Source: Desulfosudaceae bacterium (GTDB lineage Bacteria > Desulfobacterota > Desulfobacteria > Desulfobacterales > Desulfosudaceae). Taken from it: a stretch of DNA of 64,000 nt. The notes under the pieces were generated by a model. That model saw only the letters and a program-made list of their open reading frames with translations. It did not search any database and had not been told where the DNA came from. The stretch covers positions 1,088,001 to 1,152,000 of the forward strand of contig CAXXDV010000001.1 in the NCBI GenBank assembly GCA_963674745.2, given 5' to 3'. The position numbers were made by a program, and so were the translations under genes. Positions 1 through 64,000 of the stretch are shown one piece after another. The stretch's first letter is position 1. Each line of letters opens with the position of its first letter.

Positions 1-139
1 CAATAGCATCCGGGGGTAATTCCATGGAACCGAAGCGTATCAGCTTTCTTCCCGAGGAGGTTACCGCCACTTCTGCCGCCTTTAAAACGCTGGATCCTAT
101 ATCCAGTCCGATCAGATGATCATTTTTCTTAAAAAACAT
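1..139 (-). CDS. pilM: Type IV pilus assembly protein PilM, 5' part only (runs off window)
   Basis: Manual translation from ATG at 139: MFFKKNDHLIGLDIGSSVLKAAEVAVTSSGRKLIRFGSMELPPDAI; GLDIGS actin-like ATPase start typical of PilM. Not in the ORF track. Confidence 0.85.
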   Translation of the reverse strand, partial: MFFKKNDHLIGLDIGSSVLKAAEVAVTSSGRKLIRFGSMELPPDAI

Positions 140-149
140 AAACGTAACC

Positions 150-350
150 TCAATCAAAGACCTTATGTTTGTCAGAAAGATCAAACCCCAGCGCGCGGAG
201 AATTTTTCGTTGTGTTTCCATGCGGCAGGCTTTACCTTCTTCAATGCGAGCTATCGTAATTGGAGAAACATCAGCTTTTCTGGCCAGCTCGGATCGGCTT
301 AACAAAAGCGACTGTCTGATTTTATACAAGCGGCTTGTATTCTCTTTCAT
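150..350 (-). CDS. XRE-type helix-turn-helix protein (66 aa)
   Basis: LSRSELARKADVSPITIARIEEG HTH motif; ends 10 nt before pilM start. Confidence 0.85.
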   Translation of the reverse strand: MKENTSRLYKIRQSLLLSRSELARKADVSPITIARIEEGKACRMETQRKILRALGFDLSDKHKVFD

Positions 351-585
351 TTGTTCTTTTACCTGTAACGTTATATGGCATTGAGCTTTCCCCCTGGTTT
401 TCTCATCCGTTAATTAACATTAATTATGTAACATTATAATTAAGTCAAGAAAAAAGTTTATAAATTATTATTAAATATGTACATATTGGCATCACATCCC
501 ATGAAACAACAACATATGGTAGTTGCCTTTTTAAAAAAAATGATTATATTTTCTGATTTTTTATTAAAAAAGCCTCATTCTGCAC

Positions 586-618
586 AAAAAAAGGGGGCTG
601 ATAACAGCCCCCTTTTTT
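586..618. terminator. Intrinsic terminator after qmoC (bidirectional shape)
   Basis: AAAAAAAGGGGGCTG-ATAA-CAGCCCCCTTTTTT hairpin with A/T tails about 20 nt downstream of the qmoC stop. Confidence 0.85.
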
Positions 619-640
619 AACATGCCTTTTATGCTTTTTA

Positions 641-1855
641 CTATTTCTCTCTGCCTGAGTATTCCGCATACCCCAACGCCACGGTACGATATACCAGATG
701 CGCCAGCTTTGAAAACGGCAGATAAGCAAAGGTGCAGAAAATAGTAATCAGGTGAATGTAGTAAATAAAATAGGTCAGTGTTTCCGCCCCTGCCATTCGC
801 GTCAGCTCTGTAAGCATCCCTGAAGCACCCAGCGCCAGCACCAGACCAAGCAGAAACCAGTCTTTATAGGAAGAAACCTGGTCTTCCTTGCCCAGACGGT
901 TTTTAATCATCAGAATAGCGCCGAGCACCAGGGCGATACCGGCGGCATTGGCCAGGATTTTGAACGGATTTAACCAATAATAAGGCCCGGGACTGTGCAT
1001 CAGGTACAGGGCGATGAAGCCGTATGTGGTCATGATAAACAGTCCGATGAAGCCATAAAGCACCATCATGTGGGCGGTGGAACGCTCCTTGTTTTCCGAG
1101 CACTCGGTGAACTTGTTGTGTTTGAGGATCGGCAGTATCATGGTAATGATGCCCTTGACGGTACCGATGGCAAGCTCGGAAAAGTTTTGTTTGCCCAGCT
1201 TGGAACGACCGTCGGAGACCGCCTGCTCATGGATATCGTTTAGAAAGCGATACAGGCCCCAGGCAAAAATCACCGCTACCAGGCCCGACAGGGGGACAAA
1301 CACCAGGTCCACAAACCAGGTGGAGTAAAAGTCCGCATGGGCAATGACGCCTTCGGCGTGATGATGGGCCCATTCAAATCCGATGGCGGGCAGCCTCAAA
1401 GCCTCAAATATTTTTTCCATGACCCCGCCCATTTTTGTGGTTACCAGGGCGAAAACGGCAAAAATAATCGCCGGTACGGCAATCAAAAGGGGCAGTTTTT
1501 TGGGATCATTGACTGCTTTGGCCACGGCTTTGGGCGTGGCATATTCAGAGATGGCGTAAGACCGGATCGCCCCCAGAACATCCCCGGGTTGGGCGCCCCG
1601 CGGACATTTGACGGAACAGTCACCGCACTGATGACACAGCCAGATATCCACATCTTTGACCAGTCGGTCCTTCAAACCCCAGGACGCGGCGATCATCTCT
1701 TTTCTCGGAAAAGGTTTAATGTCCGGCGAAATCGGGCACACCACCGAACAGGTGGCGCATTGAAAACATTTTTTCAGGGTATTTCCACCAAGCCCGATAA
1801 CCTCATTGATGAATCCCAGATCCGGCTCAGCAAGATAATTATCATTCATGTTCAT
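641..1855 (-). CDS. qmoC: Quinone-interacting membrane-bound oxidoreductase subunit C
   Basis: Two CxxCxxCxxxCP ferredoxin motifs then a multi-TM heme b domain (FSKLAHLVY); follows qmoB. Confidence 0.95.
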   Translation of the reverse strand: MNMNDNYLAEPDLGFINEVIGLGGNTLKKCFQCATCSVVCPISPDIKPFPRKEMIAASWGLKDRLVKDVDIWLCHQCGDCSVKCPRGAQPGDVLGAIRSYAISEYATPKAVAKAVNDPKKLPLLIAVPAIIFAVFALVTTKMGGVMEKIFEALRLPAIGFEWAHHHAEGVIAHADFYSTWFVDLVFVPLSGLVAVIFAWGLYRFLNDIHEQAVSDGRSKLGKQNFSELAIGTVKGIITMILPILKHNKFTECSENKERSTAHMMVLYGFIGLFIMTTYGFIALYLMHSPGPYYWLNPFKILANAAGIALVLGAILMIKNRLGKEDQVSSYKDWFLLGLVLALGASGMLTELTRMAGAETLTYFIYYIHLITIFCTFAYLPFSKLAHLVYRTVALGYAEYSGREK

Positions 1856-1898
1856 GCCTCCATTACTCTCTGCAATTTATTTTCATTGATGGCATCAA

Positions 1899-4238
1899 TT
1901 AAAAACCTTTGAATGGATTGGGACCTAATGCTTCGATCTCTTCCACAAATGAATTGATGATTTCCGGAATCTTTTGATAATCATCAATGGCCACCTCTTT
2001 CTGCGTCACGCGCTCATTTTCCAGCGCCAGGCTGGCCAGGGCCTCACCGATCTTTTTCATACGGATGCTGGCCAGCTCACTACCCTTGACAAAATGGCAC
2101 TGGTAGTCATCACCGTGCTTGCATCCCAGGAGAATGGCACCGTCCATACCCTGTGACAGGGCGTCCTTGATCCAGATCACGTTGACCGAGCCCAGGCAGC
2201 GGACCGGGATAATCCGGACGTCCGCCGAAAAAGAAAGATGGTTCATTCCGGCGATATCAATGGCCGGGTAAGCATCATTTTCACAGACCAGGGCCAGAAT
2301 CCGCATGGGCGGTTCAGAATAATCGTCTTCAGACGGCACCCAAATCGATTTGACCATATTGCCGATGCTGTTGACATTATAATCGGCGAAACCGATGATA
2401 CGCTCAGGGCAGGCCCCCATACAGGTACCGCAACGCCGGCACCGGGTGGGATTGGGTTTGGGGGTCCCTTTTTCATCGTCATCCAGGGCGCCGAAAGGGC
2501 ACTCTTCCGTACAGCGTTTACACTGCGTGCAGCGCTGAAAGAAGAAATCCGGAAACGTCATATCGCCCGAGCGGGGATGTACGGACACGCCCCGATTGGA
2601 AGACTCCAGGCACTGAATGGCTTTCAAAGCCGCGCCCGCAGCATCTTCAATGGTTTCCTCGATGGTCATGGCCCGACGAATGGTTCCGGCAGCGTAAACG
2701 CCGGTCCGCTGGGTCTCGTATGGAAAGCAGATAAAATTGGAGTCCGCGTACTGATCAAAAATATCATTGTCGCGAAAACCCGGACCCTGACGATAGGCCA
2801 GGTTAACCACCGGGTCATCCTTTGTCACCGGTACCATACCGGCGGCCAGGACGACCAGATCGGCCTTGACCTTGAGCTTTTCACCCAGCAGGGTATTGTT
2901 GGCTTCCACCATCAGCTTGTTGCCGCTCTTGCTGACACCGACCACGTCCCCCTTGGTCATGAAAATGCCCGGGTCCTGCTGCATGCTCTTGTAAAAATTT
3001 TCAGCCAGGCCGGGAGTGCGCATGTGCTGATAAAAAATATAGGCTTTCCCGTCGCTGTAATCATCGCGGACATATTTGGCCTGCTTTAAGGTGGCCATGC
3101 TGGTGACAGCACCACAATAATCAAAATCACTGTCATCTTCATCCTTGCCCGGGCTCTGAATAAAAACAACCGACTTGGCTTCTTTGCCGTCCGACGGCCG
3201 GGTAACTTTTCCTTTAGCCGCCATCTCCTCGAACTGGCTGTTGGTGATGACATCGGGGGTTTCACCGACACCCAGGTGGGCATATGCTTCGCCTTCAATC
3301 TTGGGCGAACGCCAGCCCGCTGCCAGTACAACAGCACCAAACTTTTCACCTTCGGGATCAAGCTTGAGGATATCTTCCCTGCCTTCATTATACTTCATCA
3401 AGGCTTCGAACTGCTGTTCGGCGGTCAGTTCCTTGCCGCTTTCATCCACCTTCATTTCTTCAGGCAACGGAAAAGGAACGTCAAAAGGATGTTTTTCGCC
3501 GGGATTTTTCAGTGTCACCGTGAAGTCGCCGGGTTGACCGGCAATACGGGCAACAATGGTTTCCGTTTTCACGGTAATATTGGCATCGGCCTCGATCTGC
3601 TGTTTAAGATCGGACACAACCGGCGGAATCAGGCTGTCATAGGGCTCGGCCACGGGCATCTGTTTGCGCATTTTTGCGGCAAACCCGCCAATCTCTTTTT
3701 CTTTCTCCACGATCATTACCGGATAACCGGCCTTGGCCGCGTCCAGTGCGGCTGCCATACCGGCCACACCGCCGCCGATAACCAGAATCCTATTGGTATA
3801 ATTATCCAGCGCATAGGGCTCGGGAAGTTGGATGCTCTTCATGCGGGCCATGCCCATGCGAATATAGTCATCGGCCAGCAGCTGGACCCGGTCAAAATGT
3901 TCGCCGTCATCTTTCTGGTCTTCCTCCAGGGCCGGAAATTCAGACCGGGGATGGGACCAGACCACCTGCTCTCTTAAGTTGACCCGGTCAACCAGGCAGT
4001 TTTCAAAGGAAAACACATCGAAATTAACCCGACGGGAGCATCCCGCGATGATCAGGGAATTAACGCCGTCATTGGCAATGTCATTCTTTATCAGTTCCAC
4101 ACCTTCTTTGCCGCACAAAAACGGATGCGTTTTGACAGGAAGTCCTTCTTCCTTGGGAACCGCGCACAATGCGTCGATATCCAGTGCATCCCCTATTCCG
4201 CAGCCGGTGCAGACGTATACGCCATATTTCTTATCCAT
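1899..4238 (-). CDS. qmoB: Qmo subunit B (HdrA-like FAD/FeS plus MvhD-like C-terminus)
   Basis: GGGVAG FAD motif, 2x[4Fe-4S] motifs, C-terminal CENDAY...VRCLGSVN...GCKHGDDYQCHF, ends GPNPFKGF. Confidence 0.95.
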   Translation of the reverse strand: MDKKYGVYVCTGCGIGDALDIDALCAVPKEEGLPVKTHPFLCGKEGVELIKNDIANDGVNSLIIAGCSRRVNFDVFSFENCLVDRVNLREQVVWSHPRSEFPALEEDQKDDGEHFDRVQLLADDYIRMGMARMKSIQLPEPYALDNYTNRILVIGGGVAGMAAALDAAKAGYPVMIVEKEKEIGGFAAKMRKQMPVAEPYDSLIPPVVSDLKQQIEADANITVKTETIVARIAGQPGDFTVTLKNPGEKHPFDVPFPLPEEMKVDESGKELTAEQQFEALMKYNEGREDILKLDPEGEKFGAVVLAAGWRSPKIEGEAYAHLGVGETPDVITNSQFEEMAAKGKVTRPSDGKEAKSVVFIQSPGKDEDDSDFDYCGAVTSMATLKQAKYVRDDYSDGKAYIFYQHMRTPGLAENFYKSMQQDPGIFMTKGDVVGVSKSGNKLMVEANNTLLGEKLKVKADLVVLAAGMVPVTKDDPVVNLAYRQGPGFRDNDIFDQYADSNFICFPYETQRTGVYAAGTIRRAMTIEETIEDAAGAALKAIQCLESSNRGVSVHPRSGDMTFPDFFFQRCTQCKRCTEECPFGALDDDEKGTPKPNPTRCRRCGTCMGACPERIIGFADYNVNSIGNMVKSIWVPSEDDYSEPPMRILALVCENDAYPAIDIAGMNHLSFSADVRIIPVRCLGSVNVIWIKDALSQGMDGAILLGCKHGDDYQCHFVKGSELASIRMKKIGEALASLALENERVTQKEVAIDDYQKIPEIINSFVEEIEALGPNPFKGF

Positions 4239-4250
4239 TTGGGGGACCTC

Positions 4251-5522
4251 CTACCTTTTCAGAGTTTGAATTGCTTTTAATGCCATACCGGTCGCGTTCT
4301 GGTTGCACGACACAACATCAGCCGGCTTATTGGCGCAACCGGCCGCGAACATGCCGCCCTTGGCAAAGTCATTAATGACAAACCCGTCCTCATTGAAGTT
4401 GAGATCGGCCGGAAGTTTGACATTGGCTGCGGTCGGCTGCATGCCGGTTGCCAGGACCACCATGTCAACCGTCTGCTCGGATTTTTCGCCGGTTACCGCG
4501 TTTTCAGCGACAACGGTTACCTGCCCGGAAGCTGCGTCCCTGACCTCGGCCACCTTGCCTTTGATAAAAAAGACGTTCTCGTCTTCCTTGATCTTCTTGT
4601 AGAAATTTTCATACTTGAGGCCGGGCGTCCGAAGATCGATATAAAAGATATAAATCTTGGCTTCAGGATACCGCTCGCGAATGTAGGTCGCCTGTTTGAG
4701 CGATGCCATACAGCAGATGTAAGAGCAGTAAGGCAGGTGTTTTTCGTCCCGGGATCCGGCACATTGCACAAAGGCAATTGTTTCCGGTGCCTTGTCATCC
4801 GAAGGCCGCGTAATGATGCCCTTGGTTGGGCCATTGGGCGCCGCCATCCGCTCCAGCATCATGTTCGTAATCACGTTCTGGCAGGTGCCATAACCAAGGT
4901 TGTCAATTTTAGCCGCGTCATACGGTTCCCAACCGGTGGCCCAGATAATGGCGCCGACGTTCAAATCCAGTGTTTTGGGCGTCATATCCAATTCAATCGC
5001 ATCATACTTGCAAGCCTCGACACATTTTCCGCAGGAAGTGCCTTTGCAGGTAGCGGCATCAATCGTAAACCGCATGGGAAAAGCCATGTGGGTTGTCTTA
5101 TAGACGGCTTTGGTCTTGTCCAGGCCGAAATTAAACGGATTGTTCCGCTCGACCGGACAGACATCCACACAATCTCCGCAGGCGGTACAATTTTCGTTGA
5201 TAAACCGGGGGTTCATCTGTACCGTTACGGTGTAGTTACCGGGTTGACCGTCGACCTTGACAACTTCGGACAGGGTATATGTCCTGATCCTGCGGTTGTC
5301 TTTGATGCGACGGTAGTTGATCTCCAGACCGCAACTGGGGGGACACAGCTTGGGAAAATACTGATTCAACTGTGACACTCTTCCACCCAGATAAGGCTCC
5401 TTTTCAATCAAAAAGACCTCATACCCCACCTCGGCGGCCTCAAGGGCGGCAGTCAAACCGCTGATTCCCCCGCCGACTACCATTATGCTTCCGCTGGTAG
5501 GGGTTGATTTATCTGTCGTCAT
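4251..5522 (-). CDS. qmoA: Qmo subunit A (HdrA-like flavoprotein)
   Basis: VVGGGISG, YFPKLCPPSCGLE, QCAGSRD, YCSYICC motifs; downstream of aprA. Confidence 0.95.
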   Translation of the reverse strand: MTTDKSTPTSGSIMVVGGGISGLTAALEAAEVGYEVFLIEKEPYLGGRVSQLNQYFPKLCPPSCGLEINYRRIKDNRRIRTYTLSEVVKVDGQPGNYTVTVQMNPRFINENCTACGDCVDVCPVERNNPFNFGLDKTKAVYKTTHMAFPMRFTIDAATCKGTSCGKCVEACKYDAIELDMTPKTLDLNVGAIIWATGWEPYDAAKIDNLGYGTCQNVITNMMLERMAAPNGPTKGIITRPSDDKAPETIAFVQCAGSRDEKHLPYCSYICCMASLKQATYIRERYPEAKIYIFYIDLRTPGLKYENFYKKIKEDENVFFIKGKVAEVRDAASGQVTVVAENAVTGEKSEQTVDMVVLATGMQPTAANVKLPADLNFNEDGFVINDFAKGGMFAAGCANKPADVVSCNQNATGMALKAIQTLKR

Positions 5523-5589
5523 ACCATCCCTCCGTGTTTCAAGTTAATGTTTTTATTTTTCGGGTATTGACTTTCTACTTGATGATGTA

Positions 5590-5699
5590 ACCGGTTATCC
5601 ACCGGGTTTTACGAATCTGACGCGTGCACCTCTGGCTTTGGCTTTATGCCGGAGGTAAACCCGTCACATGCGTAAAACCCGGATTACCACGGATCCGGT
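5590..5699. other. Long imperfect hairpin (~110 nt) in the aprA-qmoA spacer
   Basis: CCGGGTTTTACG 5602-5613 / CGTAAAACCCGG 5671-5682; TGACG/CGTCA; ACCTCTGGC 5628-5636 / GCCGGAGGT 5648-5656; outer ACCGG/CCGGT. Confidence 0.75.
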
Positions 5700-5726
5700 C
5701 CGCTGATACAAAAGTGCTGCTTAACA

Positions 5727-5759
5727 AAAACCTCCAGGCGGCAAGCGCCTGGAGGTTTT
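5727..5759 (-). terminator. Intrinsic terminator after aprA
   Basis: AAAACCTCCAGGCG-GCAAG-CGCCTGGAGGTTTT perfect 14-bp stem about 30 nt after the aprA stop. Confidence 0.85.
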
Positions 5760-5788
5760 GTCGCCGATCAATCAATTAAACCGGTCAA

Positions 5789-7768
5789 TTAGGCATCCGG
5801 AATAATTTTTACGTAATCCACTTTCTTCAAAGACCACTGGTTAGTGGCTTTGTCATAAGTAGAGTTGGTGAAACAGAACCAGTTGGCATCATCCTGTCCC
5901 GGATGATCCGCATTGTAGTAGAAGCCCGGGTAACGGGTTTCTTTACGGAACTGGATGTGACGGCAATGGGCTTCAACCGTATAAATACGGTGATAGATTT
6001 CCCAGGCCCGCATCAGTTCGTGCAGATCGCCGGCAGCCAGCTTTTCACAGTCTTCACGCATGGTCTCGAACAGTTCCATGAGGATTTCCAGGTTCTTCTC
6101 GCTGGTCATGTAGTAAGTCGCCGTTCCAGCACCATACTCATGGGTGGCTTTCATCAACCGGTACATCATGCCTTCCGGTTTCATGTAGTTGGGGTTGACG
6201 TCGTCAGCGGTGGTGTAAGCGCAGTTGTCCAGATAAACGCGGACCGGTTTGTAAACCATGTCTACCAGTTCTTCTTTGCTTTCTTTCAGGGTCGGGGTGA
6301 AGTCCGCGTTGTCACGAACATACTTGGCCATTTCTTTGGCAGCCATACGACCTTCGGCATGAGAACCGGAGGAGAACTTATGACCGGAACAGGCCACGCC
6401 GTCACCGGCGGTAAACAAGCCGTCAACCGTGGTCATACGGTTGTAGACTTTACCGCTCTTGGCTTTGATTTTGTAGCTGTCAGGTACCCAGTCAAAATCC
6501 GGGCCGGAGGTCCAGATACCGCAGCAGCCGGAGTGTGAACCCAGCAGATACGGTTCGGTCGGCATAACTTCGGAGTTCTTCTTCTCCGGTTCACAGTTCT
6601 GAGCGCACCACAGATTGGCCTGGCCACAGGTCATATCCAGGAAGTCTTCCCAGGCTTCGGACTCAAGGTGCTTGAGTTCTTTCTTGTCCATGGTTTTTCC
6701 CAGCTCGGCCAACGCGGTAACCGTATCCATCATGATCGGACCGCGGCCTGCCTTCATTTCAAACAGCATGAGGTGGTTACGCAGACAGGTCGGCGTAATG
6801 GCAGCCGTGCCGTAGGGAGCATAATTTTGCAGTTCGGCCTTGGCGGCGTCGCTGGCGGCAAAATTCTCGCCCAGACCGTTTAAGGCTTTGGCCTTGAACA
6901 GCAGGAACCAGGCACCGACAGGACCGTAACCGTCTTTAAAACGGGCCGGGGTGAAACGGTTTTCCATCATGGACAGTTCGGCACCGGCTCTGACGGCCAT
7001 GGTGTAGGTGGAACCGGAGTTCCATACCGGATACCAGGCACGGCCTTTACCTTCACCGACTGACCGGGGCTGGTAAATATTGACAGCACCGCCACAGGCG
7101 ACCATACATGTTTTGCATTTAATGATGTAGACTTTGTTCTCACGGACGGAGAAACCAACGGCACCGGCGATTCTTCCCGGATCATTGGCGTCGTTCAGCA
7201 GTTCGACGATGAAAACTCTTTCCAGAATGTTATCTTCGCCCAGGGCCAGCTTGGCCGCTTCGGCGACGACTCTTTTGTAAGACTCACCGTTGATCATGAT
7301 CTGCCATTTACCGGTACGAACCGGTTTGGCCCCGGATTTCAGGGTGCCCATGGACTGGCCTTTTTTACCGTCCATATTTTTGCCTTCCGCGGACAGTTTC
7401 CAGACCGGCAGTCCCCACTCTTCGAACAGGTGGACGGAATCGTCAACGTGACAGCCCAGATCAAAAATCAGGTCTTCACGGACAATACCCATCAGGTCGT
7501 TTCTGACCATGCGGACATAGTCTTCCGGTGCGTTTTCGCCGATGTAAGTGTTAATAGCGGACAAGCCCTGAGCAACCGCGCCACTTCTCTCCATGGCGGC
7601 CTTGTCGCACAGAAGGACCTTCTTGTCGCCAGCCCATTTTTTAATCTCAAAAGCCGTACCGCAGGCAGCCATACCACCGCCGACGATCAGAATATCGACT
7701 TCGCGCTCATCAACTTCAGGATCTCTTACAGCCTTCAGTTCACCTTTTGGTTTATTCGGTAATGCCAT
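5789..7768 (-). CDS. aprA: Adenylylsulfate (APS) reductase alpha subunit
   Basis: ERSGAVAQGLSAINTY, GKWQIMINGE, GRAWYPVWN, GHKFSSGSHAEGR signatures. Confidence 0.98.
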   Translation of the reverse strand: MALPNKPKGELKAVRDPEVDEREVDILIVGGGMAACGTAFEIKKWAGDKKVLLCDKAAMERSGAVAQGLSAINTYIGENAPEDYVRMVRNDLMGIVREDLIFDLGCHVDDSVHLFEEWGLPVWKLSAEGKNMDGKKGQSMGTLKSGAKPVRTGKWQIMINGESYKRVVAEAAKLALGEDNILERVFIVELLNDANDPGRIAGAVGFSVRENKVYIIKCKTCMVACGGAVNIYQPRSVGEGKGRAWYPVWNSGSTYTMAVRAGAELSMMENRFTPARFKDGYGPVGAWFLLFKAKALNGLGENFAASDAAKAELQNYAPYGTAAITPTCLRNHLMLFEMKAGRGPIMMDTVTALAELGKTMDKKELKHLESEAWEDFLDMTCGQANLWCAQNCEPEKKNSEVMPTEPYLLGSHSGCCGIWTSGPDFDWVPDSYKIKAKSGKVYNRMTTVDGLFTAGDGVACSGHKFSSGSHAEGRMAAKEMAKYVRDNADFTPTLKESKEELVDMVYKPVRVYLDNCAYTTADDVNPNYMKPEGMMYRLMKATHEYGAGTATYYMTSEKNLEILMELFETMREDCEKLAAGDLHELMRAWEIYHRIYTVEAHCRHIQFRKETRYPGFYYNADHPGQDDANWFCFTNSTYDKATNQWSLKKVDYVKIIPDA

Positions 7769-7830
7769 ACTTATATCCTCCTAAAATATACGATATTTAT
7801 TTTCAGATCCGCTTTGGTGAAACAATCCAG

Positions 7831-8265
7831 TTACACTGTTTTGGGCGTCGGCATGGTTTTGCCGTCAGCCTCTTCCGTACTCAGCAACGGAGAATCCAGA
7901 TCCTTGCCCTGCAGATCGGCATAAGCATTGGCAGTGCCTTCATCGGTGGTCCGGATCGGGAACTTAAAGCGTTTAACAACGCCGTTTCTGAACTTACAGG
8001 TCCACATGACATCTTCGGTTCCCAGCATCGGCATAATGCTGCTTCCCAGAGGAACAAAGTCCGCATAGCCTCTTACTTCAATGGCCTGGGTGGGGCAGAT
8101 CTTGACACAGGAAAAACATTCCCAGCACTGATCCGGTTCCTGGTTGTAGGCTTTCATGGCGTCGGGATCCAAAACCATCAGATCGTTGGGACAAATATAC
8201 ATACAAGCTGTCTTGTCCCCGCCCTTGCAACCGTCACATTTTTCAGCAATTACAAAACTTGGCAT
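7831..8265 (-). CDS. aprB: APS reductase beta subunit
   Basis: MPSFVIAEKCDGCKGGDKTACMYICPNDLM...CWECFSCVKICP; SD AGGAGG upstream. Confidence 0.98.
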   Translation of the reverse strand: MPSFVIAEKCDGCKGGDKTACMYICPNDLMVLDPDAMKAYNQEPDQCWECFSCVKICPTQAIEVRGYADFVPLGSSIMPMLGTEDVMWTCKFRNGVVKRFKFPIRTTDEGTANAYADLQGKDLDSPLLSTEEADGKTMPTPKTV

Positions 8266-8505
8266 TTAAAACCTCCTGATTTGTTACCTTAATTAAAATA
8301 AAACAAATACTGACTCATTACCTAAATTATTGAATTCGATAGGTCACAAATTTTCCTGTGGCACCTCCCTTCTTTTTCCTTTTATTTTTTTTATAGATAG
8401 CCTTTTATCTCCGGCTGAAAACTTAAAAGAACAGGCCGCGGACGGCAGCCGCCGAAAATTTGCACACAAAAAATCGGCCTGACCCTAACTATAAAACAAA
8501 GAGAA

Positions 8506-8534
8506 AGACTAAAATCAAAAAAACCAAAAGTCAA
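8506..8534 (-). promoter_or_regulatory. Sigma70-type promoter of aprBA
   Basis: Minus strand TTGACT (8534-8529), 17 bp, TAGTCT (8511-8506). Confidence 0.6.
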
Positions 8535-8675
8535 GCTATTTACACAAACTTTTGCGTATTCTGACAAGAGAGAATAGCACTACATTTTATAGGGGTTATG
8601 ATGGGATCAAACCACCATATATAGGTACGGTAATAAGGCTTGAAACCGATTAAAACGGCCCTGGTGTAATTGGGT

Positions 8676-9686
8676 TTAAGCGAAAATCGGTACCCCATGA
8701 CCGTGGTGATCATCGGTGAATATTTCAAAGGCCGCCCGTGAAGTGGTTTCCAGGGCCTGGCGGGCCTTTCCCTGGTCGGCTTCAATCGTCAAGCGGCAGG
8801 CGGCGATCTTGGTGTTCAGGCAGTGTTTGATGCCACCGGGGGGATTATAATATCGCAGACCGACAAAGTCTTCTTTTTTCGCCAGAATCGTTCCCTGAAC
8901 AGCGATTTCTTTTGTCGCCGACTTAAACGCCCATTTAAAATAGCCGAACCGGCCGAAGGCCTTCAGGCTTTGTGCAATACTGTTGAGTTTATACTCCCGG
9001 CCCTCATGTCGAAGTACCATCAGTGTCATGCGGGGCGTTTTGACCGGCCCGAACCTCAGTTGGGCGGTCGCCAGTTCAAAAAAGCTGTCCGGGCTGTTGT
9101 CAAATCCGGCCACCTGTCCCCAGGCGTATGAATCGGTATGTTTGACACCCCAGTTATGATTCTGGCTTCCGACCCAGTCTTTTATCTCCATTATTGATCC
9201 ATTGACGATCAAACGGCCGTTGAATACGGCCATGGGTAATCCGACCAGGGCCTTGGCCTTGGGAAAGCCGGTATCATACATCTTATATGGAAGCAGAAAC
9301 AGCGGCTTGCTGTCCCCCGCGTAAGACAGGTCCCATTCAATCGTGTCGTTTTCACCGGCCGCGCCGACCAGTTGTTTATCATCCAGCAGGGCCTCGCCCA
9401 CGTTTACGGAAAAACGATTACCGGCAAACCGGCATTCACCAATCGGCCGTTCGGTTTTTACGGAAACGTGACCATCGGTCTCACCGTCAAACCAGGTGGC
9501 CCACAGCTCACCGATGGTCGGCTCAGAGATGTCCCGGGGTTCGAAAACCGTATACCGGATCCAGAATGCCCTGGGTTTGTCGGGGTGGTTGGCGCGCATG
9601 AAAAAACTTTCATAAAACCCCTTTTTGTCCGCCCGGAACCGGGAATGGTTGGCGGTTGCGGTCAGCTGCTGAACAAGGTTGCCCAT
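8676..9686 (-). CDS. Hypothetical protein, possibly tocopherol-cyclase/AttH-like beta-barrel
   Basis: 336-aa ORF; aromatic beta-rich with FYESFF, FWIRYT, GSQNHNWG, YAWGQ; fold call is tentative. Confidence 0.6.
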   Translation of the reverse strand: MGNLVQQLTATANHSRFRADKKGFYESFFMRANHPDKPRAFWIRYTVFEPRDISEPTIGELWATWFDGETDGHVSVKTERPIGECRFAGNRFSVNVGEALLDDKQLVGAAGENDTIEWDLSYAGDSKPLFLLPYKMYDTGFPKAKALVGLPMAVFNGRLIVNGSIMEIKDWVGSQNHNWGVKHTDSYAWGQVAGFDNSPDSFFELATAQLRFGPVKTPRMTLMVLRHEGREYKLNSIAQSLKAFGRFGYFKWAFKSATKEIAVQGTILAKKEDFVGLRYYNPPGGIKHCLNTKIAACRLTIEADQGKARQALETTSRAAFEIFTDDHHGHGVPIFA

Positions 9687-9698
9687 AAGTGTTTCCTT

Positions 9699-9730
9699 TC
9701 AACATTGAGCGTTCAACGTCGAACATCCAA
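9699..9730. repeat. Degenerate 7-bp tandem repeat (YSAACRT-like, ~4.5 units)
   Basis: TCAACAT TGAGCGT TCAACGT CGAACAT CCAA in the intergenic gap. Confidence 0.6.
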
Positions 9731-9742
9731 TGAGATATTCTG

Positions 9743-11263
9743 TCAATACCTGTGAAAATGTTCCGCAATATAGTCCGCCGCCCGGGTGGCAAAGGCCATG
9801 ATCGTTACCTGGGGGTTGACCCCCAGTGAAGAGGGGAAGACACTGCCGTCGGTGATAAAAAGGCCTTTGACGTCATGTGTCTCCAGGTTCAGGTCGACCA
9901 CGGAAGTACCGGGTGTATTGCCCATGCGGCAGGTTCCCAGGGGATGAAAGGCCATGAGTTCAAAATGCCACGGTTTAATCCGCATGGTCTTGAACCTGGC
10001 CAGCTGTTCCGCTGTTCTGATCTGCGGCATTTTAAAACAGGCGGTAAAAACCCGGCGGGCACCGGCTGCAAAAAAGATATCAGCCACGTAACCGATGCCT
10101 TTTCTCAATCGCTCGGCGTCCTTCTGGTTCATGGAATACCAGGCCGTATAAGCGGTGCCCGGTAAAAACGGTGGAAAAATCCGGCCCCGGGTGGTATCGC
10201 TGACCATCACCCCGAAAGCCGCCAGGTTATTGTAATGCCTGGCCAGATACTTATGGTCCTGGCCGGTGCCCGGCAGGGCCATGGCCATGACACCCGGCGG
10301 TATGAAGATCCCCTCCAGCATAACCCCTTCATCGGCAAAGTCGTCGATCATACCACCCTGGGAAACCCCGTGATGCCCTTTAACCGCTTCGTCCATCTCT
10401 GCCACCACCCGGCCGCAGGGATGAATGGTCAGGCCCCGTCCAACCTGACCGGAAGTGTTGGCCAGATGCCTCTTCAGCATAAAGGCCGGGGTAATCATGG
10501 TGCCCATGGCCAGGCAAACGATTCGGGCCGTCACCCTGATCGCAAACGTTTCCCTGTTGTTCTCCGGGTTGACGAACCGCCCCCTGACGCCGACCACCCG
10601 ACCGCCTTCGGTTATGATCTTTCTTGCCCGGCAGTTGGCAAAAACCCTTGCCCCGGCCGAAATCGCTTTGGGAATGTAAGCCACATCCGTGGATTGCTTG
10701 GCATTTTTGACACACCCCCACTGGCAGACACCGGCGCCTTCACAGCCCCTGACATTATGTTTCAGCGGCTTTACGGTCAGCCCCAGCTTTTCCGCGCCGC
10801 GTTTGACAACCTGGTAGTTTCCGCCGAGAACATCCTCGGTGAGTTCCACCACGTTGATTTCCTGCTCTACCCGTTCAAAATACGGGGTCAGTTCCTTATA
10901 AGATAAGCCCTTACAGTCAAATTGGGCCTGCCAGGCGTTCACCACTTTTTCCGGCGTTCTGAAACAGGTGGCGGAATTGACGGTTGTTGTACCGCCGACA
11001 CACCGGCCCAGGGTAATTGAAACCGGCGGTAATCCCAGGGCCAGGGTCATGGCCGATTCCCGGTACAGCCTGGCCATCATATCCCCGGCATCCTGGTTAA
11101 AATTTTTAACCGTAAAATGACTACCCTCCTCAAGGGCGACAACCGACAGGCCCTTTTCGGCCAGTTCTTTGGCCACCACCGCACCGCCCGCCCCGGTGCC
11201 AATGACACAGACATCGGCTGATACACTTATGTTTGAGGATATGTCCTTGAATTCCCTTATCAT
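9743..11263 (-). CDS. GMC-family FAD oxidoreductase (long-chain alcohol oxidase-like)
   Basis: VIGTGAGG, GRCVGGTTTVNS, catalytic FHPLGTCRMG, DGSVFPSSLGVNPQVTIMA. Confidence 0.92.
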   Translation of the reverse strand: MIREFKDISSNISVSADVCVIGTGAGGAVVAKELAEKGLSVVALEEGSHFTVKNFNQDAGDMMARLYRESAMTLALGLPPVSITLGRCVGGTTTVNSATCFRTPEKVVNAWQAQFDCKGLSYKELTPYFERVEQEINVVELTEDVLGGNYQVVKRGAEKLGLTVKPLKHNVRGCEGAGVCQWGCVKNAKQSTDVAYIPKAISAGARVFANCRARKIITEGGRVVGVRGRFVNPENNRETFAIRVTARIVCLAMGTMITPAFMLKRHLANTSGQVGRGLTIHPCGRVVAEMDEAVKGHHGVSQGGMIDDFADEGVMLEGIFIPPGVMAMALPGTGQDHKYLARHYNNLAAFGVMVSDTTRGRIFPPFLPGTAYTAWYSMNQKDAERLRKGIGYVADIFFAAGARRVFTACFKMPQIRTAEQLARFKTMRIKPWHFELMAFHPLGTCRMGNTPGTSVVDLNLETHDVKGLFITDGSVFPSSLGVNPQVTIMAFATRAADYIAEHFHRY

Positions 11264-11268
11264 GACCG

Positions 11269-11760
11269 CTACTCTTTAAGACGTTCAAAATGTTCGGCTA
11301 CCGGAAACCGGGGGCGGTAACCGATGGCGTCCTGGACCTCTTTTATGCCGTAAAAAGCCGGAAAAATCAGGACCTTGACAATCATAATGGCCGCCGCACC
11401 CAACACCCCTGCTCTCTCGGCCTTGTCCATCAAAGTTTCCAGCTGACCATCCTTTAAGCGGGTTATGGACACCAGTCGTTTCATTTTATAAACAGGAAGA
11501 CCGTAATCAACTATCCCCAACATGATTTTAAGCCCCGTTCGGGTCAAAAAAGGCATACGAAACAAGGCATAATCCACCCGCGGCAACCATTTATGTGCCA
11601 AATCTCCGGCGCCAGGGGAAAAATAAGGCCCCCCCGGAGGAATAATGCCTCGGCCCATTGCGGCCAATATGGCGGCCTGACGGCGTGACAGTGTCTGGTA
11701 AGTCATGAATTTTATCCCGGGGCGCTTTGGAAGGCCCCGTTGCCGGTCCGGATATTTCAC
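11269..11760 (-). CDS. Hypothetical protein, gluconate-2-dehydrogenase subunit 3-like partner of the GMC enzyme
   Basis: Ends 5 nt before the GMC start; C-terminal FYGIKEVQDAIGY motif; GTG start overlaps upstream stop (alternative ATG 11706). Confidence 0.6.
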   Translation of the reverse strand: MKYPDRQRGLPKRPGIKFMTYQTLSRRQAAILAAMGRGIIPPGGPYFSPGAGDLAHKWLPRVDYALFRMPFLTRTGLKIMLGIVDYGLPVYKMKRLVSITRLKDGQLETLMDKAERAGVLGAAAIMIVKVLIFPAFYGIKEVQDAIGYRPRFPVAEHFERLKE

Positions 11761-12260
11761 CCTCCGGCCGAGTGGTTCTTAAAAATACCGTTAAACCTTA
11801 AACGGAAAGAGAACAGAAATGCCGGTGTTTCCCGGTATGGAAAATATATCACCGATTCTGAAATGGTTTTGTTCGTCGCCAAATCCGTGACGGTGCCATA
11901 ACAGGTAACATGGGTTCGATAAAGATTCCAAGGCCATAGATTGCGTTTTTCACCCACGTAGAGATAGGTCTTACCCGATTCATCATTAAACGTAAGCTTG
12001 TAACGGATTTTCCGTTCGGTAAAATAAAGCAGGTGAAGCGTGCCGCTGCAGGACGCTTTTTTCACCAGGCCGTCTACGGTAATAAACCCCCGGGCTTCGT
12101 TAAACAGAAACTGCCCTGAAAACGGATTTAAAAAGGAAAACAGATTGCGGTTTCCCCAGGTGATATGAAACAGCAATGGACGCTTTTTTTTCCGGTCTTC
12201 CCGGCCATCGGTAAAAAAATGACTGCCCGTCATTATTTCGTCCAACTTAAATCCGATCAT
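11757..12260 (-). CDS. Hypothetical protein, first gene of GMC module
   Basis: 167 aa, SD GGGAGG upstream; MIGFKLDEIMTGSH start; resembles the accessory domain fused to cholesterol-oxidase-like GMC proteins (tentative). Confidence 0.7.
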   Translation of the reverse strand: MIGFKLDEIMTGSHFFTDGREDRKKKRPLLFHITWGNRNLFSFLNPFSGQFLFNEARGFITVDGLVKKASCSGTLHLLYFTERKIRYKLTFNDESGKTYLYVGEKRNLWPWNLYRTHVTCYGTVTDLATNKTISESVIYFPYRETPAFLFSFRLRFNGIFKNHSAGG

Positions 12261-12337
12261 TACGCCTCCCGTTTCTGCGGCCCGTCAATTGGTCTTTATA
12301 TCATCCGGAAGATAAGAATATAAGGATCTGGACACAC

Positions 12338-12412
12338 AGGGGCCAAGGATTCAAGGGGTCGAGGGGTCAAGGGCGTGTTTTGGCCCCTCGACCCCTTGAA
12401 TCCTTGGCCCCT
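12338..12412. repeat. Inverted pair of 8-bp tandem arrays (AGGRKTCR-like), 33-bp arms
   Basis: AGGGGCCA AGGATTCA AGGGGTCG AGGGGTCA A, 9-nt loop, reverse complement with one mismatch. Confidence 0.9.
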
Positions 12413-12581
12413 TCCAGGACCTTTGACTGAACTGAAAATTATACAATCCACAAACTACAACTGATCGGAAGATGAGCCATATTGTTATTTTACATTTTTT
12501 TCATCATTTTGCAACACACCGCCGTTAACAGGAAGGGATATTTATTTGCTTGAACATGAAAATGAGATAAAATTCAAAATT

Positions 12582-13850
12582 ATGGCTTCTCAACCGACAA
12601 AAGTGGAATTACTGGCACCGGCAGGCAGCTTCGAAAAAATGCGGATTGCCGTAGAATATGGCGCTGATGCCGTATACCTGGCCGACCGGCATTTTTCGCT
12701 TAGAAACGCGGCCGACAACTTTACCCTTGATCAAATTGCGCAGGCGGCTTCCTACACCCGGCTGCACGGCGTCCGCCTTTATGTGGCCTGTAACATCTAT
12801 CCCCGGACAGCCGAACAGGATCAAATCGCGCAATACCTTGAAGCGCTCGGCCGGATCGGACCGGACGCCGTTATCATTGCCGATCCCGGCATCCTGATGA
12901 TGACACGGGAGATATTGCCCGAGATGCCGATCCACCTGAGCACCCAGGCCAATACCACCAGCTTAAAAGCCGTCCAGTTCTGGAAAACACAGGGTGTATC
13001 ACGTGTCAATATTGCCCGGGAACTGTCGCTCGATGAAATAAAGGAAATTTCGGACGGCTCTGATATGGAAATTGAGGCGTTTGTTCACGGCGCCGTGTGC
13101 ATGGCTGTCTCCGGGCGATGCCTGTTAAGTATTTTTCTCTCCGGACGGGACAGTAACCGCGGCATGTGCAGCCACCCCTGCCGCTGGCGTTATCAGGTAT
13201 CGGAAGAAAAAAGACCCGGGCAGTATATGCCGGTCGAAGAATCCGAGCGGGGCTCATTCATTTTCAATTCCCGCGACCTGTGCATGATCGAGCATCTGGA
13301 CAAAATGATTGATTCCGGCATTTCCTCTTTAAAAATTGAAGGCCGAATGAAAAGCGTCCACTACCTGGCCGCCACTGTTCATACCTATCGCGAGGCCCTG
13401 AACACCTATTACGCTTCACCACAAACGTTCCGGGTGAAAAACCGCTGGAAAGAGGCCCTGGCATCGGTCACCAGCCGGGGTTATTCCACCAACTTCTACC
13501 TTGGTCCGCCGGGTCCCCAGGCCATCAATTTTTTCGATACCACCCCTGGCCCCGAGCACCTGTTCATCGCTACCGTCCTGGGGCAGAACGAAAACAATCA
13601 TTGCCGAATCCTGGTGAAAAACAAACTGTTTGTAAATGATAAGATAAGCATTCTATCCGCCGGTCAACCGATCAGAAGAGATGTCATCCTGGAGATCTAC
13701 GATGACAACGGCCAGCCATTGGCGTTTGCCCAGCCCAACAGCGTGGTGAATATTAAACTGATGGATGAATGTCATCCCAATGATCTGATCCGGCGTATGG
13801 AAATATCCGACCGGCTGGAAACAGAAAAAAACCATCAACAAGCCACCTGA
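12582..13850 (+). CDS. Peptidase U32-family protein (TrhP/RlhA-like FeS RNA hydroxylase)
   Basis: ELLAPAG, HLSTQAN, HGAVCMAVSGRC...NRGMCSHPCR, SLKIEGRMK; ATG 12582 preferred over TTG 12546. Confidence 0.9.
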   Translation: MASQPTKVELLAPAGSFEKMRIAVEYGADAVYLADRHFSLRNAADNFTLDQIAQAASYTRLHGVRLYVACNIYPRTAEQDQIAQYLEALGRIGPDAVIIADPGILMMTREILPEMPIHLSTQANTTSLKAVQFWKTQGVSRVNIARELSLDEIKEISDGSDMEIEAFVHGAVCMAVSGRCLLSIFLSGRDSNRGMCSHPCRWRYQVSEEKRPGQYMPVEESERGSFIFNSRDLCMIEHLDKMIDSGISSLKIEGRMKSVHYLAATVHTYREALNTYYASPQTFRVKNRWKEALASVTSRGYSTNFYLGPPGPQAINFFDTTPGPEHLFIATVLGQNENNHCRILVKNKLFVNDKISILSAGQPIRRDVILEIYDDNGQPLAFAQPNSVVNIKLMDECHPNDLIRRMEISDRLETEKNHQQAT

Positions 13851-13989
13851 AACCGGCTTTTACCGGAACATGACATTTAAGTTATTGCTTTTTTTTATTT
13901 ATATAATTAAAATCAAGAATTATTTTGTTTTAAATGCGATTTTTTAACTCGGAAAATACCGCAAATTCCAATTTGCCCGGAGAAAAGCG

Positions 13990-16900
13990 ATGATTATCGA
14001 GGATGAAGAGAGTTTGCAGATGTATGTCGAGGAGTCCCTCGAGCATATGTCCAATATTGAAAACAATCTTCTGGCAATAGAAAAAGCAGGCGATAAACCT
14101 GACGAGGAAATCGTCAACGAGGTTTTTCGTGCCGCGCACTCCATAAAAGGCGGTGCCGGCCTTATGGGCCTGAACAATATCAAGGAACTGGCCCATAAGG
14201 TGGAAAATGTCCTCGGCCTGATCAGAGAAAAAAAGATAAAGCCTGATTCCAAAATTATCAGCATTGTGCTCTCCGCTTTTGACAAACTCAACAACATGAT
14301 CAATCATATCAGGGAAAGCGAAGAAATCGATATCTCAGAAGAAGTCGTGTCCCTGACCGGTCTGACGACCGCCTCACTTCCTGAAGCCAAAAAATCAAGC
14401 GTTGGTCAGTTGCTTCATGTCTTTTTTGAAGAAAACGGCAAACCTGTTTTTACGACCACCCGTTACGACTTCGACGAAGCCGTCAAAGGCGGTCGTGAAC
14501 TGTATATCATCAAATGGGATCTGATCCGTGATATTCAGGACAATGAAAAGTCTCTGATCGATATCATGAAAACCATTTCAGCCAGCGGCAACATCATTGA
14601 TTCCACGGTCGATATTGAAGGCGTCGGGACACTGGAAGATGCCGTGCCGGATCGTGTGCCCTTCATGCTGCTCTACTCAACGCTGATCGGTGAAGACATT
14701 CTGCCCGCCCTGTTCAATGTCAACAAGAAAAACATCCGGCGTGTCACATCCAGGCTGGTGCGTTCGGTCGGCGATATGGATACGCCGGTTGATGAACCCC
14801 TCTTTGCCACAAAATCCGAACCGGCGACACCGGCTCAACCGCAACCACCGGAACCTGAACCGGGCGGACCGCCTGCCAGGTCGTCTATGCCCCCGGTTGA
14901 AACGGAATCGGCCTTTGAAGAAACCGATGTTCAGCCGACGAACCCGATGGAAACAGACTTTTTCGAACCGGACCCGGAAGAAGCGGCCATTACGGATAAC
15001 GACGGCGGTGCAGAGGACAAGTTAAAACCGTTCGTCATCAAATCCTCGCAGATGCAGACGTCATTGCGGGTGGACGTTAAACTTCTTGACAACCTGATGA
15101 CCCTGGCCGGAGAAATGGTGCTCAGCCGGAATCAGCTCCTTCAAAACATTGCGGCCGGTAACGTTAAGTCCATTGCCGCTGCCGGTCAGCGCATCAACAT
15201 GGTCACGTCGGAACTGCAGGACGTCATTATGCGAACCCGGATGCAGTCGATTGGGAACATCTTTAATAAGTTTCCGCGGCTTGTCCGGGACATGTCCCAG
15301 ACCCTCGGCAAAAAGATTGAACTCACCCTGGAGGGAACGGATGTCGAGCTTGATAAAACGATTATTGAGGCCATCAGCGATCCGTTAACGCATTTAATCA
15401 GAAACTCCGTGGATCATGGTATTGAACCCCCGGGAAAAAGAAGCAACCTGGGTAAAAATCCCATCGGCCGGATTCACCTGGCGGCCCTGCATGAAGCCGG
15501 ACAGGTCACCATTGAAATCACTGATGACGGAAACGGTATTGACGCAAACGAGGTCGCAGCGACGGCACTTCGTAAAGGCCTGATATCTGAAAGTCAGGCT
15601 GCCGGCATGACGCAGAAGGAAAAAATGGACATGATTCTCCTGCCCGGATTCTCAACGGCCAGCCGGGTAACGGATGTTTCTGGGCGTGGCGTCGGCATGG
15701 ACGTGGTCAAAACAAATCTGGATAAACTCGGCGGCTCAATGGATATTGAATCCGTCCTTGGAAGCCATACCACAATTACCATCAAACTGCCCTTGACGCT
15801 GGCCATTATTCCCAGCCAGATCATTCTGGTGGGTGAGGAAAAATACGCCATCCCCCAGGTTAACCTTGATGAACTGTTACGGATACCCGCCGATCAGGTT
15901 AAACATCGTATCGAAAAAGTCGGTGACGCTGAAGTTGTTCGACTGCGCGGCAAATTGCTGCCACTGGTTGACCTGGCCCGGGTGCTGGGAGTTGAAAAAA
16001 CATTTTTTGACCCGGTTGAAGGTATACGGAAACTGGAGCGGCGTCAGAACATTGCCGATCGGCGATCCAAGAAAATCTCACATCATGACAATAAACCGAC
16101 AAAAGAAACCGATGACCATTTAACAATGATGGAAACCAGCGGTCAAACCGCCGAGCAGCCGTCGCGGCGACTAAGCGACGACCGGCGATACCGGGCCACC
16201 AGCGCCATCAACATCGCCGTTGTCTCACTGGCGGACATGAAATATGGACTGGTTGTGGACCGCCTGCTTGACTCTGAAGAAATCGTTGTCAAGCCCCTGG
16301 GGAAACACCTTAAACAATGTCAGGAATTTTCAGGCGCCACGATCATGGGGGATGGAAAGGTGTCCCTTATTCTTGATGTGGCCGGAATCGCGGATTCCGC
16401 GGAACTGAACATTGTCGATATTTCGCGCAAGGAAAAGAAAGAGGAAATTGAAAAGCTGGAAGCCCAGAAGATCAAAGACGAAAAAGAAATCGCTTCGCTT
16501 CTGATATTCAGCAATGACGACGGCAAAGAGCGGTTTGCCGTTTCGCTGGGGCTGGTAGAACGCATTGAAAGTATCAAAACCGCGGCCATTGAAGATGTCG
16601 GCGGCAAGCAGGTTATTCAGTATCGTGGCGGTGCGCTGCCGCTCTTTTCAATTGACCAGGTGGCCTCCGTAAAACCGTTACCGAAAGTTGAGGAGATAGA
16701 GGTTATTGTCTTTACCATCGGGGGAAGGGAAATCGGCCTGATGGTGGTTCCGCCTGTGGACGCCGTGGAAGTCCCCATTAACATTGATTCAAAAGCCCTG
16801 AAACAACCCGGAATCATCGGTTCCGCCATTATCAACAGTCGGACCACCTTGATTCTGGATATATTTGAAGCGGTTAAAACCCTCTATCCGGACTGGATGG

Positions 16901-17319
16901 ACACCGTTACCAAAAAACAGATCAAAACCGGCGGCAGCGGAACCCTGCTGTTTGTTGAGGATTCCGACTTCTTCAGGCGCCAGGTCAAAGGGTTCCTGGA
17001 AGACGGTGGTTTCCAGGTGATCGAGGCCAAAAACGGCCAGGAAGGATGGTCTATTCTGACACAGGAGTTCGAGGGCATCGATCTTATTATCACCGACCTT
17101 GAAATGCCGAAGATGAGCGGTTTTGAACTGACCGAAAAAATCAAGAACGATGACCGGTTCAAACATTTTCCGGTCATCGCCCTGACCTCCCTGGCGGGTG
17201 AAGCAGACATCATCAAGGGAAAGCAGGTCGGTATCACGGACTATCAAATCAAGATGGACAGGGGCAAGTTGCTTGAAACGGTTAAACGGCATATCGAAAA
17301 AGACCAACCCTCCCAATAA
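13990..17319 (+). CDS. cheA: Hybrid chemotaxis kinase CheA (Hpt, dimerisation, HATPase, two CheW domains, REC)
   Basis: FRAAHSIKG, HLIRNSVDHG, DVSGRGVGMDVV, C-terminal ITDLEMPKMSG. Confidence 0.95.
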   Translation: MIIEDEESLQMYVEESLEHMSNIENNLLAIEKAGDKPDEEIVNEVFRAAHSIKGGAGLMGLNNIKELAHKVENVLGLIREKKIKPDSKIISIVLSAFDKLNNMINHIRESEEIDISEEVVSLTGLTTASLPEAKKSSVGQLLHVFFEENGKPVFTTTRYDFDEAVKGGRELYIIKWDLIRDIQDNEKSLIDIMKTISASGNIIDSTVDIEGVGTLEDAVPDRVPFMLLYSTLIGEDILPALFNVNKKNIRRVTSRLVRSVGDMDTPVDEPLFATKSEPATPAQPQPPEPEPGGPPARSSMPPVETESAFEETDVQPTNPMETDFFEPDPEEAAITDNDGGAEDKLKPFVIKSSQMQTSLRVDVKLLDNLMTLAGEMVLSRNQLLQNIAAGNVKSIAAAGQRINMVTSELQDVIMRTRMQSIGNIFNKFPRLVRDMSQTLGKKIELTLEGTDVELDKTIIEAISDPLTHLIRNSVDHGIEPPGKRSNLGKNPIGRIHLAALHEAGQVTIEITDDGNGIDANEVAATALRKGLISESQAAGMTQKEKMDMILLPGFSTASRVTDVSGRGVGMDVVKTNLDKLGGSMDIESVLGSHTTITIKLPLTLAIIPSQIILVGEEKYAIPQVNLDELLRIPADQVKHRIEKVGDAEVVRLRGKLLPLVDLARVLGVEKTFFDPVEGIRKLERRQNIADRRSKKISHHDNKPTKETDDHLTMMETSGQTAEQPSRRLSDDRRYRATSAINIAVVSLADMKYGLVVDRLLDSEEIVVKPLGKHLKQCQEFSGATIMGDGKVSLILDVAGIADSAELNIVDISRKEKKEEIEKLEAQKIKDEKEIASLLIFSNDDGKERFAVSLGLVERIESIKTAAIEDVGGKQVIQYRGGALPLFSIDQVASVKPLPKVEEIEVIVFTIGGREIGLMVVPPVDAVEVPINIDSKALKQPGIIGSAIINSRTTLILDIFEAVKTLYPDWMDTVTKKQIKTGGSGTLLFVEDSDFFRRQVKGFLEDGGFQVIEAKNGQEGWSILTQEFEGIDLIITDLEMPKMSGFELTEKIKNDDRFKHFPVIALTSLAGEADIIKGKQVGITDYQIKMDRGKLLETVKRHIEKDQPSQ

Positions 17320-17343
17320 CCTGAAAGCCAGAGGCAGTTGCTT

Positions 17344-17799
17344 ATGCATTCAACCGCAGCCATAAAACAAAAAAGCATGACCGAGCTGGTCACTTTTTAT
17401 ATTGGAAATTCCTTGTGCGGCATAGACATAACCGATATCCAGGAAATTAATAAGCAGACCGCCAACCTGACCTGGGTGCCCAAAGCACCCGACTATGTGG
17501 TTGGTGTCCTGAATCTGAGGGGAATGATCGTAACGATTCTCGATCTGGGAAAAAAGCTTGGGCTTTCGCCCCTGACCCGCAGCAAAAAAAGCAGAAATAT
17601 TGTGGTTCATTTTGAGGAGGAACTGGTCGGTATCATGGTGGATGAGGTCAGCGAGGTGTTGTCCGCCAAGTCTGATGACATAGAGCCCTCGCCCGCCAAT
17701 CTCGGCGGTGTGCAGGGGAAATTTTTTTGTGGCGTGCTAAAAACAGATAAACATCTGATCGGCATCCTTGATATTAAAAAAGCGTTGTCAGACGAATAG
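17344..17799 (+). CDS. cheW: Chemotaxis adaptor CheW
   Basis: VPKAPDYVVGVLNLRGMIVTILDL; start uncertain (17338/17344/17377). Confidence 0.92.
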   Translation: MHSTAAIKQKSMTELVTFYIGNSLCGIDITDIQEINKQTANLTWVPKAPDYVVGVLNLRGMIVTILDLGKKLGLSPLTRSKKSRNIVVHFEEELVGIMVDEVSEVLSAKSDDIEPSPANLGGVQGKFFCGVLKTDKHLIGILDIKKALSDE

Positions 17800-17889
17800 G
17801 CCGTTTATTATTGTTAATATCGATGATAATGTCATAATTCCGTTTTGACCGGAAATATGAAAACATCATTAACTCTTTTTGAAAATACT

Positions 17890-19014
17890 ATGAGCGCTTC
17901 CGAAAAGTTGAAAATACTGGTAGTCGATGACACCATTCTCTATCGCAAAATTGTCAGTGAAATCCTGGCCGAACTTCCGAATGTCGAGATTGTCGGCACC
18001 GCCAGTAACGGTAAAACCGCCATCACCCGCATTGCTTCCTTGAAGCCGGATCTGATCACGCTGGACATTGATATGCCAAGCATGGACGGTATCGAAGTCC
18101 TGGAAGAAATCAACCGGCTGGCCTATGACGTGGGCGTTATCATGCTCAGCTCCCTGACTTACGAAGGAAGTGAAATGACCGTCAGGGCCCTTGAGTTGGG
18201 GGCGTTTGATTTTATTCCCAAGCCCGAACTTGATTCCATGGAAGCCAGCAAACAATACATCAAGCAGCGGTTTGCCCCCATGGTTCGATCCTTTGCCGAT
18301 CGAAGAGAAATCAAAAAGATCCTGTCCGGCCAGTCATCATACAAAGCCAGAAAACCCGTTGAACCCATCATCACTGCCCCCGAGCCCACGCCACCTGCCA
18401 CGGTTGACAGACCGATCAGAGCCGGGAAAAAGACACGCTCTGATATTGTCGTTATCGGCATTTCAACCGGCGGCCCGAAAGCCCTGGCAGCACTGATTCC
18501 CGAAATTCCGGCCGACATCAACATTCCTGTTCTGATTGTTCAGCATATGCCGCCGCTTTTTACCCAGTCTTTGGCAAAAAGCCTCGATTCAAAATCAGCG
18601 GTTAAAGTTAAAGAAGCTCAGGACGGTGAGGCCCTGGCGCCGAACACCATTTTCATCGCTCCCGGCGGAAAACAGATGAAGGTGGAAAAAAACGAAAGCG
18701 GTGCCAAAATGCTGAGAATTTGTGACGATCCGCCTGAAAACAGCTGTAAACCTTCCGTTGATTACCTTTTCCGATCAGTGGCCGAGCATTTTGGAGAAAA
18801 AGCAACCGCTATTATTATGACGGGAATGGGATCAGACGGCAGCCTGGGTATTGAAGCCATGAAGGCCCGCGGGGCCTTTATTGTCGCCCAGGATGAAGCA
18901 AGCTGCACGGTTTTCGGCATGCCTAAAAAGCCGATTGAATCCGGCCTGGTGGATCTCATTTTGCCGCTTGAAAAAATTGCTGCCGAAATCATTAACGCCG
19001 TGAAGCCGCAATAA
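17890..19014 (+). CDS. cheB: Chemotaxis methylesterase CheB with REC domain
   Basis: VVDD REC, IGISTGGP, VQHMP, KPSVD, MTGMGSDG, VFGMP. Confidence 0.95.
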   Translation: MSASEKLKILVVDDTILYRKIVSEILAELPNVEIVGTASNGKTAITRIASLKPDLITLDIDMPSMDGIEVLEEINRLAYDVGVIMLSSLTYEGSEMTVRALELGAFDFIPKPELDSMEASKQYIKQRFAPMVRSFADRREIKKILSGQSSYKARKPVEPIITAPEPTPPATVDRPIRAGKKTRSDIVVIGISTGGPKALAALIPEIPADINIPVLIVQHMPPLFTQSLAKSLDSKSAVKVKEAQDGEALAPNTIFIAPGGKQMKVEKNESGAKMLRICDDPPENSCKPSVDYLFRSVAEHFGEKATAIIMTGMGSDGSLGIEAMKARGAFIVAQDEASCTVFGMPKKPIESGLVDLILPLEKIAAEIINAVKPQ

Positions 19015-19027
19015 TATTCGCGCGCCT

Positions 19028-19885
19028 ATGCCAAAGATCACGTCACTGGAATTCAGCGTCTTTTCTAAATATCTGTTTGAGATATCAGGCATATCGCTTC
19101 AAAAAGGCAAGGAGTATCTGTTTGATACCAGATTGGCGCCCCTGCTGGCGGAATTTAAATGTGTCTCTTTTTCAGAGCTGTATTACAAGGCCAAAAGGGA
19201 TATTGCCCTCGAAGAAAAAATCATCGATGCGCTGACCACGAACGAGACTTATTTTTTCCGGGACACCCATCCTTTTGAACTGCTTCAGCACAAAATCCTG
19301 CCCGACCTGATCGACAAGCGGAGTTCCGGCCCCCTGCCCATGGGAAAGGTACCGATCCGCATCTGGAGTGCGGGATGCTCCAGCGGCCAGGAGGTTTACA
19401 GCATCACGTTCATCCTGGACAACCTGAATCTTAAAGAAAGCGATTACGATATTTATATTCTCGGGACCGACATTTCCAACGCGGCCATTTCAAAGGCAAG
19501 TTATGGCGTTTATTCCAGTTTTGAACTGTCACGAGGCCTGCAACCGGACAACATGGAGTCTTATTTTACCAAAATAAACGACAACACATGGAAAATTAAT
19601 GATAAATATCGCTGGATGGTATCCTTTAAAACCCATAATCTGTTCAACAAAATTCCCACGCTGAAAAAATTTGATATTATATTATGCCGTAATGTGGGCA
19701 TTTACTTTTCTCAAGCTGATCGAAGCCGCCTTTATCAGATTATCCGGTCTCAAATTGCTGACGACGGTTACCTGTTGATTGGTTCAACCGAATCCCTTAC
19801 CCATGACACGGACCTTTTTATCCCCAAAAGATATCTCCGCGCGCAATTTTATCAACCCAACCCCGACATTGACCCGGGTTTGTAA
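19028..19885 (+). CDS. cheR: Chemotaxis methyltransferase CheR
   Basis: TTNETYFFRD, IWSAGCSSGQEVYS, FDIILCRNV. Confidence 0.95.
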   Translation: MPKITSLEFSVFSKYLFEISGISLQKGKEYLFDTRLAPLLAEFKCVSFSELYYKAKRDIALEEKIIDALTTNETYFFRDTHPFELLQHKILPDLIDKRSSGPLPMGKVPIRIWSAGCSSGQEVYSITFILDNLNLKESDYDIYILGTDISNAAISKASYGVYSSFELSRGLQPDNMESYFTKINDNTWKINDKYRWMVSFKTHNLFNKIPTLKKFDIILCRNVGIYFSQADRSRLYQIIRSQIADDGYLLIGSTESLTHDTDLFIPKRYLRAQFYQPNPDIDPGL

Positions 19886-20014
19886 AAGTATTGTAACAGC
19901 TTATTTTCCCCTCGTTTTTTCCTTTTATTGTCATAGAATCGTCTTATATTCGTAACAGAAACAATGAAAACGTTTTAACCGTACGAATGGGAACATAACG
20001 GAAAGGAATGGGAC

Positions 20015-21799
20015 ATGAGTTGGCTAAAAAAAATATTGTTAGTGTATCCTGAAATTCCGACCAACACTTACTGGAGCTTTAAGTACACCCTTCGCTTCAT
20101 CAACAGAGAGACCGGGCTCCCCCCCCTGGGCCTCATCACCATGGCGGCCCTGCTTCCCGAGCATTATGAGTTGAAACTGATCGACATGAACATCGAACCC
20201 CTGAAGCAAACCCATGTGGAATGGGCAGATGCGGTCTTTGTTTCGGCTATGATTATTCAGAAAGAATCTCTTCAGGACGTCACCCGGTTATGCCGGAAAA
20301 CAAACACACCGGTTGTGGCCGGCGGCCCCTACCCCACGTCCTGTTATGAAGAAATCGACGGGGTTGATCATTTTGTCCTGGGAGAAGCGGAAACCATTCT
20401 GGCGGAGTTTCTGGCCGATTTTGAAAAGAAAGCCGCCGGCAAGGTTTACCGGGCCCGGCAGAAACCCGATATTACCGAAACCGTCCTGCCCCGTTTTGAC
20501 CTTCTAAAAATGAATCGATACAGTTCCATGGCCATACAATATTCCCGGGGATGCCCTTTTAACTGTGAATTCTGCGACATCTGGATCATGTATGGCAACA
20601 AGCCGCGACTGAAATCCGCGGCAAGCATCGTCCGGGAGATCGATACCCTGTACCGTTTGGGTTGGCGGGATTCCATTTTTATGGTGGACGACAACTTTAT
20701 CGGCAACAAAACCCGGGTAAAAAAAGAACTGCTGCCGGCCATTATAACGTGGGAACAGGAAAATAATTTCGTATACAAATTTTACACCGAGGCAAGCATC
20801 AACATGGCCTCAGACCCGGAACTCATGGACGGGATGAGCACCGCCGGTTTTGACCAGGTGTTTGTGGGTATCGAAACCCCGTCCAAAGAAGCCCTGTCTG
20901 AAACCGGCAAAAACCAGAACCTAAAATGCGACCTTGCCGAAGCGGTGCTAGCCATTCAGCAGCATGGTATTGAAGTAACAGCCGGGTTCATCCTTGGTTT
21001 TGACAGTGATACCGGGGATATCTTTGACCGCCAGATCGCCTTTATCCAGGAAACCGGTATACCCAAAGCCATGGTCGGTATTTTAACCGCCCTTCCCGGC
21101 ACCAAGCTGTATCAGCGCCTGGAAAAAGAGGGCCGTTTAACCGACGCCGACATTTCAGGCAGCAATACCCACAACATGGGTACCAACATCGTCACCACCA
21201 TGTCGGTAGAAGCGCTGAAAGAAGGTTATAAAAAAGTTTTGGGTACATTATATGACAAGACCCTGAAAAATTACTTTGCCCGTTGCGACACCTTGTTGTC
21301 CCGGCTGCAGCAGACGCCCTACAGACAGCGGAACATTCGGCTTCATGAAATAAAAGCATTGTTAAAATCACTGGCATTTCAGCCGTTCACCCCTTATGGC
21401 CGGCAGTACATTAAATTTATCAGCCGCAACCTGATCAAGCGCCCCCACCTTTTTGCCGAGGTCATCACCCATGCCGTCATGGGCCACCATTTCCAAATCA
21501 TCACCCAGGAAACCCTGAAAGTGGATGCGGCATCTTCCCTGCTGGATGATATTTATGAAAAAACCCGCGCCTATCTGGGTCGCCAGGCGGATCTGGTGAA
21601 ATCCGCTTCCGCCCTGCAGCGCTGGCGATTATACGAAGGATGGAAAAGCTGTAAAACCGGGCTTGAGACGGTCAAAGGCGTCATAGATCATGTTCACAAG
21701 GATTTTCGCGCCGATATCAGCCATAAATATTCGGATATCTACTCCCGGACAAAATCGCTGTTCGAGGAGGCCGAACGCCAGTTGCGACTGACAGGATAA
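20015..21799 (+). CDS. B12-binding radical SAM protein with DUF4070-like C-terminus (HpnP-like family)
   Basis: PPLGLIT, VAGGPYPT, RGCPFNCEFC, DDNFIGN, GFILGFDSD. Confidence 0.88.
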   Translation: MSWLKKILLVYPEIPTNTYWSFKYTLRFINRETGLPPLGLITMAALLPEHYELKLIDMNIEPLKQTHVEWADAVFVSAMIIQKESLQDVTRLCRKTNTPVVAGGPYPTSCYEEIDGVDHFVLGEAETILAEFLADFEKKAAGKVYRARQKPDITETVLPRFDLLKMNRYSSMAIQYSRGCPFNCEFCDIWIMYGNKPRLKSAASIVREIDTLYRLGWRDSIFMVDDNFIGNKTRVKKELLPAIITWEQENNFVYKFYTEASINMASDPELMDGMSTAGFDQVFVGIETPSKEALSETGKNQNLKCDLAEAVLAIQQHGIEVTAGFILGFDSDTGDIFDRQIAFIQETGIPKAMVGILTALPGTKLYQRLEKEGRLTDADISGSNTHNMGTNIVTTMSVEALKEGYKKVLGTLYDKTLKNYFARCDTLLSRLQQTPYRQRNIRLHEIKALLKSLAFQPFTPYGRQYIKFISRNLIKRPHLFAEVITHAVMGHHFQIITQETLKVDAASSLLDDIYEKTRAYLGRQADLVKSASALQRWRLYEGWKSCKTGLETVKGVIDHVHKDFRADISHKYSDIYSRTKSLFEEAERQLRLTG

Positions 21800-21852
21800 A
21801 ACGCTTTCCGATCCGCCCGACAAGGTGTATGGTAATGGCCGGAGATACCCTT

Positions 21853-21915
21853 TAATCCGGATCTTTCATGAACTTTTTTACCTGTGTCGACAACGTTCAT
21901 GAACGGTCCGGATTA
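21853..21915. mobile_element. 63-bp MITE-like element with 21-bp inverted ends
   Basis: TAATCCGGATCTTTCATGAAC ... GTTCATGAACGGTCCGGATTA (19/21 complementary), TA at both ends; related copy at 32767. Confidence 0.6.
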
Positions 21916-21944
21916 GCAACACCTGAACATCCGGGCGAAAAGCC

Positions 21945-22802
21945 GTGAGTGCGGAACATTTCACAACACCTCTGGTCAGCGTCATTATCCCTGTGTACAA
22001 CCGGCGGCATATGGTCTGCCAGGCTGCGGAATCGGTCCTGGCTCAGTCTTATAAGAGCATTGAGTTGATTGTCGTTGATGACGGTTCGACAGACAATGTC
22101 GGGGCCGCATTGGCGCCATACGGTGATTCCATTACTGTTTTGACCAGGGAGAACCGGGGGGTCAGTGCCGCACGGAACGTCGGTGTTGCCCGGTCCCGGG
22201 GAAAATATGTGGCCTTTCTTGATTCGGATGATCTCTGGCTGCCGGAAAAACTGAACCGACAGGTCGCTTTTCTGGAGGCCAATCCGGAGGCACGCATCTG
22301 TCAGACAGAAGAAATCTGGAATAAAAACGATCGCCGCATCAACCCCAAAAAAAGGCATCGTAAACCATCGGGGATGATTTTCATGCCCTCCTTAGAGCTT
22401 TGTCTGGTCAGCCCTTCAGCGGTTATGCTGGAAAAATCTTTTTTTCTGGAAACAGGGGGGTTTGACGAATCATTACCGGCCTGCGAGGATTATGATTTAT
22501 GGCTGAGGATAAGCTGCCGGTACCCCATCTATCTGATCGATGAGCCCCTGGTCATAAAGCGGGGAGGGCACAAAGACCAGCTTTCATCGGCGTCGGGGCT
22601 GGATAAATTCAGGATTCAGGCGTTGCAGAACATTATTGACTCGCCTCACCTGACCCGATCCATGCGCCAGGCGGCGGTGTCGGTGCTGATCAAAAAATGC
22701 CGGATATACGCCCAGGGCTGCGCCAGAAGAAACAGGGCTGTTGAGGCTGAGCAATATTATCGTATTGCGGACAGGGCTTTTAAAAAGCAGGCCCTGCCCT
22801 GA
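21945..22802 (+). CDS. Glycosyltransferase family 2
   Basis: VSVIIPVYNR, VDDGSTD, GVSAARN, FLDSDD, EDYDLW. Confidence 0.92.
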   Translation: MSAEHFTTPLVSVIIPVYNRRHMVCQAAESVLAQSYKSIELIVVDDGSTDNVGAALAPYGDSITVLTRENRGVSAARNVGVARSRGKYVAFLDSDDLWLPEKLNRQVAFLEANPEARICQTEEIWNKNDRRINPKKRHRKPSGMIFMPSLELCLVSPSAVMLEKSFFLETGGFDESLPACEDYDLWLRISCRYPIYLIDEPLVIKRGGHKDQLSSASGLDKFRIQALQNIIDSPHLTRSMRQAAVSVLIKKCRIYAQGCARRNRAVEAEQYYRIADRAFKKQALP

Positions 22803-22960
22803 AACAGACACACATTCGAAGCCTGTATCTTCATCGGTTGTCATCGTTCATCCTGACCGACAAAAAACACTTTATTTATTAGCAAGCTTCTATTATATTT
22901 ATTAAATAAACTTTCCAGGCACAAAGCGTCATTTTCAAAATCCAAGGGTATATCCTGATC

Positions 22961-25900
22961 ATGAGCCGGGATTTATTGTTCCAAAACCCCGTTTTAAGAT
23001 ATTTATCCGGGCGAATCGCAGCCGGGTTTTTTTATCTGGGCCTGTCGGCTCAAACCGCCTTGGCCGCCGGCTTTTCTCCGGCCGCACCTGCTTCTTTTCA
23101 GGCGTTTTTGGTGCCTGCTTTTATTGCCGCCCTGGCTGCCGTCTTTTTTCTTGGCAAAAAACTTCGAGCGGTGAACCAAACGGCGGAACACGACCGGGAA
23201 AAGATGGAAAATCTTCAGGAAGACGCCTACCATTATCGCCTTCTGGCCGACAATATAAACGACATCATTTTTACCCTGGACATGAACCTCCGCTATACCT
23301 TTGTCAGTTCATCGGTTGAACGCGTTCGGGGTTATTCCCCGGAAGAAGTCCTGAGCCTTCCCCTGGACCGGCAAATGACCCCGGCTTCACTGGAAAACGC
23401 ATTAAGCGAATTTTCCGATGCCCTTAAAAAAGCGAAAACAGACCGTGACATGGCCAAACCGAAAATTATCGAAGTGGAGATGTACCACAAATCCGGTGGT
23501 ACTGTCTGGCTGGAACTGAATGTCGACTTTCTTTGGGATAACGCCGACCGGCCGGTCGGCGTTATCGGCCTCAGTCGCTGTATCAACGAACGAAAGCAGG
23601 CGGAACAGAAACTCCGGGAAAGTGATGAACGATACCAGGCCCTGTTTGAACGGTCTCTGGAATATATTTACATTAATGACCTGGAGGGCCATTTTCTGGA
23701 GGTTAATGACGCGGCCCTGGATGCCATGGGATACAGCCGGGAAGAACTGTTAATGCTGAATTATGCCGACCTTCTCTCCGAAGCGCATCTGATGACGGCA
23801 TTTGAAGCCCTGCGGGAAGTTGTTGAAACCGGCAGCCAGGCCGAACTCACGGAATACCGATTAAAAACGAAAACAGGTGGTCATATCTGGGTTCAGACCA
23901 AGGCGACATTACTTTACCGGAATGGCGCGCCTTATGCTATCCAGGGCATTGCCAGGGACATTACCGATCAGAAAACAGCCCGCCTGGCGCTCGAGGAAAG
24001 TGAACAAAAATACCGTTCCATTATCGACAACATGCAGGGGGCCTTTTACCGCACCGACATTAACAGCCGTCTTGTCCTGGTCAGCCCCTCCGCTGCGGTC
24101 CTGTTCGGTTATGATTCGATAAATGAAATGCTGGGAATAAACGTGTCCGAAGCCTTTTATCTGGGCCCTGACGACCGCAACGCCTTTCTGGCAACCCTGG
24201 AAAATCAGGACCGGGCCGTCAACTACGAAATGATGCTAAAAAAGAAAGACGGTACCCCGCTGCCGGTAATGATCAGCAGTTCCTTTTATTATGATGAAAC
24301 GGGTAACAAGCTCGGCGTCGAAGGGGTTGTTTCTGATATTACCGCCCGCAAAAAGGCGGAAAACGCCCTCAAACAGATGGTTGGCTGGCACAAGGGCATC
24401 AATGATCTCCATAACGAGATTTTGAATAAAAGAACCCTGGAGGATCGACTGCAGGTCATTACTGACGGCATTCAAAAAACGTTTGACCTTTTTCTCTGCC
24501 GCATATGGATAACACGGCCGGGAGAGCGTTGTTTTTCCTGTTTGCATGCTGCCGTTGCCGACGAAAACCGCTTGTGCCGGGACGGGGATCGGTGCCTGCA
24601 CCTTATGGCCAGTTCAGGTCAAAACAGACGGACGGACGGTAATTATTGCCGCATCCCCTTCGGTTTTCATGATGTTTACTGGAGAGATTCTGACCAACTG
24701 CCGGGTTTCCTGACCAATGAGGCTGAAACAGCCCCCATTGCACGGGACAAAGAATGGATCAGAGAAAACGGGATCACGGCCTTTTCCGGCCGTCAGCTTC
24801 GGGATAACAAGGGCAACACCATCGGGGTGCTGGGGCTTTTTTCACAACATATTATCTCTGATGCTGAATACCAGCTATACGGCAGCCTGGCCAACACGGC
24901 CTCGCAGATTATCCTGTCCAGCCTGGCGGAAGCGTCCCTGGAGCAGGCCCGGAAAGCGGCTGAAGCGGCCAGCCGGGCAAAAAGCGATTTTCTGGCCAAC
25001 ATGAGTCATGAAATACGCACCCCCATGAACGGTATTCTGGGCATGACCGATATGCTGCTGGACACCAACCTTTCCGGCCAGCAGCGTGATTTTGCCCAAA
25101 GCGTTAAATCCAGCGCCGAATCACTTCTGGCCATAATCAATGATATTCTGGATTTTTCAAAAATCGAGGCCGGCAAACTGGAAGTGGAAGCGATTGAATT
25201 CGACTTAAAGCAACTGTTAACGGAAATTTTAAATATCATTTTTCTGGAGACAAAAGAAAAAGGAATCAAATGTTCGGCCGATGTCAAAGAAAACGTTCCT
25301 CACCGTTTAACCGGAGATCCGGTAAGGTTACGTCAGATATTGATGAACCTGCTCAGCAATGCCGTAAAGTTCACCCGCCAAGGCTCTGTGAAAATTACCA
25401 TTTCTCTTGAAAGCGAAACCGATGAAGATGCCTTTGTGCGGTTTGAAGTCCTTGATACCGGTATCGGCATCCCTGCCAAATATCACGACAAACTCTTCCA
25501 GTCCTTTACCCAGCTTGACGCCTCGACCACGCGCAAATTCGGCGGAACCGGCCTGGGCCTGGCCATCAGCAAGCAGCTGGTGGAATTGATGGGCGGTGAA
25601 ATCAGCTTTACCAGCGAGGCCGGAAAAGGGACCGCCTTCTGGTTTACGGTTCCTTTTATTACAAAACATTCGCCAGCGTCGGCAGTAGATATCGCGGTAA
25701 CAGGGGTTTCGCCTCCGCCGACCGACAGCCTGCAGATTCTCCTGGCCGAAGACAACCCCATCAACATGAAAGTAATCGAAAAGCAGCTGGAGCTGCTGGG
25801 GCACACCGTGACCTCCGTGCTGAACGGCGAAGAAGCCGTCATCGCGTTTCAAAAAAAACATTTTGACCTGGTATTCATGGATATCCAGATGCCGGTGATG

Positions 25901-26113
25901 GACGGGGTAAAAGCAGCCCGGCAGATTCATAAAATCCAGGACGAAAAAAGGCCCGACCGCAAAGCACCCGTCATTGCCCTGACCGCACATGCCATGGCGG
26001 GCGAACGGGAAAGCCTGTTAAGCAAAGGCCTGGACGGCTATATTCCCAAACCCGTGACCAGCCAGATACTGGATGAAGCCATCCGGCAGGCGCTGGCATC
26101 TGACGGCCGGTAA
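22961..26113 (+). CDS. Hybrid sensor kinase (TM, 3 PAS, Cys-rich GAF, HisKA, HATPase, REC)
   Basis: FLANMSHEIRTPMNG, GGTGLGLAIS, LAEDN...MDIQMPVMDG; PAS-terminal DIT motifs. Confidence 0.92.
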   Translation: MSRDLLFQNPVLRYLSGRIAAGFFYLGLSAQTALAAGFSPAAPASFQAFLVPAFIAALAAVFFLGKKLRAVNQTAEHDREKMENLQEDAYHYRLLADNINDIIFTLDMNLRYTFVSSSVERVRGYSPEEVLSLPLDRQMTPASLENALSEFSDALKKAKTDRDMAKPKIIEVEMYHKSGGTVWLELNVDFLWDNADRPVGVIGLSRCINERKQAEQKLRESDERYQALFERSLEYIYINDLEGHFLEVNDAALDAMGYSREELLMLNYADLLSEAHLMTAFEALREVVETGSQAELTEYRLKTKTGGHIWVQTKATLLYRNGAPYAIQGIARDITDQKTARLALEESEQKYRSIIDNMQGAFYRTDINSRLVLVSPSAAVLFGYDSINEMLGINVSEAFYLGPDDRNAFLATLENQDRAVNYEMMLKKKDGTPLPVMISSSFYYDETGNKLGVEGVVSDITARKKAENALKQMVGWHKGINDLHNEILNKRTLEDRLQVITDGIQKTFDLFLCRIWITRPGERCFSCLHAAVADENRLCRDGDRCLHLMASSGQNRRTDGNYCRIPFGFHDVYWRDSDQLPGFLTNEAETAPIARDKEWIRENGITAFSGRQLRDNKGNTIGVLGLFSQHIISDAEYQLYGSLANTASQIILSSLAEASLEQARKAAEAASRAKSDFLANMSHEIRTPMNGILGMTDMLLDTNLSGQQRDFAQSVKSSAESLLAIINDILDFSKIEAGKLEVEAIEFDLKQLLTEILNIIFLETKEKGIKCSADVKENVPHRLTGDPVRLRQILMNLLSNAVKFTRQGSVKITISLESETDEDAFVRFEVLDTGIGIPAKYHDKLFQSFTQLDASTTRKFGGTGLGLAISKQLVELMGGEISFTSEAGKGTAFWFTVPFITKHSPASAVDIAVTGVSPPPTDSLQILLAEDNPINMKVIEKQLELLGHTVTSVLNGEEAVIAFQKKHFDLVFMDIQMPVMDGVKAARQIHKIQDEKRPDRKAPVIALTAHAMAGERESLLSKGLDGYIPKPVTSQILDEAIRQALASDGR

Positions 26114-26166
26114 TTACCACGATGAGAAAGCGTTATCTTCGCGACAGGCCAAGACTCAAAGACAAA

Positions 26167-26256
26167 AGGGTTCTAGGATTCGAGGGGTCGAGGGTTCAAG
26201 TGTTTGTTGCGGTTCTTGCCCCCTTGAACCCTTGGCACCTTGACCCCTAGAACCCT
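26167..26256. repeat. Inverted pair of 8-bp tandem arrays between convergent genes
   Basis: AGGGTTCT AGGATTCG AGGGGTCG AGGGTTCA AG ... CTTGCCCC CTTGAACC CTTGGCAC CTTGACCC CTAGAACC CT. Confidence 0.85.
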
Positions 26257-26265
26257 CAGCGACAG

Positions 26266-29200
26266 CTAAATCATCCGGTCGATTTCACGGACCTTATCCC
26301 TGACCCGCTTGGCTGATACCGGAAATGCCGTTTTGATTTCCTGGGCAAAAACCGACAGCTTAAACTCCTCGACCAGCCAGAAAAAGTCTTCAAGTGCCCG
26401 ACGTTTATCCGGAGACGTTTCCGGCGTCAGTGTCTCGGTCAGCCGCGTCAGTTCATCCATGGCCCACTTCACCTGTTCCTTTTTACGACAGTGAGCAGGG
26501 AAATTGTCCACTGCCCGACGCGCCCGCAGCCGGGCGGCGCGAATATACCGGGGCAGTTGCACCAGCCGTTTTTGATCATACAGCATGACAACGTTTTCGG
26601 GCACCAGTTCCGTCAGCTCAGCCAACAGGTGTTTCAGCTCCCGTCCAACTTCTCCCCGGGGATTAAGCGATGCTGTCAGATCAGCCAGATCCTGGCGAAT
26701 ATGGCAGTATTCCTTTACAATATCCGTAACAATGCTTTTCAGTTCTTGCGCCCGCTGATAAAGGGTCGCCGGGACTTCGGCCGCATAGCTTTCAAATTCA
26801 ACCCGGCTACGAATATCTTTACCAAAACAGTCCGCCATAATTTTTTCCACCATGGCCGAAGAAAGCGCCGGCGCACCGCCCAGGTAAACGGCCTGTCTGG
26901 CCAGGACCGGTGAAAGGGCCAGGTCCTGTTTTAAATAATTAACCTCCTTTGACAACCGTCTTTCCAGCAACTGCCGAACCCCCCGCCGATGAACCTCCCG
27001 GGCCTCCGCCCGATTGGTAAAAACCCGCAACCGAACCGCCTGGCCCTGTTTTTCCAGTCCCGGATAAACCATTCCCCGCTTTCCGGAAAGAACAATTTCG
27101 TCGGGCAGATCCGGAAAGCGCTTGTCGTCGATATTATCTTTCTCCCATTTTCTGCGGATATCATCCATTTCATCGTTTTGGCTTTCCGGACGGGGTATAT
27201 GCCGCAAAACAGACCTGTCCCTTGACGCGGAAAGGGCCTGCCCGTTTTCATCGATCAGTGCCAGGCGCATGGTCAAATGGTCCGGAAGACGCCGGGGCTG
27301 CCAGGCCTTTCCCGGAATATCGACCCCGAACCGGTTTAAAATGAAATCCGACAAGGCCATGATCAGGGGGCGGTCCTGCCGGGGCATCTCTTCTAAAATC
27401 ACGGCAACTGTCTGATTCAGCGGTACCAGCTGCTTGCGATATGCCTTTGGAAGCGTTTTCAGCAGCGCCGTCACTTTTTCCGGCAACAGACCGGGTACCA
27501 GCCAATCCAGGCGCTCGGCAGGGACATCCGCTGCCGAAGGTATGGGTATGTTTGCCGTGATACCGTCGGCGGGATTTTCGGGATCAAATTTGTAAGAAAG
27601 CGGCAGGCGGACATTACCGGCCTCTATGCTGTCGGGAAACAGGGTCTCCGCTTCCCGTCCCGGCCGGTTGCGCAGGACATCATCCAGCGACAACCGCAAT
27701 GATTTATCCCCCTGTTGTTTCACCTGTTTTTTCAATGCGGACAGGGAATAAACGGTGTCCGGAAGCTTGTCCCGGAAAAAAAGAAACAAGGCTTCTTCAC
27801 CGGCCAGAAAATCTTTTTTTCTAAGCCGGTCTTCCATCTCGACCGCTGCTTCGATGATGGACCGGTTATGGCGCATAAAAGGCAACGGCCGCTCGACTTC
27901 ACCCCGAACCAGCGCGTGCCGGACAAACAGGTCACAGGCCTCACGCGCATTATCCGCCCCGAACGGCACCCCATGCTCAATGTCGACACTCAAACCAAAA
28001 AGAATGAGCTCACGGTCGGCCAACGCCTGGCCTTGTTCACCGGACCAGCGCGGGTTGATATAAACCGTCCGGCACAGGTCACCGGCAATACGCTTTATCC
28101 AGGCCCGCTCTATCCGGGCTGCTGTTCGGGCGTAAAGACGTGTGGTCTCAACCATTTCCGCCGACACAAGCCAGACCGCCTCACTGCCGGCCAGGGCGGA
28201 ACCGGGAAAAACGGTCACCTCTCTTGATTTGCCCGCCAGATATAGATTCTTGTCCCTCTTTTGGGCGATATTGGAAAGATACCCGCTTAAGACCGCCGTA
28301 TGAAACACCTCGTAAAACCTGTCCGGATCTTTTTTGCGGCTGATCCTTCCCCCCGATGAACGGGCCAGCCGGTATTCAACGGCAATGTCCTTCAGCTGGG
28401 AATATATATCCCGCCACTCCCTGACACGGTTCGGGGATAAAAAAAACTCCCGGCAGAAGGCTTTCAACCGGCCGGCTTCTTTATTGCCGATCCCTTCCCA
28501 TAAATTAATCAGGGTCAGAAAATCAGAGTCCGGATCCGTAAAATCAGACAACGCCGCCCTGGCCTCTTTTTCTTTGTCCGGCGGATGTTCCCTGGGATCC
28601 TGAATGCTCAGGGCGGCGGCGATAACCAGGGATTCATCCAGGCATCCGGACCGGCCGGCTTCGATCATGATCCGTGCCAGCCGGGGATCCACCGGGATTT
28701 TCGCCATCAGGGCGCCTGTCCGGGTTAACTGAAAACGATTCCGGGCAGACGGGCCTCTTTTTCCGGCGGGAACGATCGCCCCCAGTTCGTAAAGAACATC
28801 AAACCCGTCGAGGATGCTCTTTTCCATGGGTGGATCCACAAAGGGGAATTGACGGATATCACCCAGCTTCAAGGCCATCATGCGCAGAATGACCTCCGCC
28901 AGATTGGCCCTTAAAATTTCCGGGGGGGTATAGATATGCCGTTTTAAAAAGTCCTTTTCCGGATAAAGCCTCACGCAGACGCCATCGGACAACCGTCCAC
29001 ACCTGCCCTGACGCTGAAGGGCGCTGCTTTGGGAAATTTTCCGGACCGACAGAGACGTTACCCGGGTGCGGGGATTATAATATGGAATACGGGCCAGTCC
29101 GGTATCAACCACATAGCGTATCCCCGGCACGGTCAGCGAGGTTTCGGCGATATTGGTGGCCACAATAACTTTCCGGCCGCGCTGCTTTTTAAACACGCTT

Positions 29201-30228
29201 TCCTGCCGGTTGGCCGGAAGCTGGGCATAAAGCGGCAGTACGGACAAAGCCGGATATTTACGACCCGTCAGCATCCGGCAGACATCCCGGATATCCCTGG
29301 CGGTGGGCATGAAGACCAGAATATCACCGGTCGCGGTTTGCCTTACAATTCCGTCCACAGCCGATACCGCCTGATCCACATATGTTTCCGCGGCTTTGTC
29401 ACCAGCGGCGGATGCCTTCTTTGTATCCGCAGCGGTGTATTGAACCGTAACCGGGTATAATGTTCCGGAGACCTCTATTACCGGGGCATTTTCAAACGCT
29501 GCGGAAAATTTCTGTGTGTCTATGGTAGCCGAGGTGATGATCACTTTCAAATCGGACCGCTTTTTAAGGATGGTCTTTAAAAGGCCTAAGAGAAAGTCGA
29601 TATTGAGGCTTCGTTCATGGGCCTCGTCAAGAACCAGAGCGTCATATTCACTCAGCAGTTGATCATGGTGCGCTTCGGTCAGAAGGATCCCGTCGGTCAT
29701 GATTTTTATCAGTGTGTCATCCGCGGTTCGATCGGAAAACCGGATTTTATAGCCCACCGCCGTTTTCGAGCCCAAGCCCAGTTCAGCCGATATTCTCCGG
29801 GCAATGCTGACGGCGGCAATCCGCCGGGGCTGGGTACAGCCGATCCGGCCATCTTTCCCCAGTCCCGCGGCAACACACATTTTGGGAATCTGCGTGGTCT
29901 TTCCGGAACCGGTGGCGCCGGAGACAATAACCACCGGGTGCTCTTTTACGGCCTCAACGATCTCCATCCGGCGAGCGGCAATAGGCAGGTCGGTATTGAT
30001 GGCAACCCTGGGAAATGAGGCGTATCGCCGCGTTTTCAGGTCCGCCGATTTTTCCAGTCGGCGCTGCAGCTCGGTTAGCATCCGGTCGGCTTTTTCGGCC
30101 GGTATCCGCCCGGCCCGGCCGTTAAGGTAGTCCAGCCTGCGGCGGGCATAACGCCGGTCTATGCGCAGGGCTCCGGGAATCAGGCGCCGGACCTGTTTAA
30201 TTGTTTTAGAATAATCATCTGGTGTCAT
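26266..30228 (-). CDS. hrpA: ATP-dependent RNA helicase HrpA
   Basis: GATGSGKTTQ, TQPRR, DEAHERS, SAT, ATNIAETSLT, QRQGRCGR, C-terminal EEFKLSVFAQE; ATG 30228 chosen because the track start (30561) overlaps ycaO. Confidence 0.93.
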   Translation of the reverse strand: MTPDDYSKTIKQVRRLIPGALRIDRRYARRRLDYLNGRAGRIPAEKADRMLTELQRRLEKSADLKTRRYASFPRVAINTDLPIAARRMEIVEAVKEHPVVIVSGATGSGKTTQIPKMCVAAGLGKDGRIGCTQPRRIAAVSIARRISAELGLGSKTAVGYKIRFSDRTADDTLIKIMTDGILLTEAHHDQLLSEYDALVLDEAHERSLNIDFLLGLLKTILKKRSDLKVIITSATIDTQKFSAAFENAPVIEVSGTLYPVTVQYTAADTKKASAAGDKAAETYVDQAVSAVDGIVRQTATGDILVFMPTARDIRDVCRMLTGRKYPALSVLPLYAQLPANRQESVFKKQRGRKVIVATNIAETSLTVPGIRYVVDTGLARIPYYNPRTRVTSLSVRKISQSSALQRQGRCGRLSDGVCVRLYPEKDFLKRHIYTPPEILRANLAEVILRMMALKLGDIRQFPFVDPPMEKSILDGFDVLYELGAIVPAGKRGPSARNRFQLTRTGALMAKIPVDPRLARIMIEAGRSGCLDESLVIAAALSIQDPREHPPDKEKEARAALSDFTDPDSDFLTLINLWEGIGNKEAGRLKAFCREFFLSPNRVREWRDIYSQLKDIAVEYRLARSSGGRISRKKDPDRFYEVFHTAVLSGYLSNIAQKRDKNLYLAGKSREVTVFPGSALAGSEAVWLVSAEMVETTRLYARTAARIERAWIKRIAGDLCRTVYINPRWSGEQGQALADRELILFGLSVDIEHGVPFGADNAREACDLFVRHALVRGEVERPLPFMRHNRSIIEAAVEMEDRLRKKDFLAGEEALFLFFRDKLPDTVYSLSALKKQVKQQGDKSLRLSLDDVLRNRPGREAETLFPDSIEAGNVRLPLSYKFDPENPADGITANIPIPSAADVPAERLDWLVPGLLPEKVTALLKTLPKAYRKQLVPLNQTVAVILEEMPRQDRPLIMALSDFILNRFGVDIPGKAWQPRRLPDHLTMRLALIDENGQALSASRDRSVLRHIPRPESQNDEMDDIRRKWEKDNIDDKRFPDLPDEIVLSGKRGMVYPGLEKQGQAVRLRVFTNRAEAREVHRRGVRQLLERRLSKEVNYLKQDLALSPVLARQAVYLGGAPALSSAMVEKIMADCFGKDIRSRVEFESYAAEVPATLYQRAQELKSIVTDIVKEYCHIRQDLADLTASLNPRGEVGRELKHLLAELTELVPENVVMLYDQKRLVQLPRYIRAARLRARRAVDNFPAHCRKKEQVKWAMDELTRLTETLTPETSPDKRRALEDFFWLVEEFKLSVFAQEIKTAFPVSAKRVRDKVREIDRMI

Positions 30229-30282
30229 GAAAGGCTTTTTACCACACTGCCTTTTTCGTCGCAAGGAAGCCCCGTCGACGCG

Positions 30283-30311
30283 TTGACAAATAAGGGGTGA
30301 CATATTATTGT
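30283..30311 (+). promoter_or_regulatory. Sigma70 promoter of the ycaO-TPR gene
   Basis: TTGACA 30283-30288, 17 bp, TATTGT 30306-30311. Confidence 0.7.
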
Positions 30312-30333
30312 CATTCCAATTTTGAAGTGTTGT

Positions 30334-30431
30334 TAATGCCCTGGAATCTGGAAGCCTGAACAGTCTGTCCCATAACGCGTCATCCCGGCTATGGGTAGGA
30401 GCTTCCGAATGACGATTGTCTGGGGTTATTG
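30334..30431 (+). ncRNA. Candidate cis-regulatory structured leader with pseudoknot (class unassigned)
   Basis: Nested stems GCCCUGGA/UCUGGGGU, GGAAGC/GCUUCC, CCCAUA/UAUGGG; loop CGUCAU pairs with downstream AUGACG; ends at the SD. Confidence 0.5.
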
Positions 30432-30442
30432 AAAGGAAGAAC

Positions 30443-32182
30443 ATGAAAGAACCGTTTGTGCTCAACGACGCCTTTAAATGCTTTAAGGAAGACCAGGACA
30501 AAACCCTTACACCCCGGGAAACGGTTGACAATTTTAACGCCCGGGCCGAGGCCAGCGGCATGGATATCCTTCAGGAAACCCGGCGGGTGGATACGGGCCG
30601 ACTGGGAATCCCCGTTTATTCAAGCATCTGCGGGCAAGACGCCAGGATGATGACCGGCACCGCCAAACAGATGGGCAAGGGCGCCACACCTGTCCAGGCC
30701 GAAGCCAGTGCCGTCATGGAACTGACGGAACGATTCAGCTTTTACGGTTTTTCCGCCAACCCGGCCAATTTTGTGGTTGACCGCATGGCCGGATTGAAGG
30801 ACAGGGCCGTTTCCTTTAACGTGCTGGCCAAGTCCGTGGCTGACACCTCGGGTCAGGTCGAAGCCGTGGGCCGCTTTTTCGCCGACATCCCCCTGCGCTG
30901 GACAGCGGCCTGGAACATTACCCGGGGAGAACGGGTAATGATTCCGTTTGACTGGTTTTTCGCCATCAATCAGTTCAATGGTTCCTGTGCCGGCAACTGC
31001 AACGAAGAAGCCCTTTGCCAGGGAATATGCGAGGTCGTTGAGCGGCATGTCAGCTGCATTGTCGGCCGCGGGCGGTTGGTCACGCCGGGAATCCGTCCGG
31101 AGTCCGCAGATCACCCGGCTGTGACGGAAATGAGAGCTAAATACCAGACAGCCGGTGTGCAGGTTTTCCTTTCCGACTTTACACTCGACTACGGGCCGCC
31201 CACGGTCGGCGTTCTGGCCTATGATCCGGTCACTTTTCCGGATAAAAGCGAAATCGTATGGACCGCCGGTACCGCGCCCGATCCCCAGAAAGCCATGAGC
31301 CGGGCGCTGACGGAAGCGGCCCAGCTGGGCGGTGATTTCAATACCGGCGCCTGCTTCGTGGAAAGCGGACTGCCCAAATTCAAACAGCTTGAGGAGGCCG
31401 CTTTTATAACGCAGGTCTCACCGGAGCTCAGCATCCGGGACCTGCCTGACCTTTCTCACGACAACATCCGGGTTGAAATAGAAAACTGCCTTTCAGCCCT
31501 GGCGGACCGGAACATGGATGTTTATATCATTGACATGACCGACCCGTTGCTGAAGCTGCCGGCCTTTTACGTGATTATTCCCGGCGCCCGTTTTTTTCAG
31601 CGGGCGGAAAACGCCAGCACGGGCATGTTCACGGCCAAACTGATTACGGAAAACTTTCCTTTGGACGAAGCCATTACCCGCCTGACAGCCATGCGCCGGC
31701 AGGTCGGTCCGGCATATTATATTGATTTTTTCCTCGGTCAATGCCACTTTCAGAAAGACGAACCTGACACCGCGCTGACACTTTTATACCGGGCACTTGA
31801 ACAGGACCCGGCCGGGCAGGATGTCGCCAGTATCTATTCCTATATCGGCCAGACATTAAAAGCGCAGGAAAAATACAAAGAAGCGCTGGCAGCGGTTGAA
31901 AAAGGACTTTTGGCCGATAACGAACGGATCGACCTTCTCAACCTGGCGGGGTTCTGTTTTTTCAAACTGGGTGAACATGAACAGGCCATTGAACGATTCG
32001 CGGCCGTTCTGGAAATCGACCCTTCGTCAGCCATCGATTATGCCAATATAGCCGTAAACTACCGGCAACTGGGCGACAATGCCAAAGCGATCTGTTTCTA
32101 TCAGCAGGCGCTGACCATTGACCCGACAATTGAATTCGCCCGTCAGCACCTTGAAGCGATGTTGAACAAAGCCCCGTCATAG
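30443..32182 (+). CDS. YcaO-family protein with C-terminal TPR repeats
   Basis: RLGIPVY, QMGKGATPVQAEASAVMELTERFS, NGSCAGN..EEA...GICEVVERH, RALTEAAQ; TPR helices at the C-terminus; SD AAAGGA before ATG 30443. Confidence 0.9.
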   Translation: MKEPFVLNDAFKCFKEDQDKTLTPRETVDNFNARAEASGMDILQETRRVDTGRLGIPVYSSICGQDARMMTGTAKQMGKGATPVQAEASAVMELTERFSFYGFSANPANFVVDRMAGLKDRAVSFNVLAKSVADTSGQVEAVGRFFADIPLRWTAAWNITRGERVMIPFDWFFAINQFNGSCAGNCNEEALCQGICEVVERHVSCIVGRGRLVTPGIRPESADHPAVTEMRAKYQTAGVQVFLSDFTLDYGPPTVGVLAYDPVTFPDKSEIVWTAGTAPDPQKAMSRALTEAAQLGGDFNTGACFVESGLPKFKQLEEAAFITQVSPELSIRDLPDLSHDNIRVEIENCLSALADRNMDVYIIDMTDPLLKLPAFYVIIPGARFFQRAENASTGMFTAKLITENFPLDEAITRLTAMRRQVGPAYYIDFFLGQCHFQKDEPDTALTLLYRALEQDPAGQDVASIYSYIGQTLKAQEKYKEALAAVEKGLLADNERIDLLNLAGFCFFKLGEHEQAIERFAAVLEIDPSSAIDYANIAVNYRQLGDNAKAICFYQQALTIDPTIEFARQHLEAMLNKAPS

Positions 32183-32186
32183 ACGA

Positions 32187-32255
32187 AAGGGCGACCCGCC
32201 GGTCGCCCCTACAAACGGGTGCCACGGGCGTAGGGGCGACCGGCGGGTCGCCCTT
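32187..32255. repeat. GTAG-type REP doublet (REPIN-like)
   Basis: AAGGGCGACCCGCCGGTCGCCCCTAC 32187-32212 and its exact reverse complement GTAGGGGCGACCGGCGGGTCGCCCTT 32230-32255. Confidence 0.9.
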
Positions 32256-32276
32256 GCACACGGGAGGCTGAACAGT

Positions 32277-32714
32277 TCAGGCGTTTCCCCCGGTCGAACG
32301 GGCCTCAACCAGGTTGTCCAGTATCAGCCCGTAAAAGGAAGCGGTGGTTGAAGAAAACCGCCATCCCAGATGGCACTGACAGGCCGCGCAAGCCACAACC
32401 CGCCACATAAAGCCTGAAAACCAGGAAAACTCAGACGAGGGCTCTCCGACGACAGCACAACCCGGGGCCGCCCGGAAACAGCCGATGGTATAGATCATAC
32501 CGCTGGGATTGGCAAACGTGTGCTGGTGGAAACCATTAACGACCATGGCGGTCTGCCGGGGGGTTATCATATTCAGACAATTTGCGCACAGGAGAAACTC
32601 ACCCTCATCTGCCGCATCGGCGGTTTCAGGAAACGCGTTACCCTGTGGCTTCCCGCCCGGGGATTTATCAAACGGCTCTTTCAGGCTGAAACTGGTCGAA
32701 CGGCTGATAATCAT
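32277..32714 (-). CDS. Cereblon-like CULT-domain protein
   Basis: CANC...CAAC zinc pairs, FANPSG, FSWFSGFMW, HLGWRF tri-tryptophan cage residues. Confidence 0.88.
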   Translation of the reverse strand: MIISRSTSFSLKEPFDKSPGGKPQGNAFPETADAADEGEFLLCANCLNMITPRQTAMVVNGFHQHTFANPSGMIYTIGCFRAAPGCAVVGEPSSEFSWFSGFMWRVVACAACQCHLGWRFSSTTASFYGLILDNLVEARSTGGNA

Positions 32715-32766
32715 TTATCCTTCCCGATTCTTATCACATCCGTTTCGGGGATAAACATTTTTAATT

Positions 32767-32798
32767 TAATCCGGATATTTCATGAAATCTTCGGATTA
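32767..32798. repeat. Collapsed copy of the 21853 element
   Basis: TAATCCGGATATTTCATGAAATCTTCGGATTA; 32765-32786 matches 21851-21872 at 21/22; overlaps the kinase stop codon. Confidence 0.65.
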
Positions 32799-34544
32799 GT
32801 CCAGAGGCAGCTTAATCTCAAATCGCGTGCCCTCACCCGGCGTACTGAAACATTCGATACGCCCCCGGTGCGCCTCCACATTCGTTTTTACGATGGCCAT
32901 GCCCAGTCCTGTCCCGCCGGCCCCCTTGGTGGTAAAAAACGGCTCAAAAACGCGTCCCCGGACGGCCTCGTCCATACCCGGCCCGGAATCAGAAATCGTC
33001 AGGACAAGTTTGTGCGCTTCAATTCGACCGCTTAAGGCAATCACGCCCGGATTGTTCATGGCCTCCAGGCTGTTTTTGATCAGGTTGTGCAGCACCTGCC
33101 CCATCATTGACGCGTCAATATTCACTGACGGCAGATTTTCCGGCCAGTTTAATTCAAAACGGATGTCCTGCGCCTCGGCCGCAGGCCGGAATACATCAAT
33201 CGTTTCCTGGATGATGGGCCCCAGCCGCCTTTTTCGGGCCTGCAGGTCCGGCCTTTTGGCAAATTGCAGGAAGCGCTGAATAAAGGCTTTAACCCGGGCG
33301 GATTCTTTGCTCAGAACCTGCAATATCTTTTCACCTCGGGGGCTTAACGATTCATTTGTCAGACCGGCCAGGGCCATATCAGTGTTGTTCAAAAAATTGC
33401 CCACTTCATGGGTAACTTTGCTGGAAGCGGTTCCCAGGTCGGCCAGGTTCTGAGCGTGGGTCAACTGCCGGGCGGTTTCGATCTCCCGATCGATGTAGGC
33501 TGTCAACGAATCCGTCATATCATTAAACGCCCGTCCCAGGTCGCCGATCTCATCTTCCGTGGCAATGGACACTTTCTGGTTCAAAGCGCCCATGCCCAGG
33601 GCCCGCACCTGGTCATGGAGCCGACGCACGGGCAGCAACAGGCGCCTGATCCAGAACCAGCCGGATACAATGGCAATGATACAAAACCCGACCGTCAATA
33701 CGGAAGCCCAGAAAACGTTACGATAAAGATAGGTGTAAATTTCTTTTCGGGGCTGGCTGAGCACGACAATCCAGTCCAAACCGGGAACATATACACCGAG
33801 ATTGTAAAGGTTCTGACCATCGCTTGTTTCAGCCCACTCAACCGGTTCGGATGATGTTTTGAGCGTATCGACGATCCCGGGATCTTCCGGCGGCATCGTT
33901 CTTACCACCCGGTCGATCTGCCGGTGACCGATGGTCCGGCCGGACAGGTCCATGATATACACCTGCCCGCTCTTTCCCACACGGATCCCGGCCAGGACGT
34001 CCCAGACCGATTTGAGGTTCAGTTCCGCCCACAGAACTTCACTTACAACGCCCTGCCGCCTTACCGGTGTGCCGACATGGACCACTGGAAAATTATGTCC
34101 GGCCACCATTACGCCGGAAACGGCACATTTGCCGGCCTTTGCCTGCTCAAACACCGCCGCATCCGGAACAAAAGAAGGCACCGACGCCAAAGCGGTGGTT
34201 ATCATCATTTTTTTTCCGGTGGAATACAGGGTTAAAGAATCAAACTCCGGATTGTTGTGCAGAAAGGCCGTCAGGGCCATCTTTTGATCCCAACCTTTAA
34301 GCCCGCTAGCACTCATCAACAGGGCCAGACTCTCAAGATTGTTGCGGGCGTTTTCCATAAACATCCGGATTTCACCGGCCGAACTTTGAATAATGTTGCG
34401 ATAATCCTGATCGATGGTTTTCTGGAAAAAATTATAACTGGTAATGGAAAGCACTGCGCCGGTAATGGCAATGGTCAAAACAATAAACGGCAGGAAGAAA
34501 ACCCAAAACTTGTATATCAGCTTTTTTTTAAAGCGGTTTTTCAT
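32796..34544 (-). CDS. Membrane histidine kinase (Cache, HAMP, HisKA, HATPase)
   Basis: 2 TM, DEIGDLGRAFN HAMP, HEVGNFL H-box, NLIKNSLEA, FTTK, GTGLGM. Confidence 0.92.
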   Translation of the reverse strand: MKNRFKKKLIYKFWVFFLPFIVLTIAITGAVLSITSYNFFQKTIDQDYRNIIQSSAGEIRMFMENARNNLESLALLMSASGLKGWDQKMALTAFLHNNPEFDSLTLYSTGKKMMITTALASVPSFVPDAAVFEQAKAGKCAVSGVMVAGHNFPVVHVGTPVRRQGVVSEVLWAELNLKSVWDVLAGIRVGKSGQVYIMDLSGRTIGHRQIDRVVRTMPPEDPGIVDTLKTSSEPVEWAETSDGQNLYNLGVYVPGLDWIVVLSQPRKEIYTYLYRNVFWASVLTVGFCIIAIVSGWFWIRRLLLPVRRLHDQVRALGMGALNQKVSIATEDEIGDLGRAFNDMTDSLTAYIDREIETARQLTHAQNLADLGTASSKVTHEVGNFLNNTDMALAGLTNESLSPRGEKILQVLSKESARVKAFIQRFLQFAKRPDLQARKRRLGPIIQETIDVFRPAAEAQDIRFELNWPENLPSVNIDASMMGQVLHNLIKNSLEAMNNPGVIALSGRIEAHKLVLTISDSGPGMDEAVRGRVFEPFFTTKGAGGTGLGMAIVKTNVEAHRGRIECFSTPGEGTRFEIKLPLD

Positions 34545-34598
34545 GATAGGGCTGATTATAAAGATCTGAAAATGGGGTGTAAAGTAAATATAAAACGA

Positions 34599-36158
34599 TC
34601 AGCTTGAAGAAAGACCGGCCTGCCAGAGCCAGTAGGTCCCTTCGGTTGTAAGGTAAAATGGTGCTCTGAGGATAAAACGACAAGACATGACATCAAAAGC
34701 GGTTTTTTGAAACAGAAAAGAACCGGGTTGAAGATCGGCTATCAGGGCATCCGCTTGGACCAGGCATTGCCGTTGCGCTTTATTATCAAAAGACGCGAGC
34801 GCCTTACGAAGCAGGCGGGTCAGTTCGGGATGCGTAAAATTGCCGACCTGGTTTTTACCCTGCTGATCCGGCAGCCAGCCGTCTATTATAAATTCGGGTT
34901 GCCGGTAAGCACCTGAGAACTCTGTCAATACGGCCTGAAAGGCATTATTTTTCAAGTATGTTTTGATCACTTCTTTAAAGGGGCGGACGCACATGTCCAT
35001 CTGAATGCCGATATCATTGAAGCAAAGTTGTATGAACCGGGCCACGGCTTTTTCGACCTGGGTTTCATCCCCCATCAGCAACGTAAAGGCAAAAGGTTGT
35101 CCGTTCTTTTTCAGCAACCGCTCCTTTATGTCGATTTTCCAGCCAAGATCGCTCAGCGCCTTTAGGGCCGCCTGGGGGTCGTAGTCCTGGGGTTTTACAT
35201 CCGGATTGTGATATGGTGAACCAATGCCCATGGGACCGGTTGCCACCCGGCCGCAGCCGTTTAAAATGTTATCAACGATATAACGGCGGTTTATGGCTTT
35301 GGACAGGGCGCGACGGACCCTCGCATCGGCAAACAGAGGGTCATGGGTATTGTACAATAAAATAGAATAATAGCCGAGTGTGTAGTGATTAAAATAAAAC
35401 CGGTCCTGGTAGCGGCGGATTATTTCATAATTCTGTGGTGAAATTTCCTGGGCAACATCCGTGTCACCGGATAACAGCCGGACCCAGGTCGCTTCCCGGT
35501 TCGGCTGATAATAAAAAACCACGCCGTCCAGTGACGGTCGTCCCTTGTAGTAGTGCTCATTGGCTGCCAGCACGACTTTTCGTTCTCCCTCCCGGGAGGA
35601 GAAAACAAACGGCCCTGAGCCCACGGGACGATCATTGCTTCCGGCACCTGTGCGCCGGCTGGAAAGAATTTCGGAATCCCACAGCTTTTGAAGAAAGCGC
35701 GGGTCATGCCGGTTCAGGCTCAAGGCTACCGTTTGCTCTGATTTGACGGTGATTTCTGTGATAAACTGAAAAATAGAACGCTTTTGCTTCAAGCCTTTTG
35801 TTTGTAAAGCGTAACGCACATCCTCAGCTGTTACCGGCCGCCCATCATGAAAAAAAGCATCGTCCCGAAGGTTGATGGTCCAGGTCCGGGAGGCGTCGTC
35901 GTATGTCCAGGACTCGGCCAGGTCCGGCTGCAATCGACCGTCCGCGTCCGGCACAAACAGGTAGCTGTAGATCAGCGGATATATCATTTTTGAGCCGGTC
36001 TCGCTTTCCTTCAAAGGGTCAAGCGTGGTAAACGGCGCGGCCACATCAAAACGAAGCACATTGTCTCCGGCACCGGCCACCGGCGCGGCTTTCGTGCAGC
36101 CGCCGACGGTCAGCGCCAAAATCATGAATCCGATGGTCAGCCGTATTGAAACGTTCAT
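34599..36158 (-). CDS. Family 5 (peptide/nickel-type) solute-binding lipoprotein
   Basis: Lipobox-like VGGC, LQPDLAESW...FHDGRPVTAEDV, PVGSGPF, RVRRAL. Confidence 0.88.
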   Translation of the reverse strand: MNVSIRLTIGFMILALTVGGCTKAAPVAGAGDNVLRFDVAAPFTTLDPLKESETGSKMIYPLIYSYLFVPDADGRLQPDLAESWTYDDASRTWTINLRDDAFFHDGRPVTAEDVRYALQTKGLKQKRSIFQFITEITVKSEQTVALSLNRHDPRFLQKLWDSEILSSRRTGAGSNDRPVGSGPFVFSSREGERKVVLAANEHYYKGRPSLDGVVFYYQPNREATWVRLLSGDTDVAQEISPQNYEIIRRYQDRFYFNHYTLGYYSILLYNTHDPLFADARVRRALSKAINRRYIVDNILNGCGRVATGPMGIGSPYHNPDVKPQDYDPQAALKALSDLGWKIDIKERLLKKNGQPFAFTLLMGDETQVEKAVARFIQLCFNDIGIQMDMCVRPFKEVIKTYLKNNAFQAVLTEFSGAYRQPEFIIDGWLPDQQGKNQVGNFTHPELTRLLRKALASFDNKAQRQCLVQADALIADLQPGSFLFQKTAFDVMSCRFILRAPFYLTTEGTYWLWQAGLSSS

Positions 36159-36239
36159 TGTCTTTTACGAAAAAATTTTTTCTCTGCTGTGGTCCGTTTA
36201 ACCAGACGCTTCGTAATGGTCAAAAACAAGAGGGGGGCA

Positions 36240-37586
36240 TCAGGCTTCTTCTATCCCGTATTTCTTTACCTTTTCGATCAAGGTTTTCCGGCTGATGCCA
36301 AGATGTTCGGCAGCCCGGGTTTTGTTAAACCCTTCTTTCTGAAGCGCCAGGCCGATTAAATATTTCTCCATCTCCTTCAGATTCAAGTGGGAAATATTAT
36401 CAAAGGCCGCATCGGCAAAAGGCAGATGACCGGTCGTAATCATGGATTCTTTGCAGGTTATCACGGCCCGCTCCATGACATTGACCAGTTCCCGGACATT
36501 TCCCGGCCAGTCGTAGACCCCAAGAGCCGCCAGGGCCGCGCCTGAAATCCCCTCAATCTGCCGGTTGTAGGCTCTGCAGAATCGATCAAGATAATGTTTT
36601 GCCAGCAGTGGAACATCGCTTTTCCGTTCCCGGAGGGGGGGGACCTCAATCGTATAGCTGTTCAAACGGTACAACAGATCCTTTCGGAATCCGCCTGCTT
36701 CGACCAGGGCTTCCAGCCCGATATTGGTGGCGACCAGCACCCGGAAATCCGACTTTATGGTTTTAACACCTCCCACCCGTGTAAATTCGTGTGTCTCCAG
36801 CACGCGCAGCAGCTTGGCCTGAAAATCGGGAGGCGCATTACTGACCTCATCTAAAAAAAGCGTTCCGCGGTCCGCGATTTCAAACAAGCCTTTTTTCTGA
36901 CTGTCCGCTCCGGTAAAGGCGCCTTTCTCATGGCCGAAAAGCTCGCTCTCGAGAAGACCGGGAGCAAACGCATTACAGTTGATCGAAAAAAAACCGTTTT
37001 CCCGGCGATCGCTCAACTGGTGGATGGCCCGGGCCACCAGTTCTTTTCCGGTGCCTGTTTCACCGTAAATCAGAACGGTTACCGGCAAAGCAGCGACATC
37101 ATTCATGGCCTGAAAGACCTTCTGCATACCCGGCGTCTGGCCGATCATGGTGGAAAAGGCAAAAGGCCGCAGTGATTTTTCCCGGCGCAGGACTTCAAGC
37201 TCTTTGAGGCGCTGCCGTTTTTCCAGGGCTTCCCGAACGGTTAACCAGAAAAGCTCCAGCTTGTCGTCAATCGGCTTTTCAAAATAATGATAAGCGCCGT
37301 GATGAATGGCGTTAACGGCCTGTTCCAGAGTACCGTATGCGGTTATCAGGATAAAAGGAACATCCGGGTTGATGTCCTGAACCGCCAAGAGCATCTCTTC
37401 TCCGTTCATTTCCGGCATCTGAACATCCGCAATGACAAGGTCCACAGAATTTTTTGCCAGAAAATCAAGCGCTGCGGCAGCCGATGTGAAAGAAGCGATA
37501 TCAAAAGCCTCTGTCTCCGGCAGGCAGAGAAACAGTTCGATAAAACTTTCGTTGTCATCAACCAGAAGTATTCTGGGCTTTTCCAT
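36240..37586 (-). CDS. Sigma54-dependent response regulator (NtrC family)
   Basis: REC, GETGTGKE, ESELFGHEKGAFTGA, WPGNVREL, Fis-type HTH. Confidence 0.95.
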   Translation of the reverse strand: MEKPRILLVDDNESFIELFLCLPETEAFDIASFTSAAAALDFLAKNSVDLVIADVQMPEMNGEEMLLAVQDINPDVPFILITAYGTLEQAVNAIHHGAYHYFEKPIDDKLELFWLTVREALEKRQRLKELEVLRREKSLRPFAFSTMIGQTPGMQKVFQAMNDVAALPVTVLIYGETGTGKELVARAIHQLSDRRENGFFSINCNAFAPGLLESELFGHEKGAFTGADSQKKGLFEIADRGTLFLDEVSNAPPDFQAKLLRVLETHEFTRVGGVKTIKSDFRVLVATNIGLEALVEAGGFRKDLLYRLNSYTIEVPPLRERKSDVPLLAKHYLDRFCRAYNRQIEGISGAALAALGVYDWPGNVRELVNVMERAVITCKESMITTGHLPFADAAFDNISHLNLKEMEKYLIGLALQKEGFNKTRAAEHLGISRKTLIEKVKKYGIEEA

Positions 37587-37677
37587 AATTTACCCCATCA
37601 ATACGAAAACGGACCAAGAACCGTTACGCGTTCATTATCGGGTTATTTAAAACGGCGCTCGCCTGACCGTGTAGCTT

Positions 37678-37719
37678 TGTAACACCTTAAACCCAGCGGA
37701 ATTGTAACAAAATGTTACA
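37678..37719. promoter_or_regulatory. Enhancer-binding-protein UAS pair
   Basis: Perfect palindrome TGTAACA-AAA-TGTTACA 37703-37719 plus weaker TGTAACA..ACCC at 37678-37694, about 80-120 bp upstream of a sigma54 site. Confidence 0.7.
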
Positions 37720-37796
37720 CTTTTTTCCAGAACAAACCGCCTTCAAAAAAACACGCAACAATTCAAATGGTTATGACAATAAAAAGCGGGCTGAAG

Positions 37797-37812
37797 CGGC
37801 ATGAAAATTGCT
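37797..37812 (+). promoter_or_regulatory. Sigma54 -24/-12 promoter
   Basis: CGGCATGAAAATTGCT, exact GG-N10-GC spacing; IHF-like ATTCAAATGGTTA at 37761-37773. Confidence 0.8.
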
Positions 37813-37911
37813 CAACCATTCTTGCAATAAAGCGTCTCAGAAACAGGCCTGTTTGGCATGGCTCATAACCGTTTTTTTATGGGAACCGAACTTATAAGGA
37901 GAGGCAAGTAT

Positions 37912-38562
37912 ATGGCCGCCCACAGCGAACCCCCGAGCACCATCCTGGTTATTGACGACAACAACTGTAACTGCGAGCTTTGCCGAATTTGCCTGGAAAC
38001 AAACGGGTTCAGGGTGCATATCGCCAGCACCGGAAAGCAGGGGCTGGGTCTCATACGAAAACTCATGCCGGACACCATCTTGCTCGATATCATGATGCCG
38101 GTCATGGACGGCTTTCAGGTCCTGGAAAGGCTCAAGGCCGACCCGGCGATTTGTGAAATTCCCGTTCTGGTTCACTCGGCCTGCAGAGAAACAGCCACCG
38201 TCGTCAGGGCGCTGAAAATGGGCGCCAATGATTTTTTAAAAAAACCGTTTGAGGTGGCGGAGCTGGCTATCCGGGTAGAAAAGCTGGTAGCCCTCAAGAA
38301 AACCCGGGACGCGCTGGTCAACGCTTCAGTCGAACTGTTAGAGCGCCACCTTGCTATTGATCAGGCTTTGGAGAAGTGGCGCCTTGAAGCAGAGGCCTTT
38401 CGACAGCATTGTGAAAAAAGTGCCATTAATATTCTGGCTGAATCAAATGCAACCTTCAAGCTGGAACAGGCCATATCCAGTTCCGAACAGGCCCGGCAGT
38501 TGATTAACGAGATTGCGGATTTAAGCCGCCAAAGGCTTCCTGAATATGATTTCTTAAACTAA
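37912..38562 (+). CDS. Response regulator: REC plus helical tail, no recognised output domain
   Basis: LVIDD, LLDIMMPVMDG, GANDFLKKPF; SD AGGAGAGG before ATG 37912. Confidence 0.85.
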   Translation: MAAHSEPPSTILVIDDNNCNCELCRICLETNGFRVHIASTGKQGLGLIRKLMPDTILLDIMMPVMDGFQVLERLKADPAICEIPVLVHSACRETATVVRALKMGANDFLKKPFEVAELAIRVEKLVALKKTRDALVNASVELLERHLAIDQALEKWRLEAEAFRQHCEKSAINILAESNATFKLEQAISSSEQARQLINEIADLSRQRLPEYDFLN

Positions 38563-38592
38563 AAACGCCGACCGGTTTTCTAAAGGGAACGT

Positions 38593-39408
38593 TCAATCTT
38601 CCGGGCGCACGATGGTGCGGCCGGCCCGCGCCAGGGCTTTTTTCTGGAAATCCGCCTGAAAACCGGGGGAATAGTTCATATAAGCCGGCACCGGGTAACG
38701 CAAACCGGCGTCGTGGGTTTGTTTCAGGTTGTCGATCATTGTTTCCAGTTTTTCCGCCGGGCAGGAAAACAGCACCTCCGCGTCCTGTGCGCCGCCCCAG
38801 ACCCGATCGCCGTTTCCCAGCAGAACCAGCTGGGGCTCACCGGTCACCAGGGGCTTGATTACCCCTTCGTGACAGGAACCGATACGGCCGGTTGACGAAA
38901 AGGTCATGGCCCCGCCCCGGGAAAACAGGTAGCTTTGCACAAACCGCATGGCCTGGGCCGGCAGACAGTAAACCAGTACCACATCCGGCACAACCCGCGT
39001 GCGGCTTAAAGGAGAAATAACCAGGCCGAGAAAGTCTTCCTCCAGCCGAAAGAGGTGGTCTTCCAGTTTTTGAGAAACCGCCATGTCTTTGGCGTAAAGG
39101 CCAAGATTAAACTGGTGGGCCGCCTGGATGGCGTCTTCGGTCAACGGATCCCATTTGTAGATGTTACGGGCCAGGTAGCAGTTGATGTCCTGCTCAGTAA
39201 CGGCCATGGTCCAGCCATAGGCGCGGGCGACTTTAAAGTTCTGACAGACAAAATTCTGCCCCCCGAAAACCTGTGAAGGCCGCTTGAATTCAGGCAGAAT
39301 CTCGCTTTCATCCCGGATGATTCTTACGGCCAGCGGAAAAGTGGCCGGCCGGATATACGTTTCAATGGCCTCGCCTGCCTGGCGGTATGCTTCCAGAGAA
39401 TGCGCCAT
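38593..39408 (-). CDS. DUF169-family protein
   Basis: FVCQ..VARAYG, INCY, VPDVVLVY..PAQAMR, SCHEG, GNGDR motifs. Confidence 0.75.
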   Translation of the reverse strand: MAHSLEAYRQAGEAIETYIRPATFPLAVRIIRDESEILPEFKRPSQVFGGQNFVCQNFKVARAYGWTMAVTEQDINCYLARNIYKWDPLTEDAIQAAHQFNLGLYAKDMAVSQKLEDHLFRLEEDFLGLVISPLSRTRVVPDVVLVYCLPAQAMRFVQSYLFSRGGAMTFSSTGRIGSCHEGVIKPLVTGEPQLVLLGNGDRVWGGAQDAEVLFSCPAEKLETMIDNLKQTHDAGLRYPVPAYMNYSPGFQADFQKKALARAGRTIVRPED

Positions 39409-39491
39409 GAGTATAACTCCTTATTGGGTTATGCTGACATTTCTAAACGACTTACATCTTTTTAGGTGCCTCTCCTTTTCAACAGGCCCAC

Positions 39492-39517
39492 AGGGTTCAA
39501 GGGGTCGAGGGGGCAAG
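39492..39517. repeat. 8-bp tandem array, single arm (3 units)
   Basis: AGGGTTCA AGGGGTCG AGGGGGCA AG. Confidence 0.75.
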
Positions 39518-39671
39518 GCGCAATAACAACAAATTTTTGCCAGCGCCATGATTTGTATTTTGGACAATTGTATATCAAAACACAAGCTTTCAAAAAGGCG
39601 TTGCGCTTTTTTGCCCTGATGGGTTATCTTCCTCAAAGAATAAAAACGACTTTTACAGCATGGAGAAACGA

Positions 39672-41528
39672 ATGCATAAACTGCTGGCGGCTTTGGAAGG
39701 AAAAGAGATTCTGATGTTCGGCAACGAGGCCATTACCCGTGGCGCCCTGGAAGCCGGGGTGGGTTTCGCGTCCACTTACCCGGGAACGCCCTCGTCCGAG
39801 ATCTCCTTGAATTTCTTTCAGATTTCCAAACAGATCGATGACTTTTATTTTGAATACAGCACCAATGAAAAGGTCGCCATGGAAGTGGCGGCCGCGGCCG
39901 CCAACTGCGGCGTACGCAGCATGTGCGTCATGAAGCACGTGGGTTTAAATGTAGCGGCCGACACACTCATGACCCTGGCTTATGTGGGCGTTAAAGGCGG
40001 CATGGTGATCGTATCCGCGGATGACCCCTATATGTTTTCCAGCCAGAACGAACAGGATAACCGCTATTACGGCAAGCTGTCCGGTCTGCCGATACTGGAG
40101 CCGTCTTCCGTGGCCGAAGCCAGGGAGATGGCAAGCTATGCCTTTGACCTTTCAGAAGCCCTGAACGAACCGGTGATTCTGCGGACGACCACACGCATTA
40201 ATCACTCCACCGGACCGGTGGTGCCGGGCAAGCTTAAGCCGCGTCTTCCAAAAGGGCGTTTTGAAAAAGACCCGTTTAACTATGTCACGGTACCGGCGGT
40301 ATCGAGAAAACTACATGAAAAACTCCTGGTTCATATGGAAGAGGCCCGAAAACGCTCAAACCAGTCCGCTTACAACATGGTTTCCGGCTCAGGACGTTTT
40401 GGTATTATCTGTAACGGGGTCAGCTACAACTACGTGCGGGACGGCCTGGTTGAACTGGGGGCGGTTGACACGGTGGCCGTCCTCAGGATTGGTTTTTCAA
40501 ACCCCATGCCCGACGAAATCATCAAGGCTTTTCTGAAAGAAAAGGAAAAGGTGCTGATCGTCGAGGAGGGCGAACCGGTTATGGAGGAGGCGGTCAAGGC
40601 CATGGCTGCCGAAGCATGCCTTTGCATGGATATCGCCGGCAAGGGAGAAAACCTGTTTTCCCGTTTATCCGAATTTGATCCCCAGGTGGTCAAACAGTGC
40701 CTGGCCCGGTTTTTCGGTATTTCCTGTCCGCCGGCACAACCGGTTGACATGTCCGATGTACCGGAAATTCCCCAGCGGCCGCCCAACCTGTGTCCGGGTT
40801 GCTCTCACCGGGCCACCTTCTATGCCATAAAACAGGCGGTAAATCCGGATGAAACCATTTTTCCTACGGATATCGGGTGTTACACCCTGGGCTTTCTGCC
40901 GCCGGTATCCATGGGTGATTTTCTGATCTGCATGGGCTCATCCGTGGGGACGGCCTGCGGCTTTTCAAAAGTCTCCAACCAGAAAGTCGTCGCCCTGATC
41001 GGGGATTCCACGTTCTTTCATTCCGGTATTCCGGCCCTGGTCAATGGTGTTTTTAACAACCATAATTTTACCCTGGTTATCCTTGACAACGGCACCACCG
41101 CCATGACCGGGCACCAACCGCACCCCGGTGTGGACATGGATGAGCTGAACTTTCCCGGATATAACCGTGTTTCCATTGAAGCTGTCGTGCGGGGGGTGGG
41201 CGTCGGACATGTAACCGTGATCAAACCCTATAACCTGAAAAAAAGCATTGAAGCCATTAAGGCGGCCGTGGACTATCCCGGCGTATCAGTGGTTATCGCC
41301 CGGGAAGCCTGTGTGCTGAAAGCCAAAAGCTTGAAAAAGAAATCCAACCGGGTGTTTCACATCAGCGACAAGTGTAAAAACCATCGCACCTGCATCAATG
41401 AATTCGCCTGCCCGGCCTTTTATATTGATGAAGACAGCCGGGTTCGTATCAATCCGGTGTTGTGCGAAGGATGCGCGGTCTGTGCCCAGATCTGCCCGGA
41501 ACATGCTATTGTGCCGCTAAAGGAATAA
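39672..41528 (+). CDS. iorA: Indolepyruvate:ferredoxin oxidoreductase alpha subunit
   Basis: GNEAI, YPGTPSSE, NEKVAME, MKHVGLNVA, CPGCSHR, DIGCY, GDSTFFHSG, C-terminal ferredoxin. Confidence 0.95.
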   Translation: MHKLLAALEGKEILMFGNEAITRGALEAGVGFASTYPGTPSSEISLNFFQISKQIDDFYFEYSTNEKVAMEVAAAAANCGVRSMCVMKHVGLNVAADTLMTLAYVGVKGGMVIVSADDPYMFSSQNEQDNRYYGKLSGLPILEPSSVAEAREMASYAFDLSEALNEPVILRTTTRINHSTGPVVPGKLKPRLPKGRFEKDPFNYVTVPAVSRKLHEKLLVHMEEARKRSNQSAYNMVSGSGRFGIICNGVSYNYVRDGLVELGAVDTVAVLRIGFSNPMPDEIIKAFLKEKEKVLIVEEGEPVMEEAVKAMAAEACLCMDIAGKGENLFSRLSEFDPQVVKQCLARFFGISCPPAQPVDMSDVPEIPQRPPNLCPGCSHRATFYAIKQAVNPDETIFPTDIGCYTLGFLPPVSMGDFLICMGSSVGTACGFSKVSNQKVVALIGDSTFFHSGIPALVNGVFNNHNFTLVILDNGTTAMTGHQPHPGVDMDELNFPGYNRVSIEAVVRGVGVGHVTVIKPYNLKKSIEAIKAAVDYPGVSVVIAREACVLKAKSLKKKSNRVFHISDKCKNHRTCINEFACPAFYIDEDSRVRINPVLCEGCAVCAQICPEHAIVPLKE

Positions 41529-41573
41529 AAGAATGCCCGGGCAACGAAAAGAAACCGAAAAGGAACAGGATAA

Positions 41574-42173
41574 ATGATGGATATAAAAAGACTGATCATC
41601 GTGGCCGTGGGCGGGCAGGGCAACCTGCTGGCTTCAAAGGTGCTGGCCGAAGCCGCCATGCTGGCCGATATACCCGTTCGCATGAGTGAAATCCACGGCA
41701 TGGCACAGCGCGGCGGAGTGGTGGAATCTTCGCTGGTCTTTGGTGATGCCAACAGCACCATTATTTCCGATGCCTGTGCCGACGTTCTGCTGGCCTTTGA
41801 ACCGGCCGAAGCCCTGCGGGCCCTGGGCCGGTGCAACAGCCATACCGTGGTGGTTACAAACACCGCGCCCATGCCGCCCTTTACGGCAGCCATCGGCAAA
41901 GGCGTTTATCCCCCGGTAAACCGGATAAAAAAGCTGCTGGCCGAAAAAACCGCCAAACTGGTGGCCACTAACGCCAGCGAACTGGCCGCCGAAGCCGGCA
42001 GCCCGCTATCGGTCAACATGGTCCTGTTGGGCGCACTGATTCAAACCAGTGTGCTGCCCATCACCCCGGATACCGTCAAAGAAGCCATCGCCGCCACGGT
42101 CAAAAAAGCGTTTGTGGACATCAACTTAAAAGCCTTTGACCTGGGCTTTGCCGCGGCCTCAGAGGCGGCCTGA
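41574..42173 (+). CDS. iorB: Indolepyruvate:ferredoxin oxidoreductase beta subunit
   Basis: VGGQG, SEIHGMAQRGG, NMVLLGA, NLKAF. Confidence 0.95.
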   Translation: MMDIKRLIIVAVGGQGNLLASKVLAEAAMLADIPVRMSEIHGMAQRGGVVESSLVFGDANSTIISDACADVLLAFEPAEALRALGRCNSHTVVVTNTAPMPPFTAAIGKGVYPPVNRIKKLLAEKTAKLVATNASELAAEAGSPLSVNMVLLGALIQTSVLPITPDTVKEAIAATVKKAFVDINLKAFDLGFAAASEAA

Positions 42174-42182
42174 AGGCCGCCT
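42163..42182. terminator. GC hairpin at the junction of convergent genes
   Basis: AGGCGGCC-TGAA-GGCCGCCT spanning the iorB stop. Confidence 0.5.
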
Positions 42183-42652
42183 TATTCCCTCAATGCCAAC
42201 GGCGGGGCCAGGATTTCCGACCAGATGACCGCCCGACGGAGGTCCCGGCCTGAAAAGCTGAGATCCGCCAAAGCCAAACCGCCTTCACGCTTTCGTGCTT
42301 CAGGCGCTTCGGCAACAACGTCCTCACGCATTAACTCCTGCCGGATATCATCAATCAGGGCGTCTTCTTCCCGGCTTGGTACAGCCGGTGGTGGCTTTGG
42401 TTTTTGCGCTTTTGGGCTGGCCGGACGGGCTGTTTTCGGGACGGCCACCTGATCCATGGCCACCTGGATTTCATTGCTTACCCGGGACTTCAACGTCTGA
42501 AACAGACCCTCTGCGGGGGCGGTCCGGGCCGTTTTGTCCGACCCGGCCTGACCCCGTTTAATCAGCCGGCTGAAAATCGTGCCGAACACATTGAAAAGAA
42601 TAATAACGGCCACAAAAACAACGGTAATAATAGTATCAATGTTTATATCCAT
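42182..42652 (-). CDS. YqfB-like membrane-anchored protein
   Basis: N-terminal TM, low-complexity linker, C-terminal LRRAVIWSEILAPPLALR; follows floA. Confidence 0.7.
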   Translation of the reverse strand: MDINIDTIITVVFVAVIILFNVFGTIFSRLIKRGQAGSDKTARTAPAEGLFQTLKSRVSNEIQVAMDQVAVPKTARPASPKAQKPKPPPAVPSREEDALIDDIRQELMREDVVAEAPEARKREGGLALADLSFSGRDLRRAVIWSEILAPPLALRE

Positions 42653-42658
42653 GATTGC

Positions 42659-43648
42659 CTACCTGTCTTTTGATGGATCGCCCTTGGTTTCCGGCCCGGT
42701 GGCAATCTTGTCTCTCATATCGGTATCGGCCATGATGTTTTTCATCCGGTAATAATCCATGATGCCCAGGTTACCTTCCCGGAAAGCCTCGGCCATGGCC
42801 AGCGGGATTTCAGCTTCCGCCTCGACCACCTTGGCGCGCATCTCCTGGACCTGGGCCTTCATCTCCTGTTCCCGGGCATAGGCCATGGCCCGCCGCTCTT
42901 CGGCCTTGGCCTGGGCGATTTTTTTGTCCGCCTCGGCCCGGTCGGTTTCCAGTTCGGCGCCGATGTTCTTGCCCACATCCACATCAGCAATATCGATGGA
43001 CAGAATTTCAAAAGCCGTGCCGGAATCAAGCCCCTTTTCCAGCACGCGTTTGGAAATCAGGTCCGGATTTTCCAGCACATGTTTGTGTGACTCGGCCGAA
43101 CCAATGGTCGTAACAATGCCTTCGCCCACCCGGGCCAGAATGGTTTCTTCACCGGCGCCGCCCACCAGCCGGTCGATATTGGCCCTCACGGTTACCCGGG
43201 AAATGGCCTTGAGCTGGATACCGTCCTTGGCCATGGCCGCGATCATTGGTGTTTCGATGACCTTGGGGTTGACGCTCATCTGGACCGCTTCGAGCACGTC
43301 CCGGCCGGCCAGGTCAATGGCCGCGGCACGGTTAAAGGCCAGTTCTATCTTGGCTTTGTCGGCCGCGATCAGGGCCTGAATGACACGGCTGACGTTTCCA
43401 CCGGCGAGGTAGTGGGATTCCAGTTCATCGGTGCTGATGTCCAGACCTGCTTTGGCAGCCATGATTTTTGACTCCACCACCAGTTTGGGCGGCACTTTTC
43501 GAAAACGCATGAAAACGATGTTTAACAACCCGACATGGGCGCCTGACACAAGCGCTTGAATCCAGAGAGAAATAGCAGATCCGACAAAATAAAACAGGAC
43601 AATGGCGGCGATAACCAGAAAAAACAAAACAATATAGCTTAATTGCAT
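42659..43648 (-). CDS. floA: Flotillin-like protein FloA (YqfA)
   Basis: [47 protein letters not shown]. Confidence 0.93.
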
Positions 43649-43703
43649 GGTGTCCTCCTTAACAAAAAGAATGGTTATAATGGTTGGTTTTAATCGTCTT
43701 TAT

Positions 43704-44183
43704 CTATTCTGATACTTCTTCAACAATGATCTGATTGCCGGTGACGGCCGCAACAATGATTTCAGCGCCCTTGTTGATGTATTCACCCCGGCTGACCACG
43801 TCCACGCGTTTATCCTCGATCTCGGCCACACCGGAAGGTCGCAGATCAGACACCGCCACGCCTTTTTTACCCAGAAACCCTTCAAGTTCAGCGGATTGAG
43901 AGGTCACGCCGGAATCACTGGACAGCTCTGTTTTCAGGGCGGCCGGTGACTTGGCCAGCATTTTCAGTCCGAAAAGAACAATGACCGGCAGCGTTACCAC
44001 GTCCGCAATGAGAAACAGATACCCGGTGTTTGCAGAGACTTCCGTAAACACCGCATACAACGAATATCCGATGAGGCCGGCCGCCAGCATGCCCAGCAAG
44101 CCACCGGAAGGAATAATCACCTCGGCGATAAGGACCACCACCGCCAGAAGCTGCAGAAAAACAGCCATCATTATCGGATTCAA
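43704..44183 (-). CDS. Short NfeD-family protein
   Basis: TM helices plus OB-fold DLRPSG...VDVVSRGEYI. Confidence 0.85.
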   Translation of the reverse strand: MNPIMMAVFLQLLAVVVLIAEVIIPSGGLLGMLAAGLIGYSLYAVFTEVSANTGYLFLIADVVTLPVIVLFGLKMLAKSPAALKTELSSDSGVTSQSAELEGFLGKKGVAVSDLRPSGVAEIEDKRVDVVSRGEYINKGAEIIVAAVTGNQIIVEEVSE

Positions 44184-45643
44184 CTGGATGTCTCCTTTTT
44201 TACGATCAGCCGGTTACCGGAAATGGCGGTAATCTCAACCGCCGTGCCTTTTTCCAGATAATCGCCCTGGGTTACCACATCATATGTTTTGCTTTCGATC
44301 TTTACTTTACCGGACGGCCGCAACGGGGTGAAGGCCGTGCCCTTATCACCCACGGCAACCCCGACATTGGCCACAGAGTCGGCATGAAAATCCTGCAGGG
44401 TGGAATCAAGGTAAGGGCCGTGGGAGACAGCCGACATTCTGGGAAACACGTAACGCAACATGATTAACGCCATTATAAAAGAAAGAAGGACAGCGCTCAA
44501 CACCAGGATCAGGTTGAAAACCATCAGGTCCATCTGCCAGGGCATGGACGGGTCGGGCAGCACAAACCCCTGCAGGGACAACACCAGCCCAGCGATGATA
44601 CAGGTTACCCCGGCGATGCCCGCAATCCCGAACCCGGGCAGCACAAACAATTCCAGCCCGATCAGCACAAACCCCAGCACGATGATCAGCAGTTCGGTGT
44701 AATCGGCCAGCCCCACGGTATATTGATGCATGAAAAACAGTGACAGGCAGATGATACCGACCACGCCCGGGGCGCCGAATCCGGGGGCCTTGATTTCCGT
44801 GTAAATAGCGCCCAGGCCGATCAGCATGAGCAGGGGCGCGATGGTACCCAGAAAACGCAGCACCCCTTCGGTCCAGCTCTGTTCCATGCGGATCATTTCA
44901 AAATCGGTGATCCCCATTTTTTTGAGCAGCTCGTCCACGCTGGAAACCGTCATCATCGAAAAACCCAGGTCCCGCGCTTCTTCATCGTGCATGGTCAACA
45001 ACTCACCCTCGGCCACGACGGTTTTTTTTCCGGTGGCCGCCGCTTTTTCTTCGTCGTTCAACTCCTCATAGTCCTTGGCATCCATATAGATGGTCTTACC
45101 GTTCATGACCAGCCGGAGAACGGCCATGTCGGCCGTAACCATGGACTCGGCCAGGACTTCGGAGTAACCGTTTTTTCTGGCCAGCGACCGGAACTTGGCC
45201 CGCAACGGCGACTGGAATTTTTCGCCCAGCATTTCCGGTCCTTCATTGCTGATCATGATCGGCGCACAGTCGCCGATGGTGGTGTTGGGTTTCATGGCCA
45301 GCTTATCACAGGCCAGGGCGATCAGGGCGCCGGCGGAGATGGCCTTCTTGGTCACAAAGGCAATGGTTTCTCCCTTGTCGTCCGTGTCCACGATCAAATC
45401 GACGATCATAAGGGCCGAGTCGACCCGGCCGCCGAAGGTGTCCATTTCAATGATAATGGTCTGATCTTCTCCATCCGGAATATCGGCCAGGGCCCGCCGG
45501 ACAAAAGCCGCCATACCCGGAGAGACATCCCCGGAAATTTTGACGGTATAAACCTTTTCCTTTGCAACCGCCGTCGAAGACAGACTGATCAGAAAACACA
45601 ACAACAGCAGGGCAATGCTTTTTAATGCAAAAACCTGTTTCAT
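44180..45643 (-). CDS. Long NfeD (YqeZ-like) ClpP-class membrane protease
   Basis: DTFGGRVDSA, AISAGALIAL, TIGDCAP, TM region, TPLRPSG OB fold. Confidence 0.9.
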   Translation of the reverse strand: MKQVFALKSIALLLLCFLISLSSTAVAKEKVYTVKISGDVSPGMAAFVRRALADIPDGEDQTIIIEMDTFGGRVDSALMIVDLIVDTDDKGETIAFVTKKAISAGALIALACDKLAMKPNTTIGDCAPIMISNEGPEMLGEKFQSPLRAKFRSLARKNGYSEVLAESMVTADMAVLRLVMNGKTIYMDAKDYEELNDEEKAAATGKKTVVAEGELLTMHDEEARDLGFSMMTVSSVDELLKKMGITDFEMIRMEQSWTEGVLRFLGTIAPLLMLIGLGAIYTEIKAPGFGAPGVVGIICLSLFFMHQYTVGLADYTELLIIVLGFVLIGLELFVLPGFGIAGIAGVTCIIAGLVLSLQGFVLPDPSMPWQMDLMVFNLILVLSAVLLSFIMALIMLRYVFPRMSAVSHGPYLDSTLQDFHADSVANVGVAVGDKGTAFTPLRPSGKVKIESKTYDVVTQGDYLEKGTAVEITAISGNRLIVKKETSS

Positions 45644-45804
45644 GGGCTTGTCGGAAATTTTGGGTTAGAAAAATAAGAGCATAAAAATAATAAGTCATTA
45701 TATTTTAATTTGCAAGTTTCACGTTGATATTCCGGTTGACAGCGCTGCTGTTTATTATGATATTTAATTCTTCAACCGGTAACTTCGGAAGGGGGGAGAG
45801 TACC

Positions 45805-46272
45805 ATGAACAATAATCGCGGATTTACTTTAATAGAACTGATGATTGTTATTGCCATCATCGGTATTCTGGCCGCCATTGCTATTCCGAATTTTATCAGT
45901 TACCGCGACAAGGCCTTTCTGTGTGAAGGCATGGCCCTGTTTGATGATGCCAAGAAAAACATTGTCGATTTTTATGAGCATACCGGCCGGTTTCCTAAAA
46001 ACAATACCGAAGCCGGCCTGCCGCTGCCCGAAAACATAAAAGGTAAATATGTTAAAAGCGTAACCGTCAAAAACGGTGCGGTGGATGTGGAATACGACGA
46101 AGACTCCAGAGCCGCCAAAACATTTAAGGGCACGATCGTCTCTTTTCAACCGGCGGTTCTTAAGGAAAACCCGACCGGTTCGGTTGTCTGGCTTTTGGGC
46201 GTGTTCCATTCAGAAAAAATGCCGGAAACGTTTCTGGTGTATGGAAAAAACAACTCGGATATGAAGTGGTAG
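45805..46272 (+). CDS. pilA: Type IVa pilin, aromatic-rich
   Basis: MNNNRG|FTLIELMIVIAIIGILAAIAIP prepilin site; SD GGGGAG before ATG 45805. Confidence 0.88.
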   Translation: MNNNRGFTLIELMIVIAIIGILAAIAIPNFISYRDKAFLCEGMALFDDAKKNIVDFYEHTGRFPKNNTEAGLPLPENIKGKYVKSVTVKNGAVDVEYDEDSRAAKTFKGTIVSFQPAVLKENPTGSVVWLLGVFHSEKMPETFLVYGKNNSDMKW

Positions 46273-46317
46273 TCTCGTGAAAACGTCCCCTGCGTTCATT
46301 GAAAGGGAACCTTTACC

Positions 46318-46818
46318 ATGTTCAGTATGATAAACAATTCGCTGGAAAGTACGAATTCTTACACCAGACAGATTGAATTGTTTATCGTCATCGCAATCAT
46401 TGGTATTCTGGCCGCACAGGCCGTCAATGCCTATCATCCACTGCTTACCCGTGCTACCCTGCTCCACGCTGTCGGTGGAGGAGAACACCGGTGGGACAAT
46501 GTCTATTACTACGCCTTTCATGGTCAATGGCCCCGGAACAACGAACAGGCGGAAACATTTGGATGGAGCGGCCTTCATGGCCAAGACGGAAATGACTATA
46601 TTAAAAAAACGGTGTTGGAAAACGGTGCCGTTCATAAATATTTCGGACCGAAACTACCCAACCGGATAATCACAATACATCCTGCCGTACCGGCGAACGA
46701 TCCCCTAGGGCCGATTATATGGGTTTGCGGTCAGAAACGGACTCCTGAGGAATGGCAGGTCTTTGGCCAGGATAGAACAAATGTCACGCCTGAACATATT
46801 CACCCCTATTCAAAATAA
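46318..46818 (+). CDS. Pilin-like protein with degenerate prepilin cleavage site
   Basis: NSYTRQIELFIVIAIIGILAA lacks G|F; GQWP, ENGAV, IIWVCG pilin-domain motifs retained. Confidence 0.7.
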   Translation: MFSMINNSLESTNSYTRQIELFIVIAIIGILAAQAVNAYHPLLTRATLLHAVGGGEHRWDNVYYYAFHGQWPRNNEQAETFGWSGLHGQDGNDYIKKTVLENGAVHKYFGPKLPNRIITIHPAVPANDPLGPIIWVCGQKRTPEEWQVFGQDRTNVTPEHIHPYSK

Positions 46819-46844
46819 AACCGTTATCTTGCAGGAGATGTTCC

Positions 46845-47906
46845 ATGACATTTGAGTTATGGCTTTTAAGAAAAAGCTTAGGAAGAAAGGACGAAAATTT
46901 CAGCATGGCCTTTCGTCAGCTCGGCCTGATGATGGGAGCCGGCGTGCCGACACAAGAGGCCTTGGATACAATCATTACGGAAACCGGGGACAAAAGCACT
47001 AAACGCATCCTGACTGCCCTGAAAGACGACCTGTCAACAACAGCTTCCAGAGAAAAAAAGGATCCGGCCAAGAACACTGCATACGACAATCAAGCGCTGG
47101 TCTATATTTTAAAACAGGAGGGCAGCCGCACTAACGCAGCCGAGCTTCTTTACAGCATTGCCGACGAGCTTGAAAAAAGGGCCAAAGTAAAGAGGCAATT
47201 ACTTTCAGCCATGATATATCCCACCATAACAATATCCATAGCCTTGATGCTTTTATTGGTAATCCTTACCTTTGTTGTTCCCGTGTTTGAGCAGATGTAT
47301 CTGGATTTTGGCAAGGATCTGCCGGCCCCGACCCTATTTGTCATTAACATCAGCACACTGGTTCAAGATCATGTTGGCGTAATCATCACCGCTGTTTTGC
47401 TGATTGCGTTATTTGTCGTCAAACAAAAAAAGCTTATCCTCAGCCTAGCGGCCTATCTGCCTGTTTTCGGCGACCCCCTGAAAAGCATTTCTATTCTCCA
47501 GTTTACCAGATACCTGTCTGTTATGTTAAAGTTTGACATTCCGCTTTCCGAAGCCATTTTTTTTGCCGCCACGGCGGTCGACAATATTTTTTTCTCAAAC
47601 AAGACAAAACAAATGGGAAATACTGTTTCTCAGACCGCTCAACTGAAAGCGGCCATGGAAAAAACGCAATTGTTTCCCAGACCAGTTTTACAAGCAGTCG
47701 CGGCCGGTGAAAAAGCCGGAGCCCTTGATACCGTCTTTGCCCAGGTAGCAAAATACTACGAAAAAACAAGCGCTTTTTCTATAAACACGATGGTTTCAGC
47801 AATCGATATATTTATTATCGTCTTTCTGGGAGGAACTATCGGCGGTATGGTCGTCGCCATGTACCTGCCAATATTCAGAATGGCCGGCGCCATATCAGGA
47901 GGATAA
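46845..47906 (+). CDS. PilC/GspF-family platform protein, shortened and divergent
   Basis: FRQLGLMMGAGVP, SAMIYP, VVPVFEQMY...LPAPT, GEKAGAL, AMYLPIF. Confidence 0.82.
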   Translation: MTFELWLLRKSLGRKDENFSMAFRQLGLMMGAGVPTQEALDTIITETGDKSTKRILTALKDDLSTTASREKKDPAKNTAYDNQALVYILKQEGSRTNAAELLYSIADELEKRAKVKRQLLSAMIYPTITISIALMLLLVILTFVVPVFEQMYLDFGKDLPAPTLFVINISTLVQDHVGVIITAVLLIALFVVKQKKLILSLAAYLPVFGDPLKSISILQFTRYLSVMLKFDIPLSEAIFFAATAVDNIFFSNKTKQMGNTVSQTAQLKAAMEKTQLFPRPVLQAVAAGEKAGALDTVFAQVAKYYEKTSAFSINTMVSAIDIFIIVFLGGTIGGMVVAMYLPIFRMAGAISGG

Positions 47907-47919
47907 AAAGGAAATAGCG

Positions 47920-48405
47920 ATGATTAAAACAGACCATAGAGGTTTTACGTTAATTGAATTAATGATCGTCATGGCCATCATCTGGATCCTGGCTACCATG
48001 GCCATGCCCTCTTTTCAGGACCGGATCATCCGCACCCAGATTCAGGAAGCGTTCAACCTGGCTGAGATCGCCCGGGACGGGATTCAAGACTACTACAAGG
48101 CGCACCGGTCTTTCCCCGCTGACAATGCCGCCGCCGGACTTCCCGCGCCGGATAAAATCATCGGCAACTATGTCAAACAGGTGGCCATCAAAAACGGCGT
48201 CATTGACATTACCCTGGGCAACCGGATCAACCGGCACGTGTCCGAAAACATCGTGACCATCCGTCCGGCTGTTGTGAAAGACGCACCGATTGTGCCCATT
48301 GCCTGGATCTACGGCTACGCTTCAGTTCCCGAAGGCATGACCGTGATCGGCGACAACAACAGCACTGTTCTGCCCCGTTTGTTACCGGTAAATTGCAGGT
48401 ATTAG
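47920..48405 (+). CDS. Type IVa pilin
   Basis: MIKTDHRG|FTLIELMIVMAIIWILA; FPADNAAAGLP, GNYV, ends LPVNCRY. Confidence 0.88.
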   Translation: MIKTDHRGFTLIELMIVMAIIWILATMAMPSFQDRIIRTQIQEAFNLAEIARDGIQDYYKAHRSFPADNAAAGLPAPDKIIGNYVKQVAIKNGVIDITLGNRINRHVSENIVTIRPAVVKDAPIVPIAWIYGYASVPEGMTVIGDNNSTVLPRLLPVNCRY

Positions 48406-48422
48406 CGTTTTTCCGGGGCCTC

Positions 48423-48666
48423 TGCCCGTTGCAGCCCAGCCCCGGCTGCGATTGATTTTTCCGGCAGCAGTGGTCAGGCTGTTTGAGCGCCGCCTCCCGG
48501 TGAAAACACCACACCCCAAGAAAGAGTATTGTGTCTGCAACGGGGCTTTAATCGTAATTAACCAGCGAGTTCCTGACCACGCCGGAAAAATCAACCGCAA
48601 CCGGGATCAGCCGGGGTGCCGGGCAATGTTTCTTTTGGTACTTTTCTTTGCGTCAAAGAAAAGTAC
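48423..48666. repeat. ~245-bp multi-stem structured intergenic element
   Basis: 48441-48465 pairs 48581-48605; GTGGTCAGG/CCTGACCAC; TGCCCG/CGGGCA; terminal perfect hairpin GTACTTTTCTTTG-CGT-CAAAGAAAAGTAC. Confidence 0.75.
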
Positions 48667-48673
48667 GGGTATT

Positions 48674-49297
48674 TTATTCGACCCCGAGGATATGTCCGAC
48701 CTGTTTCATGGCGGTCACGTGAAACTCCGCCGACAGGGCGGGATTGTTGTAGGCAATAAAAGGCACTTCGGCGGCACGGGCGGCCATTTCATCAAGTTCC
48801 GAATCGCCCACATAAACCATTTCATCCGGTCCGGCCTCAAAGTATTCCAGAATCTTCAAAAGCTGTTCCGGTGCCGGCTTGGGGCGCATCACGTCCAGGG
48901 CCGTCACCACCATCTCGAAACGATCGGACAGCCCGTGCTCATCCAGCACCCGGTTCATGGTGTTGGAACGGTTGGTGGCAATGGCCGTATGCATCCTGCC
49001 GTCTATTCTGTCCAGGAGTTCATCCAATCCCGGCGCTTTTTTCATGTGCTGGATAAATGGAAAATAGCTTAACTGCCGTCGATGGGCCTGGGCCTGGGCC
49101 AGGCCGTCCGGACCACACAGGAAAAGCAGTGCTTGTTCAACCGTATGCATCTGGACATAGACAAACTGCTTATCGGTTATCTCCGGTTTGCCCAGAGCCG
49201 CCATAATGGCATTGTAGTAGGCGCGATTGGCTGCTTCCGTGTCAAACAGAACACCGTCACAGTCAAACGCGACCACTTTACATGCTGATATTTTCAT
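48674..49297 (-). CDS. HAD-family hydrolase (phosphoglycolate phosphatase-like)
   Basis: FDCDGVLFDT, ATNR, KPAP, VGDSELD; ATG 49297 preferred. Confidence 0.9.
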   Translation of the reverse strand: MKISACKVVAFDCDGVLFDTEAANRAYYNAIMAALGKPEITDKQFVYVQMHTVEQALLFLCGPDGLAQAQAHRRQLSYFPFIQHMKKAPGLDELLDRIDGRMHTAIATNRSNTMNRVLDEHGLSDRFEMVVTALDVMRPKPAPEQLLKILEYFEAGPDEMVYVGDSELDEMAARAAEVPFIAYNNPALSAEFHVTAMKQVGHILGVE

Positions 49298-50090
49298 TTG
49301 GGGCCGGTACCGCTTTTGTTTCTTTTTTCCCGGCCGGTTTCGGCTGAGTGTTTTCGATCGGCTTGGGATTATAGATATTGCCATAAACCCGTATAGACAA
49401 CTGCGGTTGCGCTTTGCTGTCGGTATCAAGAAGAATCGTGTCCCGAAACGCCCCGGGTTGGGTGGTGGTGTTTTCAACCTCAACCAGATAGCCGGCCCGG
49501 TCGGTTTCCGGATCCGTCATTTCTTTTACCTCAAACCGGATATTCCGCCCCTGCTGTGCTTTTGAACCGGTAATCTTGAACGGGGTTTTTTCCGTAGGCA
49601 TTACCGTGACCGTTTTTTTTATGACGGTACCGGCCGTTCCGTTAAGCCTGAGCACAGAAGGCTTGATGTCGGCGAACTTTTCCACCGGAAAAGTCAGGGT
49701 TAAAGTAATGACTTTTCTAACCGGATCGTTTGTATAAACCTGGGCGTATTTGGACATGGTCCTTCCACCATATCCTTTTGAATTCATTTTGATGGTGACG
49801 TTTCCCTCGCCGCCGGCGGGGATGGATCTCGAATACGAGACGGCCGTGCACCCTCACCCGGTTTTGACTTTTTCTATTTCCAGCGGTGCGTTACCCTCGT
49901 TCTTGATAATAAAAGCATGCCGTACCTCGGTTCCTTCAATCACCGCGGCAAGGGTCTGGCGGGTCTTTTCAACCACCGCCATGGGTGCGGTCGGTGTCGG
50001 ATCAGTTACAGATTCTGTTTGCGTATCCGCTGCCACCGCCGTGGTGGCAAACAACAGCATCAACAAGCCGAGCATTCTGAACTTTATCAC
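49278..50090 (-). CDS. Exported DUF1573/Ig-like protein with in-frame UGA, probable selenoprotein (270 aa)
   Basis: ORFs 49854-50090 and 49278-49787 share a frame separated only by TGA at 49856-49854: IKNEGNAPLEIEKVKTG-U-GCTAVSYSRSIPAGGEGNVTI; signal peptide; SD AGGAG. Confidence 0.8.
49819..49853 (-). promoter_or_regulatory. SECIS-like hairpin
   Basis: After UGA: lower stem GGGUG/CAUCC, upper stem GUCUCG-UAUU-CGAGAU, apical loop 17-18 nt from the UGA. Confidence 0.6.
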
Positions 50091-50121
50091 AACAGTCTCC
50101 TTTTTCTTTTTTATGCATCCA

Positions 50122-50263
50122 GGGCACCTCTAAAAATTGCCTTTTGGCCCGATCTCGGCATTGTGCTCAAGTTTTAATCCTCGAAATACGTCAATGTATT
50201 CCTCCGGTTAAAATTTTCGCACGCCTTGACCTCGAACCAAAATTCTAATTTTTAGAGATACCC
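50122..50263. mobile_element. 142-bp MITE with 17-bp TIRs and 4-bp TSD (TCCA)
   Basis: GGGCACCTCTAAAAATT ... AATTTTTAGAGATACCC (15/17); TCCA at 50118-50121 and 50264-50267; internally self-complementary. Confidence 0.85.
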
Positions 50264-50754
50264 TCCAGTGTCATTCGTTGTGGCATCATGGTTTTCGTAT
50301 CCACGATGCAGAACCCGGGCACATCATCTTTCCCCAGCATTTCCCCCGGATTAATCACCAACGTATCATTAATTCGCTTATGCGTATATATATGAAAATG
50401 ACCGTAACAGATCAAATCAAACCGGCCGCCGGCCGCAATGTCCTCAGCAAACGTCCCGTCATGCATAAAGGCGATACGGCATCCGTCGGCATTTATCTGG
50501 CCGAAAAGCCCATGCAGAGTAATGTTTTGATACAGCGTCAAGGCGTGTTTTGTCAGCAGATACTGGTCCCCGTCATTGTTGCCGAAAACGCCGTGAGCCG
50601 GAATGCCGGCCGCGTCCAGCTCTTTTAACATGAACGGGGCCACAAAATCACCACAGTGAATGATCATGTCACAGGCGGCGGAACGAATCATCTCCACTGC
50701 CTGGCGGATGTGCGGTATCTGATCGTGGGTATCACTCATTATGGCAATACGCAT
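50245..50754 (-). CDS. YfcE/MJ0936-family metallophosphoesterase
   Basis: SDTH, HCGD, GNND, GHFH, NPG motifs; stop codon lies inside the MITE. Confidence 0.92.
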   Translation of the reverse strand: MRIAIMSDTHDQIPHIRQAVEMIRSAACDMIIHCGDFVAPFMLKELDAAGIPAHGVFGNNDGDQYLLTKHALTLYQNITLHGLFGQINADGCRIAFMHDGTFAEDIAAGGRFDLICYGHFHIYTHKRINDTLVINPGEMLGKDDVPGFCIVDTKTMMPQRMTLEGISKN

Positions 50755-50781
50755 GGTTTCCGACCTCTTTTATATACAATA

Positions 50782-52854
50782 CTACATCATCACATACGGG
50801 TCAACATCCACCACCAGCCGGACACCGTGGCGCCTGATGGCGGAACCACTGTCAGCCAACAGGCGGGCTGTAAAAAGGTTCAGGTCTGCTGCGGAACGAC
50901 CCTTTAGAAGAATCTGCCATCGAAACCGTCCGGCCAGCCGGTATATGGGCGACTCCACCGGCCCCAGGATTTCTACCCCCCCGAAACGGGCGGCATTTTC
51001 CCGCTTTAACAGGGTACACTGCCGACCGGCCATCATGGCCTGGGTCTTTGTTTTTTCAATGTCTTTTCCTGAAATCCGAAGTTGAATCAGCCTGGCATAA
51101 GGCGGGTAGGCGAGCTGCCGCCGGAATCCGATCTCTTTCTCATAAAAAGCCGCCATGTCGTGGGTTCTGGCCGTCTGGATACTGAAGTGGTCCGGATTAT
51201 AGGTCTGCATGATGACCCGCCCGGGAGTGTCACCCCGGCCGGCACGACCCGCCACCTGAGCCAGAAGCTGAAAGGTCAATTCGCCGGCCCGAAAGTCCGG
51301 AAAATTAAGGGCCAGGTCGGCGCAGATAATACCAATCAGGGTTATTCCCGGGAAATCATGACCTTTGGCCACCATCTGGGTACCGATAAGAATATCGGTT
51401 TTTCTTTTTTTAACGTTTTTCAGAATCCGGGCCATCGACCCTTTGCGGGTGGTCGTATCCCTGTCAAGACGGTCGACAACCGCTTCCGGAAAAAGCTGTT
51501 TTATAGCGGCCTCCACCTTTTCCGTCCCCATGCCGAGCTGCTTTATGGCGGTTGAACCGCAATGGGCGCATCCGACGGCCACCGGCCGGGAATAGCCGCA
51601 GAAATGACAACGATAGGCGTTTCCGCTCCGATGCAGGGTCAGGGTAATATCGCAGTTTTTGCACTTGACGGCCTCTCCGCAGACCGCACAGACGGGAAAA
51701 TTTGCAAAGCCGCGGCGATTTAAAAAAAGAAGCGCCTGATTTTTCCGGGCCAGGGTTTCCTTAATCGCCTGATAAAGTTCATCGGTTATAATTCCCCCCA
51801 GGCCTCGCCGGGAATGGTCGTTTCGCAAATCGACCACCTTGATTTCCGGAAGCGGGTAATTGTTTATCCGGTTTTTAAGAGAGTAAACATCTGAAAACTT
51901 TCCGGTTCGGGCATTATAAACCGACTGCATGGAGGGTGTGGCCGATCCCAATATGACCAGGGCGTTTGACTGCTTTCCCCGGACCAGCGCCAGATCCCGG
52001 GCATTGTATCGCAAACCGTTTTCCTGTTTATATGACGTATCATGTTCTTCATCGACGATAATGACGCCCAGAGAGTGGAGCGGGGCAAAGATGGCCGACC
52101 GTGTGCCGATGACCAGGCTTGCTTCTCGGCGCATGATTTTCATCCACTGGTCGCGACGTTCGGTTTTGGTAAGGCTGCTGTGAAGAACCGCAATCCGTTC
52201 TCCGAAACGCGCCCGGAATCGTCTTTCTGCCTGAGAGATCAGGGCGATCTCCGGCACCAGGATCAGGGCCGTCTGTTTTTGATTTAAAACCGCCTCGGCA
52301 ATGCGCATGTAGACTTCCGTCTTACCGCTGCCCGTCACTCCGGACAGCAGGCAGGAGTAAAAGCCGTTGCCGATGCGGTCAACGACCGCATCCACGACCT
52401 GCTGCTGCTCAGGCGTCAGGCAGGGCGGTTGATCCGGCACAATGACCTCTCCGATGGCGTCCCGGGATACTTTTTTCGCCCGGGCGGATCTTTTGGCACC
52501 GGTTGCCGCAGGCATGGCGTTTTTGATCGTTTCTCCCAAAGGGTAAAGGTAATAATCCGCGATCCAGCGGAAAAAAGCCGACATGCTGTCCGGAAACAGG
52601 GGCGTGTCATCAATAATATCAGAGATGGGCTTGAGGGCGGTGTCCGGTGTTTTTTCCGTCGGCCCGAGAACATATCCGGTCACGGTCTGCTGACCGAAGG
52701 GAACAAAGACGCGTTTGCCGGAAACCGCCTGACCGGTCAGATGAGGCGGTACCAGATAGGTGTAGGTACCGAAAACCGGAAGGCAGACCGCCACATCGAC
52801 GCAATCTGAAGCTGACAAATCAGGTGTAATGGAACTGTTCAGGGTTGACGACAT
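50782..52854 (-). CDS. priA: Primosomal protein N'
   Basis: GVTGSGKTEVY, DEEHD, GSATPS, four CxxC, GTQMVAKGHDFP, QVAGRAGR, DVDP. Confidence 0.95.
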   Translation of the reverse strand: MSSTLNSSITPDLSASDCVDVAVCLPVFGTYTYLVPPHLTGQAVSGKRVFVPFGQQTVTGYVLGPTEKTPDTALKPISDIIDDTPLFPDSMSAFFRWIADYYLYPLGETIKNAMPAATGAKRSARAKKVSRDAIGEVIVPDQPPCLTPEQQQVVDAVVDRIGNGFYSCLLSGVTGSGKTEVYMRIAEAVLNQKQTALILVPEIALISQAERRFRARFGERIAVLHSSLTKTERRDQWMKIMRREASLVIGTRSAIFAPLHSLGVIIVDEEHDTSYKQENGLRYNARDLALVRGKQSNALVILGSATPSMQSVYNARTGKFSDVYSLKNRINNYPLPEIKVVDLRNDHSRRGLGGIITDELYQAIKETLARKNQALLFLNRRGFANFPVCAVCGEAVKCKNCDITLTLHRSGNAYRCHFCGYSRPVAVGCAHCGSTAIKQLGMGTEKVEAAIKQLFPEAVVDRLDRDTTTRKGSMARILKNVKKRKTDILIGTQMVAKGHDFPGITLIGIICADLALNFPDFRAGELTFQLLAQVAGRAGRGDTPGRVIMQTYNPDHFSIQTARTHDMAAFYEKEIGFRRQLAYPPYARLIQLRISGKDIEKTKTQAMMAGRQCTLLKRENAARFGGVEILGPVESPIYRLAGRFRWQILLKGRSAADLNLFTARLLADSGSAIRRHGVRLVVDVDPYVMM

Positions 52855-52960
52855 TCCGTACCAATGAAGATTTTGAAAAACCGGCGGTTTTCACCGATGA
52901 ACAAACCAGCCCTCATATCCGGGATGGAGAATATACCGAAACCGGACTACGCCCCGTCAG

Positions 52961-54241
52961 CTAACGACCTTCCACGGGCACAACGTCACGTGTAAGCTGC
53001 CCGGTATAAATCTGGCGTGGGCGGAACAGCTTTTTTTCCGGATCATCATTCAGTTCTTTCCAGTGCGCGATCCATCCGGGAAGGCGCCCGATGGCAAACA
53101 TCACCGTAAACATGGTAATGGGAATACCAAGCGTTCTTAACACCATACCACTGTAAAAATCAATGTTGGGGTACAGGTTATGATCCTTGAAATAGGCATC
53201 TTCGAGGGCGATCTCTTCCAGCCTGAGGGCAATATTCAGGAGTGGATCATCGACCTGGGCCACCGCCATCATCCGGTCACACATTTTTTTCATAATCCGT
53301 GCCCGGGGGTCATACGTCCTATAAACACTGTGGCCGAATCCCATCAAACGGAAAGGATCACTTTTATCCTTGGCCTTGGCCACGGCCTTATGTACGTCTC
53401 CACCGTTTATGCTGATTTCCTCGAGCATCTCCACCACCGCCCGGTTGGCGCCGCCATGCAACGGGCCCCATAGGGCCGAAATACCGGCGGAAACCGCCGC
53501 GTAAATGTTGGCCCGGGCGCTGCCCACCCCCCGAACGGTTGAAGTGGAGCAGTTCTGCTCGTGATCGGCATGAAGAACCCAGAATGTATTCAAGGCATCC
53601 ACAAATTCCGGACGCAGCTTATAGGGGATGACCGGTGTGTCAAACATCATGTTCAGAAAATTGGCGCAATAGGTATAGTCCGGCCTGGGATAAACCACCT
53701 TATGGCCCCTGGAAATCTTGTAAGACATGGCCGCCATGGTTCTGACCTTGGAGATCAACCGCAAAAACGTAATCTCCATAGCCTCGTCAGTGTCCACCAG
53801 TTCCGGGTAAAAATTTCTGAGGGCATTTACCATGGAAGAAAGGATGCCCATGGGATTTGATGATCGGGGAAAGTTCTGGAAAAAAATCCGCATATCCTCA
53901 TGCACCATGGAATGGTCGTTCAGCATACAGCTCATGCGGTTATGCTCGGATTGTGACGGCAGATCACCGTTTAGCAGCAGGTAACACACATCGACAAAAC
54001 AGGCTTTTTCCGCAAGCTGTTCGATGGGATAACCGCGATATCGAAGCACGCCTTCCTTTCCGTCCATAAACGTAATGGCGCTTCTACAGCCGGCCGTATT
54101 CCCGAAGCCCGGGTCAAAGGTCATATAACCGGTCTCTGTTCGCAATTTTCTGATATCAATAGCACTTTTTCCTTCCGTGCCTTTAATTATCGGCAAATCA
54201 TAGGTCTTACCATCCACCGTCAGTGTGGCTTTTTCGGTCAT
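52961..54241 (-). CDS. gltA: Citrate (Si)-synthase
   Basis: LRYRGYPIEQL, HADHEQNCST, GPLHGGAN, LMGFGH, YPNIDFYSG; ATG 54241. Confidence 0.93.
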   Translation of the reverse strand: MTEKATLTVDGKTYDLPIIKGTEGKSAIDIRKLRTETGYMTFDPGFGNTAGCRSAITFMDGKEGVLRYRGYPIEQLAEKACFVDVCYLLLNGDLPSQSEHNRMSCMLNDHSMVHEDMRIFFQNFPRSSNPMGILSSMVNALRNFYPELVDTDEAMEITFLRLISKVRTMAAMSYKISRGHKVVYPRPDYTYCANFLNMMFDTPVIPYKLRPEFVDALNTFWVLHADHEQNCSTSTVRGVGSARANIYAAVSAGISALWGPLHGGANRAVVEMLEEISINGGDVHKAVAKAKDKSDPFRLMGFGHSVYRTYDPRARIMKKMCDRMMAVAQVDDPLLNIALRLEEIALEDAYFKDHNLYPNIDFYSGMVLRTLGIPITMFTVMFAIGRLPGWIAHWKELNDDPEKKLFRPRQIYTGQLTRDVVPVEGR

Positions 54242-54379
54242 CTTCCTTCTCCTGCGCATGATCACACTGCAGTCGGCGGCAGTGTTCTGTTCTCTGATAA
54301 AAAGAATCGCTACAAAAATATATACCTGTTTAAGGCATAAAATGAAAAAACGGGGCAATGTGCACGGCACAACTTTTTT

Positions 54380-54408
54380 TATATATCAAAATAAAAAACG
54401 ATTTGCAA
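54380..54408 (-). promoter_or_regulatory. Possible sigma70 promoter of gltA
   Basis: Minus strand TTGCAA, 17 bp, TATATA. Confidence 0.45.
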
Positions 54409-54424
54409 TAAAAAACTGCGCCGG

Positions 54425-55570
54425 TCAGACAAAAACCCGAGCGACCCGATGCGTTATGGCAGAAACCACTTCGTAGTGAATCGTCTCCCGTGCCGCGGCA
54501 ATCTCATCAGCGCTTATCTGCATCTGCCCCTGCCGCCCCAGAACGACCACCTCATCCTCAACTGCAACAGGATCAATACCGCCCACATCCAGCACCGTCA
54601 GATCCATGCATACACGACCCACCACCGGCGCCTTTTGGCCGGAAACCAGCATATGCCCCCGGGACGATAACCACCGGTTATAGCCGTCAGCGTAACCGAC
54701 CGGCACCACCGCCAGCGTGGTGGATTTTGGCGCCGTATATGTTGATCCGTAACTGATTTTTGTCCCGGCCGGCACCTTTTTGAGCTGAACGATCCGGGTT
54801 TTCCATGTCATGGCCGGCTGGAGCGACACGCGCTGGTGGTCGACCGTAACAGACGGATACAATCCGTAAAGGGCAATACCGGGCCGAACCATGTCGAGAT
54901 GTGTTTCCGGGAAATCGATAAGGGCGGCGCTGTTGGCCGCGTGGCGGATCAGACCGGACAAACCGGCTGAGGCCAGTTGCGCGGTCAGTTGCTCAAAAAG
55001 CGCCATCTGCGTCCGGGTATATGTTTTATCCGGATCATCCGCTGCAGCAAAATGCGTATAGACACCCTCAAGCAAAAGTCCCGGCTGGTCGGCAATGGCC
55101 ACGGCTTCCCGGACAGCCGCCGTCAGCCCCGCCCGGGGATCTTCGGTTACCACATTCTTTCCCAGGCGCCCCATTCCAGTATCCACCTTGAAGTGCACCC
55201 GCGCCACGGTGTTCTTTGCAACAGCGCTTTGGGAAAGCAGCCGTGCCTCATCCGTCGACCACACCGTCTGGATGAGATTGTGGTCAACAATTTCCCGGAT
55301 CAGGCCGGGCGGCGTATAACCCATGACCAGAATCGGCGCATCAAGCCCGTACGCCCGGAGGTCAACCCCCTCCTCAACCCTGGCCACGCCCAGCATCGAG
55401 GCGCCGTTTTTAAGGGCGATCTCAGCCACCCGGCACATACCATGTCCATAGCCATCGGCTTTGACCACCGCCATCAAGCGACAGTTTTTGCCGACCAGGC
55501 CCTTCAATGAACGGACATTACCGGCAATAGCAGACAAATCAATTTCCAGCCAGCTCAAATGACAACTCAT
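54425..55570 (-). CDS. alr: Alanine racemase
   Basis: AVVKADGYGHG PLP lysine, KVDTGMGRLG, ANSA, VRPGI, GYADG, GRVCMD. Confidence 0.96.
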   Translation of the reverse strand: MSCHLSWLEIDLSAIAGNVRSLKGLVGKNCRLMAVVKADGYGHGMCRVAEIALKNGASMLGVARVEEGVDLRAYGLDAPILVMGYTPPGLIREIVDHNLIQTVWSTDEARLLSQSAVAKNTVARVHFKVDTGMGRLGKNVVTEDPRAGLTAAVREAVAIADQPGLLLEGVYTHFAAADDPDKTYTRTQMALFEQLTAQLASAGLSGLIRHAANSAALIDFPETHLDMVRPGIALYGLYPSVTVDHQRVSLQPAMTWKTRIVQLKKVPAGTKISYGSTYTAPKSTTLAVVPVGYADGYNRWLSSRGHMLVSGQKAPVVGRVCMDLTVLDVGGIDPVAVEDEVVVLGRQGQMQISADEIAAARETIHYEVVSAITHRVARVFV

Positions 55571-55599
55571 ATGCTTACCAAACCAACGTATATCCGGGG

Positions 55600-56343
55600 T
55601 TATTTCTTCTGGTGCTCATGCAAAAGGAATTTCTGCTCTTCCGGGGTCAAAAAACGCCACTGTCCTTCTTTTAGGTTTCCCAGCCTGATACCGGAAATCC
55701 TTAATCGTTTTAAAGCGCTTAACCGATGGCCCAGGTGGCCGGTCATTTTTCGAATCTGCCGGTTTCGACCTTCCTGCAGGACAATACGAAACCGCCGGGC
55801 AGACACGCGCCTCACTTTTGCCGGCCGGGTTTTTTTGCCCTCGATCCAGATGCCCGCTTTCAATTTTGCCAGATCTTTGTCCGGTATGGGGGCCTCAACA
55901 GTAACATCATATTCTTTTTCATGATCAAAAGACGGGTGTGAAAGCTTCAGATGCAAACCACCGTCATTGGTCAGCAGCATCAGGCCGGTTGAGGCCTTGT
56001 CAAGCCGTCCTACCGGATAGACGCGTTCGTCAATGCTGACCAGATCAAGAATGGTTTTTTCCTGTTTTTGCAGACAGCTGCTCACATACCCGGCCGGCTT
56101 GTTCAGGGCGATGTAAATCTTCGGCTGACCCGGCACCACAACCTGTCCGTCAACCATAACACGATCCGTCTCCGGATCGACCTTGACCCCAAGCTGCGTA
56201 ATCACCTCACCGTTCACGGCGACCCGCCCCTGGCGGATATATGTCTCCGCCTGCCGGCGGGAACAAATCCCGGCCGAAGCAATGAATTTCTGAAGTCGCA
56301 TAACAACTCCGGCCTGCTCTGACATTTCGTAACCGCTCACCAT
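55600..56343 (-). CDS. RsuA/RluB-family rRNA pseudouridine synthase
   Basis: S4 domain RLQKFIASAGICSRR, NKPAG, VGRLD, EGRNRQIR. Confidence 0.93.
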   Translation of the reverse strand: MVSGYEMSEQAGVVMRLQKFIASAGICSRRQAETYIRQGRVAVNGEVITQLGVKVDPETDRVMVDGQVVVPGQPKIYIALNKPAGYVSSCLQKQEKTILDLVSIDERVYPVGRLDKASTGLMLLTNDGGLHLKLSHPSFDHEKEYDVTVEAPIPDKDLAKLKAGIWIEGKKTRPAKVRRVSARRFRIVLQEGRNRQIRKMTGHLGHRLSALKRLRISGIRLGNLKEGQWRFLTPEEQKFLLHEHQKK

Positions 56344-56379
56344 ATTTTTTGCTGCGATTAACGGCTTCTTTCACGGTAT

Positions 56380-56414
56380 AGGGTTCAAGGATTCAAGGGG
56401 TCGAGGGTCCAAGG
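56380..56414. repeat. 8-bp tandem array, single arm (4 units)
   Basis: AGGGTTCA AGGATTCA AGGGGTCG AGGGTCCA AGG. Confidence 0.8.
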
Positions 56415-56424
56415 GACTTATCGT

Positions 56425-57615
56425 TCAAGTCCGGTAGTGGGCGTTCAACTTCACATAATCCAATGTTAAATCGGACGTATAAACAGAGGCATGGCCGGTC
56501 CCGCCGGTATTCAGATCGATCGACAACGATATCTCATTCCGCTGGATAGTTTTACGGGCTTCTTCCTCAGACGATGCGCCACACCCGCACCCGTTGCGGA
56601 CCACCTGAATGGTATCAAAAAACACGTTCACCTTTTCCGGCTGGACCTCGACACCCGATCGTCCGACCGCGGCCAGAATCCGGCCCCAGTTGACATCCTC
56701 ACCAAAAAAAGCCGTTTTCACCAGCGTCGAATCCGCCACAACCCGGGCCACCCGGTCGGCGTCTTTGTCTGATCGCGCACCCTGCACGCTGACTTCAATC
56801 AGCTTGGTGGCCCCTTCGCCGTCGCGGACAATCATTTTGGCAAGTTCCATCAGAACACTATCCAGTGCCTGCTGAAAACGCCACCGGTCTGTTTCCGTCA
56901 CCAGCGCGGCATCGCTCATGCCGTTGGCCAGAATAATCACCGTGTCATTGGTGCTGGTATCCCCATCAACGGTTATGCGGTTAAAAGAATAGTCAACCGC
57001 CTGCCCGAGACTCGTTGCCAGCACTTCAGACGAGGCCTGGACATCCGTGCACACAAAACAAAGCATGGTGGCCATATCCGGACAAATCATACCGGCGCCC
57101 TTGGCCACGGCGGTAATCATGAACTCACCACCGTCATCCATCCGGAAAACCTCTGAAACGGTTTTGGGAAACTGGTCTGTTGTCAGAATACTGGTCGAAA
57201 AATCATAAAACCCGTCGGCCGACAGGCTTTCTACGGCCTTTGGAATCGCTTCGGAAACCTTTTCAATGGGCAGCGGAACACCGATGACACCGGTTGAAGC
57301 CACCAGCACCCATTCTTCTTCCACACCCAGTTCTTCGGCCACCCTTTTTGTCATATCCCTTGCGTCCCGCATTCCCTTATCGCCGGTGCAGCAGTTGGCA
57401 TTACCGCTGTTAACGATAACCGCCTGACATATTCCGGAGACGATATGCTCGATATCCAGCAGAACAGGCGCTGCCTTGACCCGGTTTTTCGTAAAAACAG
57501 CCGCCACCCTGGCCGGTATATTGGACAGAATCATCCCCAGGTCTTTTTCTCCATCGGGTTTAATGCCGGCTGAAATACCACTCCACTGAAAGCCCGGGCA
57601 AACCGTCACCGCCAT
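56425..57615 (-). CDS. argJ: Ornithine acetyltransferase / N-acetylglutamate synthase
   Basis: [47 protein letters not shown]; second ATG fits SD spacing. Confidence 0.96.
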
Positions 57616-57703
57616 AGCCATCTCCTTGATCTTGTTTGAATTGTCTTAATCCGCCTATTTAAAAGCACCCACCTTGCTTCAGGCTTTTTGAAAAGTTATA
57701 ACG

Positions 57704-57732
57704 ATTATGCGACGACTTTATTAAAAATTCAA
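57704..57732 (-). promoter_or_regulatory. Possible sigma70 promoter of argJ
   Basis: Minus strand TTGAAT, 17 bp, CATAAT. Confidence 0.55.
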
Positions 57733-57978
57733 GCCAAAGCGCCAAATTCACGGCGTGCGGCAAGTTGAATCGGGCATTGTTCTCCTTGAGAATGAGACAC
57801 AGCACAGAAGACTTGCTCTAAACGAAGTAAAATTTTTTTAACATGGAAAGGAACCTGCGGTCCATACATATTTATTTGAAAAGTTTCGTGCTTTCTTGCT
57901 TGCATAAAATCTGATGTGATATAAAATTAATATTCAGTGTCAAAAACAGGGCCGTCAGCGACAGGATTAATATCGGTT

Positions 57979-59775
57979 ATGTCTTTAAACTATTTTATCG
58001 TCTATAATCCATTGACTTACAAGCTTATGGATCTGATCCCGGCAACGGATCTGAGACCGATTGATATTGTATATTATCTTACCGGTAAGGCCCGAAAACC
58101 CATAACGCCCGCTAATTTTCTCGAGTATATCGATTTTGATTTAAAAAAACAGCGCATGACTATGGTGGACACGCTGGCCATTGAAATGTACTCGGCTGTT
58201 TATATCCAGAACCAGTTGGCCAGGCTGGCCAAAGACCACATGGTGGTTATGCTGGATGGAAAGCGGAAATTGTTTTCGACGGTCATCAAAGAAAAGCAGC
58301 GCCGACCCCGGGCTGTTTTCATTACATCCATGAGTTCCAGCTTTCCCTCCGCGGCCGCAGCGGCTATTGTTTTAAACCATGCTGAAATTCCGGTAATCAT
58401 GGGCGGTATTCACGTTTCTACCAGCCCCGAGGATGTGGACACGTTTATCCGGCAACATGTCCCTCACCCGGAACTGGTGACCATCGTTAAAGGCGCCGGT
58501 GATTCTGTTGTTCTTCACGATGTTCTGGATGGCCTCAAAAACGGCGATCTGCAGCCCGAATATACCGGCTACAAACTTATCGAAAACGGTGTCTGGGGTA
58601 ATTTTAATAACGTTGAGCCGCTGGAACCGTTAAAGATCAACTTACTTCACCGACTGCCCATCATCCGGCATACCCCCCTCCGGGACTTCCGTATAAACCC
58701 GGTGGCCCCCCATACAGGTTGCCCATTTTCATGCAAGTTCTGTTCGATTTCAACCCTGCCCAAAAAGCAACGGGCCCTGCGTTTAAGAGATCCGGACGAC
58801 TTTGTCAACGAATTGAAAGCCGCCCAGAACAGTCGGCCCGACTTTAAAAACCGATATTATTTTTTTACACCCGACAACCTGCTGCTGGGGAAAAAAAACC
58901 TGCTGACCATGCTGGACAAGATTATCGAAAGCGATTTGTGCATCAACTACGCGGTCCAGATTTCCATTGACGTGGCCAATGATGAGGACCTGCTCAGAAA
59001 AATCAGGCGTTCGGGCGGCACCCATTTTTTCATCGGTATGGAATCGCTGGACATGCGAAACCTGAAATATATCGATAAACATATAGTCGGTGATATTGAA
59101 AAAAGTGGCTTGTCCGTGGAAGATTACTATCGAACCAAGATAAAAAAAATCCACGCCCACGGTATTTCAATTCATGGCTCTTTTATTTTCGGCCTGCCGT
59201 ATGATTATTTCAACTCCATTTCCGACAATACCGGCACCTGGATAGCCGACTTTTGCAGAAAGAACAAAATCGGTGTTCAACCAAGCACCATTACGGATCT
59301 TCCGGGATCTGTCTTTTTTAACGAAAGCCAGGAGAACGGATCCTATCTTTACGGCAAGAAAGGTACCATGGACTATTTTGTGTCGTTAAGCATTGCCGAT
59401 CTGGCTGAAACCAACAAGCAACCACCGGAGACGCTTAATAGAAGTCCGCTGATTATTGCCGCCATGGTCTATGAAGCCACCAAAAAAATCGGCGCGCCAA
59501 TGGCTGCCGTCAGTAACTCATCGGCCATCTTTTTTAAATCATTGCTTCACCCGACAAAAAACGGTGAAGGCTTTCAAATAAAGCAGCGTTTTCTGGACGC
59601 GCTCTGCTCAGCTATTTCGCAAACAGCCGTCAGCCTTTATAAAGAGCAGGGGGATTCAATTGTCATGTCAAAGCATGGTGTCAGAGGAATTCTTGAACGA
59701 CTTTTTGACAATGAAGCTGATCCGCAACTCAAAAATCAGTTTCGTGATTACATTAAACAATTTACAGAGCATTAA
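57979..59775 (+). CDS. Radical SAM protein with divergent B12-binding-like domain
   Basis: VIMGGIHVS, GCPFSCKFC, TPDN, FIGMES, HGSFIFGLPYD; start 57979 or 57937. Confidence 0.82.
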   Translation: MSLNYFIVYNPLTYKLMDLIPATDLRPIDIVYYLTGKARKPITPANFLEYIDFDLKKQRMTMVDTLAIEMYSAVYIQNQLARLAKDHMVVMLDGKRKLFSTVIKEKQRRPRAVFITSMSSSFPSAAAAAIVLNHAEIPVIMGGIHVSTSPEDVDTFIRQHVPHPELVTIVKGAGDSVVLHDVLDGLKNGDLQPEYTGYKLIENGVWGNFNNVEPLEPLKINLLHRLPIIRHTPLRDFRINPVAPHTGCPFSCKFCSISTLPKKQRALRLRDPDDFVNELKAAQNSRPDFKNRYYFFTPDNLLLGKKNLLTMLDKIIESDLCINYAVQISIDVANDEDLLRKIRRSGGTHFFIGMESLDMRNLKYIDKHIVGDIEKSGLSVEDYYRTKIKKIHAHGISIHGSFIFGLPYDYFNSISDNTGTWIADFCRKNKIGVQPSTITDLPGSVFFNESQENGSYLYGKKGTMDYFVSLSIADLAETNKQPPETLNRSPLIIAAMVYEATKKIGAPMAAVSNSSAIFFKSLLHPTKNGEGFQIKQRFLDALCSAISQTAVSLYKEQGDSIVMSKHGVRGILERLFDNEADPQLKNQFRDYIKQFTEH

Positions 59776-59790
59776 AACGGGGGCGTGAAT

Positions 59791-59955
59791 ATGGAAGCAA
59801 AACTGTCCAAAGAAAAAAACAAAAATGGGGAGGTTGTCTCTGTTATTGTCACGATTGAAAGAGATTCAGCCTATGAAAAAAGACGGTTCGGAAGTGAAGA
59901 AGAGGCCAGGGAGTTTATCCGGCGCCTGAAGGAGCTTGAAGCCAAAAAAAAATAG
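59791..59955 (+). CDS. Small hypothetical protein (54 aa)
   Basis: MEAKLSKEKNKNGEVVSVIVTIERDSAYEKRRFGSEEEAREFIRRLKELEAKKK; 15 nt after the upstream stop, G-rich SD; too short for the ORF track. Confidence 0.6.
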   Translation: MEAKLSKEKNKNGEVVSVIVTIERDSAYEKRRFGSEEEAREFIRRLKELEAKKK

Positions 59956-60269
59956 CCGCCCGTCTGAAACGGGGTAATACCCTCTGTTTGGCTGCAAACA
60001 GAAAACAACCTTTTAAAATCGCATGTGGTCTGGCCGACCAAACCGACCGGACAGCAGGCCGAAAAAAGCCGGGCTGGTCAGCAGAATATTGCGTGGCTTT
60101 CTCGGTCATCTTATTTTATTGTTATAGCAAAAAACCTAAACAAATCAGGGCTTTTATTAAAAATGGCGGCGTTGCTTAAAAAATACGCCTGCTGCGTCAT
60201 AGCCAAACCATAATCCGCCTGAATCCAAGGTGTTTATCTGGTAAAAGCCGGCTTTAGGAAAAGTAATCC

Positions 60270-63200
60270 ATGATGACCATAAAATCCCAAGCGCTGGAAG
60301 TTAACCTGGCCAGTTATCATGTCGATGTTTCCATAGACGAGCGATACCTGGTTCTGCGCGAAATCATGGGCAAGTACCATGGCCTGATGGATCGGCTTGA
60401 CACCTTTTTAAAAGAATTATCACATCCTTACAAAAACTGGCAGTTTATTGTCAAAGAAGCCCGAACGTTTTCTCTGGACTATTTTCGTCAGATTCAGAGC
60501 CATGAAAAAGGCCCGGCCGCAGCTGATCTGTATGCCCATATTTTTTCCAGTGCGGTAAAAGCCTCAAGCAACCAGGAAGTCAAAACCGATGCCGCCGACA
60601 ATCTTCTGCTGTTTCTTTCCAAGCTGGCCAAAGAAAGTGAGCTTTCTTTATTTTTACCGGTTCTTAACAATGCCTGCGACGACATCTGGAGACTTGAGGG
60701 GGATAATTTTTTCGTCTTTGTGAACAGTTATTACCCGATAAAAAGCATCGCCGCCGGTATCTTGAACAACAACCCGTCCGGTTCTTTTATTCATATCAAC
60801 CGGCTGTTGATGAAGTATCTTGAACATGTCTATCAGCACTGGCACGGCGAAACAGACTGTCTGGCCTGGTTTGATAAAGAGATAACAGATATCGGTGAAG
60901 CAGATCCCTCTTTATTAAAACCGGTTAAAGACCTTTTAAACCAGATGTCCCATAAAAATATCGGCCTGATTTCTTCACGGCTACGGCAGTTTTCAAAACG
61001 GGAAGATATGGATGCGGGAGAGACATGCCGGCAATTGATTGATATGCCGGATTTCGCCTTTTTTGTTTCTTCCTACCGGAAACTGCCGGAAATGCTTTAC
61101 CGTATTGGCGGGTCACAAAACAAAGCGCACAGATGGAAACTGTTATCGCTTTTTCTGATTTTGAGCACATCCGGCCTTGCCCTTCTTCACGAAGAATCAT
61201 TACGGGAAATAAACACCACGCTCGGCAACCTGATTTCGAACAAAGAGCTGAAAAAAAGTCGAGAACTCATTAAGCGCACTTTTCTGATATTAAAAAAACA
61301 AATCACCCGTTTTCCGATCACGGCGCTAAACTGTGTACTGAATATCGGCAAGAGCGTTTATTACACGGATGATACTGATTTAATTAACTATTTTATCAGC
61401 TCGGTCATCGAGCTGGGATTTCACCCCCCTACGATCCAGGGTGTTGACAGTGACTGGAAAATAAAAGTCAACCGGGCCCACCTGCATAACATCAGGACCT
61501 GGCTGGCACTGGTCAGGTTAAACCCCCAGAAATCATCCCGCCTGCTGTCGGCACTGATCGTTCATCTGTCGGTCAGCGGCGTATTTGTAAGGGATATCGA
61601 CCTGTTTCCCCGGGACATAACCACACTTTTAAACAGTGACATCGGGCCTGTTTACAACCTGGTCAAACAACTGACCCGCTTAACCCCCGTTTTTTTCAAC
61701 GATATCGGGGCTGAAGGTGCCTTGAGGGACATCTCCACGGAGATAGATGAGCTGTGCCACAGAAAGGACGTCCTGGTACATTTTTTGCGGAAACAGGGAC
61801 ATGTTGAAGGAAGCAACCGCCTGATCGCCTTTATGGAAACGGCCATTGCGTTCTGGATGACCCGGGAAAAAGCCGGTCTGCAACCTTACCTGCCGCCGGA
61901 AATGTACGCCCAGGTGTCTTCAGAAGGCGATTTTGTCGACGGCATGCACGCCCTCTTCAAACACTTTGAAGAAAACGGGATTGCCATTCCAAAGGGGTTG
62001 CTGGAAATCGACAACCGGGAACTGGAAGCGCTGTGCGAACAGGTTCCGGACGTTTCCCCGCGGGACCGGAAAAGGGCGGCCCTGGCCGTGGCTTTCTATA
62101 AAATGCTTGACCAGAAATATAATATCGGTTTTACAGAAATAGAGCATTACCTTGACCAGCTGGACACCGGCAGTTTTCCGGATCTTGAGAAAATCAAGCA
62201 GGCACTGGCTGAAACCAGCACCAAAAAAAAGATTTCCGGATTAATTAAATACCTGTATCAACTAAAAGCACTGATTCTGTCTGACAAAGAATTTGAAATC
62301 CAGCAGAACATTTACGAAAAACGCCATATTACGGTTGATATACCTTCCATGTACGGCAGTTACCGGGAAACCAAGTTTGACGCCCTGGGGCTGACCTTTC
62401 GCCTGGAAGCATTGGTCAATGTGCTGTTTGAAGAAATTATCAACAGCATCAACCTGAACCTGATTACCAAAACCACTTTTTTTGAAATTTACAACTGCTT
62501 GAAACTGCTTGTCAGCGCATTGTCTCTGGACGGTTGCCCGACCAAAGAAATCGACCTTCAACTGGAGCTGTTGTCTCAGGCATTAAAATCAAGGGGGTTT
62601 TCCTTTTCACAGTTTCTGGATATTTTCAAACGCCTGGCCAAAGCGGTTCAAAACATTATCAACGATCACTATCGCAATATATATGACCAGAACCTTTCCC
62701 GAATTATTCCCAAGCTGCCCACCAGCGTCATTCTTGACAAATATCTGCCGGACAATAAGGGTAATGGTCAGATTGAACGGGGAAAACTGGTATACCGGAT
62801 ATCTGAAATTTTTTATCGGGAAAAAATAGCGCTCTCTTTTGGCATGGCACAGCTTGACCTTTTTCTGACGCGAATTCTCCAAGTGCTGTTTCTTCAGCAG
62901 AACGAACTGCCGCCGGAAAGACTGGCCCGGCTGCTGAATTACGACCCGGCCAGAATCATTGCCCGGATCGATGAAAAAGAAATCCAGAAATACGGCATTA
63001 TTCACCTGGGAAACAAGGGCTTTAACCTGATCAGCTTAAAAAGCAACGGATGTCCTGTGCCTCCGGGTTTTATTATTACAACGGAAGTGTTCAAGTGCCG
63101 GGAAATTATAGATTCCTACAAGCCGGCTGAAAACATTTTCAAACAGGCCCTTTTGCGGCATCTCCACCGCCTGGAAAAAGAAACCGGAAAAACATTTGGA

Positions 63201-64000
63201 GACCCGAAAAACCCTCTGTTGCTGTCGGTTAGAAGCGGCGCTTCCATCTCCCAACCGGGAATGATGGATACGTCCCTTAATGTCGGTATTAACGAAGATA
63301 TTGCTTTCGGCCTGGCCGAAAAAACCGGCAACACCTGGTTTGCATGGGATAATTATCGCCGTTTTATTCAATGTTATGGTATGGCTTTCGGCTTGAACAG
63401 GGACACCTTCAGCGCCATTATGACCCGCCACAAGAAAAAGTGGGGCGTTCAGTTGAAAAGGCAGTTCACCGGAGAGCAGATGAAGCAGCTGGCCAGAGAC
63501 TATCGGGCGGCGGTCGAGGCGGCCGGAATTGACATTGTAGACGATCCTTTTGAGCAGCTTTACGCCACCATAAAAACCGTGTTTGATTCCTGGTACTCTC
63601 AAAAAGCCAAGACCTATCGGCATATTGTCGGCATTTCCGACGACTGGGGAACAGCCGTAACCGTTCAGGCAATGGTGTATGGAAATCTGACCTCGAAAAG
63701 CTCCGGCAGTGGCGTTATCTTTACCCACAGCCCCAAGATATCCGGAGACAGTCTTATGCTCTGGGGTGATTTTACCATAGGCAATCAGGGAGAAGATGTT
63801 GTGGCCGGGCTGGTGACGACACTGCCGATTTCGATCAGACAAAAAAATCTGGAACAACGAAAAACCGACGTCACCCTTGAGACCCAGTTTCCGTCAATAT
63901 ATAAGTCGCTTACCAAGTTGGTCAACCAGCTGATTTATGACCATGGCTGGAACCCCCAGGAAATAGAATTTACATTCGAAGGGCCCGACGAAAAAAACCT
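60270..64000 (+). CDS. Giant PPDK-family (PEP/pyruvate-binding) protein, 3' truncated by window
   Basis: Starts MMTIKSQALEVNL; from 63003 in frame HLGNKG, VPPGFIITT, PLLLSVRSGA..SQPGMMDT, AWDNYRRF, GTAVTVQAMVYGN, QGEDVVAG; no stop seen before the end. Confidence 0.88.
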   Translation, partial: MMTIKSQALEVNLASYHVDVSIDERYLVLREIMGKYHGLMDRLDTFLKELSHPYKNWQFIVKEARTFSLDYFRQIQSHEKGPAAADLYAHIFSSAVKASSNQEVKTDAADNLLLFLSKLAKESELSLFLPVLNNACDDIWRLEGDNFFVFVNSYYPIKSIAAGILNNNPSGSFIHINRLLMKYLEHVYQHWHGETDCLAWFDKEITDIGEADPSLLKPVKDLLNQMSHKNIGLISSRLRQFSKREDMDAGETCRQLIDMPDFAFFVSSYRKLPEMLYRIGGSQNKAHRWKLLSLFLILSTSGLALLHEESLREINTTLGNLISNKELKKSRELIKRTFLILKKQITRFPITALNCVLNIGKSVYYTDDTDLINYFISSVIELGFHPPTIQGVDSDWKIKVNRAHLHNIRTWLALVRLNPQKSSRLLSALIVHLSVSGVFVRDIDLFPRDITTLLNSDIGPVYNLVKQLTRLTPVFFNDIGAEGALRDISTEIDELCHRKDVLVHFLRKQGHVEGSNRLIAFMETAIAFWMTREKAGLQPYLPPEMYAQVSSEGDFVDGMHALFKHFEENGIAIPKGLLEIDNRELEALCEQVPDVSPRDRKRAALAVAFYKMLDQKYNIGFTEIEHYLDQLDTGSFPDLEKIKQALAETSTKKKISGLIKYLYQLKALILSDKEFEIQQNIYEKRHITVDIPSMYGSYRETKFDALGLTFRLEALVNVLFEEIINSINLNLITKTTFFEIYNCLKLLVSALSLDGCPTKEIDLQLELLSQALKSRGFSFSQFLDIFKRLAKAVQNIINDHYRNIYDQNLSRIIPKLPTSVILDKYLPDNKGNGQIERGKLVYRISEIFYREKIALSFGMAQLDLFLTRILQVLFLQQNELPPERLARLLNYDPARIIARIDEKEIQKYGIIHLGNKGFNLISLKSNGCPVPPGFIITTEVFKCREIIDSYKPAENIFKQALLRHLHRLEKETGKTFGDPKNPLLLSVRSGASISQPGMMDTSLNVGINEDIAFGLAEKTGNTWFAWDNYRRFIQCYGMAFGLNRDTFSAIMTRHKKKWGVQLKRQFTGEQMKQLARDYRAAVEAAGIDIVDDPFEQLYATIKTVFDSWYSQKAKTYRHIVGISDDWGTAVTVQAMVYGNLTSKSSGSGVIFTHSPKISGDSLMLWGDFTIGNQGEDVVAGLVTTLPISIRQKNLEQRKTDVTLETQFPSIYKSLTKLVNQLIYDHGWNPQEIEFTFEGPDEKN

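Follow-up and report, generated by a model that had tools for sequence, protein, structure and literature searches.

The window analysed here (the whole stretch of 64,000 nucleotides) carries on its minus strand a frame that, when read directly, is open from a GTG at 50090 to a TAA at 49280-49278, its sole interruption being a TGA at 49856-49854. The preliminary description of this DNA had placed two open reading frames of 78 and 169 aa in one frame with the TGA between them, and direct reading of the frame bears this out, with 22 more sense codons separating the TGA from the ATG of the 169-aa frame. The read-through product has 270 residues and includes the sequence VKTG-U79-G-C81-TAVS. Its N-terminus, MIKFRMLGLLMLLFATTAVA/AD, had been described as resembling a signal peptide, and n-, h- and AXA-type c-regions are indeed recognised in it by eye; a similar N-terminus was seen, also by eye, in 27 of the 30 homologues for which a start was picked. 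At the other end of the gene, the start of a HAD-family gene overlaps the last 20 nt, and because of this overlap the two genes are, to judge from their layout, probably co-transcribed. The features of the locus are collected in Table 1.

Table 1. Features of the locus, in positions of the window.
Feature	Position	Strand	Basis
HAD-IA hydrolase gene	48674..49297	-	HAD_2, E 1.4e-25; only subfamily-level HAD-IA models above cut-offs
Full OS_HP2-family (predicted) selenoprotein gene	49278..50090	-	GTG start to TAA stop, 270 aa, Sec as residue 79
Second Ig-like beta-sandwich, residues 140-240	49371..49673	-	model pLDDT 96-98; no Pfam match
DUF1573 / PapD-like Ig domain, residues 40-131, carrying the U-G-C turn	49698..49973	-	PF07610, PF22544, fold
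SECIS-like two-part hairpin	49820..49853	-	outer stem nt 4-8/33-37; inner stem-loop nt 16-31 (49826-49841)
Cys81 codon, partner of Sec in the U-G-C motif	49848..49850	-	Cys in 31/31 homologues
UGA codon, predicted to be read as selenocysteine (U79)	49854..49856	-	TGA in 27/31 and TGC in 4/31 homologues at this column
Predicted Sec-type signal peptide, codons 1-20	50031..50090	-	putative cleavage after A-V-A; judged by eye
Shine-Dalgarno sequence AAGGAG	50097..50102	-	6 nt before the GTG; sequence read directly
YfcE-family phosphodiesterase gene, upstream	50245..50754	-	Metallophos_2; TIGR00040, 86 bits (cut-off 56.25)
priA, further upstream	50782..52854	-	PriA domains

Conservation of the UGA codon and the selenocysteine machinery

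The preliminary description had interpreted the gene as encoding a selenoprotein, and had pointed to the alternation of TGA with TGY among relatives, to the covariation of a hairpin downstream of the TGA and to the presence of selA, selB, selC and selD in the genome as the observations by which this interpretation could be judged. All of them turned out to support it. In 31 aligned homologues, which belong to different genera, the coding sequence is kept on both sides of a single column occupied by TGA in 27 genes and by TGC in four. The adjoining Gly80 and Cys81 are invariant in an alignment of 35 sequences, in which His58 is also invariant and Tyr107 nearly so. When the distant loci are included, the genes that lack TGA at this column encode Cys in nine cases out of nine (four of the 31 near homologues and five of the 20 distant loci), and TGG never occurs there. 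The family is nearly universal in the order, with matches to the NCBIfam model NF041425 above its cut-off in 56 of the 61 genomes considered (its own and those of relatives); 57 of the 68 matches above cut-off contain one in-frame TGA, and most copies of the family in the order use Sec rather than Cys.

The genome also encodes the complete machinery for decoding UGA as selenocysteine. A tRNA-Sec was detected at 75.1 bits (cut-off 47), and SelA (607.9 bits), SelB (369.8 bits) and SelD (368.6 bits) all exceed their family cut-offs, so that the four genes named above are present. The SelD gene carries an in-frame TGA of its own.

The hairpin downstream of the UGA

Immediately after the UGA lies the two-part hairpin that had been described from the sequence, its stems and loop matching that description. 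Counting the U of the UGA as nucleotide 1, GGGUG (nt 4-8) pairs with CAUCC (nt 33-37) to form the outer stem, which encloses an inner stem made of GUCUCG (nt 16-21) and CGAGAU (nt 26-31) and closed by the loop UAUU (nt 22-25), the beginning of which lies 18 nt past the UGA. Support for this structure is comparative, since the fold of the single sequence is no better than that of its shuffles (z = -0.09; an equally good or better fold is reached by 79 of the 200) and the minimum free energy structure of that sequence retains the inner stem only. Applied to 27 near sequences, RNAalifold returned consensus pairs at 4-7/34-37 and 16-20/27-31. In these sequences the paired cells amounted to 85.5% at the hairpin versus 30-52% in slid controls, and the covariation score was reached by none of 500 shuffles.

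When the named structure was tested on 42 sequences, double-sided changes were observed at all eight pairs. In a separate comparison of Sec with Cys genes, the mean number of the eight pairs formed was 6.48 in Sec genes against 3.0 in Cys genes, with one Sec gene making just three of the eight. Compensatory changes recur in the TGA genes, while the hairpin is missing in genes with a Cys codon, including one (L050) whose encoded peptide is nearly identical. The register of the hairpin appears to shift in distant members, and when near and distant sequences were pooled (42 in all), RNAalifold gave an empty consensus. A stem-loop conserved in structure just downstream of the UGA, as is general for bacterial selenoproteins, is found here. 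A scan of positions 48500-51000 with Rfam (E up to 10) returned no SECIS family, and its two matches, a prion pseudoknot and a miRNA, were at chance level. With respect to the loop, the legend of Figure 5 in the report of the family highlights an apical-loop G in the SECIS elements it shows, the elements in that figure covering five of six new families, OS_HP2 not among them (PMC1976440). In the present set, no loop G is conserved, column 21 being G in only 12 of the 27 sequences.

Annotation of the gene and other readings of the TGA

It had been anticipated that gene callers would break this gene at the TGA, and this is what was found: in the public protein collection the gene is represented by a C-terminal fragment of 159 aa, labelled 'hypothetical', and its relatives by many fragmentary entries of some 160 aa. 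Such calls, which stop at the TGA, could be taken to mean that the TGA arose by nonsense mutation or through a fault in the assembly, the locus then being a pseudogene or two separate genes, and the non-significance of the hairpin in the single sequence would point the same way. However, this explanation is highly improbable in view of the occurrence of TGA at the same column in most homologues, across genera, and in the great majority of the above-cut-off matches; of the conserved coding sequence on both sides; of a covarying hairpin that accompanies the TGA genes only; and of the complete Sec machinery in the genome. Less probable still is that tryptophan is inserted at the UGA, or that near-cognate read-through takes place there. 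A W is written at the Sec column in five database relatives, as this explanation would have it, but the entry is most simply ascribed to a gene caller applying a code in which TGA means Trp. In the window, TGA terminates nine of the 29 long open reading frames, from which it follows that the genetic code is standard; moreover, the genes without TGA have Cys at this column and never a Trp codon, and the genome has the sel genes as well as, after this UGA, a hairpin of the SelB type. We consider it very probable, on the strength of these sequence comparisons, that the gene is intact and that it is a genuine Sec-decoding member of the OS_HP2 (DUF1573, U-G-C) family, its proper annotation being a single selenoprotein of 270 aa.

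Family identity

With Cys standing in for Sec, the protein scores 128.8 bits (cut-off 100) with NF041425, named "OS_HP2 family (seleno)protein", and a six-frame search of the genome yields 117.6 bits for a match with one TGA inside. The preliminary description had assigned the protein to DUF1573, and PF07610 was matched accordingly (residues 40-131, E 8e-19); the position of U79-G-C81 within this domain agrees with the description of OS_HP2, whose DUF1573 domain contains the motif U/C-G-C with Sec or Cys in first place. As stated in the relevant passages of the sources, OS_HP2 was reported in 2007 by Zhang and Gladyshev, having first been found in deltaproteobacterial symbionts of Olavius (PMC1976440), it appeared on a 2008 list as pfam07610 with the motif UxC (PMC2398784), and it is included in reviews of 2022 and 2026 with the motif UGC (PMC9312934, PMC13188914). 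An alternative listing is 'DUF1573 domain-containing protein' (PF07610), and the gene in the window is a member of this family that differs in nothing essential. The lineage is also alike, database matches being named Thermodesulfobacteriota and Desulfobacterales.

The finding is therefore a known selenoprotein family, published since 2007, and not a new kind of element. To call the selenoprotein 'hidden', as was done initially, was an overstatement, given that a curated family (NF041425) exists and that the same Pfam family and UxC motif were published in 2007/2008; it is missed only by naive gene calls, in which TGA is treated as a stop. Some details of the present gene are absent from the passages of the OS_HP2 literature considered here, namely the predicted signal peptide, the further Ig-like domain that follows the first, the association with a HAD gene seen within this order and the absence of a conserved G from the loop. 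No function for OS_HP2 is given in the literature searched. A widespread family that keeps costly Sec decoding is a reasonable target for biochemical study.

Domain architecture and fold

The AlphaFold model of the protein (mean pLDDT 89.5) contains, after the signal peptide, only beta-strands, which form two sandwiches. The first comprises residues 38-137 and belongs with the PapD-like/ASH/HYDIN-VesB domains (PF22544), as judged both from Pfam (37.3 bits, above the gathering cut-off of 25.5) and from the fold (Z 10.5-12.3, rmsd 2.0-2.2 Å over 96-99 residues). Its structural counterparts include the C-terminal Ig domains of the Vibrio cholerae proteases VesC (6bqm; Z 12.3, rmsd 2.2 Å over 98 residues) and VesB (4lk4; Z 12.1, rmsd 2.0 Å over 96 residues) and two HYDIN domains of the same fold (2e6j and 2ys4; Z 10.6 and 10.5), all with a sequence identity to the first domain of only 9-13%. 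The second sandwich resembles a domain of SbsC (Z 9.5), the further matches of the structure search being other Ig-like domains.

A tandem arrangement comparable to that of the whole protein is seen in 2qsv, a two-domain Ig-like protein of 220 residues from Porphyromonas gingivalis whose annotation states no function (Foldseek E 2.4e-08; VIA Z 10.3 over 194 residues), with an identity of 9% and an rmsd of 12.6 Å across both domains, which indicates that the orientation of the domains differs. Searching the PDB by sequence produced matches with E > 0.06 only, and chimallin and BamA, which were among them, were rejected as chance matches. The top matches from Foldseek and VIA are generic Ig-like, PapD-like or ASH domains, and neither an enzyme nor a metal-binding site is found among them. 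Domains of the PapD-like/ASH/MSP type are binding or scaffold modules, and the common fold consequently assigns no function to the protein. To our knowledge, a Sec or Cys-x-Cys site has no precedent in Ig domains of this type.

Gene neighbourhood

The gene had also been placed in a run with priA, a phosphoesterase gene and a HAD gene. This run is present in the window, but it is conserved only within the order. Using the neighbouring proteins of the window as tblastn queries at 30 near loci, a HAD gene was found directly downstream in 24, the phosphodiesterase in seven and, within 1.5-kb flanks, PriA upstream in at least 17, whereas among 20 distant loci HAD occurs in one and PriA in none. The neighbourhood consequently says little about function, and the notion that PriA, the HAD protein or the phosphodiesterase might hold the key to it was dropped. 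At the distant loci, no Pfam family recurs in more than two of the 20 (FG-GAP, RNase H, sigma-54 activators, FAD_binding_2 and glycosyltransferases are each found in two), and no redox or metal partner was identified in the gene neighbourhoods of the window and these 20 loci.

Proposed mechanism and function

In the mechanism that we propose, translation would start at the GTG and, at the UGA, the hairpin located 14-33 nt downstream would recruit SelB with Sec-tRNA(Sec), selenocysteine being inserted in place of termination, as the comparative evidence and the encoded machinery suggest. The putative Sec-type signal peptide would then direct the protein across the cytoplasmic membrane, and the mature form, of about 250 aa, would consist of the two Ig-like beta-sandwich domains. 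In the AlphaFold model, U79-G-C81 makes a tight turn between two beta-strands of domain 1, the PapD-like one. Our best guess is that this turn is a periplasmic site, of either selenenylsulfide redox or metal-binding nature, borne by a PapD-like Ig domain.

The most likely chemistry, to which we would nevertheless give slightly less than an even chance, is that of a periplasmic redox-active site, with a reversible U79-C81 selenenylsulfide on a non-thioredoxin scaffold. Most selenoproteins with an assigned function are oxidoreductases, according to the text of the 2008 paper (PMC2398784). The same source includes selenoprotein forms of DsbA and DsbG (PMC2398784). These periplasmic thiol:disulfide oxidoreductases of thioredoxin fold are exported, as the present protein is predicted to be, and have, as it does, closely spaced Sec and Cys residues that could form a reversible selenenylsulfide. 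However, those proteins have a thioredoxin fold and a U-x-x-C motif, whereas this one is an Ig-like beta-sandwich with U-x-C; it contains only beta-strands, and no thioredoxin-type family carrying C/U-x-x-C (such as the DsbA, DsbG or TlpA types) was matched. Since both fold and motif differ, it may act like the thioredoxin-fold oxidoreductases, but it is not a member of the group. The non-thioredoxin fold, the lack of any redox protein among the top structural matches (Foldseek, VIA) and the lack of a redox or metal partner in the gene neighbourhoods count against a redox mechanism. The N-terminal domain of DsbD is an Ig-like fold of the periplasm that bears two redox-active cysteines; no DsbD chain is among the structural matches listed by Foldseek and VIA.

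A more specific and rather speculative proposal is that OS_HP2 is a periplasmic oxidoreductase or chalcogen-transfer protein, which would be exported unfolded through the Sec translocon, would use a catalytic U-G-C selenenylsulfide on a scaffold that has no relation to the thioredoxin fold and, in this order, would be functionally tied to the overlapping HAD phosphatase gene. In the literature searched, no DUF1573 protein is credited with an activity of this kind. It is also conceivable, if on the unlikely side, that the same selenoprotein binds a metal or metalloid (Cu, Hg or As) at its U-G-C turn, or carries sulfur or selenium there, rather than using the turn as a catalytic redox pair, with His58 and Tyr107 nearby, in which case the protein would serve as a periplasmic chaperone or scavenger. 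By name, no copper, mercury or arsenic family occurs among the neighbours in the window or at the 20 distant loci (98 neighbouring ORFs), and no metal-binding protein figures among the top structural matches. A metal site would, on the other hand, fit with several metal-related selenoproteins on the 2008 list, MerP for example (PMC2398784), and with the conservation of His58 and Tyr107 alongside U79, G80 and C81; as far as the order of the strands indicates, His58, Tyr107 and U79-C81 should all lie at one end of the sandwich.

Reading Frame, Family and Selenocysteine Machinery

The minus-strand gene at 49278..50090 is, with high confidence, a genuine selenocysteine (Sec)-decoding member of the OS_HP2 family, a reading supported by the Sec machinery of the genome, by the alternation of TGA and TGC among relatives and by a covarying hairpin limited to the TGA genes. 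The frame from GTG 50090 to TAA 49280-49278 is open, its sole interruption being the TGA at 49856-49854, and the mechanically listed ORFs of 78 and 169 aa, which the preliminary description had placed in one frame split by this codon, are indeed pieces of it. The read-through product has 270 residues and includes ...EKVKTG-U79-G-C81-TAVSYSR.... Since TGA also terminates 9 of the 29 non-overlapping ORFs of at least 250 aa in the window, it is an ordinary stop here as well, and the code is the standard one, recoded to Sec locally.

The assignment to DUF1573, originally made from the sequence, was borne out by the Pfam match of residues 40-131 to PF07610 (E 8.2e-19); the related family PF22544 (HYDIN/VesB Ig-like) matches too. 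The NCBIfam model NF041425, ‘OS_HP2 family (seleno)protein’, scores the protein at 128.8 bits (curated cut-off 100) and, in a six-frame search, finds a single match in the genome, at 117.6 bits and with ‘1 TGA’ inside. OS_HP2 stands for ‘Olavius symbiont hypothetical protein 2’, presented as a new selenoprotein family in 2007, when Table 2 of that paper gave it two Sec genes and no Cys homologues (PMC1976440); the ocean-sampling paper of 2008 lists ‘OS_HP2, pfam07610, UxC’ with 354 Cys homologues (PMC2398784), and the main text of the BSepDB paper names neither OS_HP nor DUF1573 (PMC13326102). Reviews of 2022 (PMC9312934) and 2026 (PMC13188914) list the family under the motif UGC. It has years of publication and curation behind it, and the gene is a regular, already known member. 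The literature found to mention ‘DUF1573’ assigns no function to the domain.

The host genome (5.55 Mb, three contigs, 99.96% complete) encodes SelA, SelB, tRNA-Sec and SelD, the set whose presence had been proposed as a check. With one TGA in frame, the SelD gene probably encodes a selenophosphate synthetase that is a selenoprotein too. A second SelB-like gene (C3:1795409-1797292) scores 239.9 bits, just below the SelB cut-off of 242.25, and may represent a SelB paralogue.

Coordinates and scores of the features discussed
Feature	Position	Strand	Remarks
Selenoprotein gene	49278-50090	-	OS_HP2 family
Shine-Dalgarno AAGGAG	6 nt 5' of GTG 50090	-	sequence read directly
priA	50782-52854	-	same strand as selenoprotein gene
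YfcE-family phosphodiesterase gene	50245-50754	-	same strand as selenoprotein gene
HAD-IA hydrolase gene	48674-49297	-	same strand; start overlaps selenoprotein gene end by 20 nt
Pilin genes with N-terminal methylation motifs	45724-46272, 47920-48405	+	
T2SSF/PilC-like gene	46845-47906	+	
ORF without family match	46318-46818	+	
tRNA-Sec	own genome		75.1 bits, cut-off 47
SelA	own genome		607.9 bits
SelB	C1:1156265-1158157		369.8 bits; ~4.3 kb past window end, ~18 kb from selenoprotein gene
SelD	C1:326061-326981		368.6 bits; one in-frame TGA

Sec and Cys Forms among Relatives

An above-cut-off OS_HP2 match was found in 56 of 61 genomes (the host and 60 relatives); as counted from the table, 57 of the 68 matches contain one in-frame TGA and 11 contain none. 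When the window was aligned over the domain with the 30 returned loci, the Sec column held TGA in 27 and TGC in four of the 31 sequences, the second Cys was present in all of them, and the protein was conserved on both sides of the Sec codon, which is the alternation that the preliminary description had proposed to look for. Phylum-wide, matches at E <= 1e-20 occur in 96 of 301 sampled genomes, in TGA as well as sense-codon forms. Twenty distant loci were hand-picked from this phylum table as 15 with ‘1 TGA’ and five with ‘none’, a ratio that reflects choice and is not a finding; they retain U/C-G-C, except for C-S-C and C-A-C in two Cys forms.

Several of these loci have features of their own. 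Many of the distant TGA homologues (L055-L069) belong to open frames that span 360-400 aa, some 250 residues of which follow Sec, and likely carry an extra domain relative to the 230-270-aa form of the order. One relative has two copies on a single contig (G017:C37:14970-15254 and 15924-16208), one with TGA and one with a sense codon, separated by less than 1 kb, an arrangement that looks like tandem Sec/Cys paralogues. Another contains a 2839-aa open frame without TGA (G044:C663:1512-5522), in which ten or more weak repeats resemble DUF1573/OS_HP2; the domain thus occurs in giant repeat proteins too. Finally, locus L051 (G013:C13:5273-5542), for which no start codon could be picked, has an in-frame TAG 5' of the domain besides the Sec TGA, and may be either damaged or misassembled.

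As anticipated, gene callers split the gene in collections such as the public protein one, where its product is entered as a 159-aa fragment (P0002) that begins at M112. Its relatives there are represented by some twenty fragments of 150-190 aa, mostly unnamed or ‘hypothetical protein’; the full-length Cys forms (219-325 aa) carry PF07610. Five database proteins (P0008, P0012, P0013, P0014 and P0019) show Trp at the Sec column of the protein alignment (VKTG-W-GCTAVS), most likely from translation of the TGA as Trp by the gene caller, and would thus be hidden Sec forms. As a correction to annotation, the gene keeps some residual value.

A Covarying Hairpin 3' of the UGA

Numbering from the first base of the UGA (nt 1), the window sequence contains an inner stem GUCUCG (nt 16-21), closed by the loop UAUU on CGAGAU (nt 26-31), and an outer stem pairing GGGUG (nt 4-8) with CAUCC (nt 33-37). 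Its single-sequence fold is unremarkable (z = -0.09; equalled or bettered by 79 of 200 shuffles) and an Rfam scan around the gene matched no family, so that support for the hairpin must be comparative. RNAalifold, run on the 27 near TGA genes, independently predicted helices 4-7/34-37 and 16-20/27-31, the same two-part hairpin that had been described from the window. Counting pairs over an 8-bp inner helix (14-21/26-33) and the outer helix, 85.5% of cells are paired, versus 30-52% in controls with slid 3' partners, and four pairs show double-sided changes; for instance, UA (18 genes) alternates with CG (seven) at pair 17:30, and CG (20 genes) with UA (six) at pair 18:29. The covariation score was reached by none of 500 shuffles. 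A double-sided change was never seen in the outer helix of these genes; its strands consist of codons for Gly-Cys and Ile-Pro, so that the counts speak neither for nor against it.

Once the 15 distant TGA genes were added, no consensus at all came out of RNAalifold; stems vary between the genes, and among distant members the hairpin seems to shift its register. The named inner helix is nevertheless paired in 71.1% of cells of this larger set, versus 28-47% in the slid controls, all eight of its pairs show double-sided changes, and again 0 of 500 shuffles reached the score; covariation, proposed earlier as a check, is found in the inner helix. In the same register, the four Cys-codon genes form a mean of 3.0 of the eight pairs versus 6.48 in the 27 Sec genes (lowest count, 3/8), and one of the former, L050, encodes a near-identical peptide (CGCTAVSYPRQ...) without the hairpin. 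These comparisons indicate that the hairpin is under RNA-level selection only where UGA needs recoding. Figure 5 of the 2007 paper shows five SECIS elements, that of OS_HP2 not among them, and highlights an apical-loop G (PMC1976440); here, in contrast, this G is not conserved, column 21 being G in 12 of 27 genes.

Predicted Export and Structure, and Possible Chemistry of the U-G-C Site

Judged by eye, the N-terminus (MIKFRMLGLLMLLFATTAVA/AD) is basic, then hydrophobic, then composed of small residues, and a similar N-terminus is present in 27 of the 30 loci with a start pick (30 of 31 loci, with L026, L027 and L038 doubtful). Selenocysteine would be inserted at U79 in a SelB-dependent manner, and the protein would be exported through the Sec translocon with cleavage after A20. 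The words ‘periplasm’ and ‘signal peptide’ do not occur in the main text of the 2026 review (PMC13188914).

The protein alignment comprised 26 of the 31 locus proteins, leaving out L024, L026, L027, L038 and L051 (doubtful starts or lengths), and nine database proteins. AlphaFold2 run on it (mean pLDDT 89.5) predicted beta-sandwiches at residues 38-137 and 140-240, with U79-G-C81 as a turn joining strands 70-77 and 81-86. H58, N64, G66, G80, C81, G93, G96 and G109 are invariant, and Y107 and G108 nearly so; judging from the strand order, the end of domain 1 that adjoins domain 2 should hold H58 together with the U-G-C turn and the Y107-G-G loop. Domain 1 resembles the C-terminal Ig domain of two V. 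cholerae proteases, VesC (Z 12.3, rmsd 2.2 Å) and VesB (Z 12.1, rmsd 2.0 Å), as well as the PapD-like domains of HYDIN (Z 10.6 and 10.5), pilus chaperones and MSP domains; domain 2 resembles generic Ig-like modules. Foldseek agrees with these Ig-like matches, none of which supplies a function for either domain, and a PDB sequence search returned no match.

Among tripeptides, C-G-C is known to be redox-active. For this reason, and because most characterised selenoproteins are oxidoreductases (PMC2398784), a redox role for U79 and C81 is tentatively favoured, in which the working site would be a reversible U79-C81 selenenylsulfide. The alternative that the U-G-C site binds a metal or metalloid is somewhat less likely: no copper-related family was seen among the window neighbours or among 98 neighbouring ORFs of the 20 distant loci. 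The remaining probability falls to some other chemistry. The selenoprotein is near-universal in the order.

Gene Neighbourhood

The priA-phosphoesterase-HAD run noted at the outset is present on the strand of the selenoprotein gene, which is perhaps co-transcribed with the HAD gene. Among 30 loci of the order, sampled with flanks of just 1.5 kb, HAD lies directly downstream in 24, PriA upstream in 17 and the phosphodiesterase in seven; among the 20 distant loci (3-kb flanks), HAD was found in one and PriA in none, and no Pfam family occurred among their ORFs in more than two loci. The synteny is read as order-specific gene order and not as a guide to function. Beside the HAD gene, on the opposite strand, lies a cluster (45724-48405) of pilin and T2SSF/PilC-like genes.
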